Assembly: GCA_963702895.1 (NCBI GenBank)
Contig: OY969767.1
Span: 192,001 to 256,000, forward strand
Source: an uncultured Elusimicrobia bacterium
Lineage (GTDB): Bacteria; Elusimicrobiota; Elusimicrobia; 2-01-FULL-59-12
Length of the DNA stretch: 64,000 bases
Direction of reading: 5' to 3'
Shown here: in pieces, positions 1 to 64,000 of the stretch
How the letters are laid out: every line of letters begins with the position of its first letter
Numbering within the stretch: position 1 is the first letter of the stretch
Notes under the pieces: generated by a model
Databases searched by the model: none
The model's input: only the letters and a program-made list of their open reading frames with translations
Told to the model about the DNA's origin: nothing
Position numbers and translations under genes: made by a program

Positions 1-1145
1 TTGTCGAAATGTTTGTGGGGGTGGGCGCCAGCCGTGTCCGGGACCTGTTCGATCAGGGCCGCAAAAGCGCTCCCTGCCTGCTCTTTGTCGATGAGATCGA
101 CGCGGTCGGGCGGCACCGCTTTGCCGGTATCGGCGGCGGCCATGATGAGCGAGAGCAGACCCTGAACCAGCTCCTGGTGGAGATGGATGGTTTTGACACC
201 AAGGAGGGCGTGATCCTCATCGCGGCGACCAACCGCCCGGATGTTTTGGATCCGGCGCTCCTTCGACCGGGACGCTTCGACCGCCATGTTACGGTGCCTT
301 CCCCTGACTTGCGCGGCCGCGAGGAGATCCTGCGTGTGCACGCGAAGCAGATCAAGATTGGCCCAGAGGTTGATTTTAAGGTCATCGCGCGTCGCACGCC
401 GGGCTTTGTCGGGGCGGACCTCGCCAACCTGGTCAATGAAGCGGCGCTTCTGGCCGCACGTCGCGATAAAGCCTATGTCGAACTGCCGGAGCTCGAGGAA
501 GCCATTGAGCGCGTGATCGCGGGCCCTGAACGGAAAACGCGCATGATCACAGAGCGTGAGAAAAAGATCGTGGCCTATCATGAATCCGGCCATGCCCTTG
601 TTGCGAAGCTCACGCCGGGGACCGATCCCGTGCATAAAATCTCCATTATCCCGCGCGGCCCGGCCCTCGGCTACACACTGCAGCTTCCTACGGAAGATCG
701 CTACCTGACCAGTCGTACGGAACTCAAAAACCGCCTCTACGTCCTTCTCGGAGGCCGCGCGGCCGAAGAACTCATCTTTAAGGAAATCACCACAGGCGCT
801 TGTGACGATTTGACCAAATCAACGGATATTGCCCAGAAGATGGTTTGTGAGTTTGGGATGTCGGATAAGCTTGGCCCGATCACCTTCCGCAAAAAGGAAG
901 AGGAAATCTTTTTAGGGCGTGACATTGGGCGTGAACGTACGCATTCGAACGAGACGGCCCAGATGATTGACGCCGAAGTCAAGCAGTTGATCGCCGATGC
1001 CATGTCCTACGTCCGCAAAGTGCTCGCGGAAAACCGTTCCAAGCTGGACAAGCTGGCGGAACGACTCATGGAAAAGGAGATTCTCGACAGTGAGGAAGTG
1101 GATGCCCTTATCCGTGAAGGCGGCGGAGCCGTCGCGAGCGCCTGA
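1..1145 (+). CDS. ftsH: ATP-dependent zinc metalloprotease FtsH (5' part outside window)
   Basis: Walker [33 protein letters not shown], zinc motif HESGH. Confidence 0.97.
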
Positions 1146-1980
1146 GGCCTCTCTTCTCTTTCACGCCAGGCGCGCCTGGATCATGGGGGTGGTCAACGTC
1201 ACTCCGGACTCCTTCTATTCCACCTCCCGGACACTCGAGCTCAACGCAGCTGTTCGGCACGCTGGACAAATGATCACCCAGGGCGCTGACGTGATTGATA
1301 TCGGCGGGGAGTCCACGCGCCCGGGCGCTGCCGAAGTACCCCTCGAAGAAGAGCGCTCACGTGTGCTGCCTCTGGTGAGGGCCTTGCGGGCCCGGTGGCC
1401 GGGGATGCTGATTTCGATCGATACTCAAAAGGCGGCGCTCGCCAAGGCCTGTCTTGAGATGGGGGCCTCGCTCATCAATGATATTTCCGCCCTGCGCCAT
1501 GATCCCGCGATGGCGGACGTGATTGCCGAAGCCGGACGCCCCGTGGTCCTCATGCATATGCAGGGAACGCCGCAGACCATGCAGATCCGCCCTCGCTACA
1601 GAAACATTGTGGATGAGGTGAAGCGATTTTTCGAAGAACGTTTAACCTTCGCTCAGCGTCACCATATACGGGAGAACAACATTATTCTTGATCCGGGGAT
1701 TGGCTTCGGAAAGACAGTGGACCACAACATGAGCCTGCTCAGGAGGCTTGCCGACTTGGTGAGCCTGGGTCGACCGGTTCTCGTCGGTGTTTCACGGAAA
1801 TCTTTTTTGGGGAAACTGTTGGGGAGCATGGACTCGCCTCTACCGGTCGAAGAGCGCCTGGAGGGGTCGCTCGCTGCGGGTCTTTGGGCCGTGAAGGAAG
1901 GGGCCCGCGGTCTTCGCGTCCACGATGTCCATGAGACACGCATGGCCTTGCGCTTCTGGGAAGGACTGAGCGCGACATGA
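1102..1980 (+). CDS. folP: Dihydropteroate synthase (start uncertain, 1102-1163)
   Basis: [39 protein letters not shown] motifs; follows ftsH. Confidence 0.96.
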
Positions 1981-2780
1981 TGCTTCAGACATGGAACTTG
2001 TTTATCCTGCCGGCGATCGACATCCTCTTGATCGCTTTCGTCTTTTATCACATCTTGCTGCTGATCAAGGGAACGCATTCCGTCCAGGTCGTGATGGGAT
2101 TGGCCGTCCTCATGGCCATGACGCTCATCATCCGACATTTCTTGCGCCTGCCAGCGGCCACCTGGCTTCTGGAGAATTTCTGGTCTGGCGCTTCCGGCGC
2201 CGTTGTTTTATTAGCCGTTGTCTTCCAGCCGGAATTGCGAATGGCCTTGGCCCATCTGGGGAGTCGGCCGCTGGGCCGGATCATCATCCCAGGGCGCCTC
2301 TCCTTTGTCGACGAGATCGTGTCCACCCTCCAGGAAACGATGCAAAAACAGATGGGGCTGCTCCTCGTCCTTGAGCAGGACGTCGGCCTTCGTAATTACG
2401 CGGAAACCGGCACCCTCATCAACGGCGACATCTCCAAAGAGCTGCTTCTCTCCATTTTTCATTATCGTTCACCCCTGCATGATGGGGCCGCCATCGTCCA
2501 GAACGATCGGCTGCTTGCGGCCGGGTGTCTTTTGCCGCTGTCGAATGATCCCAATTTGGCCAAGATCCTGGGCACCCGCCACCGCGCGGCGGTGGGCCTC
2601 TCGGAATTCACAGACGCCTGGGTCCTCGTCGTTTCAGAAGAAACAGGGATCCTCTCCCTGGCGCATGACGGGAGGCTGGAGCGCGAACTCGCCATTGAGG
2701 ATTTACGCCAGCGTCTTTTGACTCTTTATGAGAACCGCATCGAAAAGAGCCGGAATCTTTGGAGCAAGTCCCGTGCATAA
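1977..2780 (+). CDS. cdaA: Diadenylate cyclase CdaA/DacA
   Basis: Three N-terminal TM helices, VVFQPELR, HDGA and GTRHRAA catalytic motifs; upstream of glmM. Confidence 0.95.
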   Translation: MMLQTWNLFILPAIDILLIAFVFYHILLLIKGTHSVQVVMGLAVLMAMTLIIRHFLRLPAATWLLENFWSGASGAVVLLAVVFQPELRMALAHLGSRPLGRIIIPGRLSFVDEIVSTLQETMQKQMGLLLVLEQDVGLRNYAETGTLINGDISKELLLSIFHYRSPLHDGAAIVQNDRLLAAGCLLPLSNDPNLAKILGTRHRAAVGLSEFTDAWVLVVSEETGILSLAHDGRLERELAIEDLRQRLLTLYENRIEKSRNLWSKSRA

Positions 2781-2970
2781 CTGGAAAGCGAATTGGGAGC
2801 TCAAGGTCCTGGCGATGGCGATGGCGCTGTTGGTTTGGATTTTTGTGAAGTTGAGGGTTGTCGAGGGCCCCCCTCCTGAGCGCGATCCAAGCCGCGGCGG
2901 CCGCCCCCCCGCCGCCTCGGCCACAGGCCAGCTTCCGGGCGCAGCCTCCACGCAGGAGCCTCGTCCTTGA
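2773..2970 (+). CDS. Short CdaR/YbbR-like protein (N-terminal TM anchor only, 65 aa)
   Basis: GTG at 2773 overlaps cdaA end; NWELKVLAMAMALLVWIFV resembles the CdaR anchor; stop overlaps glmM start. Confidence 0.6.
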   Translation: MHNWKANWELKVLAMAMALLVWIFVKLRVVEGPPPERDPSRGGRPPAASATGQLPGAASTQEPRP

Positions 2971-4427
2971 GCACCGCGCCGGCCCTTTTTGGCACGGACG
3001 GCATTCGCGGCATCGCGGGAGACCCTCCACTCGAGAAATCCTTCCTTCGCAAGCTGGGTGTTGCAGCAGGGAGCATCTACTTGCAGGAAGTGCGTGACCG
3101 GAAACCGGTCTTTCTCATGGGGCGAGACACGCGCTCTTCCGGCCGCTGGATCGCACAGGCTTTTGCGGAAGGCGTCGCGTTTACGGGCGTTCGGGTGGTG
3201 GACGCGGGTGTCGTCTCCACGCCATCGCTCGCCTACCTGGTTCCCAAAAAGCAGATGATCGGCGGCGCCATGATTTCGGCGTCGCACAATCCCGCGGAAT
3301 TCAACGGCATCAAGCTTTTCGGTCCCCTGGGGCGGAAATGCCCTGACGCTTGGGAGCGCCTCATCGAACAAAAAACCTCCCAAATCCTCGACCCGAGGCG
3401 CGGCAGACACCGCCTGCCGAAAAACGCCGGGATCATTCGGGAATACCTGGAATTCCTGAAGCGCACTCTGCCCAGTCGGTCCTCTCTCAAAGGGATGAAG
3501 CTCGTCGTGGATTGTTCCCATGGCTCGCTCTCCGGCATCGCGCCGGCCTTTTTGAGAAGTCTTGGCATTCAGGTTTTTGCGATTGGCTCTTCTCCCAACG
3601 GGCTCAACATCAACAAGGGCTGGGGATCCCAGCACCCTGAGAAGATGCAGGCGGAAGTGCGCCGGCGTAAAGCCCATGGCGGCATGGCCTTTGACGGGGA
3701 CGCGGACCGCCTCATCCTTTGCGATGAGCAGGGGGAGATTTTGGACGGGGACTACATCCTGGCTTGCGCGGCACGCTGTCTCAAGGAAGAAAACAGGCTC
3801 GCGGGCAATATGGTGGTGGTGACCGTCATGGCGAATCTCGGCCTTATGAAAGCTTTACGCTCCTGGCAGGTGGAGACGCTCGTGACGCCCGTGGGTGACC
3901 GCTATGTGTCGGATAAGCTGGAAGAATGCGGAGGTGTGGTGGGAGGCGAGCAGTCCGGTCACATCATCTTCCATGATCTCTTGCCAACAGGCGATGGTCT
4001 TTTGACGGGCCTGCAAATGATCGCCATGCTTCGGCAACGTCAGAAGCCTTTGTCATGGATCAGGACGCTCATGAAGAAATTTCCTCAGGTGCTCGTCAAT
4101 GTGCACGTTCAAAAGAAAACACCGATCGATCAATGTCCCACCCTGGTGTCGGAAATTGAGCGCGCTCGCCGTGTCTTGGGAGACGACGGACGAGTTCTGG
4201 TGCGCTACTCCGGGACAGAGCCTCTCTTGCGCGTGATGATGGAAGGTCCGGACGAAAGGCAACTCAAAGAATTAGCCGATCGTATGGTCGAAGAAGCCCG
4301 GCGCGTTTTAGGCGCTGAGCCCCTTCCTTCTGATCGCGCGTTAGGAGAAAGCAGGGATGAAGCTCAGCTTACTCCCGCGCCCCACCCCTCTTCCAGCTCT
4401 GGCGGGAGAGGGGGGCCGCCGAGGTGA
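2967..4427 (+). CDS. glmM: Phosphoglucosamine mutase
   Basis: FGTDGIRG, SASHNP, DGDADR, GGEQSGH, RYSGTEP; about 35 aa C-terminal extension derived from a repeat. Confidence 0.96.
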   Translation: MSTAPALFGTDGIRGIAGDPPLEKSFLRKLGVAAGSIYLQEVRDRKPVFLMGRDTRSSGRWIAQAFAEGVAFTGVRVVDAGVVSTPSLAYLVPKKQMIGGAMISASHNPAEFNGIKLFGPLGRKCPDAWERLIEQKTSQILDPRRGRHRLPKNAGIIREYLEFLKRTLPSRSSLKGMKLVVDCSHGSLSGIAPAFLRSLGIQVFAIGSSPNGLNINKGWGSQHPEKMQAEVRRRKAHGGMAFDGDADRLILCDEQGEILDGDYILACAARCLKEENRLAGNMVVVTVMANLGLMKALRSWQVETLVTPVGDRYVSDKLEECGGVVGGEQSGHIIFHDLLPTGDGLLTGLQMIAMLRQRQKPLSWIRTLMKKFPQVLVNVHVQKKTPIDQCPTLVSEIERARRVLGDDGRVLVRYSGTEPLLRVMMEGPDERQLKELADRMVEEARRVLGAEPLPSDRALGESRDEAQLTPAPHPSSSSGGRGGPPR

Positions 4428-5149
4428 TGGTCAAACTCGGCGTGAATATCGATCATGTGGCGACGCTGCGCCAGCAGCGAAAAGAAGGGGTCCCCCGCCC
4501 GGCTGATGCGGCTCTGGTCGCGCAGGAGCATGGCGCAGACAGCATTGTCGCACATCTGCGTGAAGACCGAAGGCATATCCAGGATGAGGATCTCGATCTT
4601 TTAAAGAAGGCTCTGAGCATTCCGCTGGCGATGGAAATGGCCGTGACCGACGAGATGGAACGTATCGCTCTTGAGGTGCGGCCTGCACGGGTGTGTCTGG
4701 TTCCTGAGAAGCGTCAGGAGCTCACCACGGAAGGCGGGCTGGATGTGATGGGCAGCGCGCACAGGCTCAAACAGATGATTCCTAAACTCGTGGCCCAAAA
4801 CATTGAAATTAGTCTCTTTGTCGATCCTGATCTGGAACAGATCCAATGCGCCCAATCCTTAGGAGTCCAAACCCTCGAACTCCATACGGGCCGCTACGCG
4901 GTTTCAAAGGGTGCGGACCAAACGCGAGAGCTCCAGAGGCTTTCGCGAGCCTCAGAGCTTGCTCTGAAGCTTAAGTTTCACCTCCACGCCGGTCACGGTC
5001 TGGATTACCGGAATGTGTCAGCGGTCGCTCGGATCTGGGGAATGGAAGAGCTGAATATCGGCTTTGCCATTATGACGCGTGCTGTCTTTGAGGGATTGGG
5101 AAGTGCGGTACGTCAAATGAAGGAGCTCATCGTATGTGCGGCATCGTAG
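4424..5149 (+). CDS. pdxJ: Pyridoxine 5'-phosphate synthase
   Basis: LGVNIDHVATLR, HLREDRRHIQ, ELTTEGGL, HAGHGL. Confidence 0.97.
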   Translation: MMVKLGVNIDHVATLRQQRKEGVPRPADAALVAQEHGADSIVAHLREDRRHIQDEDLDLLKKALSIPLAMEMAVTDEMERIALEVRPARVCLVPEKRQELTTEGGLDVMGSAHRLKQMIPKLVAQNIEISLFVDPDLEQIQCAQSLGVQTLELHTGRYAVSKGADQTRELQRLSRASELALKLKFHLHAGHGLDYRNVSAVARIWGMEELNIGFAIMTRAVFEGLGSAVRQMKELIVCAAS

Positions 5150-6963
5150 GCTACATTGGACCCAAGTCAGCCTCAGAAATTCTACTGAACGGACTCAGGC
5201 GCCTGGAATACCGTGGTTACGATTCGGCGGGAGTTGCTGTCCTGAATGAAGGCGTGATTCAGCTCAGGCGCAGCCCCGGGAAACTCACTGTTCTTGAAGA
5301 TCTCCTGAAGAAGCAGCCCCTTCCAGGGACCCTCGGACTTGGCCACACGCGCTGGGCGACGCATGGGTGTCCTTCTGAAGAAAACGCTCACCCCCACACG
5401 GACTGCAAGGGCGAGATCGTCGTGGTCCATAACGGGATCATCGAGAATTATGTGGAGCTCAAGAAGGAACTCCAGACCCAAGGGCACACCTTCAAATCCC
5501 AGACCGATACCGAAGTTCTCGCGCATCTGGTGGAAGAGGCCTATGATGGCAAGGATTTGGCTGGCGCTCTTCGCTCCACGCTCAAAAGGGTGAGGGGTTC
5601 CTATGCTGTTGGGGTCCTGTCCTGCAAGGAGCCTTCCCGGTTTGTGGCGGCCCGCAAGGATTCGCCGCTCGTGCTGGGATTGGGTGATGACGAGATGTTT
5701 GTTGCTTCGGACGTGCCCGCGATTCTGCAGCACACGCGCAAGGTCATTTTCTTGGAAGATGGGGATGTTGCGGAGCTCTCCCAAAAAGATGTGAAGATCA
5801 CGGACTTGGAGGGTCACCCGGTTCAGCGCTATACCCAGACGATCATCTGGGATTCCGTGATGGCGGAAAAAGGCGGCTACAAGCACTTCATGCTCAAGGA
5901 AATCTATGAACAGGTGGTCACCGTCAGAGACACGTTCCGCAGCCGGGTCAAGCAGGAAGAAGGCCGGGTTGTTCTGGAAAACGTGCTCCCGCCCGAGGTC
6001 GCTCAAAATCTTCCCAAGATTTGTCTGGTCGGTTGCGGCACGTCCCATCATGCGGCGCTCGTCGCCAGGTTCTGGTTTGAAGAACTGGCGGGAGTGCTCT
6101 GCGATGTCGAGATCGCGAGCGAATTCCGGTATCGCCGTTCCTCCAAAGAACCAGGAACGCTCATTGTCGCGATTACACAATCGGGCGAAACTGCCGATAC
6201 CCTGGCCGCCATGCGCGATTCAAAATCTAAAGGACTCTCGACGCTCGCGCTCTGCAACGCGGTAGGATCCACGGCAACGCGTGAAGCGGACTATACGCTG
6301 ATGACGCACTGCGGTCCGGAAATTGGCGTGGCTTCGACGAAGGCCTTTACCGGACAGCTCACCGCGCTCTTTCTCCTGGCGCTCTATGTCGGTCAATGCA
6401 AAGGGACGCAGTCGAGGGAATTGCGGCACACGCTCCTGGAGGGCTTGACGCACTTGCCTCTGGCTATCAGCGAGGCGCTGGATCATGCTGGGAAAGTCGA
6501 ACAGGTCGCCAAGAAGCTTTTCCGCAAAAACAACTTTCTCTATCTCGGGCGCCATTTGAACTATCCGATTGCGCTGGAGGGAGCACTTAAACTGAAAGAG
6601 ATTTCTTACATCCATGCCGAAGGCTATCCCGCGGGGGAAATGAAGCACGGGCCTATTGCCCTCATCGATGAGAACCTTCCCGTCGTGGCGATCGCGACGG
6701 AGTCCTCGGTGCGCGACAAGATGCTCTCCAACATGCAGGAAGTGAAAGCGCGCGGCGGGATTGTCATCGCGCTCGCGCACGACCAGGACGCCGACGCGAC
6801 CCGGCAGGCCGACTATATTTTATCTGTCCCTCCCGTCCACGAGGCCCTGGCTCCGATCATCACGATCATCCCGCTTCAGCTTTTGGCCTACTATATTGCT
6901 GTCCTCCGTGGCTGTGACGTCGATCAGCCTCGCAACCTCGCAAAATCTGTCACGGTCGAATAG
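5134..6963 (+). CDS. glmS: Glutamine--fructose-6-phosphate aminotransferase
   Basis: MCGIVG N-terminus, LEYRGYDSAG, C-terminal PRNLAKSVTVE. Confidence 0.98.
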   Translation: MCGIVGYIGPKSASEILLNGLRRLEYRGYDSAGVAVLNEGVIQLRRSPGKLTVLEDLLKKQPLPGTLGLGHTRWATHGCPSEENAHPHTDCKGEIVVVHNGIIENYVELKKELQTQGHTFKSQTDTEVLAHLVEEAYDGKDLAGALRSTLKRVRGSYAVGVLSCKEPSRFVAARKDSPLVLGLGDDEMFVASDVPAILQHTRKVIFLEDGDVAELSQKDVKITDLEGHPVQRYTQTIIWDSVMAEKGGYKHFMLKEIYEQVVTVRDTFRSRVKQEEGRVVLENVLPPEVAQNLPKICLVGCGTSHHAALVARFWFEELAGVLCDVEIASEFRYRRSSKEPGTLIVAITQSGETADTLAAMRDSKSKGLSTLALCNAVGSTATREADYTLMTHCGPEIGVASTKAFTGQLTALFLLALYVGQCKGTQSRELRHTLLEGLTHLPLAISEALDHAGKVEQVAKKLFRKNNFLYLGRHLNYPIALEGALKLKEISYIHAEGYPAGEMKHGPIALIDENLPVVAIATESSVRDKMLSNMQEVKARGGIVIALAHDQDADATRQADYILSVPPVHEALAPIITIIPLQLLAYYIAVLRGCDVDQPRNLAKSVTVE

Positions 6964-6969
6964 GGTCCC

Positions 6970-7308
6970 ATGGAAGTTGGAATCGACATCGTTGAGATTC
7001 ATCGTATCGCAAGGCAAATCCATAACAGCCGATTTTTGAGGCGCATCTTCACGTCTCAAGAAGTCCGCTACTGCCGTTCCCGCAAAAACGCCGCGCAGCA
7101 TTTTGCTGTGCGCTTTGCGGCCAAGGAGGCCGTGTGGAAGGCGGTGGGGGAGGCCAGCCTCCTGCATCGTGATATTCAGATCCACAACCGGGCCGATGGC
7201 AAGCCCGAAGTCACTTTTCCCAAGCGTTTCGCGAAGCTCGCGCGGCGGGTCTCCATTTCTCTATCCCACGGCCGCGACTATGCTGTGGCGATGGCTCTTT
7301 TTCGATGA
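6970..7308 (+). CDS. acpS: Holo-ACP synthase
   Basis: GIDIVEI, RFAAKEA, SLSH motifs. Confidence 0.94.
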   Translation: MEVGIDIVEIHRIARQIHNSRFLRRIFTSQEVRYCRSRKNAAQHFAVRFAAKEAVWKAVGEASLLHRDIQIHNRADGKPEVTFPKRFAKLARRVSISLSHGRDYAVAMALFR

Positions 7309-8168
7309 AGGCCAGGCTTTTAAGCGCTCTTGCAGTTCGCAGAATGGTCCCCCGGCGTCCTGATTCATCCCATAAAGGCAAGAATGGCCATCTTTTGATC
7401 ATTGCCGGCAGCCGTGGCATGACGGGTGCGGCCTTCCTCTGCGCCTTGGGGGCGCTCAAAGCTGGCGCAGGCTTGGTGACGGTCGGTTGTGGGGAAAGTG
7501 TTCGAAAGCTTATCGCGGCACGTCTGCCGGAAGCCATGACGCTCCCTTTACCGGAACGCAAGCTGGGTCATCTTTCTGCCTCCGCCTCTCGAATCATTGA
7601 GGACTATGTTCGCCGGCGAACAATCACAGTCTTGGCTGTTGGTCCGGGCTTATCTGTCCACTCCTCGGTTGGCCGATTGCTCAGGTCGCTCCTCCGTTTG
7701 CCATTACCGTTCGTCTTAGATGCGGACGGACTTAATAATCTCAGAATCTCTGATATACAAGGGAAATCGCTTGTGATCACGCCGCATCCCGGCGAAATGG
7801 CGCGGCTCTTGGGAGTCACCCTGAAGGTCATTGGAATGGACCGCTCGGCGAGCGCTCAACATCTGGCATGCCGCGCCGCGATCACGTGTGTTCTGAAGGG
7901 GCATCGGACGGTCATTACGGACGGGCAGCGTCTATCGGTCAACCCGACCGGCAATCCAGCGATGGCGACAGGAGGGATGGGAGATGTCCTGACGGGCGTG
8001 ATCGGCGCCTTCATCGCCCAGGGTATTCCTCTCTACGAGGCCGCCTGCGCGGGCGTCTACCTTCATGGTCTTGCTGGCGATCTGGCGAAAACATCGGACC
8101 GCGGCCTTCTCGCCTCGGAGTTGGCCATGACGATAACTCGGGCGCTCGCCAGGTTGGGGATCCGATGA
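7305..8168 (+). CDS. nnrD: ADP-dependent NAD(P)H-hydrate dehydratase (YjeF C-terminal domain only)
   Basis: SHKG, GPGL, DADGL, TPHPGE, ATGGMGDVL. Confidence 0.92.
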   Translation: MKARLLSALAVRRMVPRRPDSSHKGKNGHLLIIAGSRGMTGAAFLCALGALKAGAGLVTVGCGESVRKLIAARLPEAMTLPLPERKLGHLSASASRIIEDYVRRRTITVLAVGPGLSVHSSVGRLLRSLLRLPLPFVLDADGLNNLRISDIQGKSLVITPHPGEMARLLGVTLKVIGMDRSASAQHLACRAAITCVLKGHRTVITDGQRLSVNPTGNPAMATGGMGDVLTGVIGAFIAQGIPLYEAACAGVYLHGLAGDLAKTSDRGLLASELAMTITRALARLGIR

Positions 8169-9166
8169 AGCAAATGAAGTCATTGGGGGAGTTTGGTTGG
8201 CTTAGAACCCTTTTGCCAAGGCTCTATTGGCCTAGACAGCGTAAGTCACAATTGTGCATAGGGCCTGGGGATGATGCGGGGGTTCTGCGAATAACGCCCG
8301 GGAAGGTCCTCGTAGCCACCACAGACGCTATGGCCGAAGGGATACATTTTGAGCGGAAATGGTTTTCCTGGGAAGACCTTGGATATAAAGTAATGGCTGT
8401 TAATATGAGCGATTTAGCTGCTATGGGAGCTGTAAGACCCCTGGCTGCTTTGGTGACTGCCGCGATACCTGGGGATACCCCTGTGGGTATTGTGGATAAA
8501 TTTTACAATGGCTTGGATAAGTGTGCACAGCGGTGGAAAGTCGGGTTTTTGGGGGGAGATACAGTCGGATCCAAGAAGGGCTGGTTTGTCTCCGTGACAC
8601 TCATGGGAGAAGCCAGGCCGCAAGATCTGATTAAGCGAAGTGGCGCTCGAGCGGGCGATTACCTGGTGACGAGCGGTCCCTTGGGCCTGGCGGCAGCGGG
8701 TCTGGAAATCCTGAAGGCTGGGGGCACCCGGCGAAGGGGCAACCAAGAGCTTTTGGATGCGTTTAACCGTCCTCAGCCGCGCCTCGAAGTAGGCGCAGTG
8801 CTGGGGCATGGGCAGCTCGCCAGCAGCCTCATCGACTGCTCCGATGGTCTGGAGGCGTCCGTTCGGCTTATGGCAGAGGCTTCTGGAGTTGGCGCTGAGA
8901 TTGACCTGACCCGGCTTCCTATTCCCCGAGCGCTTGCCCGATGGGCCTATGGAAAGTCCCGACACCCCTGGGACTATGCTCTGCGGGGAGGGGAGGACTA
9001 TGAGCTCATTTTTACCGTGAGGCCTCACCGTTGGAGTCTGGTGAAGCGTCGCGTGCCGGGAGCCATCCTGATGGGCCGCATCCTCGCCAAAGGCAAAGGG
9101 TGCTGGGCTGTGTCGCCAGGTCGGCGTCTTCCACTCCGCAGCTATGGTTTCTCGCACTTTGGCTAA
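8165..9166 (+). CDS. thiL: Thiamine-monophosphate kinase
   Basis: GEF, GDDA, NMSDLAAMGA, GGDT, DCSDGL, GGEDYEL; ATG at 8165 overlaps nnrD stop. Confidence 0.95.
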   Translation: MKQMKSLGEFGWLRTLLPRLYWPRQRKSQLCIGPGDDAGVLRITPGKVLVATTDAMAEGIHFERKWFSWEDLGYKVMAVNMSDLAAMGAVRPLAALVTAAIPGDTPVGIVDKFYNGLDKCAQRWKVGFLGGDTVGSKKGWFVSVTLMGEARPQDLIKRSGARAGDYLVTSGPLGLAAAGLEILKAGGTRRRGNQELLDAFNRPQPRLEVGAVLGHGQLASSLIDCSDGLEASVRLMAEASGVGAEIDLTRLPIPRALARWAYGKSRHPWDYALRGGEDYELIFTVRPHRWSLVKRRVPGAILMGRILAKGKGCWAVSPGRRLPLRSYGFSHFG

Positions 9167-9263
9167 ACGACACGTCCGACGTCCGGGGCTCCACACGACA
9201 GGCGCCCGGCCGTTGTGTGGCGGGTCCAGCGCCCAAACTTTGATGTCGGACGCCGCACGTCGG

Positions 9264-9692
9264 ATGACCCTTGCCCTTCGCAGTCCTGAGGCGATGCGTG
9301 CCTGGGGCCACAAGTTCGCGAAGCGCTTGCGTGTGGGTGATGTGGTGGCCCTTGTGGGCGAACTGGGTGCCGGGAAAACAACACTGGCTCAGGCCATCGC
9401 GGAGGCCTGGGGATATCGAGGGGGGGCGAGCAGCCCGACTTTCTCGCTGGCCAATGAATACCCAACGCCGCGTGGAATGATTTACCACATGGACATGTAC
9501 CGGCTCTCAAAATCAGATGTCGCTTCATTTCCTCTCGAAGATTATTGGGGCACAGGTCTGTGCCTGATCGAATGGGCCGATCGCGTCAAGAACCGCCTCC
9601 CTTTGAGGACGATCGCGCTTCACCTCAAAATGACGGGCCCTGCAACCCGTACTTTAGTGTTGCGATTTCCTCCCAAGCTTCATGGCTCATAA
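9264..9692 (+). CDS. tsaE: tRNA t6A biosynthesis ATPase TsaE
   Basis: GELGAGKTT, SPTF, HMDMYR, IEWA. Confidence 0.94.
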   Translation: MTLALRSPEAMRAWGHKFAKRLRVGDVVALVGELGAGKTTLAQAIAEAWGYRGGASSPTFSLANEYPTPRGMIYHMDMYRLSKSDVASFPLEDYWGTGLCLIEWADRVKNRLPLRTIALHLKMTGPATRTLVLRFPPKLHGS

Positions 9693-10323
9693 TCGGTATC
9701 TGGCCATCGAGACCTCCAGCCCCCGGCTATCGCTTGCTCTCGGAGATAGCAAGAAGGTGATGGCCACCTTGGCCGGAGCGCATGACTGGCGCCACGCAGA
9801 AAGCGTCTTTGCCGGGATCAAAAAATTACTCAAGCAAGCCCGCTGGTCTGTTCAGTCGCTAAGCGGAGTCGCGGTGTCCACCGGACCTGGCAGTTTCACG
9901 GGGATTCGCATTGGCTTGGCCGTTGCTCGGACCTTAGGGCAGTCCTTGAAGATCCCTGTCGTTGGCGTGAGCTCTCTCGAAATTATGGCGGCAGGAGCGA
10001 AAACACGCGCTCTTTGGCGAGCGCCCCAGATCGACGCTTTGCGAGGCCACGTCTTTGCCGCGCTCTATGAAACAACGTCCGGTGTTGCTCTGCGGCGGGT
10101 CCTCTCAGAGCGCATGGTCCCGGCGAAGGACTGGCCGAGGCTTGCTTTGCGTCACGCACAAGGAAAACCGCTTTGGTTGCCAAAGCTCCACACGTGCTTT
10201 CCCGAGGCTGGGGTGCTGCTCGAACTCGCCGGAAACCTGCTCGACCAGGCGAGCCCCACATCCTATAAGTCCGTCTTTCCTCTCTACATCAGGCAAGCGG
10301 CGGCGGAAGAGCGCAGGCGATGA
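9682..10323 (+). CDS. tsaB: tRNA t6A biosynthesis protein TsaB
   Basis: LAIETS, GPGSFTGIRIG, PLYIR. Confidence 0.93.
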   Translation: MAHNRYLAIETSSPRLSLALGDSKKVMATLAGAHDWRHAESVFAGIKKLLKQARWSVQSLSGVAVSTGPGSFTGIRIGLAVARTLGQSLKIPVVGVSSLEIMAAGAKTRALWRAPQIDALRGHVFAALYETTSGVALRRVLSERMVPAKDWPRLALRHAQGKPLWLPKLHTCFPEAGVLLELAGNLLDQASPTSYKSVFPLYIRQAAAEERRR

Positions 10324-10763
10324 GGGTCGCTCCACTCGAAGAGCAGTACCTCGATGATGTCTCGGCGATGGAGAAGCAAGACGGAGACGTCCACTGGTCC
10401 CGCGCGCAGTTTGAGCGGGAACTGGAAAGTGAGGTGATCAGGTTCTTTGTGGTCCTTTCGTCCGACGTCCGGCCGATTGTTCTGGGGTATGGCGGTTACC
10501 GGGTGGCGGGGACGGAAGCTCAGATCACCAATCTGGTGGTGCGCAGGGACGCCCGCTGCCGCGGGATCGGGCGGCACCTCCTGGAATTTCTGGTCGACTG
10601 CGCGCGCGGAGAATCTTGTTCATCATGTACACTGGAGGTGCGCGCCACGAATGCGCGCGCGCAGCGGCTGTATCAGAAGCTCGGGTATGAAGTGCAAGGG
10701 ACCCGGTCGAAGATGTATCAGGATCCTGAGGAAGACGGAGTCTTGATGGAGAAAAGATTATGA
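10320..10763 (+). CDS. rimI: Ribosomal-protein-alanine N-acetyltransferase (GNAT)
   Basis: RGIGR, LEVRATN, AQRLY; usual position after tsaB. Confidence 0.9.
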   Translation: MRVAPLEEQYLDDVSAMEKQDGDVHWSRAQFERELESEVIRFFVVLSSDVRPIVLGYGGYRVAGTEAQITNLVVRRDARCRGIGRHLLEFLVDCARGESCSSCTLEVRATNARAQRLYQKLGYEVQGTRSKMYQDPEEDGVLMEKRL

Positions 10764-12928
10764 AGCGATTGCCTGAACGTTCGTCATCCTCCGCGGATGG
10801 AAGCGGGGGATCTATCGTGATGGATCCGACAGACGTCTGGCGGATGGCGTCAAGGGTGCTCTTCGTTGTTCTCTGCTCACTGTTCGCTGTGCGCTGTCCC
10901 AGCTGGGCTGCCAATGAAGCGTATTACAACTATCTGCAAGGGATGTCGGAAGAGCGTCAGGGCAACACCGCCAAGGCGCTGGAAGCCTATGAAAAGGCCG
11001 TACAGCAGGATCCCGAGGCCTTGCAGGTCTATCGTGATCTTGCCGAGCTCCGCTTGCGCATCGGTCAGGCGGATGCGGCCCATCAGGCGGCAGAGCGCGT
11101 CAAAGAACTCGCCCCGAAGGACCCCATGTCCTATATCTTTCTCGGCAATGTGCGGGTGGCCAAAGGGGACCTCGCGGGAGCAGCGGAAGCTTATGAGCAA
11201 GCCCTCAAACTGGACCCCACCAACCTTCGCGCGTTGGAAAACCTAGGCAATTACTACGCGTTGATACAGCCGGAGAAGGCGCTTTCTTATTACGAGCGGT
11301 ACCTTCGAATCAGTCCCCGGGACGCCGATATCCTTTTTCAGATGGCTGTTGTCCATCACAAGAGCGGTCAACTCAGCAAAGCAGAGAAGTCCTATAAAAA
11401 GTCCATTGAGCTGGAGCCCGACCAGTTGGCATCGCATCTCGCTTTAGCGGACCTTTACGAGCAGCAAAAAAGCACAGCGGCGGCCATTGCCGAATACGTC
11501 AGGGCAACGGAGATCCAGGCCGCCAATGCCCTCATTCTCACCCGTCTCGGGAACCTGTACTATAGGAACGCTCAGTTCGACGAGGCTTGGGACACATTTC
11601 AAAGCGCTGAAAAGGCGTCCCCGAGCGACCCCACGGTCCATTATTGGCTGGCGAGGACCGCGGAGGAAAAGAAGAATTGGAAAGCTGCTGCGATCCATGC
11701 GGAGCAGGCTTGGGACCTCTCGCAGGACCCCCAATTCCTGCCTCTCGTGGCTTATTACATGACCCTCCATCGCCAGCCCGACCAGGCCGTCAAGTATCTT
11801 GAGAAAGCCAAGGAGTACGATCCGACCAACGCCAATATTCTCCTCTTCCTTGGGATGAATTATATGGACCTCAATAAGCCGGATCTGGCGCGAGAAGCTT
11901 TGGCCAAAGGCGTATCCCTGTACCCCAAAGACGCGCAGATGCGTTTTCATCTCGGGTCGGCAGAAGATCGCCTGGGGAATTTCAGCGCCGCCGTAGAGCA
12001 GTTTAAGGCTATTCTTGAGATTGACCCGAACAACACGCCCGCAATGAATTACCTCGGCTACTCATGGGCGGAGCGCGGAGAGAACCTGGAGGAGGCCGAG
12101 AGGCTCTTAAGAAAAGTGGTCGCGGCTGAACCGGAAAGCGGCGCTTATCTCGACAGCCTCGGATGGGTGCGTTTCAAGAGGGGGGATCCTTGCGAGGCGC
12201 AAGCGTACCTGCAGAAAGCCATTCAGTATGCTTCGGATGCCGTGATCTTTGACCATCTGGGGGACGCGTATATGGGTTGTCAGCATAGGGAAGCGGCCCT
12301 TCAGGCCTGGTCGAAAGCGATCACGATGGACCCTAAAAACCAGGTGGTCCAGAACAAGCTCCAACAGGAGGCCAAGAAGTTCCTCGATTCCCCGGAGGCG
12401 AAGAAATATCCTCTCTTTCTTGAAGGAAATTTTAAACAGGCACAGAATTTGGCCAGCACCTTTTCGCTCAAAGCGCGCCTGGGAAGGCGTAAGCTGGCGA
12501 CATCCGGCTCCCTGGCTTACGAACAGCCAGATGCGATGACCCTGGATGTTGCTGCGACCGAGAAAACCGCGGCGGCCAAGTTTTCCATTCGCGGCGCCCA
12601 GCGCCAAGTGGAGCCACCCCAAGACCGATGCCCTCTTTGTCAGATGGCCTTTGATGGGATGAATACGTTGACGGAGTTTCTTTCCGGAAGGCTGACGGCG
12701 TCCTTGAAGCCTGTGCTGAAAACCAGCGGCGGTCTGCGAACACAGTTTGCGAAGCCCAACCCCAGCGGCGGTAAGGACATGGTGGAAGTCGTATCCTATG
12801 ATTATGTGGAAGGTCTTTGGCTTCCTGCGGAGATGCGTCTCACCAACGCGACGACGGGCTGGTCGGCAGAAATTCAATTTTCAGACTGGGCCATTCAGCC
12901 CTTAACACACGCACCCTCTCCACCATGA
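10760..12928 (+). CDS. Exported tetratricopeptide-repeat protein with a C-terminal beta-rich (LolA/LolB-like?) domain
   Basis: Many TPR units, MNYLGYSWA...YLDSLGW motif, position directly before ispE. Confidence 0.85.
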   Translation: MKRLPERSSSSADGSGGSIVMDPTDVWRMASRVLFVVLCSLFAVRCPSWAANEAYYNYLQGMSEERQGNTAKALEAYEKAVQQDPEALQVYRDLAELRLRIGQADAAHQAAERVKELAPKDPMSYIFLGNVRVAKGDLAGAAEAYEQALKLDPTNLRALENLGNYYALIQPEKALSYYERYLRISPRDADILFQMAVVHHKSGQLSKAEKSYKKSIELEPDQLASHLALADLYEQQKSTAAAIAEYVRATEIQAANALILTRLGNLYYRNAQFDEAWDTFQSAEKASPSDPTVHYWLARTAEEKKNWKAAAIHAEQAWDLSQDPQFLPLVAYYMTLHRQPDQAVKYLEKAKEYDPTNANILLFLGMNYMDLNKPDLAREALAKGVSLYPKDAQMRFHLGSAEDRLGNFSAAVEQFKAILEIDPNNTPAMNYLGYSWAERGENLEEAERLLRKVVAAEPESGAYLDSLGWVRFKRGDPCEAQAYLQKAIQYASDAVIFDHLGDAYMGCQHREAALQAWSKAITMDPKNQVVQNKLQQEAKKFLDSPEAKKYPLFLEGNFKQAQNLASTFSLKARLGRRKLATSGSLAYEQPDAMTLDVAATEKTAAAKFSIRGAQRQVEPPQDRCPLCQMAFDGMNTLTEFLSGRLTASLKPVLKTSGGLRTQFAKPNPSGGKDMVEVVSYDYVEGLWLPAEMRLTNATTGWSAEIQFSDWAIQPLTHAPSPP

Positions 12929-13758
12929 TTCGTCTCAAGGCTTGCGCCAAGATCAACTTCTTTCTTGAGATCACAGGCAAGCGTCCAGACGGTTACCACA
13001 CGCTCGAAACTGTTTTTCAAACCGTTTCCCTCGCCGATGAGCTCACTTTTTCGCCAGGAAGCGCACTGAGGCTCAGGTGCTCAGACCCCACCCTGCCTGT
13101 GGATGAGCGCAATCTGGTCATGCGCGCCGCGCTCAAGCTTCAGGAGGCCCTCCAGGAGCGGCGCGGCGCCAACATCTTTCTCAAGAAACTTGTTCCTAGG
13201 GGCGCGGGCTTGGGGGGTGGCTCAGCGGATGCAGCGGCTACCCTGCGCGGGCTTTTGAAACTCTGGAACCGGCGAACCGGGGAACCGGCGCTGAAGAAAA
13301 TAGCCGTAAGCCTTGGGGCGGATGTCCCCTTTTTCCTGAAGGGCGGGCTTTGCTTGGCGACGGGTATTGGTGAGGAGCTCAAGCCCCTGAAGCCACTCCC
13401 CAAGACCTGGATCGTCATCGTCTGGCCCGGCTTCGGCGTCTCCACGAAGGACGCTTATGCGAAAGTTCGTCTGCCTTTCGCCGACCCGCCGGTTCGCCGG
13501 TTCGCCGGTTCGCTTACACGACAACTTCCTGACCCGAGAACGAGTTTATTTAACCGCTTTGAGTCTCTCCTCTTCCCTTCTTATCCTGCCCTTCCCAAAC
13601 TCGAACAGGATCTCTTGGAGGCCGGCGCCGCGGCTGCGCTCATGTCCGGCTCAGGATCCGCGGTCTATGGCTTGGTGAGCTCACAGAAGGCCGGGCGGGA
13701 GGTCTTGGTTTTCCTTCAAAAGAAATATAATCACGTCTGGCTCGCGCACACGATTTAA
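12925..13758 (+). CDS. ispE: 4-diphosphocytidyl-2C-methyl-D-erythritol kinase
   Basis: AKINFFL, DGYH, GAGLGGGSADAA, GADVPFF, MSGSGS. Confidence 0.96.
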   Translation: MIRLKACAKINFFLEITGKRPDGYHTLETVFQTVSLADELTFSPGSALRLRCSDPTLPVDERNLVMRAALKLQEALQERRGANIFLKKLVPRGAGLGGGSADAAATLRGLLKLWNRRTGEPALKKIAVSLGADVPFFLKGGLCLATGIGEELKPLKPLPKTWIVIVWPGFGVSTKDAYAKVRLPFADPPVRRFAGSLTRQLPDPRTSLFNRFESLLFPSYPALPKLEQDLLEAGAAAALMSGSGSAVYGLVSSQKAGREVLVFLQKKYNHVWLAHTI

Positions 13759-13770
13759 TCCCGGGTGGTG

Positions 13771-14222
13771 TGGTTCGACTCGGCCGCGAGGAAGGCGGCC
13801 TCGCTCACCATGGGCAGGCCGAGGCGAACCAGGGTGAGCGAACGAACCAAAGGGAGGGAGTCGAACCCTTGACATGGTTTGTGTACATGTTGCTATGTTT
13901 GGATAAATCCATCTATATAGGCGTTACAAGTAACTTGGAGCGCCGACTCTATGAGCATCGATCAGGCCATGGAGCCAAGCATGTTCGATCAAAAGGGTTT
14001 GAAAAATTAATATGGTCTGAAAAACACAGTGACCAGCAATTGGCTGAAAAACGTGAAGCACAAATTAAGAGATGGACTCGAAGGAAGAAATTGGCTTTAG
14101 CATCTGGGGATTTGGAACTGTTGATGCGTTTGTAGCTCTTTCTCGGAAATGATTCGACCTGCTACTCTTTGTGTCGGGTGGTGAGCGAGCCCATTCGGCG
14201 TTGCTCAGGGCGAGTCGAACCA
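13771..14222. mobile_element. 452-bp GIY-YIG cassette with terminal inverted repeats and a 12-13 bp flanking direct repeat
   Basis: TGGTTCGACTCG (13771-13782) / CGAGTCGAACCA (14211-14222); TCCCGGGTGGTG at 13759-13770 and 14224-14235. Confidence 0.75.
13869..14135 (+). CDS. Small GIY-YIG nuclease (YhbQ/UPF0213-like), 88 aa
   Basis: FVYML...SIYIGVT..LERRL.EH..G.GA...KREAQIK.W.R.KK; TTG start with GGAGG upstream; AT-richer than flanks. Confidence 0.9.
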   Translation: MTWFVYMLLCLDKSIYIGVTSNLERRLYEHRSGHGAKHVRSKGFEKLIWSEKHSDQQLAEKREAQIKRWTRRKKLALASGDLELLMRL

Positions 14223-14223
14223 T

Positions 14224-14294
14224 TCCCGGGTGGTGTAATGGTAACACACATCCCTTTGGAGGATGTATTCCTGGTTCGAATCCAGGCCTGGGAG
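14224..14294 (+). tRNA. tRNA-Gln (TTG), CCA not encoded
   Basis: Acceptor TCCCGGG/CCTGGGA, anticodon arm CATCC-CTTTGGA-GGATG, T arm CCTGG-TTCGAAT-CCAGG; conserved ispE-tRNA-Gln-prs context. Confidence 0.95.
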
Positions 14295-14499
14295 GTCTTT
14301 CTTAAAGTTGTTGATACGTAACGGATTTGGAAATTCGGAGTTTGGAGGCGATACGTTCTCCGTCGAGAAAGTGGTTCCGCGCCACTGAGGCGTCGGCGCG
14401 CCCGCCGAGTCGTAGTGGCGGGGAATCCTAACCGGGGGTGCCTTGGAGGCAGTTACCGGCATGACGTGTGATTTGAGCGTTCGGGCCGTCCCGTTACGA

Positions 14500-14912
14500 A
14501 ATGATTTTGTAACGGGGCCTTTCTGGGACCGCTGCAAGATTCGCCAGACAGCCGTGCGCGACCATTTGCCGGCACGCTTGGTTTTGTGATCTTCCTTATT
14601 GAGGGTTCGAGCGATCTGTTCTGACGAGAATTTCTGTGACGCTAATGCCTGAATCCGCGCTATCCATTTTGCTTCAGTCTCATGTGCGGCGCGACCGTAG
14701 GGGTTCTGTTGAAATCCGAACGGAACGCGCCCCTGAGGCGAACACGTGCGTGTGTCGAGCTTTTCAACCTTCTCTTCCGGCGGCGGAGCCGGATTCTCCT
14801 TTTCTCGCTTCATTCGTTCGCAAATGCTCGCTTGCACCTCCATTATTCGAAGACCACGTTCTTCCGCTGTCAGATCTCTTGGATCAATCAGTCGATAATA
14901 TGATCGGATCAT
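14500..14912 (-). pseudogene. Recombinase DNA-binding domain (large serine recombinase type) with no catalytic domain; 3' end uncertain
   Basis: GGAGG RBS before ATG 14912; GRVPFGF...IARTLN...RAGKWSRTAVWRIL; the frame runs on antisense over the tRNA. Confidence 0.65.
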
Positions 14913-15187
14913 ATGGCCTCCATAAAAATGGATAGAAACGGGTCGTGTAGTACCTTCCCAAAATGACAAAGTCAAATGAGCAATCCACCCACTGACCATT
15001 TGAGAGAACGTCGCCAAGTAACCGCTTACCTGTTTGGGGGCCTTATCTCTGGTGGAATCATTTGGTTGTTTTGTGCTTTTAGGTGTGGATTGCTTGCAAA
15101 AGCAGTTCAGAAGTTAGGATGCAGCCTATGCGTTCTATGTGATAGTGCCGTCGGCGCCGGACATTCGAATGCCAATTATCTCTCCTG

Positions 15188-16597
15188 ATGTCGCGTTTTA
15201 GCAAAGTGCAATACTTTAAATATGTTGCGTTTGGAATTGTCGGTCTTTTCCTTTCATTTATCGGGATAGGGTCGTGGTGCCGGATGGTGTTCAAGGCAGA
15301 TAAGTCGTTGCTGTTGGAGGTGACCTCATCAAATTGGCGCACGACGACGTCGCTCAGTTCCTCGATGGAGACCGAATCCATATGGGTTAGAAACAAAGGC
15401 AGCAAATCCATTGACTCGCCACGATTAATCGTCAATGGCCGAAAGGACTGGTTTGACTTCAATAGCATATTGAAGGAAGCGCTTGGAACGGCAAAAACTG
15501 AACGGGAGCAAGCCACGGCACTATGGTCCTTTGTCGTCAAAAATCGCTACCAAGGGCCGCCATCGCACCTGGGAAAAGGCAATTACAGCCCCGTCCTCTT
15601 GTTTAATGCATACGGTCATGCGCTGTGTGACGATGCTGCGGTCACTCTGATCATGCTGGCACAGGCAGCTGGTCTTGAAGCGCGCGGTTGGACGTTAACG
15701 GGTCATATCATTTCAGAAATCAAGATTGATGACGAATGGGCCATGTTTGATCCCGCATACGGGTTGATCTCCCTGACGGCAGATGGTCACCGGATTCTTG
15801 GGGTTGAAGAAATCGAAAGCAATCCTGATGACTTTCTTCGTGGAGCTAATGATAAAAAGATGGCTAGAAATCTTATTCCCCTTTATGTTTCAACAAGCGA
15901 CAACGCGCCCTCTCCTCCCGGTCGTCGTCCCAAGCCTGACCGGCGCACGATGCGTGATGTGCTACGGCCCGGAGAGGATTTCGTCCGATCGCGAAAACAT
16001 TGGGGGAAATTCATCGCTTTTAGCGATGAAGAACCGGCCGTACATGGAAATGGGTCTTACGAATTCAGCGTAGACTGGCATCACGGGATCCGGCAGCTCG
16101 CCACGGATAAATCTGAAGGACTTATGGTGAGCGAACGGAACGGGCGCAGGGTCGTTGAACTTCAACAGGGCGTCTCTGAGGGATATCTTCAATGGGTGTT
16201 CGAGAGTCCGTATCCCTATGTCGATGCAAGCTTTGAATTGGATGCCATGGTGACAGATCCGCAGGCATCTGTAGAAGCATACATGTCACTTGATGGAGTC
16301 AGGTGGGAGTCTTTGGTACGTACTGCCGAGAGCGGTGTCCACGTAGTTCCTTTTGGTCATCTTTTACGGTCTCTACGCGAACCGCCGAAACATCAATTTT
16401 TCTTGCGCGTTAAGCTTCAGGGGCATAGTCCGGGCAACGTGCAACTCAAACACATCACTCTCCGGAGAGAAGTTCAAGTCGCGCCAGCAGCCTTCCCAGA
16501 TTTCCGAAGAGGGACAAACGAGATTTTGTTCCGGTCGGCGAGGAGCGGTCCCGTTGACGTTGAAGTTGAATTCAAATTAAGGTCGATCCCCTTTTGA
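15188..16597 (+). CDS. Membrane-anchored transglutaminase-like (Cys-His-Asp) protein
   Basis: N-terminal TM; ALCDDAA...GLEAR...GHIISE....W..FDP. Confidence 0.65.
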   Translation: MSRFSKVQYFKYVAFGIVGLFLSFIGIGSWCRMVFKADKSLLLEVTSSNWRTTTSLSSSMETESIWVRNKGSKSIDSPRLIVNGRKDWFDFNSILKEALGTAKTEREQATALWSFVVKNRYQGPPSHLGKGNYSPVLLFNAYGHALCDDAAVTLIMLAQAAGLEARGWTLTGHIISEIKIDDEWAMFDPAYGLISLTADGHRILGVEEIESNPDDFLRGANDKKMARNLIPLYVSTSDNAPSPPGRRPKPDRRTMRDVLRPGEDFVRSRKHWGKFIAFSDEEPAVHGNGSYEFSVDWHHGIRQLATDKSEGLMVSERNGRRVVELQQGVSEGYLQWVFESPYPYVDASFELDAMVTDPQASVEAYMSLDGVRWESLVRTAESGVHVVPFGHLLRSLREPPKHQFFLRVKLQGHSPGNVQLKHITLRREVQVAPAAFPDFRRGTNEILFRSARSGPVDVEVEFKLRSIPF

Positions 16598-16653
16598 TCT
16601 ACCGAACCCGCATTATTGGGCAGATGAGTTCGTGCAGACCGCTGGAGGGGATT

Positions 16654-17150
16654 TTAAAGGCTCCCCATTCGGCAAAGAAGATCGAGGGGCCGAACGCAAG
16701 AAGAAACCGGAAGGGTAATTCCCGGTTTGGGCGGGTCTATCAACCGATCAAACACTCTGAGTTGAAGATCCTGATCCCGGATTCGGGCCAGTCGGTGCTA
16801 GTCACGGTCTGTAATAACTGGGTGATGTGTGGTAGGCGGAAGTCCGCGGATGTAGCTCTGGATTTCGGGGGCCAGCTTGGTCAGGTTTAGAAGCCGGGTT
16901 GTTTGGGAGGGGTCCATCCCGGTTTCTCTAGCCAAAGCGGATCTTGTCAGGCCGGGGGTGGACTCCAGGCGCTCTTTAAGCAGGTAAGCTTTTTTCAGGA
17001 GCCTTGGATGGGCGGCGATCGGGGCGGCTGGTAGCGTCGCTGCCGTTTTTTGACCGCCTCCGCCTGGTCGGGGCGCAGAAGCCATTTCTGTCCGCGGACT
17101 CCATTGGCGCGGCCAAAGGTGGATTCGTCCAGGAGCAAAAATTGGGCTGT
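16654..17150 (-). pseudogene. ParB-like HTH protein relic of the type often found beside serine recombinases
   Basis: RSALARETGMDPSQTTRLLNLTKLAPEIQ; in-frame TAG at 16798-16800 followed by HRLARIRDQDLQLRVFDRL; frameshift near 17010. Confidence 0.55.
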
Positions 17151-17229
17151 CCAGCCCAGATTCTGACTCAGCTCGTTGCTGTATTTCCGGTTGGAGTATG
17201 GTTTACAATCAAAGCGAGGGAGCCAATTT

Positions 17230-17685
17230 ATGATAAAAGTCCTGATCGCCATAATCTTTGTGATGAGCTTTCTTCCGCTCTTGACGGGGTGCGGAAAGAC
17301 AGACAATAAAAGCGTTCTTCCGGACGCCTCGACGCATTCTCAGGAACCCCTTGCGCTCTCCAGTGAAGGAAGGAAAAATCCTCTTCCCTCGGGGGGCTAT
17401 TTTACATGGCGCTTTGATAAGAAACCGCAGCTCGGCCTCTTGATCGTCATCGTCCAGGCGTACTCCAAGGACGGCAAGAAAGAAAGCCCCTACGAGATCA
17501 GCGGCGACTATGGAATGCCCAGCATGAGCGCCCACGATTCCGGCGAGGTCCTCTTTCAGATGAACAAGAAGGGCGATTATCTCCTGCCGGCTCAGATCTC
17601 CATGCCTGGGCTATGGCAAATCGTCCTTCGGATCAAACACGGCGGGAAACAAATTCTGGTTGGAAAAATAATTTTTGAGGTTTAG
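17230..17685 (+). CDS. Lipoprotein, YtkA/FixH-like
   Basis: Lipobox LTGC; DYGMPSM..H and MPGLWQI motifs. Confidence 0.65.
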   Translation: MIKVLIAIIFVMSFLPLLTGCGKTDNKSVLPDASTHSQEPLALSSEGRKNPLPSGGYFTWRFDKKPQLGLLIVIVQAYSKDGKKESPYEISGDYGMPSMSAHDSGEVLFQMNKKGDYLLPAQISMPGLWQIVLRIKHGGKQILVGKIIFEV

Positions 17686-18652
17686 GACCCTTCTTCTTTC
17701 TCTGTTCCTCTTCTCCAGTGCCAGGGTGCATGCCGATTCAAGCCTGCTGTTTTTGGAGGCGCAAATGGTGGGCGGTTATTCCTCCCTCATGGACCAAGAG
17801 ATCTATTACTCCAAGAGTCAGGAAGATGTCATGCAAAAACCCTCGATCGGAGCCGATTGGGTCCAAAAGCTTTCCGGTGAAACGGGGGACTGGGGGACCC
17901 TCGCCCTCCAGGGACGCCTGGCCTACGACCACGAGGGACATCCCACGATTGAACCTCAACTGTACAATGCCTATTTCCGGGTCAAAACGCCTTACGCGTA
18001 TACCTGGGTCGGGCATAACCGGGTGCCCGTCGGCCTTGAATCCTACTTCGACACGCACGGCCTTCTTCTTCAATCTTTGCCGATGAGCGGGTTCGGGTTC
18101 GACCGGGATTGGGGGGTGGGAGCTTCTCGCGATTTCAGCTGGGGGGATGCCGCCTTATCCTTCACGTCGGGAACGGGAATGCCGCTTCGCTTGGAAGGCA
18201 ACTACCTCTTTTCGGGCCGTGTGGCCAAAGGGGCGCTGAACCGGGATAATTACACCTACGGCCTTTACGGAACGGTAGGTCAAATCCCCGACATCATGGG
18301 GTATCACATCATCGACTCGGCGTTGACGGATTATGGATTTCTGGGGGTGGACCTGGCCTACGTATGGGACCGATTGGAATGGCGGGCCGATCTTCGCAAA
18401 GGGGAGAAAGGGGGTTCCTCAGCCTACGCCGCGTTGGTACGTTTTGGGATTAATTTCCTCGATGAAAATCGGCTGAAGCTGGAATTCCAGCCAATCTTTA
18501 CGAAAGAATCCGGCCAGAAGGATCACTCTCTCGCCGGAAATCTTTCCTATATTCTCACTCCTGATTTGACTTGTCGTTCGCTCTACGAATACGAAAAGAA
18601 TGATAACGATCACCGCATCGTTTTCCAGATGTACTATTACGTGAAGCTATGA
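17675..18652 (+). CDS. Exported, probable outer-membrane beta-barrel protein
   Basis: Signal peptide, alternating aromatic strands, C-terminal FQMYYYVKL. Confidence 0.6.
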   Translation: MRFRTLLLSLFLFSSARVHADSSLLFLEAQMVGGYSSLMDQEIYYSKSQEDVMQKPSIGADWVQKLSGETGDWGTLALQGRLAYDHEGHPTIEPQLYNAYFRVKTPYAYTWVGHNRVPVGLESYFDTHGLLLQSLPMSGFGFDRDWGVGASRDFSWGDAALSFTSGTGMPLRLEGNYLFSGRVAKGALNRDNYTYGLYGTVGQIPDIMGYHIIDSALTDYGFLGVDLAYVWDRLEWRADLRKGEKGGSSAYAALVRFGINFLDENRLKLEFQPIFTKESGQKDHSLAGNLSYILTPDLTCRSLYEYEKNDNDHRIVFQMYYYVKL

Positions 18653-19269
18653 ACAAGCTCCTTCTGATCGTCTGTCTCTTCCTGTCGCCATCGATGGCCT
18701 TGGCGGCGGTCGGCTGCGAATTAAATGATCCGGATCGGGACATCGCCCGGCTGTTCCCTGTGTCTTCCGGCTATAAAACGGTTTACCTTTCCATCAAAAC
18801 GTCGGGCGGTGAAGCGATGCTCCGGCGTGTCGAAGAACGACTGGGGGACTCTTTCCATGGACTCTACGAGACCATCGATGTCCCCTATACGCTTTATGAA
18901 GTGCACAAGGGCAAAGAAAGAATCGGCTATGTCCATGGCGTGAACCAAAAAGGAGAGTACGGAGGGATCCAGGTCTTTCTCTCCCTTGAAGCCGATGGGG
19001 CCATCAAATCCCTTTTTATCCAGAAGCTGACGTCAAAAGCAGCCAAGGAGCTCCGTTCAAAACAGTTCGGGTCTCAGTTCGAGCGACTGAGCCTGAAGGA
19101 TTTCCAGGCCTATCATCCCGCCTCTGGCCAGCTGCCATCAAGCGGTTCACTCGCGGCCCTGAAAAACCCCGCGCCGGCGGCCGGCAGGGATTTCCAGCAC
19201 GTCCTTCGCGCGGTTAAGAAAAACCTCATTCTGATGGATGAATTTGTTTTTTCCGGAAAGAACAAATGA
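18649..19269 (+). CDS. Exported protein, FMN-binding-domain-like
   Basis: Signal peptide; IGYVHGVNQKGEYGGIQVFLSL pattern; operonic overlap. Confidence 0.5.
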   Translation: MNKLLLIVCLFLSPSMALAAVGCELNDPDRDIARLFPVSSGYKTVYLSIKTSGGEAMLRRVEERLGDSFHGLYETIDVPYTLYEVHKGKERIGYVHGVNQKGEYGGIQVFLSLEADGAIKSLFIQKLTSKAAKELRSKQFGSQFERLSLKDFQAYHPASGQLPSSGSLAALKNPAPAAGRDFQHVLRAVKKNLILMDEFVFSGKNK

Positions 19270-20453
19270 ACATTTACTCCGTGGCGTATAAAAATCTCCT
19301 GCGCAAGAAAACCCGCGCGGTGTTGACCGCCGGTGGAATTGCCCTGTCGGCTTGGGTCTTGGTCACTCTGCTGGGTTTTAACCGGGGGTACGAACAGAGC
19401 CTGAATCGGGACATCGACAACATGGGTTTTCAGGTCTTGCTGACGGCCAAGGGCTGCCCGTATGAAGCCGCCACCCTCATGCTCAAGGGCGGCACGGGCC
19501 TCCGCTACATCAACGAAGGGATGGTCAACACCGTCACCGCCCATTCCGAAGTCGACCGTGTGACCCCGATGCTGATGCAAGCCGTGTTTGATCCGAACAA
19601 GGGAGACAACGGCGCCGTGGCCGCTTATCTCGGCGTGGATGCTCTGAGCTTCCCCCCGATGAAACGGTATCTGGAGTTCAAACAAGGAGGGTGGTTCAAG
19701 GACAACAACGCCCGCGAAGCGGTTCTCGGATACGAAGCGGCGGAGCTGGAGCAGCGGGAAATCGGCGACAAACTGCTCATCCCGGGCATCGATGCCGAAG
19801 TCCGTGTGGCGGGAGTGCTCAAACGCTCCGGCACACAGGACGATGGGACCATTTTTCTTCCGATTGGCACGGTGCAGACCCTGTTTTCAAAGAAAGGACA
19901 GCTGACCGCCCTCGGCATCAAAGTGAAAAAAGACACAGATATGAACGCTTTTGAAAATCGGCTTTATGATTTGCCCGATGTGCAGGTCGTTTCGTTGGCG
20001 CAGGTGAAAGCCACGATCATGGGGCTCATCTCCAGCGCCAAAGTGATCGTCCTGGCACTGGCGCTCATTGCGGTGATCATCGCCATGGCCGGGGTGATCA
20101 ATACCATCCTGATGTCGGTCCTGGAGCGCTACGGCGAAATCGGGATCATCAAAAGCATGGGGGCGATGCCCCGGGATGTCTTCAAAATGATCTGGACCGA
20201 AACCGCCCTTCTCTGTTCGGTGGGTGGATTGACGGGGATTCTTTTGTCTCTGGCGACCGCCAGGCTCTCCGAAGCAGCGATCCGGCACTTTCTTCCCTAC
20301 GCCCCCACGGGCGCCCTGGTGATCCTGGATGGGAGGATCGCGGTGTTTGCCTTCCTGATGATCCTCTCGGCGGGACTGTTGAGCGGGCTCTATCCAGCTT
20401 GGCGCGCTTCGCGGGTGCGCCCGCTGGAGGCGATGCGGGCAGAGAGCGACTGA
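19266..20453 (+). CDS. ABC transporter permease (MacB/FtsX family)
   Basis: KNLLRKKTR..LT, NTILMSVLER..EIGIIKSMGA, GLYPAWRAS. Confidence 0.92.
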   Translation: MNIYSVAYKNLLRKKTRAVLTAGGIALSAWVLVTLLGFNRGYEQSLNRDIDNMGFQVLLTAKGCPYEAATLMLKGGTGLRYINEGMVNTVTAHSEVDRVTPMLMQAVFDPNKGDNGAVAAYLGVDALSFPPMKRYLEFKQGGWFKDNNAREAVLGYEAAELEQREIGDKLLIPGIDAEVRVAGVLKRSGTQDDGTIFLPIGTVQTLFSKKGQLTALGIKVKKDTDMNAFENRLYDLPDVQVVSLAQVKATIMGLISSAKVIVLALALIAVIIAMAGVINTILMSVLERYGEIGIIKSMGAMPRDVFKMIWTETALLCSVGGLTGILLSLATARLSEAAIRHFLPYAPTGALVILDGRIAVFAFLMILSAGLLSGLYPAWRASRVRPLEAMRAESD

Positions 20454-21127
20454 TGAACAGCCTCATTTCAGCGCAGGGCTTAACCAAAGTCTATCGAAGA
20501 GGCAATGAGGAAGTGCGGGCGGTCAACGGGGTGGACCTCGAGGTCCAGGCTGGAGAAATGCTCGCGATTACCGGGCCCTCGGGCTCCGGCAAAACAAGTC
20601 TTCTGAATCTCCTCGGCTGTTTGGATAATCCCACAGAAGGCCAGCTCCATGTCAACGGGGAGGATATTTTCGGCACTCAAAAAGGAATGACCGAAACCGC
20701 GCTGACGCGGGTCCGCCGCCAACTGTTTGGCTACATCTTTCAAAAGTTTTACCTGGTACCGACGCTGACGGTGCTGGAAAATGTTCAGCTCCCGCTGATT
20801 TTTTACAAGAACCGTGCCGCCCGCCAAACGCCCGAGAGCCTGTTAAGCCAATTGGGGGTTGGGCACCGGCTTCATCATTTACCTTCCGAACTCTCCGGCG
20901 GAGAGATGCAGCGGGTCGCCATCGCGCGCGCCCTGATCAACGAGCCCAAAATCCTGCTGGCGGATGAACCGACCGGCAACCTGGACACTCACCGAAGCGA
21001 CGAGATCAAAGACATTATGCGTTCACTCGCCCAAGGAGGAATCACGGTCGTCATGGTCACGCATAATCAAAAGATGGCCCATGCCGCAGACCGGATCGTT
21101 GAAATGCGGGATGGAAAAATCGCTTAA
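20453..21127 (+). CDS. ABC transporter ATP-binding protein (LolD/MacB type)
   Basis: [32 protein letters not shown]. Confidence 0.95.
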
Positions 21128-21296
21128 GGAAGTGGTCGTCTCGCGACCTTTTCGAATGAGCCAACTCTCCGTGCTGCGAAGCCTCCGATCTCGCTAAAAT
21201 CGCATTTTCGGGTCTTGTCCCCCGAGGGCCCCACGTAATACAATAAGAGTGCTCGAGTCCCTCCCCCGGAGGTATTTTCTCGTTCATCGCGCCATT

Positions 21297-21938
21297 ATGA
21301 AGAATTTAAAGCGGATCTTTTGCGCCGCCTGCGTGTCTGTGGGCGTTCTTTTTGTTTTTCGAGCTCGCGTGTGCGCAGAAGTCGTGCTGAGCACCGTCGC
21401 GCCGGAGGGACTTGTGGTCGAAAGCACGGCCACGGTACCAGAACCGTTTACGGATCCTTTGGGAGTTAAGAAACAGAAGATTATCAGCGCTTTTGGTCAG
21501 AGAACCATTCCATTGGAGCTTCGGGCTCCCGTGGCGACCACGGCGCAACTCACCCTCATTCCGGGCGATGAGTCTCATGAGGGGATCGATCTCTCCGCAC
21601 CGCTAGGGTCCCTGGTGCGGGCTTCTCGATCGGGGAAGGTTATCTTTGCTGGTTTTTCCAAGATGTATGTGAGCCGCAAAAACAAGAATGATCAGCATCG
21701 GCTCGTGATCATTCGCCACCCTGACGGGATGAGTTCGCGGTATGTGCACCTCGCGGGGCTGCGAGTGCGGCCGGGGCAGGATGTGGCCACAGGGCAGGCC
21801 ATTGGCAGTCTCTCAGCGTCTGACGAATGGACAGCGCCCGTATTGCATTTTGAAATCCGGGACATCCAGGGCCAGGCGCTGGATCCGGCCGAGGTCCTCG
21901 CGCCGCCCGACTTGGTCTTAGGGGAGTTGAAACCTTGA
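21297..21938 (+). CDS. M23 family metallopeptidase
   Basis: HEGID, YVHL, LHFEIR; signal peptide. Confidence 0.85.
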   Translation: MKNLKRIFCAACVSVGVLFVFRARVCAEVVLSTVAPEGLVVESTATVPEPFTDPLGVKKQKIISAFGQRTIPLELRAPVATTAQLTLIPGDESHEGIDLSAPLGSLVRASRSGKVIFAGFSKMYVSRKNKNDQHRLVIIRHPDGMSSRYVHLAGLRVRPGQDVATGQAIGSLSASDEWTAPVLHFEIRDIQGQALDPAEVLAPPDLVLGELKP

Positions 21939-23317
21939 AGTCTTTATACGTTCTCGTTTTAGCCGCGGGCAAGGGGACCCGGATGAAGTCCGAGCTCCCC
22001 AAGGTCATGCATCCCGTCGCGGGTCGGGTCTTGATTGAACATGTTTTAAGGACGACGGCCGAGCTTAAGGCCCGAGAATTGGGTGTCGTTTTAGGCGCCG
22101 GCCGTGAGCTTGTTCAGAAAACGCTGGCGGAGCACGGCTGGAAAAAACTCCATTACGTGATTCAGCACACCCCCAAAGGGAGCGGTCACGCGGTCCTGAT
22201 GGCCAAGAGCTGGCTCCGTCACAAAAAGGGGTCACTTTTGGTGGTTTACGGGGACACCCCCCTTCTGACACCGCACACGCTGCAGCGTTTGGTGGAACAT
22301 CACGCCGTGTCCGGCAACGCTGCGACGTTTTTAGCGATGGATGTTCCTGACCCGGCCGGTTACGGCCGTATGATTTTGGACGCTGAAGGGTATCTGGAGC
22401 GCATTGCGGAAGAAAAAGACGCTACGCCGGGGGAGCGCGCGATCACGTTGGTCAATTCAGGCGTGGCTTGCTGGGACATCCAGATGCTTCTGGCGGTCCT
22501 CCCGCGCTTGCAGTCGAATAACGCCAAGCGCGAGTATTACTTGACGGACGCGGCCGCCCACATTCGAAGTGTTGGCGGCCGGGTGGGCGTGGTCCGGGCC
22601 AAAGACGCCGATGAGACCCACGGGATCAACACGCGCCTCGACCTGGCGCGGGCGGAAGCTATCTTTCGGCAAAGGGTCCTGGAGCGCTGGATGCAAGAGG
22701 GCGTCACGATCCTCGATCCGGGGACAACTTATATTGACGCGGACGCTCAACTTCAGCCCGACACCCGGATCTGGCCGGGAACGATCATCCAGGGGAGCTC
22801 CCGTATCGGGGCCCGCTGCGAGATTGGCCCCTATACGGTCCTGGAAAGCGCCGTGGTCAAAGATGGCGCGCGCGTCGGGCCTTTTGCGCACCTGCGTCCG
22901 GGGACCGTGATTGAGGAAGGGGCGCGTATTGGCAATTTTGTGGAGATCAAGAAATCCACGGTAGGGCCTGGCTCAAAGATTAATCACCTGAGCTATGTGG
23001 GCGACGCCCACATCGGTGAAGCGGTGAATGTGGGCGCAGGGACCATTACCTGCAATTACGATGGGTTTTCCAAGTTCCAGACATGGATTGAGGACGGTGT
23101 TTTTGTAGGATCCAACGTGAACCTGGTGGCCCCGGTGCGCGTGGGCCGCGGCGCGATCCTTGCAGCAGGTTCAACGATCACCGAAGACGTGAAGCCCGAA
23201 GCTTTGGCGCTGGCGCGATCCCAACAGATGTCCAAACAGGGATGGGCGAAGGCCTTTCGGGCCCAACAGGCCAAAAAGTCAGTCCACCGGAGTCGGAAAG
23301 GGAGTCGACATGAATGA
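21935..23317 (+). CDS. glmU: Bifunctional GlcNAc-1-P uridyltransferase/acetyltransferase
   Basis: [17 protein letters not shown], hexapeptide repeats, NYDG. Confidence 0.97.
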
Positions 23318-24245
23318 GCGGCTGAAAGTCTTTAGCGGCAACGCCAACAGGGCGCTTTCGGAGGAAATCTGCAAAATGCTTCATGTGCAGCTGGGAGAGG
23401 CGGAGATTGGCCGTTTCTCCGATGGCGAGATCCGTCTTCAAGTCCTGCAAAATGTTCGCGGGGACGATGTGTTTGTCGTCCAGCCCACCTGTCCCCCCGT
23501 GAACGACCATCTCATGGAGTTGCTCATCATGGTGGACGCTCTTTCGCGTGCGTCGGCTCGACGCATTACCGTTGTGCTTCCCTATTACGGTTATGGCCGT
23601 CAGGACAGGAAGTCCGAGCCGCGCGTGCCGATCTCGGCGAAGCTTGTGGCTAATTTAATCACCGCGGCAGGCGCTGACCGCGTGCTCGCGATGGACCTGC
23701 ATGTGGGGCAGATCCAGGGCTTCTTTGATATTCCCGTGGACCATCTCTATGCGATGCCTGTGTTTTTGGACTACATCCGCAAGAAGCAATTGACCGAAGT
23801 GGTGGTGGTCTCGCCCGATGCCGGAGGCGTGGAGCGCGCGCGGGCTTTTGCGAAGAGGCTCGACGCAGACCTGGCCATCATCGACAAGCGCCGCCCGCGC
23901 GCGAACGTCGCCGATGTCATGAATGTCATTGGTGACGTCAAAGGAAAGACGGCCATCCTCCTTGATGACTTGGTGGATACCGCCGGCACCCTTTGCAAAG
24001 ACGCCGAGGCGCTCAAAACTTTCGGAGCTAAAAAGATCTTTGCGGCGACTTCACACGGGGTCCTCTCCGGGCCGGCCATCGATCGCCTGAACAAGTCGCC
24101 GATTGAGGAGTTGATGATGACCAACTCCATTCCGCTCAAGGGGAATTCCTCCCCGAAAATTACAGTCCTTTCGGTGGCGCCGCTTCTCGCGGAAGCCATT
24201 AAGCGGATCCATGAGGACCAGTCCATCAGCCAGTTGTTCGTATAA
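23310..24245 (+). CDS. prs: Ribose-phosphate pyrophosphokinase
   Basis: [36 protein letters not shown]. Confidence 0.98.
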
Positions 24246-24323
24246 ACGTCTCCGCCAGACTTCTGGCGGTCCAGTTGACTGGACCCCGGCGTTCGCCGGG
24301 GTGACATGAATGAGGAGAAGCGT

Positions 24324-25064
24324 ATGAAAGAGATCGTTCTGCAAGCCGAAGTCAGGGACCAGCTCACGAAAGGCGCGACCCGATCGCTCCGACAGTCGGG
24401 GCGTGTGCCGGGGATCGCCTACGGAGACAAGGAGGCGCCCCTCGCCCTTTCGGTCGACACGAAGAGCATTCAAACCATCCTCCGTTCGGAGGGGGGGCGA
24501 AACGCCCTCATCAGCCTGAAGATTGGCAAATCCTCGCATCAGGTCTTGATCAAGGAGATCCAGCGCCATCCGATCACCCGCGTGTTCCAGCATGTGGATT
24601 TCCATCGGATCTCACTCAAGAAAATCATTGAGACCAAAGTGCCGCTCCACGTCAAAGGGGAAGCCCCAGGCGTGAAATTGGGAGGTGGGGTGCTCGAGCA
24701 TCTCGTTCGCGAAGTGCCCGTACGCTGCTTGCCGACGGACATCCCGGCAGCGCTGGACTTGGATATTTCCAACCTGCAGATCGGCCAGTCTCTGCGCGCC
24801 AAAGACCTGGTCTTGCCCCAAGGTGTTGAGATCCTCATGGATGCGGAAAGCGTCATCATCCATGTGGTCACGGTCCACGTGGAGGAGGAAGCCCCCGCAA
24901 CCCCCAGTGTCGAGGTGCCTGGAGCAACGACGGAGCCCGAAGTGATCAAGAAGGGTAAAGTGGAAGAAGGCGCTGAAGGCGCTTCCGCTGCTGAGGCCGA
25001 AAAGAAGCCGGGGGCCGCCGCAGCGCCCGCGAAGCCCGAGGTCAAGAAACCCGAAGGCAAGTGA
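24324..25064 (+). CDS. rplY: 50S ribosomal protein L25 / Ctc
   Basis: R.LRQSGRVPG..YG, QRHP, HVDF; acidic Ala/Lys tail. Confidence 0.95.
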   Translation: MKEIVLQAEVRDQLTKGATRSLRQSGRVPGIAYGDKEAPLALSVDTKSIQTILRSEGGRNALISLKIGKSSHQVLIKEIQRHPITRVFQHVDFHRISLKKIIETKVPLHVKGEAPGVKLGGGVLEHLVREVPVRCLPTDIPAALDLDISNLQIGQSLRAKDLVLPQGVEILMDAESVIIHVVTVHVEEEAPATPSVEVPGATTEPEVIKKGKVEEGAEGASAAEAEKKPGAAAAPAKPEVKKPEGK

Positions 25065-25104
25065 CAGACTTGAAAGCATCCGCCAGACATGGGGCGGGTC
25101 CATC

Positions 25105-25620
25105 ATGCCCATCAAACTGGTTGTAGGACTGGGCAATCCGGGCCCCCGCTATGAAGGGACGCGCCATAACATTGGCCGGCGCGTCGTGCAAGATCTGTCC
25201 GGCAAGCTCGCGGGCGCGCATCTTCTGCTCCCGGAGACTTACATGAACAACTCGGGCTTTGAGGTCGCCAAAGTGGCGCAAAAAAAAGGGATTCTTCCGG
25301 ACGAGATCCTGGTGGTCTTGGACGAATTTCAAATACCGCTGGGGCAGATGAAGATTCTCAAAAGCGGCTCCGACGGCGGACACAACGGCTTGAAATCCAT
25401 CGTCGCGTGTCTGGGAACCGAGACGGTGCCGCGTCTTCGTATTGGCATCGGTCCCTTGCCGCCAGGGGAGGACCCGGCCGCCTATGTCTTGAAGCGATTT
25501 TCAAAAACGGAAGAGCAAAAGATGGATCAGGAGGTCCCCGCGATTCGTCAGGCCGTGACGGTGGCTGTCACAGAGGGGCTGGAAACAGCGATGAACCGAT
25601 ACAACAACCGACCGCTATGA
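25105..25620 (+). CDS. pth: Peptidyl-tRNA hydrolase
   Basis: LVVGLGNPG..Y..TRHNIG, TYMN.SG, GGHNGLKSI, RLRIGIG. Confidence 0.95.
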   Translation: MPIKLVVGLGNPGPRYEGTRHNIGRRVVQDLSGKLAGAHLLLPETYMNNSGFEVAKVAQKKGILPDEILVVLDEFQIPLGQMKILKSGSDGGHNGLKSIVACLGTETVPRLRIGIGPLPPGEDPAAYVLKRFSKTEEQKMDQEVPAIRQAVTVAVTEGLETAMNRYNNRPL

Positions 25621-26135
25621 GAGTCAGGGATGTCATGCGCACCTCGGTGATCGTTCTTCCGCAGAACGCGACCCTCCAGGACGTCCTCGACCGATTCATC
25701 AAGCACCATTTGGATTGTCTCCCCATTATCGATGCGGCCCAACGTGTGGTGGGACTGATCACGATTGATGATCTCGTCGATCTTTTTCTGCCTCGTTACT
25801 TCGAGATCCTCAGAGACATTTCGGCCCTCCAGGACAAGGGGCAGCTCACCTCTCTTTTCAACCAGAGCTTCGCGGGGTTGGACGCCCATCATGAGAGATT
25901 GATTTTGGCCGCCGATGTGATGCGCACGCATCTTCCCTGGATCTTGGTGGACGAGTCGCTCCTCGAAGCGGCGGCCACCCTCCAGTCTCAAAACGCGCAG
26001 CGCCTGCCCGTCGTCGATAAAGATCAAAAGCTTGTCGGGCTATTGTCCGATTTTGACGTGATCCTGGCGCTGCTGCGAGGCGCGCCAGTCTCCGTGTCCG
26101 GCGCTCGGCAGCCATCGCCCCATGTCAGACCGTAG
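25617..26135 (+). CDS. CBS-domain pair protein
   Basis: VRDVM, LPIID...VVGLIT..D, LPVVD...LVGLLS..D. Confidence 0.88.
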   Translation: MRVRDVMRTSVIVLPQNATLQDVLDRFIKHHLDCLPIIDAAQRVVGLITIDDLVDLFLPRYFEILRDISALQDKGQLTSLFNQSFAGLDAHHERLILAADVMRTHLPWILVDESLLEAAATLQSQNAQRLPVVDKDQKLVGLLSDFDVILALLRGAPVSVSGARQPSPHVRP

Positions 26136-26225
26136 CCTTTCTTGGCGTCCGACGTGCGACGTCCGACGCCGAAGAAGAAGGGTGCCCTCAGGCGTCGGAC
26201 CTAGGACGTCGGACGGGCTTTGACC

Positions 26226-29200
26226 ATGGATTCTTTCGTTCATCTTCACTCGCACTCCGAATATTCCCTTCTGGATGGTGCCGCGCGCCTGACGGACGAA
26301 AAGGGGAAGCCCGGCGAGCTGCTCAAACGTGTGGCGGACCTCAAAATGCCGGCCCTTGCCCTGACCGACCACGGCAACCTCTATGGCGCCATCGAGTTTT
26401 ATCAGGCGGCCAAGGCCGCGGGCGTCAAGCCCATCATCGGCTGCGAGATGTATCTGGCCCCCAAGTCACGCCTGGACAGGACTTCCGAGCGCGGCCAGGA
26501 AGACGCGTTTTATCATTTCACGCTGCTCGCCCGGGATAACGAAGGCTATCAAAACCTCATCCAGCTCTGTTCCATCGGATTTCTGGAGGGCTATTACTAC
26601 AAGCCGCGTGTGGACAAAGAGGTCCTTGCCCGTTATGGTCAGGGACTGATCGCGCTTTCCGGCTGCTTGAAGGGGGAACTCTCGCAGGCGCTCCTGGCGG
26701 GCAAGGACCAGGCGGCCCTGAAAATCGTGGACGACTATCAGGCGATCTTTGGCAAGGAGAATTATTACCTTGAGCTCATGGACCACGGCATCGCGGACCA
26801 GAAGCGACTGAATGTAAAGCTCCTGGAGCTCTCAAAGAAGACCGGCGTGCCGCTGGTCGTCACCAACGACTGCCACTATCTTAAAAAAGAGGACGCTTCT
26901 GCCCATGACGCCCTGCTCTGCATCGGGACGGGATCCACCCTGGCGGAGCCCAACCGCCTGCGCTTCGAGCAGCCCGAGTTTTATTACAAATCTCCCCAGG
27001 AGATGTATGCCCTCTTCGGGCATTGTCCGGACGCGCTGCGAAGGACGCTCGAGATCGCCGAGCGCTGCCACGTGGACATCAAGTTTGATCAAATGCTCCT
27101 GCCGCACTATGAAGTCCCCGCCGGCACCACGCCGGACGAGTACCTGGAAAAGCTTTGTCGTGAAGGGATGCTGCGTCGCTACGGCGCCGACCAGGCTTCC
27201 TACATGGAGAGGCTGCGCTACGAGCTTTCCGTCATCCACAAGATGGGATTCTCCATGTACTTCCTGATCGTCTGGGACTTCGTCCAATGGGCCAAGTCCA
27301 ACCACATCCCCGTCGGACCAGGCCGCGGCTCGGGGGCCGGGTCGCTCGTGTCCTATGTGCTGGGGATTACGGATATCTGCCCCATGAAGTACGGGCTCCT
27401 CTTTGAAAGGTTCTTAAATCCGGACCGACGCTCGATGCCGGACCTGGACATTGATTTCTCGGATGAGGGGCGCGATCGGGTGATTCAGTACGTGCGCAGC
27501 AAGTACGGCGAAAAGAGCGTCGCCCAGATCATCACCTTTGGATCGATGCTCGCGCGGCTGGTGGTCCGGGACGTGGGACGTGTGATGGGATTTCCCGTGT
27601 CGGAAGTCGACCGGATTGCCAAACTCATTCCTCGCGAGCTGGGCACGACCATCGAGATGGCCCGCAAAAATGTCCCTGAACTCCAGCAGGAGTGCAAGCT
27701 CAACCCTGAAGTGGACAAGCTCCTCGTCACGGCCCAGCGCCTGGAGGGCCTCAAGCGCCATACGGGGGTGCACGCGGCCGGGATCGTGATCGCCAAAGGC
27801 GATCTTACGCAATATGTGCCTCTGGCCAAGGGGGCCAAGGACGTCATCACGACCCAATATAACGATGAAGCGCTCCTCAAGATGGGCCTTCTCAAGATGG
27901 ACTTTTTGGGCCTGCGGACGCTTACCGTCATCCATCACGCCTCACGTCTTGTGCGCGAGCGCGGCAAGCCTCATTTCGACGTCCGCTCGGTGCCGCTCGA
28001 TGACGCGGCCACCTACAAGCTTCTGCAGGACGGCAAAGGGGTTGGCGTGTTCCAGTTGGAAAGCTCCGGCATGCGCGATCTCCTGCGCAAACTTCACCCC
28101 AGCGTTTTCGAGGAGATCATCGCGCTGATCGCCCTCTACCGCCCAGGTCCCATGGGGGCGGGCATGCTTGAAGAATTTGTGAAACGCAAACATAACGCGT
28201 CCGCCGTGAGGTACGACCATCCGAGGCTCGAGCCCATTCTGAAAGAAACCTATGGTGTGATTCTCTATCAAGAGCAGGTGATGAAGATTTCACAGGATTT
28301 CGCAGGGTTCACGCCCGGCCAGGCCGATATTCTCCGCAAGGCCATGGGGAAGAAGATCCCGGAGGAAATTGAGAAGCTGCGCGGCCAATTCATGCAGGGC
28401 GCCAAGGCCAAGGGCATCCGGGACAAGACAGCCCATCATGTCTTTGAGCAGATCGTCACCTTTGGCGGCTACGGCTTCAACAAGTCCCACAGCACGGCTT
28501 ATGGCTTGGTCTCCTATCAAACGGCGTATCTCAAGGCCAATCACCCGCTGGAATTCATGACCGCCCTGCTGACGAGTGAAATTGGGCACAGCGCCATCGG
28601 CAGGGAAGAGGAATCGAAACTCGTCGGTTTCATCGGGGAGGCGGAGGCCATGGGGATCAAGGTCTTGCCGCCGGATGTCGAAAAGTCCTTCAGCGAGTTC
28701 ACGATTGAATATATTGATGTCACCCCGGCGGAAGCCGGGGTCCATACAACGGTCTTGATGGATTCCAACCCCCCTACAACTGGGGGACTGTCCCTTCCTA
28801 TCAGTTACAAGGACGGGGACGGCGTTCGCCGGAATGACGTAAGGGCGATACGGTTTGGCCTGTTGGCGGTGAAGAATGTGGGCGAAGGGGCCGTCCAATC
28901 CATCGTGCAGGTTCGAAAAGAAGGCGGTCCCTTCACTTCTCTTGAGGATTTCTGCCGCCGCATCGACCTTCGCCAGGCCAACCGCAAGGTGCTCGAGTCG
29001 CTCGTCAAGTCCGGGGCCTTTGACCGGTTCAGCAAGGAAGAACCGCACATGAGCAGGCCGAGATTTTTATTTGAGCTGGATGATCTCATGGCGCGTTCCG
29101 CCAAAATCCGTGAAGAGACCCAAAGCGGCCAGGATTCACTCTTTGGATGGGACGAGATGACCTCCAGCGACCGACGCGGGGACGCGGCGACGGCGGGACG

Positions 29201-29918
29201 GAGTGACTGGGCGAGGACGGCAGGACAGGGGGACGGCTCGACAGGGCGGCGAGTCGACTTTGGCTGGTCCGAGCATGAGCTCCTGGCGTGCGAGAAAGAA
29301 GTGCTCGGGTTTTATCTGTCCGGACACCCCCTGGCGCGCTTTCAAAGCGAGTTGAATCTTTTTTCCTCGCATCGCCTCAACAAGCTTCCCGCCTCGGGGA
29401 CCGCGGTTCGGATCGCGGGGATGCTCTCGAACGTGCGCCGGATGGTGACCAAAGCGAAAAAAGAACCTTACGCGCGCTGCCGCTTCGAAGACCTGGAAGG
29501 GGAGGTCGATATCATCGTTTTCCCCAAGGCTTACGCCAGCGGCGTCTCGCAGCTCCTCAAGCCCTCTGCGCTCGTGGTCATCACGGGCAGGCTCAACCGC
29601 CGGGCGGAAGACGGCAACCCGGAAATCCTGGTGGAGGAGATGGTGCCGCTCGAGAGCGCCCGCGAGCAGTACGTGAGCGAACTTCTTGTGCGCATGGCGG
29701 GAACTGGAATGGATGAGACGGTGTTGGAAGATCTGAAAGGCGTGCTGGCCCGTTACCCCGGGCGCTGCCGGGTGTGCCTGGAAGTGCCCGCCCCGCCACA
29801 GGGCACGGTCGTGGTGGAAACGGATGTCACGGTCAAACCTTCACAAGAACTCTTGATGGAGATTGAAAAAAGGCTGGGACACCAGTCCTGGACGATCACT
29901 AAAATAGGACGGGCGTGA
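26226..29918 (+). CDS. dnaE: DNA polymerase III alpha subunit, with in-frame repeat insertions
   Basis: PHP HLHSHSEYSLLDG, GRGSGAGS, PDLDIDF, YGFNKSH, OB domain. Confidence 0.98.
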   Translation: MDSFVHLHSHSEYSLLDGAARLTDEKGKPGELLKRVADLKMPALALTDHGNLYGAIEFYQAAKAAGVKPIIGCEMYLAPKSRLDRTSERGQEDAFYHFTLLARDNEGYQNLIQLCSIGFLEGYYYKPRVDKEVLARYGQGLIALSGCLKGELSQALLAGKDQAALKIVDDYQAIFGKENYYLELMDHGIADQKRLNVKLLELSKKTGVPLVVTNDCHYLKKEDASAHDALLCIGTGSTLAEPNRLRFEQPEFYYKSPQEMYALFGHCPDALRRTLEIAERCHVDIKFDQMLLPHYEVPAGTTPDEYLEKLCREGMLRRYGADQASYMERLRYELSVIHKMGFSMYFLIVWDFVQWAKSNHIPVGPGRGSGAGSLVSYVLGITDICPMKYGLLFERFLNPDRRSMPDLDIDFSDEGRDRVIQYVRSKYGEKSVAQIITFGSMLARLVVRDVGRVMGFPVSEVDRIAKLIPRELGTTIEMARKNVPELQQECKLNPEVDKLLVTAQRLEGLKRHTGVHAAGIVIAKGDLTQYVPLAKGAKDVITTQYNDEALLKMGLLKMDFLGLRTLTVIHHASRLVRERGKPHFDVRSVPLDDAATYKLLQDGKGVGVFQLESSGMRDLLRKLHPSVFEEIIALIALYRPGPMGAGMLEEFVKRKHNASAVRYDHPRLEPILKETYGVILYQEQVMKISQDFAGFTPGQADILRKAMGKKIPEEIEKLRGQFMQGAKAKGIRDKTAHHVFEQIVTFGGYGFNKSHSTAYGLVSYQTAYLKANHPLEFMTALLTSEIGHSAIGREEESKLVGFIGEAEAMGIKVLPPDVEKSFSEFTIEYIDVTPAEAGVHTTVLMDSNPPTTGGLSLPISYKDGDGVRRNDVRAIRFGLLAVKNVGEGAVQSIVQVRKEGGPFTSLEDFCRRIDLRQANRKVLESLVKSGAFDRFSKEEPHMSRPRFLFELDDLMARSAKIREETQSGQDSLFGWDEMTSSDRRGDAATAGRSDWARTAGQGDGSTGRRVDFGWSEHELLACEKEVLGFYLSGHPLARFQSELNLFSSHRLNKLPASGTAVRIAGMLSNVRRMVTKAKKEPYARCRFEDLEGEVDIIVFPKAYASGVSQLLKPSALVVITGRLNRRAEDGNPEILVEEMVPLESAREQYVSELLVRMAGTGMDETVLEDLKGVLARYPGRCRVCLEVPAPPQGTVVVETDVTVKPSQELLMEIEKRLGHQSWTITKIGRA
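28719..28838. repeat. CGTC-type palindromic doublet plus a nested 54-bp insert, in frame within dnaE (40 aa)
   Basis: GTCACCCCGGCGGAAGCCGGGGTCCA ... TGGATTCC[54 bp]GGCGTTCGCCGGAATGAC; same motif as the intergenic copies. Confidence 0.85.
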
Positions 29919-30007
29919 TTAAGTGATGGGCGTGATTAGGTGATTAAGTGATTTAGTGATTAGGGGATGTCCCCTAATCACCCAATCACCTAATTACTAA
30001 ATCACGC
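29911..30007. repeat. Inverted 8-mer tandem repeat (GTGATTAA/G ... TAATCAC)
   Basis: Direct reading; similar array at 45494-45840. Confidence 0.85.
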
Positions 30008-30024
30008 ACAAACAAGGAGGATGT

Positions 30025-30546
30025 ATGGACATCGAACGCAAGAATGGAACAACACTCAAAGGGAACCCCTTTACGCTTCTCGGCGCCGAAGTCAAGGTAG
30101 GCCAGAAGGCGCCGGAGTTTACAGCGCTCGCGGGAGACCTCTCGCCCGTGACGCTGGCCTCCAGTCAAGGAAAGACGCGCATGTTCGTCTGTGTGCCGTC
30201 CTTGGATACGCCGGTCTGTGAGTCGGAGACCCGCCGGTTCAACGAAGAAGCCGCCAAACTCCCCGGTGTGGAAGTGTTCGTGATTTCGGTGGACCTTCCG
30301 TTTGCGCAAGGGCGCTTCTGCCAGACCGCCGGCATCCAGAACGTGAAGTGCCTCTCCGACCACCGCGACACGTCCTTCGGCAAGGCTTACGGCACCCTCA
30401 TCAAGGAGCTCCGGCTTCTTTCCCGCGCAATCTTCATCGTGGGCGCCGATGAGAAGGTCCAGTACGTGGAGTACGTCAAGGAAGTGACCAGCCACCCGAA
30501 TTACGACGCGGCTCTTGGTGCGCTTAAAGCGGGAGCGACCCGCTAA
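30025..30546 (+). CDS. tpx: Thiol peroxidase (Tpx)
   Basis: PSLDTPVC, SVDLPFAQ.RFC, RAIFI; AGGAGG RBS. Confidence 0.95.
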   Translation: MDIERKNGTTLKGNPFTLLGAEVKVGQKAPEFTALAGDLSPVTLASSQGKTRMFVCVPSLDTPVCESETRRFNEEAAKLPGVEVFVISVDLPFAQGRFCQTAGIQNVKCLSDHRDTSFGKAYGTLIKELRLLSRAIFIVGADEKVQYVEYVKEVTSHPNYDAALGALKAGATR

Positions 30547-30693
30547 CCGGAAATCTTCGGTTCATTTTGCCTCATCGTCTGAACTCGATGCACTTTTTTG
30601 TGCCGTCACCCCGGCGAAAGCCGGGGTCCAGTTCAACGACGATGGACTGGATCCCGGTTTTCACCGGGATGACGACAGCTGCAGATTCCCGGC
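30546..30693 (+). mobile_element. 148-bp MITE, copy 1 (intact; empty intron target at 30680/30681)
   Basis: TA|ACCGGAAATCTTC...GCAGATTCCCGGC|TA with an internal CGTC palindromic doublet; near-identical copies elsewhere in the window. Confidence 0.88.
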
Positions 30694-30703
30694 TAAAACA
30701 AGT

Positions 30704-30784
30704 GGGGACGTTGATAACGAAGTAACGAACTCCAAGATGCCAGCCAGATATGGCTGAGTTAGTTGCTTAGTTGCCAACGTCCCC
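30704..30784. repeat. Long imperfect hairpin bounded by GGGGACGTTG/CAACGTCCCC
   Basis: 10-bp perfect terminal IR plus inner stems (AAGTAAC/GTTGCTT, AACTC/GAGTT, CAGCCA/TGGCTG). Confidence 0.7.
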
Positions 30785-30965
30785 TATTGTTCATCACCTC
30801 AAATCAGATTGTCTTTTGGATCTCTTTTCAAGACCCGATCATCCCTAGGCCTATTGGTGCCCTGATATTTAGCCTTCCGCTCTATCGTCCCGCCGCCTGA
30901 AATCCGATAAACTTTCCCAGTTGGATCGGGAGGGGGCGAGCTATCTCGATGGCTCGTCCGCTTTT

Positions 30966-33900
30966 ATGCTTAAACATCACCTCAATCGACTCATCGCTCT
31001 CCTGCTGGTCCCTTGTCTCCTGGCTGACCCCGCGGCCTCCGCGGCTTCAGGCCTGCGGGTCCCTGCCCTCACAGTCTCATCCATCGAACACTCAGCCCGG
31101 ATGGCGGCGTTCAACGAGCAAGCACTGGTCGCCGTCGCCTTAGGCAGAACCCGTTCCATTTTGGATAGAGGTGTTCCATTCTTTTCGGGCCTGGCAAGAA
31201 AGATGGGGCTGGGAACCTTCCTCAGGCCGATCGCCGCCCCGCCCACAGGACACTTAACTGACAGAGGATCTCCCAATGCGTTAGTGACAACGTCCCTGGC
31301 GGGATGGCTTTACAGCCGTTTGCCGGAAGGCCGCTTGCGCGCCTGGGTGGGGACGCGGCTGGGGCCGCGTCGGGAAAATCGGCGGTATTTATACCGCGCG
31401 GCCTTAGCAGCCGTCGGCCACACGATAGCGCTCTTGATCTTGGCCAAACTGCCCGTCCAATCCATCGCTCGAATGAGCAACGGCGATCGCCTCTCGATCC
31501 TCACGATGCCGGATCCGAGCCCCGCGTACCTCCCCCTGGAAAACTTTATTTGGACAGCAACAAGGTGCTTCCTGGAAGATCACGACGAGGTTTTCTACGG
31601 CACAGCGCGCGACACCCGACCCCTCGAAGCCGGTGATAGCGCTAGGTTTGAGCGCCGCGCGTGGCTGTTCGCCAGGCAATTTTCAATTCTTCTGGATGGG
31701 GCCGTCCAAAAGAAGTTCGGGATCTTCCGGCTACTTTGGCTAGCCGCCGTCGAGCTCCGTGGTGCCCTGCGGCGGGCGGACCGGCTGCACGGGACGCATA
31801 ACACGCTGGGGCGCAAACACGGCACGGCTTTGCTGATGGCCAAAAAGGGAGGGAGCACGACAGGCTTGCCGCAAGCCAAAACCGCGCACACAGCCGGGCA
31901 GGATTCAGCGGATGAACCCAGAAGCCCTGCTGGGACCGGCGCAAAGCGGGCGGGATATTCGTTCTCTGTCATCGCACGGCTTTTGCAGACGCTCAAGGGC
32001 AATCCCGTTCGTGCTCGCACATTTTCAAGACAGCATCATCTCAACTTTGTGTCCAGGATTAGCCGAAACCTCCTAGTTCTTGAAAGTTGGGGCGTGGTCG
32101 AGCCAACCTCCGATCAACCCGGGACGTATAGGCTCACCCCGAAGGCGCGCCAGAAATACCGAGTGATCATGGCCTTGTTTATGCCTTTTCTAAAAGTCGG
32201 TCGAGGCAACCCCAGCATAGCGATTCGCGAGGCCCGGGATCATGCGATCGCTGAGTTGAAGAGGATGGGATTCCAGGTGACCTTAACGCCGCCTGCCGTG
32301 GTTCGGACTGCTCGAGCATCACGAATATCAGCCGCGGCACCCGAAGTGACGCCGGCGACGATCGAACGGCGCCGGGAGAGGGCGCCTCGAGATATCCGTC
32401 CCTTTCGCAACCTGGGTTTGCGTATTCATAGATATCGGCTATTGCGGAACCTTACCCAGCGCCAACTGGCAGAGCTTGTCGGTCTCAATAAACAAGATAT
32501 TGGCAACATGGAATACGGGCTATACGCTCCTCGCGATACCGTCTTAGCGGCACTCGCGTTGATTTTGATTGACGACCTACAGGAACGCGATCAATTTAAG
32601 AATTGGGCAAAGAAACGGCGAGGCACGCCGTCACATGAGGATCGCAGATTCGCCCTTTGGGTGCGAATTCGCAAGGCCGGTCAATCCGGACATACGTTGC
32701 AGAGAATGTCGGAGGGAGTCCTGAAGAATGAATTGGCAGAGCTTCCTTCCTCAACTCTTGACGCACCAGAATGCTTGATGGACATGATTGAAAAAAACCC
32801 AGATATCCTCGCGGGCCTCCATCAGTCTCAGAGGGTCCGTGCATTTGTCGACTGGTATCACGCTGTGGATACCGCTTATCGCAATCGACAGAAGGGCGGC
32901 CACAAGCCCCTGCATTCTCTGTTCATTTTTGACAAGGACCTCTCGCCAAGAATTCTGGATCGAAGGAAGAGTGAAGCGAAGCAAATGATGAACACTTTGT
33001 TCCAGGAGGTGCTTCTTGAGCGTCATCAGAGACTCTCACCTCCCGGGGTCAGTCATCCGGGACGTTGGGCGAGGCACTCTCTAACCGGCGCCGCCTTCCC
33101 GGGTACCGGGGCGCAATCCATTCAACAGAAAGCGGCCCAGGACTTTCAACAACGGCTCGACGCCGCCCTGGCACAGAGCCGGACGGTTTTGACTGAAGCG
33201 GAAACCCGGTGGGCATCCGCGCTGGCAGCCCTTGGGAATCGAGATTTCGTGCAAGCCATAACCGAAGCGGATCGGGCGCTCGCCCTGGCGAAAGCGGCCA
33301 TGCACGGGGGAGCGAATCCAGAAACCGGACAACCGCTTTGCGGACTTGAAACGATTCGCGTGACAGCCGAGCTCCGCCAGATGACCGATCTGGCTCAACA
33401 GATTGAAACCTTGGAAGAAAAAACGAAGACTTGGATCACAAGCCGGGCACAAACCCGCTCCGCTCTCTTTGACCTGTCAGAAATGGCTGCGCACCACGGA
33501 TCCATGACTCGTCTTGACCGCGCCCTATGGGATGCGGTTCGTTTCGCCATTATCGCGTCCGACATCATCGAACCAATGCGTCAAGAGCAGCTGGACGAAT
33601 TGCGCGGGCGGCATCCGGCCAACGGCATTGATGGTTTGATCCATTTGATCAACCTGGTCCTCCCGATGGCCGTCCCTGGGCTCCTTGAGCCCGCGATCAT
33701 GATGGTGACGGAGGGTTTGTTGAAATCCTCTCTTCTTGCCGACAAAATCCAAGGACCCACGCCAACGCTGCACATGCTTACCGGACATTCGCCCTCGTTC
33801 ACATCGCGAGCAACCAGAGTGGATCGGGCGCACGACAAACTGGTGGCAGCGGTCGTCTACTTGATCAAAGCAGACGTCGATGTGCGTCGCTTGTTCATTA

Positions 33901-36900
33901 ACATTTTCCCGGAACATCAGTCCTATCTCCCGACAAACACCGCCATCGGCTCTCACGACGATTCTCCGGAATCCGATCTTGTAGCCTATCGCCTAGGGAT
34001 TGCAAGTATGGGAGGAGATCCTAATCGACGGGAGCCCTACAGCAGCGTCGAGGTTGCTGCGTTGCAGCCTCCCGGCACCGACCGGCATATCCCCTATAAC
34101 ACAAGTTATCGGTTTGGGGAGGTGCTGCGTCGGATTAAAGCCCTCCACAATGGGGAGGGCCTGCCGCTCCCGCCGCCGGGTGGAGATGCGCAGGCCGTCA
34201 CGACTCAGGATCCCCTTGTTCCGCCTTCAGTCGGTCCGGCGACAGAAACACTTGCGTCTCCACCGCCGTACTCCCAGATCATGAAGGAGCGCGCATCCAC
34301 AATGTCCTCACTTCGCGATGAGGCGGTCACAGCCCTGCGCGAAGAGGCTTTAGCGGAAAATCATCTTGAACACGCGAAACAAGCTGTCGGCAGACGCGAT
34401 ATCCCAAGCGCAAAGGATGCCCTTAGCGCGGCATTAGCGAAAGTTCATGCAGCGCGGACAGCGGTGGAGACTATTCTCTTTCGCCCAGCGGATGAAGACC
34501 TTGCTCAAGAGCTGCGCAAGGATGGAGATCGTCTGGACAAGCTCATTGCTTATTGGCTTCCGGCAGATCAGGCCTTAACCGAAATGGTGGCAATTTATCC
34601 CCATCGCGCTTCTATTGACAATAATCCAGAGGCTGGAGTCCTTATCGAATCGGTGCTGACCAAGATGGCTTCAGGTGGAAAAATTGATCAGGAAGAGGTC
34701 GTCGGCCTGGTGGCGGTGCGGAAGGCAATTCGAATGTCTGCTGAGATTCCTGCTGCCTCCCCGGCAAAAACGCTGGCCGCTCCTACGCCAAAGGTTGATC
34801 GGAACGACAAGAAGAGGGCCTCTCAGAAAGGCGGTGCTCAACGGAGGGCCAAGAAGAAACTCATGCCCAGCCCCGTGCTCGATGCGGACGGAAGGCTGCA
34901 GGAAACGGATTTGGCAGTCGATGTGCCGTATATCCTTTTGCGGCGGCCCGCTGAAGGCTCGCAGTCCTATGGCTGGGAGATTTATCAGTCGCAAGGTCTT
35001 GATCCAGAGCGGTCCAAGCTCATCGCCACACTTCTTTCTCACGGGGAAGAAACCCACCTGCGGAGCGAACAGCAGCCTGGGCGGGAGACCAAGAAGGTCC
35101 CGAAATCCTATTCCTTTATACGGCTGGAAATACGCAGGCATTCAACTGAGGAAGAAACATTCTTCATCGGGCGCAGCCGTCGCCGTTCCGCGGCCATCAT
35201 TTTAGATCCCAGCCTCTTTAAGCCGGGCAAGGAAGTCAATCTCCAGGGAGCACTTTATCAAGCTGGCGGGTGGCTTGTGCACGGGCAGGATAGGACTGAG
35301 GAAGAACTGACCGCGCAAACCTGGATGGCGCTTTTGAGTCGAGTGCCCTTGGAGGCATTCCTCACAGCCTATGGACATCTGCCGCTGGCTCCGCGCGGCG
35401 AAGGAACTACTCCGCAGGCGACAACCCTGAGAGAAGTGTTCAACGCGCTCTTCAGAGACCAAATGGGCCTGTCGGAGCGCGCTCTTCGGGACCGAGCGGA
35501 TGCGCACCATCCTGAACACGCTGATCTGACTTTCTTGATGGAGGGGATCGTGAGTGCGGTGTTAGATGAACTCTACCGTCAGTTTCCAGAGCTCTTCAAA
35601 ACAAAGCGCCGCTATTGGATGCCAGTCGGTGTCCCTCCTGGTGCGCCAGAAGCGCTCACTCCTGAGCGCCAGATTCTCCATCAGATTCTCCAGCAGATGC
35701 TCGACAGCATGAGAGAAGAGGCTAACGAGGCGGTCGCTGACGATCCTACGCTCGACGCGCTGGATTACCAAGACTTGGTGCGTCGGATGCAAGTTGCACT
35801 CGATAAGCCCGATGCCCTTCAGCGCTTAAGAAATCATATACAAAGGGTGCTCACAATGGATCAATCCCGAGCATCTCGACGGCTCGCTCAACACAAACAG
35901 TTTCAGTTCATCCGATGGTGGGTTGTGCCGTCCGCGCCATCAAAAACCGGTTTCTTGGACTTTGACACCCCTCAGCCCGACCCCGGGGAGAGCCCCTGGT
36001 GGATTGCGCCGCTCGCGCCATCAGAAACCGGTTCCTTGGACTTTGACGCCCCTCAGCCCGACCCCAGGGAGAGCCTCATCAGAGAGCTGGAAAGCCTTCA
36101 TCTCCCACAACTCGGTTTGCCCAGCCAGTTGCTGCATGCGTATGTTGCCATGTCCATCCAGCAACTCGAGAATGGAAGCACCATAAAAGTGCTGGCCTCT
36201 TTGCGCTCGATTAGAGCTCAAACCCCCGTCGAGAGCAAAATTAGCAACGTGCTGATCCAAGAACCGATAAATAGTACAGCTGCCAACAACTTAACACCTC
36301 TCGAAGATAGCATCGTTTATTTTCTGTTTCTGTTGACCCTTGGCGGGGAAACCTTCCGGAAAGCTGTCGCCATGTTTTTCGCATCCGCTCAACTGCCGCC
36401 TGAGATCCTGCAGCTTCTCATCCCTAAAGATTGTCCCGAATTAAACGAATGGAATGAGAAGAGACGCTCTGGTAGAACAAAAACGCTCACTGATGTAGAA
36501 CTTGTGATCGCACGTAAAGCCGTCGGGAGTGACTTTGCATTCAGTACCCCAGCTCTCACTGACTCGGAAAAGGAAGCGCTTCAATATCTGCGTCTTCGCG
36601 AGATCGAAATCCTCCCAACACACCGAATACCTGGCGTGGTTCAATTCCCGGCAGTAAGGAAAGCGCCCCGTATCGTCCGGACGGTCCCTCCTCGTTCTAC
36701 TACGCTCAGTATGAATGGAATCTCGGAACTGGTTTCAATTGGCCAGCAATATCCCCTCGTGAGCTTGGCCGGGCTTGGTTTGTGGTGGGCTGCGATGTTT
36801 CACGCCACCGTCCCCATGATTCTCTTCTGTGGAGCGGCGGTCTCCATCGCCATCTACCGGGCCGACAGCCTCGGTCTATCTCATCCTTCCACACCCGCAA

Positions 36901-36947
36901 CTGCCAGCCACTCGCGTTCCAGGCGCCATTTCATGGCCGCCGCCTGA
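30966..36947 (+). CDS. Giant (~1990 aa) orphan protein: signal-like N-terminus, winged HTH, XRE-type HTH, helical region, C-terminal TM
   Basis: Uninterrupted ORF; LIALLLVPCLLADP; LGLRIHRYRLLRNLTQRQLAELVGLNKQDIGNMEYG (HTH_3). Confidence 0.75.
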   Translation: MLKHHLNRLIALLLVPCLLADPAASAASGLRVPALTVSSIEHSARMAAFNEQALVAVALGRTRSILDRGVPFFSGLARKMGLGTFLRPIAAPPTGHLTDRGSPNALVTTSLAGWLYSRLPEGRLRAWVGTRLGPRRENRRYLYRAALAAVGHTIALLILAKLPVQSIARMSNGDRLSILTMPDPSPAYLPLENFIWTATRCFLEDHDEVFYGTARDTRPLEAGDSARFERRAWLFARQFSILLDGAVQKKFGIFRLLWLAAVELRGALRRADRLHGTHNTLGRKHGTALLMAKKGGSTTGLPQAKTAHTAGQDSADEPRSPAGTGAKRAGYSFSVIARLLQTLKGNPVRARTFSRQHHLNFVSRISRNLLVLESWGVVEPTSDQPGTYRLTPKARQKYRVIMALFMPFLKVGRGNPSIAIREARDHAIAELKRMGFQVTLTPPAVVRTARASRISAAAPEVTPATIERRRERAPRDIRPFRNLGLRIHRYRLLRNLTQRQLAELVGLNKQDIGNMEYGLYAPRDTVLAALALILIDDLQERDQFKNWAKKRRGTPSHEDRRFALWVRIRKAGQSGHTLQRMSEGVLKNELAELPSSTLDAPECLMDMIEKNPDILAGLHQSQRVRAFVDWYHAVDTAYRNRQKGGHKPLHSLFIFDKDLSPRILDRRKSEAKQMMNTLFQEVLLERHQRLSPPGVSHPGRWARHSLTGAAFPGTGAQSIQQKAAQDFQQRLDAALAQSRTVLTEAETRWASALAALGNRDFVQAITEADRALALAKAAMHGGANPETGQPLCGLETIRVTAELRQMTDLAQQIETLEEKTKTWITSRAQTRSALFDLSEMAAHHGSMTRLDRALWDAVRFAIIASDIIEPMRQEQLDELRGRHPANGIDGLIHLINLVLPMAVPGLLEPAIMMVTEGLLKSSLLADKIQGPTPTLHMLTGHSPSFTSRATRVDRAHDKLVAAVVYLIKADVDVRRLFINIFPEHQSYLPTNTAIGSHDDSPESDLVAYRLGIASMGGDPNRREPYSSVEVAALQPPGTDRHIPYNTSYRFGEVLRRIKALHNGEGLPLPPPGGDAQAVTTQDPLVPPSVGPATETLASPPPYSQIMKERASTMSSLRDEAVTALREEALAENHLEHAKQAVGRRDIPSAKDALSAALAKVHAARTAVETILFRPADEDLAQELRKDGDRLDKLIAYWLPADQALTEMVAIYPHRASIDNNPEAGVLIESVLTKMASGGKIDQEEVVGLVAVRKAIRMSAEIPAASPAKTLAAPTPKVDRNDKKRASQKGGAQRRAKKKLMPSPVLDADGRLQETDLAVDVPYILLRRPAEGSQSYGWEIYQSQGLDPERSKLIATLLSHGEETHLRSEQQPGRETKKVPKSYSFIRLEIRRHSTEEETFFIGRSRRRSAAIILDPSLFKPGKEVNLQGALYQAGGWLVHGQDRTEEELTAQTWMALLSRVPLEAFLTAYGHLPLAPRGEGTTPQATTLREVFNALFRDQMGLSERALRDRADAHHPEHADLTFLMEGIVSAVLDELYRQFPELFKTKRRYWMPVGVPPGAPEALTPERQILHQILQQMLDSMREEANEAVADDPTLDALDYQDLVRRMQVALDKPDALQRLRNHIQRVLTMDQSRASRRLAQHKQFQFIRWWVVPSAPSKTGFLDFDTPQPDPGESPWWIAPLAPSETGSLDFDAPQPDPRESLIRELESLHLPQLGLPSQLLHAYVAMSIQQLENGSTIKVLASLRSIRAQTPVESKISNVLIQEPINSTAANNLTPLEDSIVYFLFLLTLGGETFRKAVAMFFASAQLPPEILQLLIPKDCPELNEWNEKRRSGRTKTLTDVELVIARKAVGSDFAFSTPALTDSEKEALQYLRLREIEILPTHRIPGVVQFPAVRKAPRIVRTVPPRSTTLSMNGISELVSIGQQYPLVSLAGLGLWWAAMFHATVPMILFCGAAVSIAIYRADSLGLSHPSTPATASHSRSRRHFMAAA

Positions 36948-37151
36948 GTCACCCCAAAAGCGTCTGCTCCCATTAACAACGACTATTTTGAGTTGCGTGA
37001 TATGTCCTGGGGGTATTTTGCAGCAACCGTCACACAGGGCAGAGGGAAAAGCCGCCAAGGCGGGGGGAATAGAGGGAAGGCTTCAAGCCGACAGCGCCTG
37101 CCAGGGGGCCCCGTAGGGCAGGTCTCCTTCTTGCAGGCGCTTCTTATTGTG

Positions 37152-37355
37152 TCAGGCCGCCTGGCAATGGTGCGAATGCCGCCAGTACGCGAACAGGACG
37201 TCGCGGCTCACGCGCTGGCCGTTTTGCTTGAAGTACTGCAGCATCTCGTTGGCGCTGTCGAGGTCTTCGGCTTGAATGAAGTGCATGAGCTGCGCGATCG
37301 CGGCAGCTCGGGTGCTGGCTGCCAGGTCTCTCCTCTTGTCCATTCTGTTGAACAT
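37152..37355 (-). CDS. Small hypothetical protein (67 aa)
   Basis: GGAGGTG RBS before ATG; hairpin at 37094-37124 downstream. Confidence 0.55.
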   Translation of the reverse strand: MFNRMDKRRDLAASTRAAAIAQLMHFIQAEDLDSANEMLQYFKQNGQRVSRDVLFAYWRHSHHCQAA

Positions 37356-37532
37356 GGCTCACCTCCAGGTAGTCCTTGTGCTGATGATCCGTATGACATG
37401 TACCGTCAAGGACCTCTGCGCCTAAACCATACGAAAGGCACGTTACAGCGACGTTTCGCGCTTGTTACAGGTCTGTAAATCTTTTTAAGCCGGTGGATAG
37501 GACAGAAAGAGTCGTCTTAGCCGGGAATCTGC

Positions 37533-39414
37533 GTGCGCCAGGACAAACTGTACTGAGCCCAGTGGATGAAAGAGCCACAGCCTAAGGCCTAGCCAGCCAA
37601 GGCATAGCTCGTCTTGCATCGACGGCCGTGAGGCCGGAGGTGAAGCGTAGACAAGTGACAACGCAGGCCGCAAGGTGATAAACCGATCGAGCCCCGAAAA
37701 GAACGGTCATGTTGTGGAAGCCGAGGCGGTGCAGTTAGCCGAAGGCAACAAGGTTCTCGCCAAGACGGCAGGGATAGAGCCTTTCCACCGGGGTCTTACG
37801 AGGGCGGCATGTGTTGAAGGGACAGTGACGGGACCTGGGAGGCCTGCTGGGAGTCCGCTGAGGCGGACGCCGCCAACCCGAGGGACAACCAAAGGGAAAC
37901 GGACCGGCAGGAGTCAGAGAACCCCATAGTACCTAAGAAGCGGGTAACGACCGTGGAGGGAAGGGGGCGACAGGAGGAGGAAGCGATGGAGGGACAGGGA
38001 GCTGATTCACAGAAGTCAGAGACTTCCTTAACGAAACTCCGGCGCGTAGCGGAGCAAGCGAAGCAGAATCAGAAGATGCGCTGGATATCGGTCAATCACC
38101 TGATGGACGTCGACCTTCTGCGGGACAGTTGGAAGCGTCTTGACAAGGGTGGAGCCAGCGGGGTGGATGGCCAGACGGCGCAGGCGTACGGTCAAGACTT
38201 AGAAAAGCGGCTGGAAGAGCTTCACGAGCAACTGAAGGCAGGGACGTACCGGGCACCGCCGGTAAGGCGGGTGTGGATACCCAAATCGGACGGCAGGCAA
38301 CGGCCGATCGGGATACCGACGTTGGAAGACAAGATAGTCCAGCGGGCGGTCGCCACGATCATGGAAGCCGTCATGGAGCCGTTGTTTCTGGAGAGTTCGT
38401 ACGGGTACCGGCCTGGGCGGAACGCCCATCAGGCGTTGTGGTCCATACAACGGACGCTGATGTATCAGCCGATCCACTGGGTGCTGGAGATCGACCTGGA
38501 GTCGTTCTTTGACACCTTGGATCACGGATGGCTGAGACGGATGGTGGACGTACGGATGGGCGATGGGGTGATCCAGCGGCTGATTGGGAAATGGCTGAAC
38601 GCGGGAGTGATGGAGGAAGGAAGGCTGACGCGAACGGACCAAGGGAGCCCGCAAGGCGGGGTGATTTCGCCGATGTTGGCGAACATCTACCTGCATTACG
38701 CGATAGACCTGTGGTTTGTGAAGGTCATCCAACCGAAGCTCAAGGGAGAATCGTGCGCATGGCGATATGCGGACGATATCCTGATGGCGTTCGAGCATGA
38801 AGCGGAGGCGCGCGAGGTCCAAAGGCAGCTTGGGGAGCGTTTGGCGAAGTTTGGCCTAAAGCTCAACCCAAGCAAGACACGTCTGATCCGGTTTGAGAGA
38901 CCCCGGGACACAAACGGGGACGACCCGCCGGATCGGAGCGCGTTCGACTTTCTGGGGTTCACGCACTACTGGGCGAGGAGTCGACGAGGGATGTGGGTGG
39001 TGAAGCGGAAGACCGCTGGGAAGCGATTACGGCGGGCGATGAGCGCGGTGACGCAGTGGTGCAAAGCGCACCGGCACTGGAAGCTCCGCGAACAGCACCA
39101 GCACCTGAATGCGATTCTTCGAGGGCATTATCAGTATTACGGGATGACCTGGAATTGGGTTGGATTGAGCGTCTTCCACTTACATGTGGTCAGAACGTGG
39201 CAGAGATGGTTGAGCCGCCGGAGTCAGACGGCTTACATTCGCTGGGATCGGATGGAACAGATCCTGGAGAACTATCCCTTGCTACCTCCACGAATTATTC
39301 ATCCTGATCCATGGCGCATGGCACGTGAGTCCTTTTCTTGAAGAGCGTCGTGCGGGAAATCCGCATGCGGCGTTCCGTGAGGGGGTGGGAGGGCGACCTC
39401 CCGCTCTACTCGAT
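37533..39414 (+). mobile_element. Group II intron (1882 nt)
   Basis: 5' GTGCG; domain V GAGCGTCGTGCGGGAAATCCGCATGCGGCGTTC (39343-39375); domain VI with bulged A; 3' end ...CTCGAT; exons rejoin precisely. Confidence 0.95.
37986..39341 (+). CDS. ltrA: Group II intron reverse transcriptase/maturase, no endonuclease domain
   Basis: GVDG, RPIGIPT.EDKIVQ, SYGYRPGR, PQGGVISP.LANIYL, YADD, FDFLGF, X domain; GGAGG RBS. Confidence 0.93.
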   Translation: MEGQGADSQKSETSLTKLRRVAEQAKQNQKMRWISVNHLMDVDLLRDSWKRLDKGGASGVDGQTAQAYGQDLEKRLEELHEQLKAGTYRAPPVRRVWIPKSDGRQRPIGIPTLEDKIVQRAVATIMEAVMEPLFLESSYGYRPGRNAHQALWSIQRTLMYQPIHWVLEIDLESFFDTLDHGWLRRMVDVRMGDGVIQRLIGKWLNAGVMEEGRLTRTDQGSPQGGVISPMLANIYLHYAIDLWFVKVIQPKLKGESCAWRYADDILMAFEHEAEAREVQRQLGERLAKFGLKLNPSKTRLIRFERPRDTNGDDPPDRSAFDFLGFTHYWARSRRGMWVVKRKTAGKRLRRAMSAVTQWCKAHRHWKLREQHQHLNAILRGHYQYYGMTWNWVGLSVFHLHVVRTWQRWLSRRSQTAYIRWDRMEQILENYPLLPPRIIHPDPWRMARESFS

Positions 39415-39680
39415 AGTTGTCGTCATCCCGGTGAAAACCGGGATCCAGTCCATCGTCGTTGAACTGGACCCCGGCTTCCGCCGGGGTGACGGCACAAAAA
39501 AGCGCATCGAGTTCAGACGATGAGGCAAAATGAACCGAAGTTTTCCGGTTAGTGGTTAACGGGGCAAGGCCCGGCGGAGGACGGTTTTTAGCGGATCGGG
39601 TCCAGGGAGGACATCGAACGGAGGTGCGCCGGCTTCTGTTCGAGCATACAACACAATCTCTTCCCATTCACTTTTCTGAG

Positions 39681-40280
39681 TTACGGGATAGGGCATCCTT
39701 CGTTCATCTCCGGCTCCGGATCCCGTACCGTGCTTGTGTGCGCAATCATCGTTTCGATTGCGACGCGGGCGCGCTTGTCGGTAGGGCCTCGGTAGTGGAG
39801 ATAACCGCCTTCATCGATCATCACAAAAGCCGGAACATGCGTGACCCCAAAGGCGTGGGCGATCGAGGGTCCACTTTCCGTGAGAAGAGGAGCCTGGATG
39901 CGTGCTTTCTTTAAGCGATGGGCCAGGTCCTGCGAGGTTTCGCCTGGGCCAACGTTCACAGCGACAAACGAGACTCGCCAGTCCTTGTAATCTTCATAAA
40001 ACCTGCTGATCTGTCCCCAGCGCACCTGGTCCTCCGGGCAACTCATGGAAAAAACTCCAAGGACCATGATTTCGAGCGCGGATTTATAGGAGAGAAGAGG
40101 TCTGACTTTCCCGGATTCCGCGACCACGGAAAAGGTCTTTGGGATTTTCTCTCCGATCCTGAGTGTGGGGGTAGAGCTCCCAACCGCCGTGGTGGAGCTC
40201 GTTTTGGGAGGGAAGAACCCCTGTGCTGATGCCGCCGAGCTCATCGCCAAGAACATGCTGCAGAGGAGGAATGTTTTCAT
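39681..40280 (-). CDS. Exported thioredoxin-fold (AhpC/TSA-like) protein
   Basis: Signal peptide; S.SCP, FVAVN, GVTHVPAFVMID, YRG, GCPI. Confidence 0.75.
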   Translation of the reverse strand: MKTFLLCSMFLAMSSAASAQGFFPPKTSSTTAVGSSTPTLRIGEKIPKTFSVVAESGKVRPLLSYKSALEIMVLGVFSMSCPEDQVRWGQISRFYEDYKDWRVSFVAVNVGPGETSQDLAHRLKKARIQAPLLTESGPSIAHAFGVTHVPAFVMIDEGGYLHYRGPTDKRARVAIETMIAHTSTVRDPEPEMNEGCPIP

Positions 40281-41104
40281 GGTTTCTCCAGGCACGCGCC
40301 GCTTTCGAAATCGCCACAGGATGCGGAGGCTGATACGATGCCCATGTTTTTGAGCATCACCAGAGCTGTTTCCTGATCAGCGCGGGTTTCAGGAACGGCG
40401 TCTGCGGGCGGCACAAGCGACACGATGATCTGAAGCTCTTGGATGGCTTCCTTTTTTTGTCCGTGCTCGAGGAGCGCTTCTGCCAAGGCCAGATGGTTGA
40501 TCGCATAGCCCGGACCATATTGTACCGCGAGGCGGGCATGCTCGAGGGCCTTTGATTTGCTGCCTACGGAAAAGAGAGATGGGGATTGACGATAAAACTG
40601 CGCGAGGAGCATATGCGCGTAGGCGAAATTTGGTTTGAGCGTGAGCGCTCTCTGGAGTGCCGCGACGGCTTTCTTCACGGCGCTCAGGCTCCGCATGCTT
40701 TTGCGGGCGTTGGCCCACTGTCCCAGGGCCTCGCCATAGACCGCGTAAGCCTCAGCGCTCTCAGGGCCGGTGCGGACCGCTTCTTCGGCTGCCGAGCGGG
40801 CTTGGTCCGCCCAGGAGCGCCTCACTTGGTTTGACCCCGCGTGGCGCACCGCCCGTCCCATGGCGCTGGCCAAGCGAATCCAGTGCGTCACGTTTTGGGG
40901 TTCTGCTTGAGCTGCCTCTTTCCAAAGGCGTATGGCTTCTTCGGTCTTGCCCGGCTCTGCACGGGCTTGCCAGGCCAGAGCGGCCTGCTGCGCGAGCAGA
41001 GCATCTGCTTGCAGGGACGAGGGATGAGTGACGAGAGAGGAGGCAAGAAAGATGTACAGGAATAACGGGACTGGCGCTGGAGGTGTGAACAAAATCCTTT
41101 TCAA
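40277..41104 (-). CDS. Exported TPR-like protein (probable TTG start at 41104)
   Basis: TPR-like helices, AYAHMLLAQFY..SP, GAGG upstream of TTG. Confidence 0.7.
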   Translation of the reverse strand: MKRILFTPPAPVPLFLYIFLASSLVTHPSSLQADALLAQQAALAWQARAEPGKTEEAIRLWKEAAQAEPQNVTHWIRLASAMGRAVRHAGSNQVRRSWADQARSAAEEAVRTGPESAEAYAVYGEALGQWANARKSMRSLSAVKKAVAALQRALTLKPNFAYAHMLLAQFYRQSPSLFSVGSKSKALEHARLAVQYGPGYAINHLALAEALLEHGQKKEAIQELQIIVSLVPPADAVPETRADQETALVMLKNMGIVSASASCGDFESGACLEKP

Positions 41105-41144
41105 TGCGATGTCCTCGTCTCTCAACTCTCGTCCCTCTTCCCAA

Positions 41145-41295
41145 ACCGGGAAGCTTTTGTTGACGTCACCCCGGCGAAAGCCGGGGTCTATCATGTTTCG
41201 ACGTAAATGATGGATCCCGGCGTCCGCCGGGATGACGGCACATAAAAGTCCACTGACCTCAGATGACAAAACCGGTCCGACAGAAGATTCCCGGC
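41145..41295 (-). mobile_element. Divergent member of the MITE family (151 bp)
   Basis: TA|GCCGGGAATCTTC...AAGCTTCCCGGT ends; internal CGTC doublet 41164-41237; starts inside the HAD stop codon TAG. Confidence 0.75.
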
Positions 41296-41900
41296 TAGTC
41301 CAGAATCCCGCCCAGGTCCTTCCTTAATTGTCGGGCGCTCGTGAAGTGGTGCGCACGTATCCCGATCGACCTTGCCGCGGTGATATGTTCCTTCACATCA
41401 TCGATGAAGACGGCCTTGGCCGGATCGACCTTGGCTTTGCGAAGGGTCAGGAGATAGATCTCAAGCTCCGGCTTCCGGTGTCCGACGGCGTAGGAAGCGA
41501 TCGGGTGGTCAAACCAGTCCATAAAGGCATGGCTCTTACACACATGTTTCCAGTGCATGGGGTTGACGTTCGAGATCATGGCCAGCCGGTAGGACTTTCG
41601 CAAGCGCTTCAGGATCTGGACGGATTCGGGTATCTCTTCAAAAATGTCATTCCACAGCTTCATGAAGGGGCCAAAGTGGAGGCCCTTCAGTTTGAGTTCT
41701 TTCGAGAGGCCCTGAAAGAAATCTTGTTCACTGATCGTGCCGCGCTCAAAGCGGTCCCAGAGCGGGGTGGTTTTAAAGAAGTTGCGGATCTCGTCGATGG
41801 TGTGCGGCGAATGTTTCTTGAGGCCACGGACGACTTTCATGAAGTCAAAGTCGAGCAGGACGCGGCCCAAGTCAAAGATGATCAGTTCAGGACGATTCAT
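41295..41900 (-). CDS. HAD-family phosphatase (YihX-like)
   Basis: FDLGRVL, ISN, KP, FIDD. Confidence 0.88.
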   Translation of the reverse strand: MNRPELIIFDLGRVLLDFDFMKVVRGLKKHSPHTIDEIRNFFKTTPLWDRFERGTISEQDFFQGLSKELKLKGLHFGPFMKLWNDIFEEIPESVQILKRLRKSYRLAMISNVNPMHWKHVCKSHAFMDWFDHPIASYAVGHRKPELEIYLLTLRKAKVDPAKAVFIDDVKEHITAARSIGIRAHHFTSARQLRKDLGGILD

Positions 41901-41915
41901 ATCAGGATGGCGCGA

Positions 41916-42044
41916 GCCCTCACCCCCACCCTCTCCCGCGTGCACGCGGGAGACCCGCGCTTCCACATTTTCCCTATAGCGCGCAGGTCCCACGGTCGTA
42001 TGTGGGAGGGAGAGGCCAAGCAAAGCGAGTGCCGGGGTGAGGGC
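41916..42044. repeat. CCCTCACCCC/CCCTCTCCC-type palindromic repeat
   Basis: GCCCTCACCCC...CCCTCTCCC ... GGGAGAGG...GGGGTGAGGGC; related copies at 4319-4420 and 60414-60536. Confidence 0.75.
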
Positions 42045-42050
42045 AAAGTT

Positions 42051-43268
42051 TCACTTTTTCACTAGGGCGATGGACTTTTTGACGCCTTGCTTGACCAGTC
42101 CCAGCACAGATTTCACCAGGGCCTCCGGCCATTTCCCTTTCTTGATGGCGAATTTTAACATGCCGCTGTTGACCGTCGAAACGTCTTCCAGTTTTCCAGC
42201 GTTTTTGAGCGTCGTGCGCAGGAGCTCCCACGCGAAAGGGTCCTCGGCCTTGGTCGGCGCCCGAAACTCCTCTTCACTTTTCATGACCAGGCGATGCTCA
42301 GGCCCGTCAATGGAAAGAAGTCCTTCGCGTGCCGCGAACTGCAGCGCCGCCTCCTCAATTTTGGCTTGCTCTTGTGCGAGAACTTTGATTTGCGCTTGCA
42401 AATCGGCTTTTTGGGACTCGAGGACGGCGTATTTTTGAACGAGCTGGACACCGGCATCTTTCAAGTACTCATTGGGCGGCAGACCTTCCATCGCGACAGG
42501 ATGCTTCCAGGCCGGGCACAGGGGCTTGTATTCGCACCATTCACAGAGGCGGCTCGTGCGGACCTCCCACCGGCCGAGCTTTCTTTCTTCCTCGATCTGC
42601 CGGATGAGACCGATCACCTCCCGCTCAAGCGAGGCAAGGTCGGTTTCGGAGCGAGACGAGACGATATCTTTGTCGAAGGCGAGGTAATGCCAAATGAGCT
42701 TGACTCGTTTGGCATCGGGCCAGCGCTGTTGAATGCCGAGGTGATAGAGCGCGAGCTGCCGGTCTTCATCGGCCTCTTCCTGCGTGGGCAGGGTGTTGCC
42801 CGTCTTGTAGTCGTGAATCTCATACGTTTCCGTCGCGGGGTCCCAGGAGAGCCGGTCCATATAGCCCAGGACGGCATAGCTTTGGTCTCCATCCTTGAGT
42901 TTCATTTCAATGCGTTCTTCAAGTCCGACGGTCCGCGACTGGTCAAACGGTCTGAAACGGTTGTAGTAGTCTTTGAGGCAGCGCTTTCCAAGCTCAAAAT
43001 AATGTCCGGGCGTGATGCCTTCGCGCACCACTTGGATCTTGCCGTGCCAATTCTTTTCCCATTCCCTTTCGTAGAACTGCAGGAGATCTTCCAAAGGGAG
43101 GAGCTTCGCAATTTTTAAATCACGGTAGAGCTTTTCCAAGGCTTCGTGGACCCGCTTGCCGAGGAAGGCTTCAACCCCTTCCGTTTCGGTGCGGATATTA
43201 TCGACATAGCGGAATTTGTATTTCTGGGGACATTGCTCAAAGGTCTCGATGCGGGAATTGGAATACAT
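42051..43268 (-). CDS. PD-(D/E)XK nuclease, RecB/AddB/Cas4-like, with four Cys and a C-terminal coiled coil
   Basis: S.S.I.TF.QCP.KY, GYMDRL, DYKTG, QLALY, CEWCEYKPLC. Confidence 0.85.
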   Translation of the reverse strand: MYSNSRIETFEQCPQKYKFRYVDNIRTETEGVEAFLGKRVHEALEKLYRDLKIAKLLPLEDLLQFYEREWEKNWHGKIQVVREGITPGHYFELGKRCLKDYYNRFRPFDQSRTVGLEERIEMKLKDGDQSYAVLGYMDRLSWDPATETYEIHDYKTGNTLPTQEEADEDRQLALYHLGIQQRWPDAKRVKLIWHYLAFDKDIVSSRSETDLASLEREVIGLIRQIEEERKLGRWEVRTSRLCEWCEYKPLCPAWKHPVAMEGLPPNEYLKDAGVQLVQKYAVLESQKADLQAQIKVLAQEQAKIEEAALQFAAREGLLSIDGPEHRLVMKSEEEFRAPTKAEDPFAWELLRTTLKNAGKLEDVSTVNSGMLKFAIKKGKWPEALVKSVLGLVKQGVKKSIALVKK

Positions 43269-43296
43269 AGGCCTATTTCATTATAAAATCTCATCC

Positions 43297-44151
43297 ATGA
43301 GGAACCTAATCCGACTACGTTTTATTTCGTCATCCCGGCGAAAGCCGGGATCCATCATGTTCTTTGCATCGATGATAGACCCCGGCTTCCGCCGGGGTGA
43401 CGTCTGCGTTGTGATGCTATGCCTGGTCGCGGCGCTCCTGACGGGATGCGCGACGGTGCCCTACACGCAGCGTCGTCAGTTTAATCTCCTCTCACAAGCG
43501 GAAGAAGACCAGATGGGCGCCCAGGCCTACGCGGAGGTGAAAGCCAAGAGTCCTTTGTCCAAAGATGCCGGCCTCAAGGCGCTTGTCAGGCGCGTGGGAG
43601 AGCGCATCGCGGCCGTCGCGGACAGGCCTAAGTTTCAATGGGAGTTCGTCGTCATTGACGAGCCCAAGACCTTAAACGCCTTTTGCCTGCCGGGAGGGCG
43701 CGTGGCTGTCTATACGGGAATACTCCCGGTGACCCAAGACGAAACGGGTCTTGCGGTCGTGATGTCGCATGAGGTGGCCCACGCCTTGGCGCGGCACGGA
43801 GCAGAACGCATGAGCCAGCAGATGGCCGTGGGACTGAGCGAACAACTGGCGGTCAACGCGGGACTGATTAAGAGTCCAACAGGGATGCAAATCTTTGAGA
43901 TGGCCTATGGCATCGGGGTCGGCCTTCCCCATAACCGCAGCCAGGAAAAAGAAGCTGACAGGATCGGACTTATTCTCATGGCGAAGGCGGGATACGACCC
44001 TCGTGAAGCCATCCCCTTTTGGCAGCGCATGAAAGCGGCGGCTGGAGGACAAAAGCCTCCCGAATTTCTCTCCACACACCCCTCGGACGACACACGCATC
44101 CAAAAAATACGCGAAGCTCTTCCTGAAGCCCTCACCTACTACAAACCGTAA
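43297..44151 (+). CDS. M48 family metallopeptidase lipoprotein
   Basis: LTGC lipobox, NAFCLPGG, HEVAH, EADRIG, FLSTHP. Confidence 0.93.
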   Translation: MRNLIRLRFISSSRRKPGSIMFFASMIDPGFRRGDVCVVMLCLVAALLTGCATVPYTQRRQFNLLSQAEEDQMGAQAYAEVKAKSPLSKDAGLKALVRRVGERIAAVADRPKFQWEFVVIDEPKTLNAFCLPGGRVAVYTGILPVTQDETGLAVVMSHEVAHALARHGAERMSQQMAVGLSEQLAVNAGLIKSPTGMQIFEMAYGIGVGLPHNRSQEKEADRIGLILMAKAGYDPREAIPFWQRMKAAAGGQKPPEFLSTHPSDDTRIQKIREALPEALTYYKP

Positions 44152-44292
44152 CGGAGTATCGGAGTAACGGGGTATCGGAGTAACGGAGTAACGGGGTATC
44201 GGAGTAACGGAGCAACGGCGCGCTGGTGTTTTGGCATAACAACTCATCATGGAGCTTTGACTCCGACACTCCGATACGCCGATACTCCGATA
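44147..44292. repeat. Inverted 8-mer tandem repeats (CGGAGTAA/T, about 9 units ... ACTCCGAT, about 4 units)
   Basis: Direct reading; lies between convergent genes. Confidence 0.88.
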
Positions 44293-44306
44293 CGTTCTTT
44301 GTTGGA

Positions 44307-44783
44307 TTAGAAGCGGGCGGTGAAGGACAGCATTGTGGCAGCGCTTTTGGCTGGCAGACGCGACATGTACACGACATAGTCTCCCATGGAGCTCGCTTCC
44401 CAGTCTGAAAGAGCGAGCGTCGGAGAGTGCAACAGAGGAAGATCGATACGGGTAGAAAAGGAAGCTACGGGGGTTGTGTAGCTTACCCCCAACCTACAGG
44501 CCCGGTTTTTGCCTTTCGAACGGGAACGCTGGCCGATATGATCGATTCGCAGCTGATCAGCGGAAAGCCTCATCGTGTAGCCATCTCCGAAGAGAAAGGT
44601 CCGCGGAATTTCGCTGAGAAATGGAATTTTGTCGATCAGATCTTCGGGCCTCTGGTAGCGAGATTCCTGGGTTTTGACCTGAGCGGTGTAATCGACCACT
44701 TCTCCATGAGAGCGGGAGACCGCGAGAAACCAGCCCGCGGCGATCACATAGATCCAGGCAATATACTTACGCTTAACTTTCAT
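44307..44783 (-). CDS. Hypothetical exported protein
   Basis: 158-aa ORF with N-terminal hydrophobic segment; ends in F. Confidence 0.55.
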   Translation of the reverse strand: MKVKRKYIAWIYVIAAGWFLAVSRSHGEVVDYTAQVKTQESRYQRPEDLIDKIPFLSEIPRTFLFGDGYTMRLSADQLRIDHIGQRSRSKGKNRACRLGVSYTTPVASFSTRIDLPLLHSPTLALSDWEASSMGDYVVYMSRLPAKSAATMLSFTARF

Positions 44784-44857
44784 TGTGAGCTAAGGATAAC
44801 AAATTCTTGTTACGAAGACATTGCTCTCATGTGAACTTTAGGTTAAATCTCGTAAAG

Positions 44858-44884
44858 CAAAAAACCCTCTATTTCTAGAGGGTC
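44858..44884 (-). terminator. Rho-independent terminator after the RRM gene
   Basis: Minus strand ACCCTCTA-GAAA-TAGAGGGT followed by a T run. Confidence 0.8.
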
Positions 44885-44989
44885 TTTGCACGGCGTCATC
44901 CGCCAGACGTTCAGACGTCTGGCGGATCCACCATGATAGTAAGAGCAATGATGGCCCCCGCTTACAGCATGCGGGGGTGACAAAATGCC

Positions 44990-45361
44990 TTAGTAGCGGT
45001 CCCGGCCGTATCCTCCGCCGTAGCCACCGCGGCTTGAACCGCCGCCGTAGCCACCGCGGCTTGAACCGCCGCCGAATCCGCCGCGGCCACCGCCGCCGGA
45101 ACCCGTGCGCTCAGGGCGTGGGCGGGCTTCGTTGACAACGAGTTCCCGGTCTCCTACCTTGGATTTATTCATTTTCTCGATGGCGGCTTTCGCCTCATCG
45201 TCAGAGTTCATCTCGACAAAACCGAAACCGCGGGAGCGGCCGGTGTTGAAGTCGGTGATGAGTTTGGCCGAAGAAACCTGGCCATGAACTGAAAAAAGCT
45301 CATGAAGCTGGTCTTCGGATACGTCGAAGGGAAGGTTCCCTACATACAGTCTTTTTGACAT
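44990..45361 (-). CDS. RRM RNA-binding protein with Gly-rich tail
   Basis: RNP2 LYVGNL, RNP1 RGFGFVEM, VNEARP, GGYGG repeats. Confidence 0.95.
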   Translation of the reverse strand: MSKRLYVGNLPFDVSEDQLHELFSVHGQVSSAKLITDFNTGRSRGFGFVEMNSDDEAKAAIEKMNKSKVGDRELVVNEARPRPERTGSGGGGRGGFGGGSSRGGYGGGSSRGGYGGGYGRDRY

Positions 45362-45596
45362 GGTTGTTGTGTGTCTCCTAGTTTGTTGAATTGCCGATCA
45401 AAGTGCGATATCCAAGGTAGGCCAAAAAACTGCAGCGAACAGGGAATCAAGCCTTCGAAGCGGGTACGACAAAGTCATTCTACTATATATTGAGCGTGAT
45501 TAAGTGATTAGGTGATTAAGTGATTTGGGTAAGGCGTGCTGATAGCAGTAAGGGTTCTGTTGGGACTGGAGAGCATAACACAAGGATGTTCCCCTA

Positions 45597-45792
45597 ACCA
45601 GAAATCTTCGGTTCATTATGCCTCATCGTCTGAACTCGATGCACTTTATTGTGCCGTCACCCCGGCGAAAGCCGGCCCTCCAGACGCCGGGCGGGCCGGG
45701 TCGCCGGACTTGTGGAGACCCGGGGTCCAGTTCAACGACGATGGACTGGATCCCGGTTTTCACCGGGATGACGACTACTGCAGATTCCCGGC
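45597..45792 (+). mobile_element. 148-bp MITE, copy 3, carrying a 48-bp nested insertion (empty intron target at 45779/45780)
   Basis: TA|ACCAGAAATCTTC...GCAGATTCCCGGC|TA; inserted in the 8-mer array; length 196 = 148 + 48. Confidence 0.88.
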
Positions 45793-45833
45793 TAATCACC
45801 TAATCACTTAATCACGCCCAGAAATCACGCCCA

Positions 45834-47279
45834 TCACGCCAATTTCTTTGCCAGGATTTGGTTGGCAAGCTGGGGATTGGCTTTGCCCTGGCTTTTCTTC
45901 ATCACAAGACCCACCAAGGATCCGAGGGCGCGTTCTTTGCCGCCTTTGTACTCTTCGACCGCTTTGGGCATCTCCTGGATCGCCTCATCGCACCATTTGC
46001 TGATGGCGCCTTCGTCCGCGACTGCCGTGAGACCTTTGGTTTTCACAATCTTCTCGGGCGAGCCGCCCGTATCAAACATTTCACTAAAGACATCCTTGGC
46101 TGTTTTGCCCGTGATGGTCCCCTTTTGAATAAGCCCCACGAGCTCGGCCAGGGCCTCGGGAGAGACGGGAGATTCCGAAATGGTCTTTTTGGCGGCGTTG
46201 AGCTTGCCGGCCAGCTCGGTCGTGATCCAGTTGGAGACGGGTTTGGCGGCGCCTGGTCCTGATTTTGCTACGGCGGCTTCAAAATAGGCTGCCAAGGCCT
46301 TGTCGCCCACCAGGACCATCGCGTCGTACTCCGTCAATTGATACGCACTGACGAATCGGGCTTTCTTCTTTTCGGGAAGTTCTGGGAGTGTCGCCCGGAT
46401 CCCGTCCAGGAAGGCAGAGGTCAGGTTGATCGGAATAAGGTCGGGCTCCGGGAAATAGCGGTAGTCATGGGCCTCTTCTTTGGACCGCATGCTCTCCGTG
46501 ACGCCGCGGGCCTCATCCCAGAGCCTCGTCTCCTGGATGATGCGTCCTCCGGAGCCCAGCACTTCCTGCTGGCGCTTGATCTCATAGTGAAGGGCCTCTT
46601 TCACGGCTTTAAAGGAGTTTAAATTTTTGATCTCGGCTTTGGTCCCCAGGATTTTCTGGCCCACCGGGCGAAGTGAGATGTTGGCGTCACACCGCAAGGA
46701 CCCTTTTTCCATATCGCAGTCGGAGATATCGAGGTACTGGAAGACCGCTTTGAGCGCGGTGAGATACACATAGGCTTCTTCGGGACTGGCCATGTCCGGC
46801 TCGGAGACACATTCGGCCAGCGGCACGCAGGCCCGGTTTAAGTCCACGAGCGAGTAGTCGAGCTCACGCGCGCCGATGGCATGGAGAAGTTTCCCGGCGT
46901 CTTCTTCCATGTGGATCCGGTGGATGCGGATGGTCTTGGGCTTTCCACCGTCACCGAGGATATCGATCTTGCCGCTGCGCGCCAGCGGCAAATCGTATTG
47001 AGAGATCTGATAGGCCTTGGGCAGGTCCGGATAGAAATACTGTTTGCGGGAAAAGACCGAGTGGGAGGCAATTTCGCAGCCCAGGCCAAGCCCCGCCCGC
47101 ACCAGGAGCTCCACCGCCTTCTTGTTCAGGTAGGGGAGCACGCCGGGGTGCCCCGTACAGACAGGGCAAATCTGGGAATTGGGCTCTGCTCCGAAGCGGG
47201 TCGAGCAGCGGCAGAAGAGTTTCGACTCCGTCTTCAGCTGGACATGGACTTCTAATCCAATCACGGGCTCTAAGGTCAT
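45834..47279 (-). CDS. gatB: Asp/Glu-tRNA amidotransferase subunit B
   Basis: IGLEVHVQL, YFYPDLPKAYQISQ, EEDAGK, DYRYFPEPDL. Confidence 0.98.
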   Translation of the reverse strand: MTLEPVIGLEVHVQLKTESKLFCRCSTRFGAEPNSQICPVCTGHPGVLPYLNKKAVELLVRAGLGLGCEIASHSVFSRKQYFYPDLPKAYQISQYDLPLARSGKIDILGDGGKPKTIRIHRIHMEEDAGKLLHAIGARELDYSLVDLNRACVPLAECVSEPDMASPEEAYVYLTALKAVFQYLDISDCDMEKGSLRCDANISLRPVGQKILGTKAEIKNLNSFKAVKEALHYEIKRQQEVLGSGGRIIQETRLWDEARGVTESMRSKEEAHDYRYFPEPDLIPINLTSAFLDGIRATLPELPEKKKARFVSAYQLTEYDAMVLVGDKALAAYFEAAVAKSGPGAAKPVSNWITTELAGKLNAAKKTISESPVSPEALAELVGLIQKGTITGKTAKDVFSEMFDTGGSPEKIVKTKGLTAVADEGAISKWCDEAIQEMPKAVEEYKGGKERALGSLVGLVMKKSQGKANPQLANQILAKKLA

Positions 47280-47297
47280 AATTGATTAACTCTATGA

Positions 47298-47361
47298 CGT
47301 CACCCCGGCGAAAGCCGGGGTCCATCATGATGGATTCCGGCTTACGACCGCCGGAATGACG
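47298..47361. repeat. CGTC-type palindromic doublet (one of more than 12 copies in the window)
   Basis: CGTCACCCCGGCGAAAGCCGGGGTCCA...TGGATTCCGG..CCGGAATGACG; other copies at 10782, 24247, 43328, 44894, 49320, 54913, 62611. Confidence 0.9.
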
Positions 47362-47364
47362 GTC

Positions 47365-47817
47365 TTATGTTTTTGCAGCCGCCAACTTCAATAGCAGCTT
47401 CTTGTCCGACTTATAGGTCACTCTCTGTCTCGCCTCGGCCAGCGAGACCCACTCGGTTTCCAGAATTTCTTCGGTGTCATGCGACCCGGTTTTGCTTAAG
47501 GGCTTCATCAAGAACCAGGTGACGGTCTTCTTTGTGGTTTGGCCATCTCGCTGAAAATAATATTGAACCCGCTCCAAAGGCTTCATCACTTCGCAGGCAT
47601 AGCCCGTTTCCTCCTCGACTTCGCGCAGCGCCGCCTGCTGGGCGCTTTCCCTTTTTTCAATGTGGCCTTTCGGGAAAGTCCACACGACTTTCCCTTCCAG
47701 GTTCTGGACCCGCACCATGAGAAGCGCCGCCCCGTCCTGGACCACGCCGCCCGCGGAATACTCAAACCGCGACGGGGGGGGGCCTCCAGACGGCCGGCGG
47801 ACGCCCGTCTTACTCAT
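47365..47817 (-). CDS. Nudix hydrolase
   Basis: SAGGVV, W.FPKGHIEKRESAQQAALREVEEETG. Confidence 0.9.
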   Translation of the reverse strand: MSKTGVRRPSGGPPPSRFEYSAGGVVQDGAALLMVRVQNLEGKVVWTFPKGHIEKRESAQQAALREVEEETGYACEVMKPLERVQYYFQRDGQTTKKTVTWFLMKPLSKTGSHDTEEILETEWVSLAEARQRVTYKSDKKLLLKLAAAKT

Positions 47818-49285
47818 TAGAAGAGAGGAAAACGGGCGCCTTTTGGTTCCAGTGCTGAGTTTCTTCATAGTGATGCGCGGCGGACAGGATCGTCCCTTCT
47901 TCGAAAGGGCGTCCCAAAAGCTGTAATCCAATCGGGAGGCCCGTTTGGGTGAAGCCGCAAGGCAAAGATAAGCCCGGCAACCCGGCGAGGTTGCAGGAGA
48001 TCGTAAAGATATCGGACAGATACATCCGCAAGGGGTCCGCTGACTTTTCTCCGACCTTAAAAGCGGGTGAGGGACTGGTCGGCGTGGCGATGAGGTCCAC
48101 TTCTTTGAAGGCTCGATCAAAATCTTCCTTCACCAGGGTGCGGACTTTTTGCGCCTTGGCGTAATAGGCGTCATAGTAGCCGGAGGAAAGCGCGTAGGTG
48201 CCGATCATGATGCGACGCTTCACTTCCGGTCCGAACCCTTCGCCGCGACTTTTCTCATAGAGCTCGAGCAGGTTCTTCACGTCTTTGGCCCGGCGGCCAT
48301 ACCGGACGCCGTCAAAGCGGGAAAGGTTGGAGCTCGCCTCCGAAGGCGCCAGGATGTAGTAGACCGCCAGGCCATAATCCGTGTTGGGCAGAGAAATCTC
48401 CCGCGTTGTGGCGCCGAAGCTTTCGAAGGTCCTGATCGCTTCACGGACGGCTCGATCAATTTCCGGGTCCGTCCCGCTGATGAAATATTCTTTCGGCAAG
48501 CCGATGCGCAGGCCTTTCAGTGACTTTTCAAGTCCCGCGACGTAATCCGGGACCCTGTGGTTGACGCTTGTGGAATCCCGGTCATCAGGACCGGAGATGA
48601 CTTGCAGAAGGAGTGCCGAGTCTTTGGCGGTCGTGGCGAAGGGGCCAATCTGGTCTAAAGAGGAAGCAAAAGCGATGAGGCCAAAGCGTGAGACCCGTCC
48701 GTAGGTTGGTTTAAGGCCCAACACGCCGCAGAGCGCGGCCGGCTGTCGGATGGAGCCGCCTGTATCAGAGCCCAGGGCGAGCGGGGCCATCCGCGCGGCG
48801 ACGGCCGCCGCGCTTCCGCCCGAAGAACCTCCCGGGATGCGGCTTGCGTCCCAGGGGTTTCGGGTCGTATGGAAAGCGGAGTTTTCTGTCGAGGAACCCA
48901 TGGCGAACTCGTCCATATTGGTGCGGCCCAAGAAGACCGCCCCCGCCGAGCGCAATTTGCGGATGACGGTGGCATCGTAGGTGGCGGTAAAGCCTTCGAG
49001 GATCTTGGATGAGCAGGTGCAGCGCTCTCCGCGGATGAGCATGTTGTCTTTGATGGCGATGGGGACTCCGGCCAAAGGACCCACAGGCTCGCCCTTGGCG
49101 ATCTTGGCGTCAACGGTTTTGGCTTGCCCAATGGCCCGGTCCGCGAAGACCTCATTGAAGGCTTTCATTTTGGGGTCGAGCGATTTGATCCTCTCGAGAT
49201 AAGCGACCGTCACCGCCTCCGCCTTCACCTCTTGGGAGCGGACCTTTGCGGCTATCCCAGTGGCAGTAAGAGAGGTAAAGCTCAC
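47810..49285 (-). CDS. gatA: Asp/Glu-tRNA amidotransferase subunit A
   Basis: KDN, MDEFAMGSSTENS, GGSSGGSAAAV, GSDTGGSIRQPA. Confidence 0.98.
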   Translation of the reverse strand: MSFTSLTATGIAAKVRSQEVKAEAVTVAYLERIKSLDPKMKAFNEVFADRAIGQAKTVDAKIAKGEPVGPLAGVPIAIKDNMLIRGERCTCSSKILEGFTATYDATVIRKLRSAGAVFLGRTNMDEFAMGSSTENSAFHTTRNPWDASRIPGGSSGGSAAAVAARMAPLALGSDTGGSIRQPAALCGVLGLKPTYGRVSRFGLIAFASSLDQIGPFATTAKDSALLLQVISGPDDRDSTSVNHRVPDYVAGLEKSLKGLRIGLPKEYFISGTDPEIDRAVREAIRTFESFGATTREISLPNTDYGLAVYYILAPSEASSNLSRFDGVRYGRRAKDVKNLLELYEKSRGEGFGPEVKRRIMIGTYALSSGYYDAYYAKAQKVRTLVKEDFDRAFKEVDLIATPTSPSPAFKVGEKSADPLRMYLSDIFTISCNLAGLPGLSLPCGFTQTGLPIGLQLLGRPFEEGTILSAAHHYEETQHWNQKAPVFLSSNE

Positions 49286-49441
49286 GACAAGTTCACCATT
49301 CCGTATAAATCTGAATTGCCGTCACCCCGGCGGATTGTTAGCCGGGGTCTATCATGAGCATTAAAAGAGATGATGGATCCCGGCTTGCGGCATGCCGGGA
49401 TGACGGCAAGAGACCCAGGATACGTGAACGGAATATTCAAG

Positions 49442-49744
49442 TTATTCAATTACTTTCTTCACTTTGAAGAGCGGCCCTTCTCGTTCGGGAGCGTTGGCGA
49501 GAATCTCCTCTGGCGATCCGAGGGTTTGGGCGACGCTGGGCTCGCATTGGTCTTCACGCCAGACGTTTGAAAGCGGCAGGACGTGGCTCGTGGGGGCCAC
49601 ATTCTCTGTGCTGAGTGTGCTCATCTTTTCAATGTAGGTTAAGATTTGACCCAGCTGTTGGGTGTAGCGCTCTTTCTCGTCTTCCGAGAGCGCGAGTCTC
49701 GCCAAGCGCGCGACGTGCTCCACTTCCTTGCGGGTGATGTTCAT
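49442..49744 (-). CDS. gatC: Asp/Glu-tRNA amidotransferase subunit C
   Basis: VEHVARLARL, PTSH, NV.RED, NAP...F.V..VIE. Confidence 0.95.
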   Translation of the reverse strand: MNITRKEVEHVARLARLALSEDEKERYTQQLGQILTYIEKMSTLSTENVAPTSHVLPLSNVWREDQCEPSVAQTLGSPEEILANAPEREGPLFKVKKVIE

Positions 49745-49777
49745 GGCGTGTATTTTATTAGAAAAGACGCGATGGCG

Positions 49778-51616
49778 TCAGTCGCGAGAGCGCCGTCCGA
49801 GGGCGATGACCGCGATTTGAGAAGCGGAAAAAGCCACAATCCAAAAGAAGGCTTTGTCCATGAAGCCGTAAGAGTGCAAGCCAATGCCCAGCATGTTGAC
49901 GCCAAACCAGGAAAAAGCGGTCACGACGTTTCCAAAAACGGCCATCGCCAGGATGCCCGCTCTGCCGCAGAAATTGCCGATGCGCGCATGCAGGATCAGC
50001 GCGTTCCAGAGCACAATCAACAGGGCCCCGTTTTCCTTGGGGTCCCAGCCCCAGAAGCGTCCCCAGGACTGATCGGCCCAGATGCCTCCCAGAATTGTGC
50101 CGAGGAAGCTGAAAAAGAGGCTAAAGCAAACGACACCATAAACCATTCGCTCAATTGAGGCGGCCGCTTGTTCTGTCCAGGAGCGGTCATAGCGTTGGCG
50201 GATGATAGAGACCACGGCCAAAAACCCGGAGAGGAAGGTCGATCCGTAGCCAATGGTGATCGTGACGACGTGAGTCGCCAGCCAAAAGTTGGAATCCAGG
50301 ACCGCCCGCATCATTTCCATCGTGTCGCCCGTGGTGGCAAGATGATGGGCAATGATCAGCGTGATGAAGCCGATCGCGGACCCGACGGCGCTTCCGACGC
50401 CATTTCTGTGGAGGCGCTCAAGGATGAGACCCAAAAGGACCGCGACCCATCCCACAAAGATGGCGGAAGAGTAAAGATTGGTGACCGGCGGCCGCCCCTG
50501 CAGAATAACGCGACAGGCCAGCCCCAGCGTGTGGGCCCCAAAGGCAAGGACGAGAAGCGCAAAGGCCGTACGGTTGAGCTCACGGGGCCAGAAGATCCAG
50601 GACAAAGACGCGAGAATGAGAGCCAGAACATAAATCACCAGGCTTCGATAAAAGGCCTGGAAGTGATTGAAGATGAACTCACGACGACCATGGGCGGCGT
50701 CCGTGCGCGCCATTTTCGTGAGCCATAGGCGGTAGTCGGCGATGGCTTGATTAAACGCCTCAGACTCATCTGCTCGCCAAGCATCCCCCATTTGGGCGTA
50801 AGCCAGGACGGCGGGATGAAAGGCGTCTTGACGGATCCGGCTGAGCACTCCATTGCCATAGGTCATCCAAGATTCCTGTTTCCACCACCCCGCGGGGGGG
50901 AGGGGGTAGAATTCCGCGGCCTCGTCCAGGAACCGGTAGCGCTCCAGATCTTTTATGAAAGGAGCCATGAGACCTTTCGCGTGGGCGGAGCTGGACATAT
51001 GGGCCTTGAGCGCCGGCCCCAGGCGCGTTTCAAAGTCACGGAGGCTCTTCATCGCGTCGCCTGTCCCGGCAATCTGCAGAGTGTTTTGCAGTTTTTGATA
51101 CAGGTTGATATGGCTGTGAAGATTGAGAATAGCCCGTTGATAAGGTGTCCGCTGGCCGGGCTTAAAAGAGTCTGCTTGCATGGCTTGGCGTTCGATTTCC
51201 TGGGCATGGGCCTGGAGATCGTTCCAAGAAAAACGGCGCTGGCTCGTTTGCACAATGCCCATGGCACCCAGGACATCGGGGTTGTCAATCGTGAAAACTT
51301 TATAGGCAGCGGCCTTGTCTTGTTTGAAGAGTACATCCACGAGCCAAGTAAGGGCTTTCAAAGACCCTTCAGGGGTGCGGACCGTTTGCTTGCCGGAAAG
51401 GATGAGCAGAGAGTTGCGCGCGATGGTATCGAGAGGCTTGGTGCGCCCGCCGTTAAGAACGGGGAGTTCTCCAAAGTCCCTCAGGTCGAAGGGCGACTTG
51501 GCTTTGCCTGGGAAGAGACCTGCGACAAGCCATAAGCTGATGAGAGTCGTGAAGATCGCAGGCAGTCGTCTCGTGAAGGATGTTGCTCGGGGGGGTGCGG
51601 GCCGCATGTGCGCCAT
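49778..51616 (-). CDS. ccsA: Cytochrome c biogenesis protein, system II (CcsA-type, extended periplasmic domain)
   Basis: WWD motif GGIWADQSWGRFWGWDPKE, WLATHV, GLHSYG. Confidence 0.9.
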   Translation of the reverse strand: MAHMRPAPPRATSFTRRLPAIFTTLISLWLVAGLFPGKAKSPFDLRDFGELPVLNGGRTKPLDTIARNSLLILSGKQTVRTPEGSLKALTWLVDVLFKQDKAAAYKVFTIDNPDVLGAMGIVQTSQRRFSWNDLQAHAQEIERQAMQADSFKPGQRTPYQRAILNLHSHINLYQKLQNTLQIAGTGDAMKSLRDFETRLGPALKAHMSSSAHAKGLMAPFIKDLERYRFLDEAAEFYPLPPAGWWKQESWMTYGNGVLSRIRQDAFHPAVLAYAQMGDAWRADESEAFNQAIADYRLWLTKMARTDAAHGRREFIFNHFQAFYRSLVIYVLALILASLSWIFWPRELNRTAFALLVLAFGAHTLGLACRVILQGRPPVTNLYSSAIFVGWVAVLLGLILERLHRNGVGSAVGSAIGFITLIIAHHLATTGDTMEMMRAVLDSNFWLATHVVTITIGYGSTFLSGFLAVVSIIRQRYDRSWTEQAAASIERMVYGVVCFSLFFSFLGTILGGIWADQSWGRFWGWDPKENGALLIVLWNALILHARIGNFCGRAGILAMAVFGNVVTAFSWFGVNMLGIGLHSYGFMDKAFFWIVAFSASQIAVIALGRRSRD

Positions 51617-51645
51617 TCTAATAGATTCTCGGCTTGCGAAGTGAC

Positions 51646-53841
51646 TCAGAGACGTTCAAGGCTCGCGTACTTGACTAGGAGTTTTTTCCACTGGCCGTTG
51701 TCAAAGAGGACCACCACTTTGAGAGATTCGCCGGCACCGCTTTTCTCCATGATTTTTCCGTTGCCGAATTCGGCATGCCGCACGCGAGCGCCCACTTGAA
51801 ACGGCGTCCCGAGTCTCGCGTCCAGGGTCCCGAACCCTGCATCGTGGGCGGATCTCTTGTCCAAAGAGACTTCTTGCATGGTCTGAGCCGACGCGGGACT
51901 CGAGACGCGAGACACAGGACGTATGGAAACGCCAGCTTCCTCTATAAAGCGCGAAGGGGCGTTCCAGCGCGCGTGGCCAAAGAGTCGGCGGCTTGCCGCC
52001 CAGGTGAAATGAAGTTCACGTTTCGCGCGCGTCATGCCCACATAGCAAAGGCGGCGCTCTTCCTCCAGGTCTTCCTGCGAAAAATCTGATTCCCCGATGG
52101 GAAAGAGCCCTTCCTCCATGCCGGTCAGAAAAACGCTCGTAAACTCGAGCCCCTTGGCGAGGTGGACGGTCATGAGCGTCACGTAATTGGGGCCGGATTC
52201 GATTTCATCGGTGTCCGCCACCAGCGACACCTGCTCGAGAAACCCCGCTGTCGATTTATCCTCGGAGGATTCCAGGTATTCTTCCACCGCGTTCAACAAT
52301 TCCCGGATATTGGCAGCCCTGGCTTGGGACTCGGCATCGTCGTCACATTCCAGCTCTTTGAGGTAGCCCGTGGCCTCCAGGACCCCGGCCGCCATTTCAT
52401 AAGCGTTGAAGAGGTCGCGTTTGGCCATCAGCTCCGAGAGCAACTTGTGGAACTCGAAGGCAGCGGTCTTCGCGCGAGACGTAAGGCCGGGGATCTCTCT
52501 GGCCTTCTCGAGAGCATTGAAAAGGGAGAGCTTATGTTCCTGGGCGTACTTTTCAAGGGCCTCCAGCGTCGTTTTGCCCAGCGCCCGGGCCGGAACGTTG
52601 ATGATGCGCTTGAGGCTCAAGGTGTCCGCGGGGTTCATGATGACGCGCAGATAGGCGATCACATTCCTCACTTCCGCCCGCTCATAGAAGCGTACAGAAC
52701 CAATGATCTTATAAGGGATTTCCAGGCGCCTGAGCGCGTCTTCCAGGACGCGCGATTGCGCGTTGATCCGGTAAAACACGGCGAAGTCCGCGTACCGATA
52801 GTCCGCACTCCGTGTTTTCTGGTAGATGGCGCTCGCCACGGCGAGCGCCTCTTCCCTCTCGTCCGCGAATTCGGTCGCGGAGACCGGGTCTCCCGTCATT
52901 TTTTCCGTCCAGAGCTTCTTGTCCTTGCGAAATTGGTTATGGCGGACCACGCTCCAGGCCGCGTCCAAGATCGGCTTGGTGGAACGGTAGTTCTGCTCGA
53001 GCTTGACGACTTTCGCTTCGGGGTATTCCTTTTCAAACTCGAGGATATTGCGGATGTCCGCTCCCCTCCATACATAGACACATTGGTCATCGTCCCCGAC
53101 GACGCAAAGGTTGCGGTGCTGGGCGGAGAGGGTCTTGATGAGGACATACTGCGCGCGGTTGGTGTCCTGATACTCATCGACCATGATGTGCTGGAAGCGC
53201 TGCTGGAGTTTTTCGCGCACCTGAGCCGTGTCACGCAGGAGTTCCACGCTTTTCATGATGAGATCGCCAAAATCGAGCGCGTTCGAAGCGATGAGCTTTT
53301 TCTGGTAGAGGTGATAGACCGAGGCCACCATCTGGCGAAAGGGGTCTGGGGACGTGAGCGCATGGATTTGATAGGAAGCAGCATCAATGAGCTCATCTTT
53401 GGAGCGCGAAATCATGGCGACGAGCACCCCGGGCTTAAATTTCTTCTCGTCGAGACTGAGCTCGGCGAGGCAATCTTTCACGAGCTCTTTTTGATCATGA
53501 TCGTCATAGATCACAAAATGAGGGGAAAGCTGGATCGCCTTGCCTTCGCGCCGCAAGAGTTGCGCGCAAAACCGGTGGAAGGTGGAGATGAGGACCCCTT
53601 GTCCCCGGCCTCCGGTCAATTGGTCGACGCGGTGGCGCATTTCTTCCGCCGCCTTGTTCGTAAAGGTGACCGCAAGGATATTCCAGGGGGCCGCGCCGCC
53701 TTCCAGGAGGTGGACGATCCGGGAGGTGATCACGCGGGTTTTGCCGGATCCCGCGCCAGCAAGGATCAGAAGCGGTCCCTTGATGTGCAGGACCGCTTCC
53801 CGTTGGGGATCGTTTAAGGATGAAAGCCAGGAATTGCTCAT
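51646..53841 (-). CDS. pcrA: ATP-dependent DNA helicase PcrA/UvrD
   Basis: AGAGSGKT, DEYQDTN, LEQNYRST, TVHLAKGLEF, EERRLCYVGMTRA, C-terminal Tudor-like domain. Confidence 0.96.
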   Translation of the reverse strand: MSNSWLSSLNDPQREAVLHIKGPLLILAGAGSGKTRVITSRIVHLLEGGAAPWNILAVTFTNKAAEEMRHRVDQLTGGRGQGVLISTFHRFCAQLLRREGKAIQLSPHFVIYDDHDQKELVKDCLAELSLDEKKFKPGVLVAMISRSKDELIDAASYQIHALTSPDPFRQMVASVYHLYQKKLIASNALDFGDLIMKSVELLRDTAQVREKLQQRFQHIMVDEYQDTNRAQYVLIKTLSAQHRNLCVVGDDDQCVYVWRGADIRNILEFEKEYPEAKVVKLEQNYRSTKPILDAAWSVVRHNQFRKDKKLWTEKMTGDPVSATEFADEREEALAVASAIYQKTRSADYRYADFAVFYRINAQSRVLEDALRRLEIPYKIIGSVRFYERAEVRNVIAYLRVIMNPADTLSLKRIINVPARALGKTTLEALEKYAQEHKLSLFNALEKAREIPGLTSRAKTAAFEFHKLLSELMAKRDLFNAYEMAAGVLEATGYLKELECDDDAESQARAANIRELLNAVEEYLESSEDKSTAGFLEQVSLVADTDEIESGPNYVTLMTVHLAKGLEFTSVFLTGMEEGLFPIGESDFSQEDLEEERRLCYVGMTRAKRELHFTWAASRRLFGHARWNAPSRFIEEAGVSIRPVSRVSSPASAQTMQEVSLDKRSAHDAGFGTLDARLGTPFQVGARVRHAEFGNGKIMEKSGAGESLKVVVLFDNGQWKKLLVKYASLERL

Positions 53842-53852
53842 GGTTTGGAACG

Positions 53853-55065
53853 CTATTCGTAGAAATGGATCGCTTGCAGGATGGCCTGCCAATCCTGCGC
53901 CATTTGTCGCATCAGTCGTGAATCTCCCTCTAAATTGAACAACCACCGCGCTCGGGGACTCCACACCCAGAGGTCCTGGCCGCGAACAAAGCGACCTTTC
54001 ACCGTATTCTCATAAACCAGCTGATAGGCCGGAAGACCGTGGAAAGGTTCTTCCGATTCCAGGACGATCGTAGAAACCCTTCACTTTAAGGGACTTGCGC
54101 GCTTCTTCCTTTTCTTGCGGTGTCATTTCCCGAGAGGAAGCTGCCAAGGTATCAACCACCGCTGAAAACGCCAACTGCATTTTATCACGGGCAATGGTAG
54201 CACCAAGTTGTCGGTCGTCTGCGACACCGATCAGCCAATCTTCAGGGATCTCGATTTTGGCGCCCCCGGTCTGATGCACCCAGAGGCCGCCGTGAGAGGG
54301 GGCCTTCAATTTGCCGGAGCCTTCCCGTGAGAGCAAGTGGATGGTGCTGAGCCAATTTTGGTAATCCTGCACGATCCAGGGGAAGCTGTCGCGAGCGGCT
54401 TTGAGCGTCAGAACATAAAAGCGGTTATCTTTGAAGAAGTAGACCGACTGGTGCTGCGTCGTGCCTTCCGTCCCCTCCAGGAGCCATGTGACTTCGTAGG
54501 CGTTTTGCCCGGCCAGCGTCCGGGTCGTGCCGGCCAGGAGGCGTGAGCCTGCGGAGCGAACTGCAAGGTCACGGGTCGCAAAGTTTTTGAGGATGTCGAC
54601 GGATGTGTCCGAAGACAGGCGCGAGGGATCCACAGGTTCCGAGATCTGGCAGACGATCGAGGCCTCTGTTCCTTCCTGGGTTTTGCGGGTGAGAAGCGGC
54701 CCAAAAGGAAAGGAGGAGCCCATCTCCCAGTTTGCTGGGATTCCGAAGCTGAGCTTGGCGTCGCTGAAGAACAGGCGCGGCGGTGTGTCGACGGCAGCGC
54801 AGAGCGAGCAGAGCAAAGTGAGCAGCGAGCAAGCCAAGAACAAGGAATGTCCTAGCCGGAAATAATGTCTTGTATTATGCTTATCAGTGTAGGTGTTGGA
54901 AAAATATTTCTCCGTCATCCCGGCATGTCGTAAGCCGGGATCCATCATGGAATTTACATCAATGATAGACCCCGGCTGACGTCCGCCGGGGTGACGGCTT
55001 AGCTGAGCTATTTCATTCAGTTGTTTGCTCGGCTCTGTTCGCTGCTCTCTGTTCGCTCTCGTCAT
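53853..55065 (-). pseudogene. Exported protein with two PsbP/DcrB-like repeats; apparent frameshift near 54071
   Basis: Shifted frame continues TIVLESEEPFHGLPAYQLVYE...QDWQAILQAIHFYE*, mirroring the first domain (QDYQNWLSTIHL). Confidence 0.6.
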
Positions 55066-56213
55066 TAGCGGTGCTCCATCAAAACCACGGTTTCCACATG
55101 CGCCGTATGGGGGAACAGGTCCACCGGTTGCGCACTCGCTATCCTATAAAAGGGAACGAGGCCTTGGAGGTCTCTCGCGAGCGATTCAGGGTTGCAAGAG
55201 ACATAAGCGAGGCGTGGGGGGTTGATTTCAAGCAAGGCCGAAAGCGCCTTCGGGTGAAGTCCAACGCGCGGTGGATCAACGACCATGGCGGAGATTTGGA
55301 TGGACACTTTTGAGCCGGGAAGCTTCTTCAGGAATTCAAGCGCGTCTTCACAGACAAACTCCACATTCTGGAGCTCATTGAGCTTTGCGTTCTTGAGAGC
55401 GTCTTCAATCGCGCTCTGGTTGGAGTCAATGCCGATGACCCGCTCAAAAGCGTCAGCCAGGGCGAGTGTGATGCCGCCGGAACCGCAATAGAGGTCAAGT
55501 AAGGTTCCGCCGATGGAGGACCCCCAATCCCTCAGCAGCGCATAGAGCCTTTCCGTTCCATGGGTATTGGTCTGGAAAAATGAAAACGGAGAAATCTGAT
55601 AGGTGCGGTTGATCAAACGCTCCGTGATGCTGCCTGGGCCCCAGAGAAGGCGCATCTCCTTGGCCTGGGCGACGTCGCTTTTGTCGTCTGTCACGCCAAG
55701 CCATAAGGTGGAAAGGCTGTCACGGAAGTCCTCAAGCGTCTTCGTCGCGAACTTCGATGCGCCGAGGGAGGTCGCAAGCAGAACGCCCATGCGATCACCG
55801 GTGTTCTTGCCCTCACGCAGGACAAGATAGCGCAAATCTCCTTCATGCCGTTTTCGGTGGTAGCCCGTGAGACTCTGGCTTTTGGCCCAGGCGCGGACGC
55901 GCTGAAGGAGGCTCACGGCATGTTCCGACATCAGCCCGCAGGTCTGCAGGTCCACGACGCGGTCGAATCGCCCTTCTTGCCGGAGCCCCAGGACGAGCGC
56001 GTCGTCCCAGACGGCGAAGGCAAACTCCATTTTATTCCGATAGTGCCAGGGTTCAGGTGAAGGGAGAATCGGCTTCCAAGCGCGCACTTCATAGGGCTTG
56101 AGAAGATCCTTCACGAGGGTTTCTTTTTTGATGAGCTCTTCCGGGTAAGGCAGAGGACGCCCCCCAGGCTGGCAGCGACAGCCCCCGCAAACCCCAAAAT
56201 GCATGCAATTCAT
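55065..56213 (-). CDS. rlmD: 23S rRNA (uracil-5)-methyltransferase RlmD/RumA
   Basis: C.HFGVCGGC, YRNKM.F, SFFQTN, DLYCGSG, DPPR.G, YVSCNP, DLFPHT.HVE. Confidence 0.93.
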   Translation of the reverse strand: MNCMHFGVCGGCRCQPGGRPLPYPEELIKKETLVKDLLKPYEVRAWKPILPSPEPWHYRNKMEFAFAVWDDALVLGLRQEGRFDRVVDLQTCGLMSEHAVSLLQRVRAWAKSQSLTGYHRKRHEGDLRYLVLREGKNTGDRMGVLLATSLGASKFATKTLEDFRDSLSTLWLGVTDDKSDVAQAKEMRLLWGPGSITERLINRTYQISPFSFFQTNTHGTERLYALLRDWGSSIGGTLLDLYCGSGGITLALADAFERVIGIDSNQSAIEDALKNAKLNELQNVEFVCEDALEFLKKLPGSKVSIQISAMVVDPPRVGLHPKALSALLEINPPRLAYVSCNPESLARDLQGLVPFYRIASAQPVDLFPHTAHVETVVLMEHR

Positions 56214-56274
56214 GGGGTCAAAATCATCGCATTTTTTCGTTGCAAATTTTTCCTGAAGGTGGTAGGAATACGTC

Positions 56275-57375
56275 ATGTCTATTCCTCCTTCCTCTCCGCT
56301 GCCTACGTCGGCGGATGACTACGGACCCATCACGCCTTATCTGGCATCCCACGATGTGTCGGAAATTATGGTGAATGGCCCCAACAAAATCTTTATCGAG
56401 CAGTTCGGTAAAATTACGCAGGTCGAGCGAAGGTTTCCGACGGAAGGGGAGGTGCTGCGGGTCGTGCGTCAGCTCTTAGCCCTGGCAGGCAAAACCATGT
56501 CTCCACAAAACCCCATGATCGATTGCCGCTTGAGCGACGGCTCACGCATGACGGTGACCACGCCGCCGGTCACGGCCCAAACCTGTTTTACCATTCGCCG
56601 GCCGACCCACCAAACGCATGATTTGAGCGAGCTCGTGACCCGAGGGGCCTTGTCCACGGCCATGGCGGATGTCTTGCGCATTGCGGTCCAGATGCGCTTG
56701 AACATCCTCATTTCGGGGGGGACAAGCAGCGGCAAAACAACCCTCTTAAATGCTTTGGCATCCTGTATTCCGAAAACGAGCCGCATTGTGACCATCGAAG
56801 ACACGTACGAGATCTCCCTCTCCCATCCCAACTGGCTGGCGCTCGAGACGGTGACACAGGGCCGAGGCGAAGGCAGGGCCGTCATTGGCATACGAGCGCT
56901 CGTCTCCCATGCGCTCCATTTGCGACCAGACCGAATCCTCCTGGGGGAAATTCGTGGTGGTGAAGCTTTGGATGTGCTGCAGGCCATGAACTCGGGCCAT
57001 GACGGCTCCATGGCCACCATTCACGCCAGCTCCCCTATGGACGTGATTTCCAGGCTTGAGACGTTGGTTCTTATGGCGGGCTATGAAATCCCTCTCACCG
57101 CAGTCCGTCAGCAGATCGCGCGCGCCATTCATCTCATTGTGCAGACGCGTCGCGCGGCCGATGGCAACCGCCAAATCCTTGCGATCAGTGAAGTCAAGGG
57201 CATGGAGGAGGGACGTGTCATGATGCAGGATATATTCATGTTTGGACGCAATAAAGCGGGGCAAGTGGGCTATTTCGCGACCGGTTACGCGCCCCTCTTT
57301 CTGCAACAAGCCGCAGCTTACGGGATCCAAATCCCCGGTCATCTCTTCTCTCTTTCACCTTCCTCAAACGGATAA
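56275..57375 (+). CDS. CpaF/TadA family secretion ATPase
   Basis: EIMVNG, DGSR, GGTSSGKTT, TIED, RPDRILLGE.RG.EA, GHDGSM.TIHA. Confidence 0.92.
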   Translation: MSIPPSSPLPTSADDYGPITPYLASHDVSEIMVNGPNKIFIEQFGKITQVERRFPTEGEVLRVVRQLLALAGKTMSPQNPMIDCRLSDGSRMTVTTPPVTAQTCFTIRRPTHQTHDLSELVTRGALSTAMADVLRIAVQMRLNILISGGTSSGKTTLLNALASCIPKTSRIVTIEDTYEISLSHPNWLALETVTQGRGEGRAVIGIRALVSHALHLRPDRILLGEIRGGEALDVLQAMNSGHDGSMATIHASSPMDVISRLETLVLMAGYEIPLTAVRQQIARAIHLIVQTRRAADGNRQILAISEVKGMEEGRVMMQDIFMFGRNKAGQVGYFATGYAPLFLQQAAAYGIQIPGHLFSLSPSSNG

Positions 57376-57393
57376 AATTGCTATTGTTGTCCT

Positions 57394-57798
57394 ATGAATT
57401 GGCCTCGTATCGGCAGGGGTGGAGCTTTGGCCGCGCTTGCGCTCTTGGTGTATGACATGGGGGTGATGGTGCTCAGCCAGAGAATCTTCGTTTCAGAGCC
57501 TAATTTGGCGTGGGCCGAGCTCGGCCCGATCGCGCTTTCTTTGATTCTGCCCAACCTGGTCACCGGCTTTCTGCTTTGCTGGATGTATGTGCTCGCGAGG
57601 CCTCGTCTTGGCCCTGGCCCGAAAACCGCGATTTTGACGGGAACGATAGGTTTTGCCTTCGCGAACCCGCATTACTTTGGCGTGACGGTCTTCCTGGTTT
57701 CTGGACTGGGGGCGTTCCTGCAAATCGGAGCGGTCTGGCTGAAATTCGCTTTAGCGACCTACCTGGCGGGATGGCAGTACCTTGAGAAGGCTCCATAG
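57394..57798 (+). CDS. Small membrane protein
   Basis: Four hydrophobic segments; RPRLGPGPKTA. Confidence 0.65.
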   Translation: MNWPRIGRGGALAALALLVYDMGVMVLSQRIFVSEPNLAWAELGPIALSLILPNLVTGFLLCWMYVLARPRLGPGPKTAILTGTIGFAFANPHYFGVTVFLVSGLGAFLQIGAVWLKFALATYLAGWQYLEKAP

Positions 57799-58603
57799 TA
57801 CCTTCCCAAAGCAGATCGTTGATAGCAGAAGCCGAAAGAGTCAGCTTCAAGCGTTTTTGCTTTTTGCTTTCGTTTTTCTGCTCTCTCCTTTTGCGACGGC
57901 TGCCGATTCTGCTTTGGGCATGGTGTCCGGGTTCGTGAAGTTTCCGGGGGAAACCCCCCCACGCCACATGTTCGCCAATCCCGCCGATCACGACTGTCCG
58001 CATGGCATCCCTCAGAACCATCTGGTCGTCAAACAAGAGACGCGAGGGCTCGCCAACGCTTTGGTCGTCCTTGATCGCAAGGAGAAAAGAATCATGCCGT
58101 CCCTTCTGAAGTCGGAGCTTGCGACGGTCGGCTGTCAACTTCGGCCGCGGATGCAATGGGCGGCGCTGGGAACAAGCCTGGCGTTATTCAACAAGGATGG
58201 GGCCTCTCATCGCTTGCGCGCCTACCGAAAAGACGATGTGCTCTTCGATGTCAAGCTCGGTCCGGGAGGGCCTCCCGTGCGCCGGCCCCTGGTGGTGGCC
58301 GGTCTCTACAAAATTAATTGCGGCCGGCATCCTTGGGAGAGGGCCTGGATCTATGTCTCTCCCCATGATTCCGTCGCCGTCTCGGACCAGGAGGGACGCT
58401 TCCTGATCAAGAATGTCCCGCCGGGGCACTATCGACTTCGTGTCCGACATGAAGGATGGGATCTCGACACTTTCAATAAGGGCACGCGACTGGAGTACAT
58501 CCCCATGCAAGAAGATAAGCCGGTCCTGGTCCAGAAGGATCAGAATGCCGAAGTGATTTTCGACAACCTCACCGGCGGACTTGAATTCGATCCTGCAAAT
58601 TGA
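57782..58603 (+). CDS. Exported protein with cupredoxin-like and carboxypeptidase-regulatory-like domains
   Basis: GC...PR, C.RHPWE.AWIYV, D.EGRF.I.NVPPG.Y. Confidence 0.7.
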   Translation: MRRLHSTFPKQIVDSRSRKSQLQAFLLFAFVFLLSPFATAADSALGMVSGFVKFPGETPPRHMFANPADHDCPHGIPQNHLVVKQETRGLANALVVLDRKEKRIMPSLLKSELATVGCQLRPRMQWAALGTSLALFNKDGASHRLRAYRKDDVLFDVKLGPGGPPVRRPLVVAGLYKINCGRHPWERAWIYVSPHDSVAVSDQEGRFLIKNVPPGHYRLRVRHEGWDLDTFNKGTRLEYIPMQEDKPVLVQKDQNAEVIFDNLTGGLEFDPAN

Positions 58604-58732
58604 GGCCAGGGGCCCAATTTGATATAAGGGCGTGTTCAAAAAAATCCCCAACAACATGAAAAAGAACACGACGCCAGGTCCCCGGCCGTTCGGCAGACTC
58701 TATTTAACAGACAGGTCCCGTCGGGAGCTGAG

Positions 58733-59461
58733 ATGACGCTTCGTCAATATTCCGCATTATTCGCGATGGCCGCCTTTTTTCTGGTTTTTGCGGGCGGCAG
58801 GGTGGCGAGCACAGACTCGGCCCTTGCGGTCATGGTGATCACGATGGTGGTGCTTTTGACGGTGATCCTGGCCGTCTGGCTCTGGCACAAAGGGGGCGAG
58901 CCCTTGCTCAAGAAAGCGGGGCTTGTGGCGGTCGCGCTTGTGGGCGCGCAAGGGGCCTTGGGCGTTGCGGCGGCACTTCGCGAGCTCCCAGCGGTCTCTT
59001 CGGTGGGCCAAGCCTGCCTTGGACAACTCTTCTTTGGATGGACCTGTTGCATAGCGGCCATGGTGTGGTCGAGACGTTCAGCCTTTCCCTACCCCGAGGC
59101 CCGTCCACTCCGCAGGCTGGCTCTCATGACGACAGGCTTCGCATTTTTCCAGCTCCTCTCGGGCGCGATCTATCGGCAGACGGGCTTCTTGCTGCATGTT
59201 CATTTCTTGGGCGCCGCGCTGGTCTTTGCTCATGTCCTCTTGCTTGCCAAACGATTGCGAAGCACCCTGAGACAGGATTTTTGGTTCGCCAGACTCGCGA
59301 TGATTCTGGTCGGGCTTGCGTTTCTGCAGATCAGCTTGGGCTTCTACGCCTGGCAGCGTCCGACCCTTCCCAACACCGCCGCGCATGTGGCGGTCGGGGC
59401 GCTGATCCTGGCGGGATGTGCTGTCGTTTCTCTGCAGAGTTTTCGGAGAGTCGGCGCTTGA
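58733..59461 (+). CDS. COX15/CtaA (heme A synthase)-like membrane protein, degenerate N-terminal half
   Basis: GG.V.S.DS.LA, Q..LG, HVHFLGA, AHVAVGAL. Confidence 0.65.
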   Translation: MTLRQYSALFAMAAFFLVFAGGRVASTDSALAVMVITMVVLLTVILAVWLWHKGGEPLLKKAGLVAVALVGAQGALGVAAALRELPAVSSVGQACLGQLFFGWTCCIAAMVWSRRSAFPYPEARPLRRLALMTTGFAFFQLLSGAIYRQTGFLLHVHFLGAALVFAHVLLLAKRLRSTLRQDFWFARLAMILVGLAFLQISLGFYAWQRPTLPNTAAHVAVGALILAGCAVVSLQSFRRVGA

Positions 59462-60540
59462 TGGCCTCAAGGGACGCCATTGCTGTTGAACACCTTCACC
59501 ATACCTATCCCGCCAAGCGGCCGTCTAAAGTCGAGCATCAGGCGCTCCAGGACGTCACCTTCACGGTTCAAGTGGGGGAAATGTTCGCTTTGCTGGGGCC
59601 CAACGGCGGCGGCAAAAGCACCACGTTTTACATCCTGTCGACCTTTTTCCTCCCAGCGCGGGAACGGCGGTCCTTTTTGGCCATGATGTGGTCAAAAACC
59701 CAGAATCCGTCCGCCGTGATCTGGGCGTGGTTTTTCAGTCGCCGGGTCTGGACGGGAAACTCACCGTCCAAGAAAATCTCCTCCACCAGGGGCACCTCTA
59801 TGGCCTCTCAGGCCAGGCCCTCCAGGAGCGTATCGCACTTCTGTTGTCCCGGATGGGACTCGCCTCCCGGAGTGCGGCTTTTGTGGAGACGCTCTCCGGA
59901 GGGCTTAAGCGCCGCGTGGAAATCGCCAAAGGCCTCCTGCACAAACCGAAGCTTTTGCTTCTGGATGAGCCCTCCACGGGCCTTGACCCCGCTTCACGGC
60001 GTGATCTCTGGGACCTTCTTCTCGAACTCAAAAACAAAGAACAGGTGACGATCGTGGTCACGACCCACTTGATGGAAGAGGCGGAGAAGTGTGACCGTGT
60101 CGCGATCTTAAATGAAGGGCGACTCGTGGCTCTCGGTACGCCCGCGGAGCTCAAGCATGAGATCGGCGGCGATATCATTTCCCTTGAGAGCGCGCAGCCC
60201 GCTCGTCTCCAAGAGGCCATCGAAAAGCAATACGGTGAGCGTGTTCAGGTGATCGGGCCAACACTCCGAATGGAACGTTCCAAGGGCCATGAATTTATCC
60301 CGAAGCTGGTTGCGGATTTTCCCGGCCTGATTCAATCCGTGACCTTAAGCAAGCCGACGTTGGAGGACGTCTTTATCAAACGGACCGGCCACCGGTTGTG
60401 GAGCGGGAATAAGTCCTCCCCCCTGGTGGGGGAGGAGGCAGGTGGGGGGGAGAACCCCCATCCCGGCCTTCCCCCACTCCGCCACTACGGCTCGGCGGAC
60501 GCGCCGACGACTCAGTGGCGCGAAGGGGGGAAGGGGATTT
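59461..60540 (+). pseudogene. ABC ATP-binding protein (DrrA-like), frameshifted near 59650; 3' end disrupted by a repeat
   Basis: GPNGGGKST in one frame; LSGG..RRVEIA, LDEPSTGLD and PTLEDVF in another. Confidence 0.8.
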
Positions 60541-60543
60541 GCG

Positions 60544-61341
60544 ATGAAACTCTTTCTCCTGGCGACCTATACGCTGTGGCAGCGCGAGATCGTGCGCTTC
60601 CTGCGCCAACGGAGCCGCGTCATCGGCGCGCTCGTGCCTCCGGTGCTCTTTTGGTTTTTGATCGGGTCCGGGCTCGGGAGTTCCTTTCACGCGGCACCGG
60701 CTCTGGCAGGTGGCGACAGCGCAATCTCCGGGGTGAACTATCTTCAGTACTTCTTTCCAGGCACCGTCCTCCTGATCGTACTTTTTACCGCCATTTTCTC
60801 CACGATTTCCGTCATTGAAGACCGGCATGAGGGATTCTTGCAGTCGGTCCTGGTCGCGCCGCTGTCTCGGCTGACCCTTGTTCTGGGGAAAATCCTGGGA
60901 GGTTCGACTCTTGCTTTCGGCCAGGCCGTCCTCTTTTTGTTCCTCGTGCCTACCGCGGGCATTCAAATTCCCTTAAGCTCCTGGCCTTTTGTTCTGGTGA
61001 GCCTGCTTCTTCTGTCGTTCGGCTTGACCGGGCTCGGTTTTGTCCTGGCTTGGCTGCTCGATTCCGCGCAAGGCTACCATGCCATCATGAACCTCGTTTT
61101 AATCCCGATGTGGCTCCTTTCGGGCGCTCTCTTTCCCTCTGATGGCGCCACGCGCTGGATGCGCTGGGTGATGCAGATCAACCCTTTGAGCTATGGCCTC
61201 TCGTGCCTGCAGCGGCACATGCTGGTTCAGGGACAGCCTCTGTCGGCCGGTATGGCTTCGGATGCAGCAGGTTTTGCGGTGACGGCACTTTTTGCGCTCC
61301 TCATGCTCGGTGCCGCGGTTTGGGCAGTTCAGAAACGATGA
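60544..61341 (+). CDS. ABC-2 type permease
   Basis: YLQYFFPG, EDRHEGFL...LVAP, LSGALFP, INPLSYG. Confidence 0.9.
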   Translation: MKLFLLATYTLWQREIVRFLRQRSRVIGALVPPVLFWFLIGSGLGSSFHAAPALAGGDSAISGVNYLQYFFPGTVLLIVLFTAIFSTISVIEDRHEGFLQSVLVAPLSRLTLVLGKILGGSTLAFGQAVLFLFLVPTAGIQIPLSSWPFVLVSLLLLSFGLTGLGFVLAWLLDSAQGYHAIMNLVLIPMWLLSGALFPSDGATRWMRWVMQINPLSYGLSCLQRHMLVQGQPLSAGMASDAAGFAVTALFALLMLGAAVWAVQKR

Positions 61342-61459
61342 GGCTGGCGTATCGGCCAACGCCAAATGCTCGGCTCAACTTGCCAGAAGACAAGGGCAAA
61401 CGAAGTCTATGAAAGGTGCTTTTGGAGGCTATCGGTTCTGAAGGTGGTAATCGGGTTTC

Positions 61460-61771
61460 TTACGGTGTTGTCGTGGCGAGCATTTCGGCGTGCTCTTGCA
61501 GGCCTTCCTCATGAACAATCTTCATGAGCTCACGCTCGGCCTGTCGAATTTCGGGATAGGAAGGCACGCGCATGCTGTTCATCTCATCCTGCACAAATTC
61601 GACGGTGATAGGGCTGGTGCACTCGCCAAGGATTTCCAGGAATGTCCGGCCAATGGCTCGGGGATAAGCGACGACCAGTTTTGCTAAGGTGCGTGCGGAG
61701 GCTTTCGGTAGGATTTTCCGCAAGTCGGCTTGGGGTAGTGCCAGGATGCTGAACATGCACGCCTCGGACAT
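61460..61771 (-). CDS. Small protein resembling the FliG C-terminal domain
   Basis: GGAGG RBS; L..ADLRKIL......LAK...SP....FVQDEM......IRQAERELMKIV. Confidence 0.5.
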   Translation of the reverse strand: MSEACMFSILALPQADLRKILPKASARTLAKLVVAYPRAIGRTFLEILGECTSPITVEFVQDEMNSMRVPSYPEIRQAERELMKIVHEEGLQEHAEMLATTTP

Positions 61772-61870
61772 GCTTCCCTCCTATCGAAAGTGTGGCCCCG
61801 AAAGGGAGGAATGTCAATAGAAAAATGTTAAAACAATTCGTAAAATATACCTGTTTTGATATTTCTGTGA

Positions 61871-62593
61871 TTGGGAGTTGACGAAACCGTGACCACCAAA
61901 TTGAAGATACGAAAACTCCTTCTTTTTGACCTCGACTGGACCCTCATCTATACAGGGGGGGCCGGTGTGAGAGCTCTCAACAAGGCGTTTGAGCAACTGT
62001 TTGCTATTAAGGATGCCATGAAGATCGTCTCTCCGGATGGGAAAACGGACCCCGCGATCTGCCGTGAGATGATCAAGGTCCATTTGAAGCGTGAGCCCCA
62101 GAAAGGCGAATTGGAGCTTTTGTGCCAGGGCTACCTTAAGCATCTGGCCCACGAAGTTCCCCAGAGTCCGGGCTACAGAGTGCTGCCCGGTGTGCCGACG
62201 TTGCTCGAGGAGCTATCCAGCCTTCCCTCCGTGCTCATGGGGCTTGGGACAGGCAATTTAGAAGAAGGGGCAAGGATCAAGCTCGTGCGCGCGGACCTCA
62301 TGAAGTATTTTCGCTTCGGCGGGTATGGCTCCGACTCCGAAGAGCGTCCGGAGGTTCTCCGAACGGCTGTGCGGCGCGGAGAAACAATAGCCGGCCGGTC
62401 CTTTGGGCCGAGGGAGGTCGTGGTGATCGGAGATAACATTCGGGACGTCCAGGCCGGCCAGGCGATCGGCGCCTTGACCCTCGCGGTAGCCTCCGGACCC
62501 ATGTCCATCGAAGATCTGGCCGCCTCCAAGCCGGACCACCTTTTCAAGGATTTGTCGGACATACGCAGGGCGCTCGACGTTCTTACGATTTGA
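61871..62593 (+). CDS. HAD-family hydrolase
   Basis: LFDLDWTL, GKTD, TGN, IGD..RDV..G. Confidence 0.88.
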   Translation: MGVDETVTTKLKIRKLLLFDLDWTLIYTGGAGVRALNKAFEQLFAIKDAMKIVSPDGKTDPAICREMIKVHLKREPQKGELELLCQGYLKHLAHEVPQSPGYRVLPGVPTLLEELSSLPSVLMGLGTGNLEEGARIKLVRADLMKYFRFGGYGSDSEERPEVLRTAVRRGETIAGRSFGPREVVVIGDNIRDVQAGQAIGALTLAVASGPMSIEDLAASKPDHLFKDLSDIRRALDVLTI

Positions 62594-62703
62594 GGACGTT
62601 GTTTAATCTGATGGACCCCCGATCGGGGCACTCGGGGATGACACCAACAGCTTGATGCTTGACAAGAAATGTTGCTTTTCGCTATTACATTAAGGCTTTC
62701 ACC

Positions 62704-63630
62704 ATGATTGATGTCACCCAACTCACGAAGAGCTACGGATCGACGCTCGCGCTGGACCATGTGACGTTCTCCATTCAACCCGGGGAAGTCGTGGGGCTCT
62801 TGGGGCCCAACGGCGCTGGCAAAACCACGATGCTCAAGATCCTCACCGGCTTCATGCCGCCCTCCGAGGGCACGGCGCGCGTCGCCCATTTCGATATCAC
62901 GGACGAGTCGCTCGAGCTTCGCCGGCGCATCGGATACTTGCCGGAGACCAACCCGCTCTATGAGGAGCTTGCGGTGTACGAATCCCTTCTCTGGACGGCG
63001 AAATTTCGCGCCATCCCAGTCGAAAGGCGCGAGGATGCTCTTCGCAAAGTGATTCAGACCTGCGGTTTGGCCTCTGTTGTTGGAAAAGACATCGCCCATC
63101 TGTCCAAAGGGTTTCGCCAGCGCGTGGGACTTGCTCAGGCGATACTCCATGACCCGGAAATCCTGATTCTGGATGAGCCCACTTCAGGGCTTGATCCCAA
63201 TCAGCAGCTCGAAGTCCGGCAGCTCATCCAGACCCTCAAACAGAAGAAGACCGTCTTGATCTCCACGCACATTCTTTCCGAGGCCCAGAGCGCCTGTGAC
63301 CGGGTGCTCATCATTCATAAAGGAAAGATTGTCGCGGACGGCACCCCGGACCTTCTGCGGCAGAGCCTTTCGAAGGGCCAGCGCCTGTTGCTTGAGCTCA
63401 AAGGGCCCCAGGCGGGCGCGTCCGAGGTGCTCCGCGGTCTTCCGGGTGTTGATCAAGTCATCGTCCAAAAGGAAGAAGGCGACCGTCTGAGCCTCATCCT
63501 CGAGACTCGAGAAGCTGATCTGCGAGAAATGATTTTTGATGTCGCTGTCGAAAAGCATTGGAAAATTCTGCAAATGACGCCGGAAACATTCTCCTTGGAG
63601 GATGTGTTCCGGCAATTGACCACATCATGA
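62704..63630 (+). CDS. ABC ATP-binding protein (GldA-like)
   Basis: GPNGAGKTT, GYLPE.NPLY, LSKGFRQRVGLAQA, DEPTSGLDPNQ. Confidence 0.93.
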   Translation: MIDVTQLTKSYGSTLALDHVTFSIQPGEVVGLLGPNGAGKTTMLKILTGFMPPSEGTARVAHFDITDESLELRRRIGYLPETNPLYEELAVYESLLWTAKFRAIPVERREDALRKVIQTCGLASVVGKDIAHLSKGFRQRVGLAQAILHDPEILILDEPTSGLDPNQQLEVRQLIQTLKQKKTVLISTHILSEAQSACDRVLIIHKGKIVADGTPDLLRQSLSKGQRLLLELKGPQAGASEVLRGLPGVDQVIVQKEEGDRLSLILETREADLREMIFDVAVEKHWKILQMTPETFSLEDVFRQLTTS

Positions 63631-64000
63631 CCCATAACCCAATTTTGATCCTTGCCCGTAAAGAGTTGATGACGCTACTCAACATGCCTACGACGTATGT
63701 GATCACAGTCGCCTTTTTGCTCGTGACGGGCTGGCTCTTTGTCTCGCCGCTTTTCCTCATGAACCAGAGCGCCTTGGACGGCTTTCTCCGGCCGCTGCCG
63801 CTCATCTTTACGTTCCTCGTCCCCGCGCTCACGATGCGGTCCTTCGCGGAGGAATGGAAAGCGGGGACCATCGAATACCTCTGCACCCTTCCGATTGAGG
63901 ACCACGAGATCGTCATCGCCAAGTATCTCGCCTCTATGGGAATGATCGGGGTGCTCCTTCTCTTTACGCTGTGCTATCCCGCGGTGCTCCTCGTGGTGGG
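63627..64000 (+). CDS. ABC permease (GldF-like), runs off the window
   Basis: Own translation: MTHNPILILARKEL...PALTMRSFAEEWKAGTIEYL.TLP; ATGA overlap with the upstream gene. Confidence 0.88.
   Translation, partial: MTHNPILILARKELMTLLNMPTTYVITVAFLLVTGWLFVSPLFLMNQSALDGFLRPLPLIFTFLVPALTMRSFAEEWKAGTIEYLCTLPIEDHEIVIAKYLASMGMIGVLLLFTLCYPAVLLVV

Follow-up and report, generated by a model that had tools for sequence, protein, structure and literature searches.

The window analysed here, a 64,000-nt stretch of DNA from an uncultured Elusimicrobia bacterium, contains a group II intron that interrupts a short repeat exactly where one of its terminal inverted repeats (TIRs) ends, which raises the question of whether this TIR is the intron's homing site and, if so, by what means it is found. 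Our analysis makes it highly probable that the intron is a mobile, endonuclease-less (En-minus), IIB-like element whose homing site is the TIR of a MITE-like repeat superfamily.

Intron anatomy and classification

The intron occupies 1882 nt of the plus strand (37533..39414), its ends reading GTGCG and ..CGAT (5' GUGCG and 3' AU in the RNA), which fit the GUGYG and AY termini of mobile bacterial group II introns. The domain I core of the ribozyme (37569..37803, plus strand) matched Rfam RF02005 (group-II-D1D4-6) at 131.7 bits against a cut-off of 49, and domains V and VI (39341..39414, plus strand) matched RF00029 at 43.9 bits (cut-off 40). The intron-encoded protein (IEP), a reverse transcriptase (RT)/maturase encoded in domain IV (37953..39341, plus strand), comprises 462 residues when read from a GTG start codon, or ~451 from the ATG at 37986. 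It carries the YADD motif, scored 355.9 bits against the NCBIfam profile TIGR04416 (cut-off 300), and has RVT_1 as its sole Pfam match (E 5.7e-35). No D/En (HNH) region follows domain X, the protein stopping at residue 462 and its relatives measuring 437–490 aa; IEP lineages of this endonuclease-less kind are those of classes A, C, D, E and F (PMC3552965). The 462-aa ORF is uninterrupted in all three intron copies of the genome. The element is an En-minus group II intron, IIB-like rather than IIC. The precise boundaries assigned in an earlier, sequence-only reading of this DNA hold: the bases on either side of each of the three copies agree with vacant paralogous sites.

Five IEPs (P0001–P0005) are 81–91% identical to that of the intron. 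Among plasmid-borne proteins, the best matches to the IEP were rhizobial and other IEPs at 43–49% identity, and one Sinorhizobium meliloti pSymB intron (IEP 45% identical) shares the D1D4-6 RNA type. Two further pSymB introns, which we take to be of RmInt1 type, belong instead to Rfam D1D4-3 (RF02001), not RF02005, with IEPs 35–38% identical to ours; judged by these presumed representatives, the intron does not appear to be a close relative of RmInt2.

The host repeat and its insertion point

The 5' exon is the 15-nt TIR TAGCCGGGAATCTGC (37518..37532, plus strand), and the 3' exon comprises the other 137 nt of the host repeat (39415..39551, plus strand), ending in the second TIR (..TTTTCCGGTTA). 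The insertion thus divides a MITE-like repeat of 152 bp precisely where its 15-nt TIR gives way to the body. That removal of the intron would restore an intron-free paralogous element had been proposed from the letters of the window, and is borne out: the flanks, TAGCCGGGAATCTGC joined to AGTTGTCGTC.., correspond letter for letter to empty sites elsewhere in the genome (e.g. 433171 and 1066346), and the 3' part (39415-39555) is complementary to 30540-30680 at 96% (by BLAST, 135 nt at 97% identity). Two uninterrupted copies lie on the minus strand of the window, one of 152 bp (30544..30695) and one of 200 bp with an extra internal module (45595..45794); their cognate sites, at 30680/30681 and 45779/45780, both read ATCTGC/A (the slash marking the insertion point) and are unoccupied, as had been noted.

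Across the genome, we found 37 short elements of 116–362 bp that are bounded by inward-facing TIRs and have modular bodies. Nearly all repeat copies begin and end with TA, which may belong to the TIR itself. The repeat is short, non-coding, multicopy and TIR-bounded, the structural hallmarks of a MITE. We use the term as a structural label only, because our search of the genome turned up no transposase associated with these TIRs: long TIR-bounded elements hold the intron or an IS110, TIR pairs that lie far apart enclose one of these or else two distinct elements, and no DDE_3 (IS630-type) gene is present in the genome. An IS110-type element in this genome targets the same TIR, within ~2 nt of the intron site.

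Site fidelity and independence of the insertions

The genome contains three intron copies (C1:229533, 463116 and 1961796), the first being that in the window. All three directly follow the TIR 15-mer TA[AG]CC[CG]G[AG]AATCT[GT]C with 0 mismatches, in different members of the repeat, and the sequences upstream of the TIR differ among them. They form two sublineages, copy 1 versus copies 2 and 3, that are 94.5% identical. Together with a relative in a second genome, described below, the TIR of this multicopy repeat is occupied in 3/3 copies here and 1/1 there, so that the proposal of a real homing site in the TIR stands on four independent insertions.

Could the repeat insertions be coincidental, the intron retrotransposing to any CTKC/N-like site? 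The bare 7-mers spanning IBS1 and IBS3 are indeed common, with 261 empty occurrences of ATCTGCA and 549 of ATCTTCC in the genome. Against this, all insertions in the two genomes share both the 15-mer and the offset within it, and from the empty-site counts we estimated the probability of finding all three copies here at TIRs by chance at ~2e-5 (17/262 x (9/551)^2). Sites outside TIRs that share the longer context were vacant throughout the genome, with 0/4 occupied for RCCG-N3-ATCTGC/A and 0/5 for RCCG-N3-ATCTTC/C. On these counts of empty and occupied sites we reject the coincidence, whose probability we regard as negligible.

Cognate TIR sites number roughly 30. Many cognate sites remain empty, in line with the earlier observation in the window: TIRs account for 14 of the 18 empty RCCG-N3-ATCTGC/A sites, and 7 further TIR sites (..AAACTGC/A) match the EBS1 of copy 1 at 6/6 positions. 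With most cognate sites empty, mobility of the intron would be either low or recent.

A single insertion followed by transposition of the repeat could likewise have copied the intron around the genome; all copies do lie inside TIR-bounded elements, and composites of intron and repeat, 2034 and 2078 bp long, keep both TIRs. We nevertheless consider such passive spread highly unlikely. A single nucleotide in 1882 separates copies 2 and 3, yet their host repeats are only 66% identical over 185 aligned nt of the 3' exon and their TIRs differ at 3 of 15 positions; near-identical introns in diverged hosts indicate separate homing events rather than carriage by the repeat, and the earlier suggestion that the MITE possibly carried the intron fails on this point. 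Copy 1, moreover, lies in another repeat subfamily, at the other kind of TIR, and the EBS1 and EBS3 of the two sublineages change in step with the site, as homing predicts. Insertion also parts the TIR from the repeat body, which should impair transposition. Taken by itself, the single-nucleotide difference between copies 2 and 3 suggests only recent movement.

By GC skew, replication would start close to position 0 and end at ~1.38 Mb. Two of the three copies (1 and 2) are then on the predicted lagging-strand template and the third is not, a sample too small for any conclusion. A candidate fourth intron at genome position 179897 (TAACCGGGAATATTC followed by GTGCGCC..) had no IEP or domain V and was a variant of the repeat body. 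Among public sequencing runs, no RNA run was listed with this stretch and the best DNA run shared 0.26 of its words; contigs of such reads covered only short pieces of the repeat and of related introns, none bridging an exon junction.

Exon recognition by base pairing

In the covariance-model alignment, the conserved EBS1 hairpin carries GUGCAGUU in its terminal loop, so that GCAG lies where the sequence-only reading had located EBS1. This element (37731..37736, plus strand; intron nt 199–204) reads GCAGUU in copy 1 and GAAGAU in copies 2 and 3, and pairs with IBS1 (ATCTGC in the window, 37527-37532, plus strand) at 5/6 positions in copy 1 and with the respective sites at 6/6 in copies 2 and 3. 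EBS3 (37796, plus strand; intron nt 264) bulges from the helix that closes subdomain Id; it is U in copy 1 and G in copies 2 and 3, and faces IBS3 at exon position +1 (A at 39415, plus strand). Both contacts covary between the sublineages: C37732 becomes A where the exon changes from CTGC to CTTC, and U37796 becomes G where +1 changes from A to C.

The same pairings recur in the wider family. In a fixed register, at least 5 of 6 EBS1 positions were paired in 22/23 cognate combinations versus 35/506 non-cognate ones, and EBS3 was Watson-Crick complementary to +1 in 16/16 introns, through three pair types. In the EBS3 count, 11 metagenomic introns are included for which +1 was identified by visual inspection of the 3' end; these are 11 of 13 loci, L054 and L111 having been excluded because their tails fall short of the intron end. 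Profiles of the intron ends searched with nhmmer had found 24 and 35 of 80 loci and were replaced by motif anchoring.

EBS2, which the sequence-only reading could not find, now has a weak candidate. CGGU (37704..37707, plus strand; intron nt 172–175) lies in the single-stranded stretch after GAGCCCCGAAA, the place of EBS2 in relatives, and can form 4 bp with exon positions -13..-10, that is, with a putative IBS2, GCCG (37520-37523, plus strand). Pairing of at least 5 bp in this zone was seen in 17/31 cognate pairs (55%) as against 28% of 924 non-cognate pairs, and the 4 bp found here are at background level (non-cognate mean 4.1). At the site of copy 3 the candidate forms 3 bp only, after a 1-nt shift, and comparison of copy 1 with its relative L024 reveals one compensatory EBS2 change at -10.

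Our model is that the excised intron RNA would recognize the TIR by base pairing, EBS1 contacting exon positions -6..-1, EBS3 the first base inside the repeat body and the short EBS2 probably -13..-10, and would then reverse-splice between the TIR and the repeat body. The different EBS1 and EBS3 letters of the two sublineages fit two TIR/body variants. Reverse splicing into DNA and priming of cDNA synthesis at replication forks are what the behavior of En-minus introns such as RmInt1 and RmInt2 would predict, and by the same analogy the intron may be currently active and may benefit from its site. With dozens of non-coding copies, the repeat would supply many harmless targets.

Relatives and the question of hairpin recognition

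Exon flanks of homologues and genome-wide copies had been proposed as the check on TIR homing, and the close homologue keeps the TIR offset. L024, from another genome of the same class (IEP 80% and intron 81.6% identical at the nucleotide level), follows TAGCCTGAAAAGTTC, a perfect 15-nt TIR at one end of a 654-bp element bounded by TIRs, so that 4/4 close introns (three copies and L024) follow the TIR motif with 0 mismatches. Its EBS1 pairs with its own TIR site at 3/6 positions; either this copy is stranded or decayed, or a factor other than EBS1, such as protein contacts to the distal 5' exon, directs the lineage to the TIR. The genome of L024 (G061) is not enriched in the TIR motif, with 13 matches versus 19 for the reversed control. 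Farther out, the motif within 3 mismatches was found at 0/36 distant relatives (35 metagenomic introns with IEPs ~50% identical, and L005 at 58%). L005 (genome G021) sits after ..TGCCAGGAATCTGGGGACA, which resembles the TIR but is shifted by 6 nt; the EBS1 and EBS3 of L005 match its own exon and repeat modules make up its 3' exon, and a relation to the TIR edge could not be shown.

These sites bear on an alternative in which insertion is directed by structure in the manner of class C (IIC) introns, the single-stranded repeat hairpin being recognized with few base pairs of sequence. A long hairpin is the predicted ssDNA fold of the 152-nt repeat (-39.7 kcal/mol, z -6.5; 0/200 shuffles as stable); the TIRs pair with each other in it, and the insertion point is where the basal TIR stem ends on its inner side. 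Like IIC IEPs, that of our intron has no endonuclease, and L024 occupies the equivalent TIR position despite its weak EBS1 pairing. The balance of evidence nonetheless makes hairpin recognition quite unlikely. EBS1 is 6 nt long and relatives have an EBS3 and an EBS2 zone; the three 5' exons have no upstream hairpin in common, and the host repeat bodies of copies 2 and 3 differ. The predicted fold would itself lock IBS2 and most of IBS1 into pairs with the other TIR, in competition with the intron. A PDB search placed the IEP no closer to IIC RTs than to LtrA, all matches being at ~1e-42, and distant relatives of the same RNA type are found in a variety of sequences, each pairing with the EBS1 of the intron it hosts. 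With an intron that is IIB-like and not IIC, nothing requires a hairpin, and the analogy to IIC introns drawn in the earlier reading is not supported, given the EBS evidence, the lack of a common upstream hairpin and the predicted locking of the target bases in the basal stem. Homing by base pairing to the TIR remains the reading we adopt.

Comparison with known systems

The closest precedent for TIR homing is RmInt2 of Sinorhizobium: its targets are the two inverted repeats of ISRm17, and its EBS2 pairing amounts to just 4 bp (PMC4615759). The claim to novelty is reduced accordingly. Like RmInt2, the intron described here is an En-minus IIB-type element that naturally targets the TIRs of a transposable element present in many copies (PMC4615759, PMC5894124), which relies on EBS1 and EBS3 and, with a candidate pairing of ~4 bp, probably on EBS2, and which occurs in several copies in different members of that element. 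In contrast to RmInt2, its host is a short, non-coding MITE-like superfamily devoid of a transposase of its own rather than an autonomous IS, and it comprises two sublineages whose EBS1/EBS3 differ for TIR variants; the mobility of RmInt2 was demonstrated experimentally (PMC4615759), whereas our intron is known from sequence alone. RmInt1, which resides in ISRm2011-2 (IS630 family) of S. meliloti, combines EBS/IBS pairing with IEP contacts to the distal 5' exon, for which T at -15 is critical (PMC5894124). The present intron resembles it as an En-minus intron in a multicopy mobile element, and all four TIR sites (three copies and L024) have T at -15; it differs in intron subtype, and in that the available description of RmInt1 places its target within the IS without assigning it to a terminal repeat (PMC5894124).

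IIC introns recognize a DNA hairpin (terminators, attC) together with a very short IBS1 and no EBS2 (PMC4424553). Ours shares with them the missing endonuclease, an intergenic location and an imperfect inverted repeat as target, and departs from them in its 6-nt EBS1, its EBS3, its EBS2 zone and the lack of a common upstream hairpin. Elements of the IS110/IS1111 family use REP or MITE sequences as insertion sites (Tobes and Pareja 2006, PMC1525189), a comparable sequence-specific invasion of a dispersed repeat, by a DNA recombinase element in their case and a retroelement in ours; the only group II intron tallied in that survey, from Pseudomonas putida KT2440, is REP-associated in 2 of 9 copies. 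The nested group II introns of Methanosarcina acetivorans provide a non-coding, self-renewing "perpetual homing site" (PMC4424553), with the target inside other introns and not, as here, in a DNA repeat. Our search of the open-access literature turned up no group II intron reported to home into MITEs or REPs.

A possible shared target and its implications

More tentatively, and with the odds against it in our judgment, the TIR 15-mer may be a "safe harbour" on which two unrelated nucleic-acid-guided elements have converged, the intron and an IS110/IS1111-type element inserted ~2 nt apart, with the intron tracking it over evolutionary time and re-tuning its EBS1 and EBS3. As every insertion cuts a TIR off from its repeat, the two parasites may also limit the spread of the repeat itself. 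If this is true, the arrangement would be a three-layer parasite-on-parasite system, in which the intron lineage has stayed on the TIR in two bacterial families, re-tuned to TIR/body variants.

No new mechanism is revealed: recognition is ordinary RNA-to-DNA base pairing, and the strategy is already known from RmInt2. What the locus does is carry the RmInt2/ISRm17 strategy beyond an autonomous IS of Alphaproteobacteria, to MITE-like repeats of uncultured Elusimicrobiota. It also illustrates how an En-minus retroelement can maintain itself in a genome that is small (2.7 Mb) and gene-dense: with guides directed to the conserved terminus of a scattered, non-coding repeat, it gains dozens of landing sites where insertion does no harm. 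The natural covariation of EBS1 and EBS3 offers a clean textbook case of retargeting, and the positions of EBS1, EBS3 and a candidate EBS2 located here for the Rfam D1D4-6 type could help annotation and targetron design.

Anatomy and copy number of the intron

The genome, a single contig (OY969767.1, here C1, with the window at C1:192001-256000) of 2.72 Mb with 57% G+C, carries a complete group II intron on the forward strand at window 37533-39414, beginning with GTGCG and ending with CGAT. Its domain I core (window 37569-37803) matched Rfam RF02005, group-II-D1D4-6, at 131.7 bits (cut-off 49), and domains V/VI (window 39341-39414) matched RF00029 at 43.9 bits (cut-off 40). Domain IV houses the ORF of the intron-encoded reverse transcriptase/maturase (IEP; window 37953-39341), which spans 462 aa, or about 451 aa from an alternative ATG at 37986, and scored 355.9 bits (cut-off 300) against NCBIfam TIGR04416, 'group II intron reverse transcriptase/maturase'. 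The IEP lacks an endonuclease domain, RVT_1 being its sole Pfam match; endonuclease-less introns comprise classes A, C, D, E and F/g1-g4 (PMC3552965).

BLAST, domain V and tblastn searches each recovered exactly three copies in the genome: copy 1 in the window, with the 5' flank TAGCCGGGAATCTGC, copy 2 at C1:463116-464997, with TAACCGGAAATCTTC, and copy 3 at C1:1961796-1963677, with TAGCCCGGAATCTTC. Copies 2 and 3 differ at one of 1882 positions, both are 94.5% identical to copy 1, and farther upstream of these flanks the three loci are unrelated in sequence.

The host repeat and fidelity of insertion

The flanks of copy 1, TAGCCGGGAATCTGC and AGTTGTCGTCATCCCGG, are found joined without the intron at many genomic places (e.g. 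433171 and 1066346), and its 3' flank at 39415-39555 is 96% complementary to 30540-30680. An uninterrupted repeat copy of 152 bp lies at window 30544-30695 and one of 200 bp with an extra module at window 45595-45794. Scanning the genome for inward-facing termini (TA[AG]CCNG[AG]AANNT[GT]C, one mismatch tolerated) yielded 37 elements of 116-362 bp bounded by the 15-nt terminal inverted repeat (TIR), with length modes of 152, 166-168, 196-200 and 214 bp. Nearly all repeat copies have TA at both ends, and element bodies are mosaics of palindromic modules, some of which are found across the bacterial class. These results confirm the sequence-only reading that a group II intron occupies a multicopy MITE-like repeat at the inner edge of its TIR. 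Neither a transposase bounded by these TIRs nor an IS630-type DDE_3 gene was found in the genome, and 'MITE-like' is therefore a structural label only.

The host of copies 2 and 3 is a different repeat subfamily (body start CATYGGCCAG), with empty members at 647556 and 2408508. Bare IBS1+IBS3 7-mers are frequent (empty sites: 261 ATCTGCA, 549 ATCTTCC), and from these site counts the chance of all three insertions falling in TIR copies was estimated at about 2e-5, the product of 17/262 (copy 1) and (9/551)^2 (copies 2 and 3). The repeat end is upheld as a true, reusable homing site, all three copies and the relative L024 (described below) sitting at the same TIR spot. Repeat ends make up 14 of the 18 empty sites conforming to RCCG-N3-ATCTGC/A, and no intron occupies any of the four matches outside repeats. 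Since the majority of landing sites are empty, mobility is slow or recent. Three partial repeat copies stand in tandem at C1:1380370-1380731 with a 105-bp period, each retaining an intact empty cognate intron site.

Covariation between intron and target

In the Rfam alignment, GUGCAGUU, which holds EBS1, falls in the terminal loop of a conserved hairpin. The copy 1 loop GCAGUU (37731-37736) pairs with ATCTGC at 5/6 positions, while that of copies 2 and 3, GAAGAU, pairs 6/6 with ATCTTC, so that C37732 to A compensates the change from CTGC to CTTC. The copy 1 loop also matches another TIR subtype, ending in GGGAAACTGC before the +1 A, at 6/6 positions; seven such AAACTGC/A sites, all empty and all in repeat ends, occur at genome positions 290622, 445337, 891954, 1427889, 1523094, 2427250 and 1522256. 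Because its EBS1 is perfect for a different subtype, the intron in the window occupies a near-cognate site. EBS3 is a bulged base in the closing helix of subdomain Id (U37796, intron nt 264). Copies 2 and 3 have G instead, and the base tracks the first 3' exon base (+1), A in copy 1 and C in copies 2 and 3. This natural covariation of intron and site is good, and the case is well documented.

We extended the comparison to 80 relatives from metagenomes, whose IEPs are about 50% identical, and to L024 and L005, the latter a relative with 58% IEP identity; among the 80 metagenomic loci, the 5' end was identifiable in 36 and the hairpin motif in 24, the others being left uncounted. Among the 23 introns whose hairpin could be recognised, 22 pair EBS1 with their own exon at 5/6 or more positions in a fixed register, against 35 of 506 non-cognate combinations. 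The base following CYGGGGUC is Watson-Crick to +1 in 16/16 introns (U-A, A-U and G-C pairs), the +1 bases of 11 metagenomic introns being by-eye readings. The EBS3 position is conserved across phyla, as the G of L170, a D1D4-6 intron of the Sinorhizobium meliloti pSymB record (locus 1021-2916; apparent start GUACG versus GUGCG), fits its own +1 C.

The family EBS2 zone is a single-stranded stretch directly 3' of GAGCCYCGAAA, where pairings of at least 5 bp occur in 17/31 (55%) cognate versus 28% of 924 non-cognate combinations, clear cases reaching 6-9 bp. The candidate EBS2 of the present intron, CGGU (37704-37707), faces RCCG at -13 to -10 with 4 bp only, which is background level, and pairs with the site of copy 3 only if shifted. 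That of L024 pairs CAGGU with GCCUG over 5 bp, the C-G pair of copy 1 at -10 being replaced by a compensatory A-U. The combined pairings span 10-11 of the 15 TIR bases and the first body base, which explains landing at the TIR inner edge.

The earlier reading had also proposed IIC-like recognition of the repeat hairpin. As ssDNA, the 152-nt copy is predicted to form a single long hairpin (-39.7 kcal/mol, z -6.5) whose basal stem consists of both TIRs; in this fold, however, the partner TIR would sequester the IBS bases. Moreover, EBS1 is full length, EBS2 and EBS3 are present in the family, and the three sites have no upstream hairpin in common, leaving hairpin-directed insertion unlikely and without support. 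The weak EBS1 match of L024 leaves room for a small role of other determinants, such as IEP contacts with the distal 5' exon. All four sites (copies 1-3 and L024) have T at -15, a base described as critical for RmInt1 (PMC4615759). The predicted mechanism is ordinary EBS/IBS retrohoming, and homing to repeat ends is a strategy with published precedent. The further suggestion that the host repeat carries the intron around is contradicted by copies 2 and 3, near-identical introns whose hosts are only 66% identical (185 aligned nt) and whose TIRs differ at 3/15 positions.

Relatives and known systems

L024, from an Elusimicrobiota MAG of the window's class and another family, was the sole close relative found among 185,579 species genomes (IEP 80% and intron 81.6% identical; single copy in its genome). 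Its 5' flank is TAGCCTGAAAAGTTC, the same 15-mer recurs inverted 654 bp away, intron discounted, and its 3' exon consists of repeat modules with 49 matches in its own genome, where paralogous empty ends are present; that genome shows no enrichment of the TIR motif. At its own site EBS3 and EBS2 fit, and EBS1 pairs at only 3/6. Close IEPs, at E values of 1e-150 or below, were absent from all 10 genomes searched in the family of the window and present in only 2 of 401 sampled phylum genomes, the window's genome included, many of these being fragmented MAGs in which repeats fail to assemble. The TIR motif lies in the 5' flank of 4/4 close introns without mismatch and of 0/36 distant introns within three mismatches, so that TIR homing is confined to a narrow lineage within a large, ordinarily retargetable intron family, which counts over 7,900 proteins at E values of 1e-60 or below.

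The review PMC4424553 names homing sites, terminators and attC sites as the three strategies by which bacterial introns find targets, and places many of these introns in the company of other mobile DNAs. RmInt2 of S. meliloti GR4 offers the closest precedent: 7/7 copies lie in ISRm17 inverted repeats, both of which are targets, and a 4-bp EBS2 pairing is enough (PMC4615759 and PMC5894124); the present intron would work alike, yet is no close relative. The S. meliloti pSymB record contains one D1D4-6 intron, with 45% IEP identity, and two of type D1D4-3, with 35-38%. The latter two are presumably RmInt1-type, and one of them adjoins an oxidoreductase gene, the setting described for the oxi1 site. 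Tobes and Pareja (PMC1525189) found only 2/9 copies of a Pseudomonas putida intron at REP sequences. Searches of the open-access literature turned up no group II intron described as homing into a MITE.

Other elements at the repeats

An IS110-family element (347-aa ORF; Pfam DEDD_Tnp_IS110 and Transposase_20) has five copies outside the window, at C1:645878-647239, 416562-417923, 671414-672637, 2232240-2233463 and 2427399-2428622; two are 99.8% alike and three form a variant at 83% identity. Each of the five sits in the repeat TIR that the intron targets, some 2 nt upstream of where the intron inserts, between TAACCGGGAATCT and GCAGTTGTCG; one 15-nt target is therefore common to two unrelated mobile elements. 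A three-layer, parasite-on-parasite reading, with intron and IS110 on the same TIR of the repeat, is speculative. At C1:90169-91612, an insertion of some 1.3 kb interrupts another copy of the 152-bp repeat between its positions 68 and 76; other elements thus appear to land frequently in the MITE-like repeats.

A palindromic module, GTCACCCCGGCGAAAGCCGGGGTC, occurs with its variants at nine places in window 28715-54949 and recurs genome-wide. The module was also detected in 9/30 related genomes searched (E up to 1e-6), including other families of the class, and is much more widespread than the TIR-bounded elements made from it. Tandem arrays of 7-8-nt repeats lie at window 44148-44234, 29927-30010 and 45795-45840. 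They consist of GTAACGGA/GTATCGGA units in one location, while elsewhere GTGATTA-like units form an inverted pair; one array directly adjoins a MITE-like copy. A forward-strand ORF of 2008 aa (window 30921-36947) with internal 81-nt direct repeats (35916-36075) lies in the interval from the uninterrupted repeat copy to the intron.
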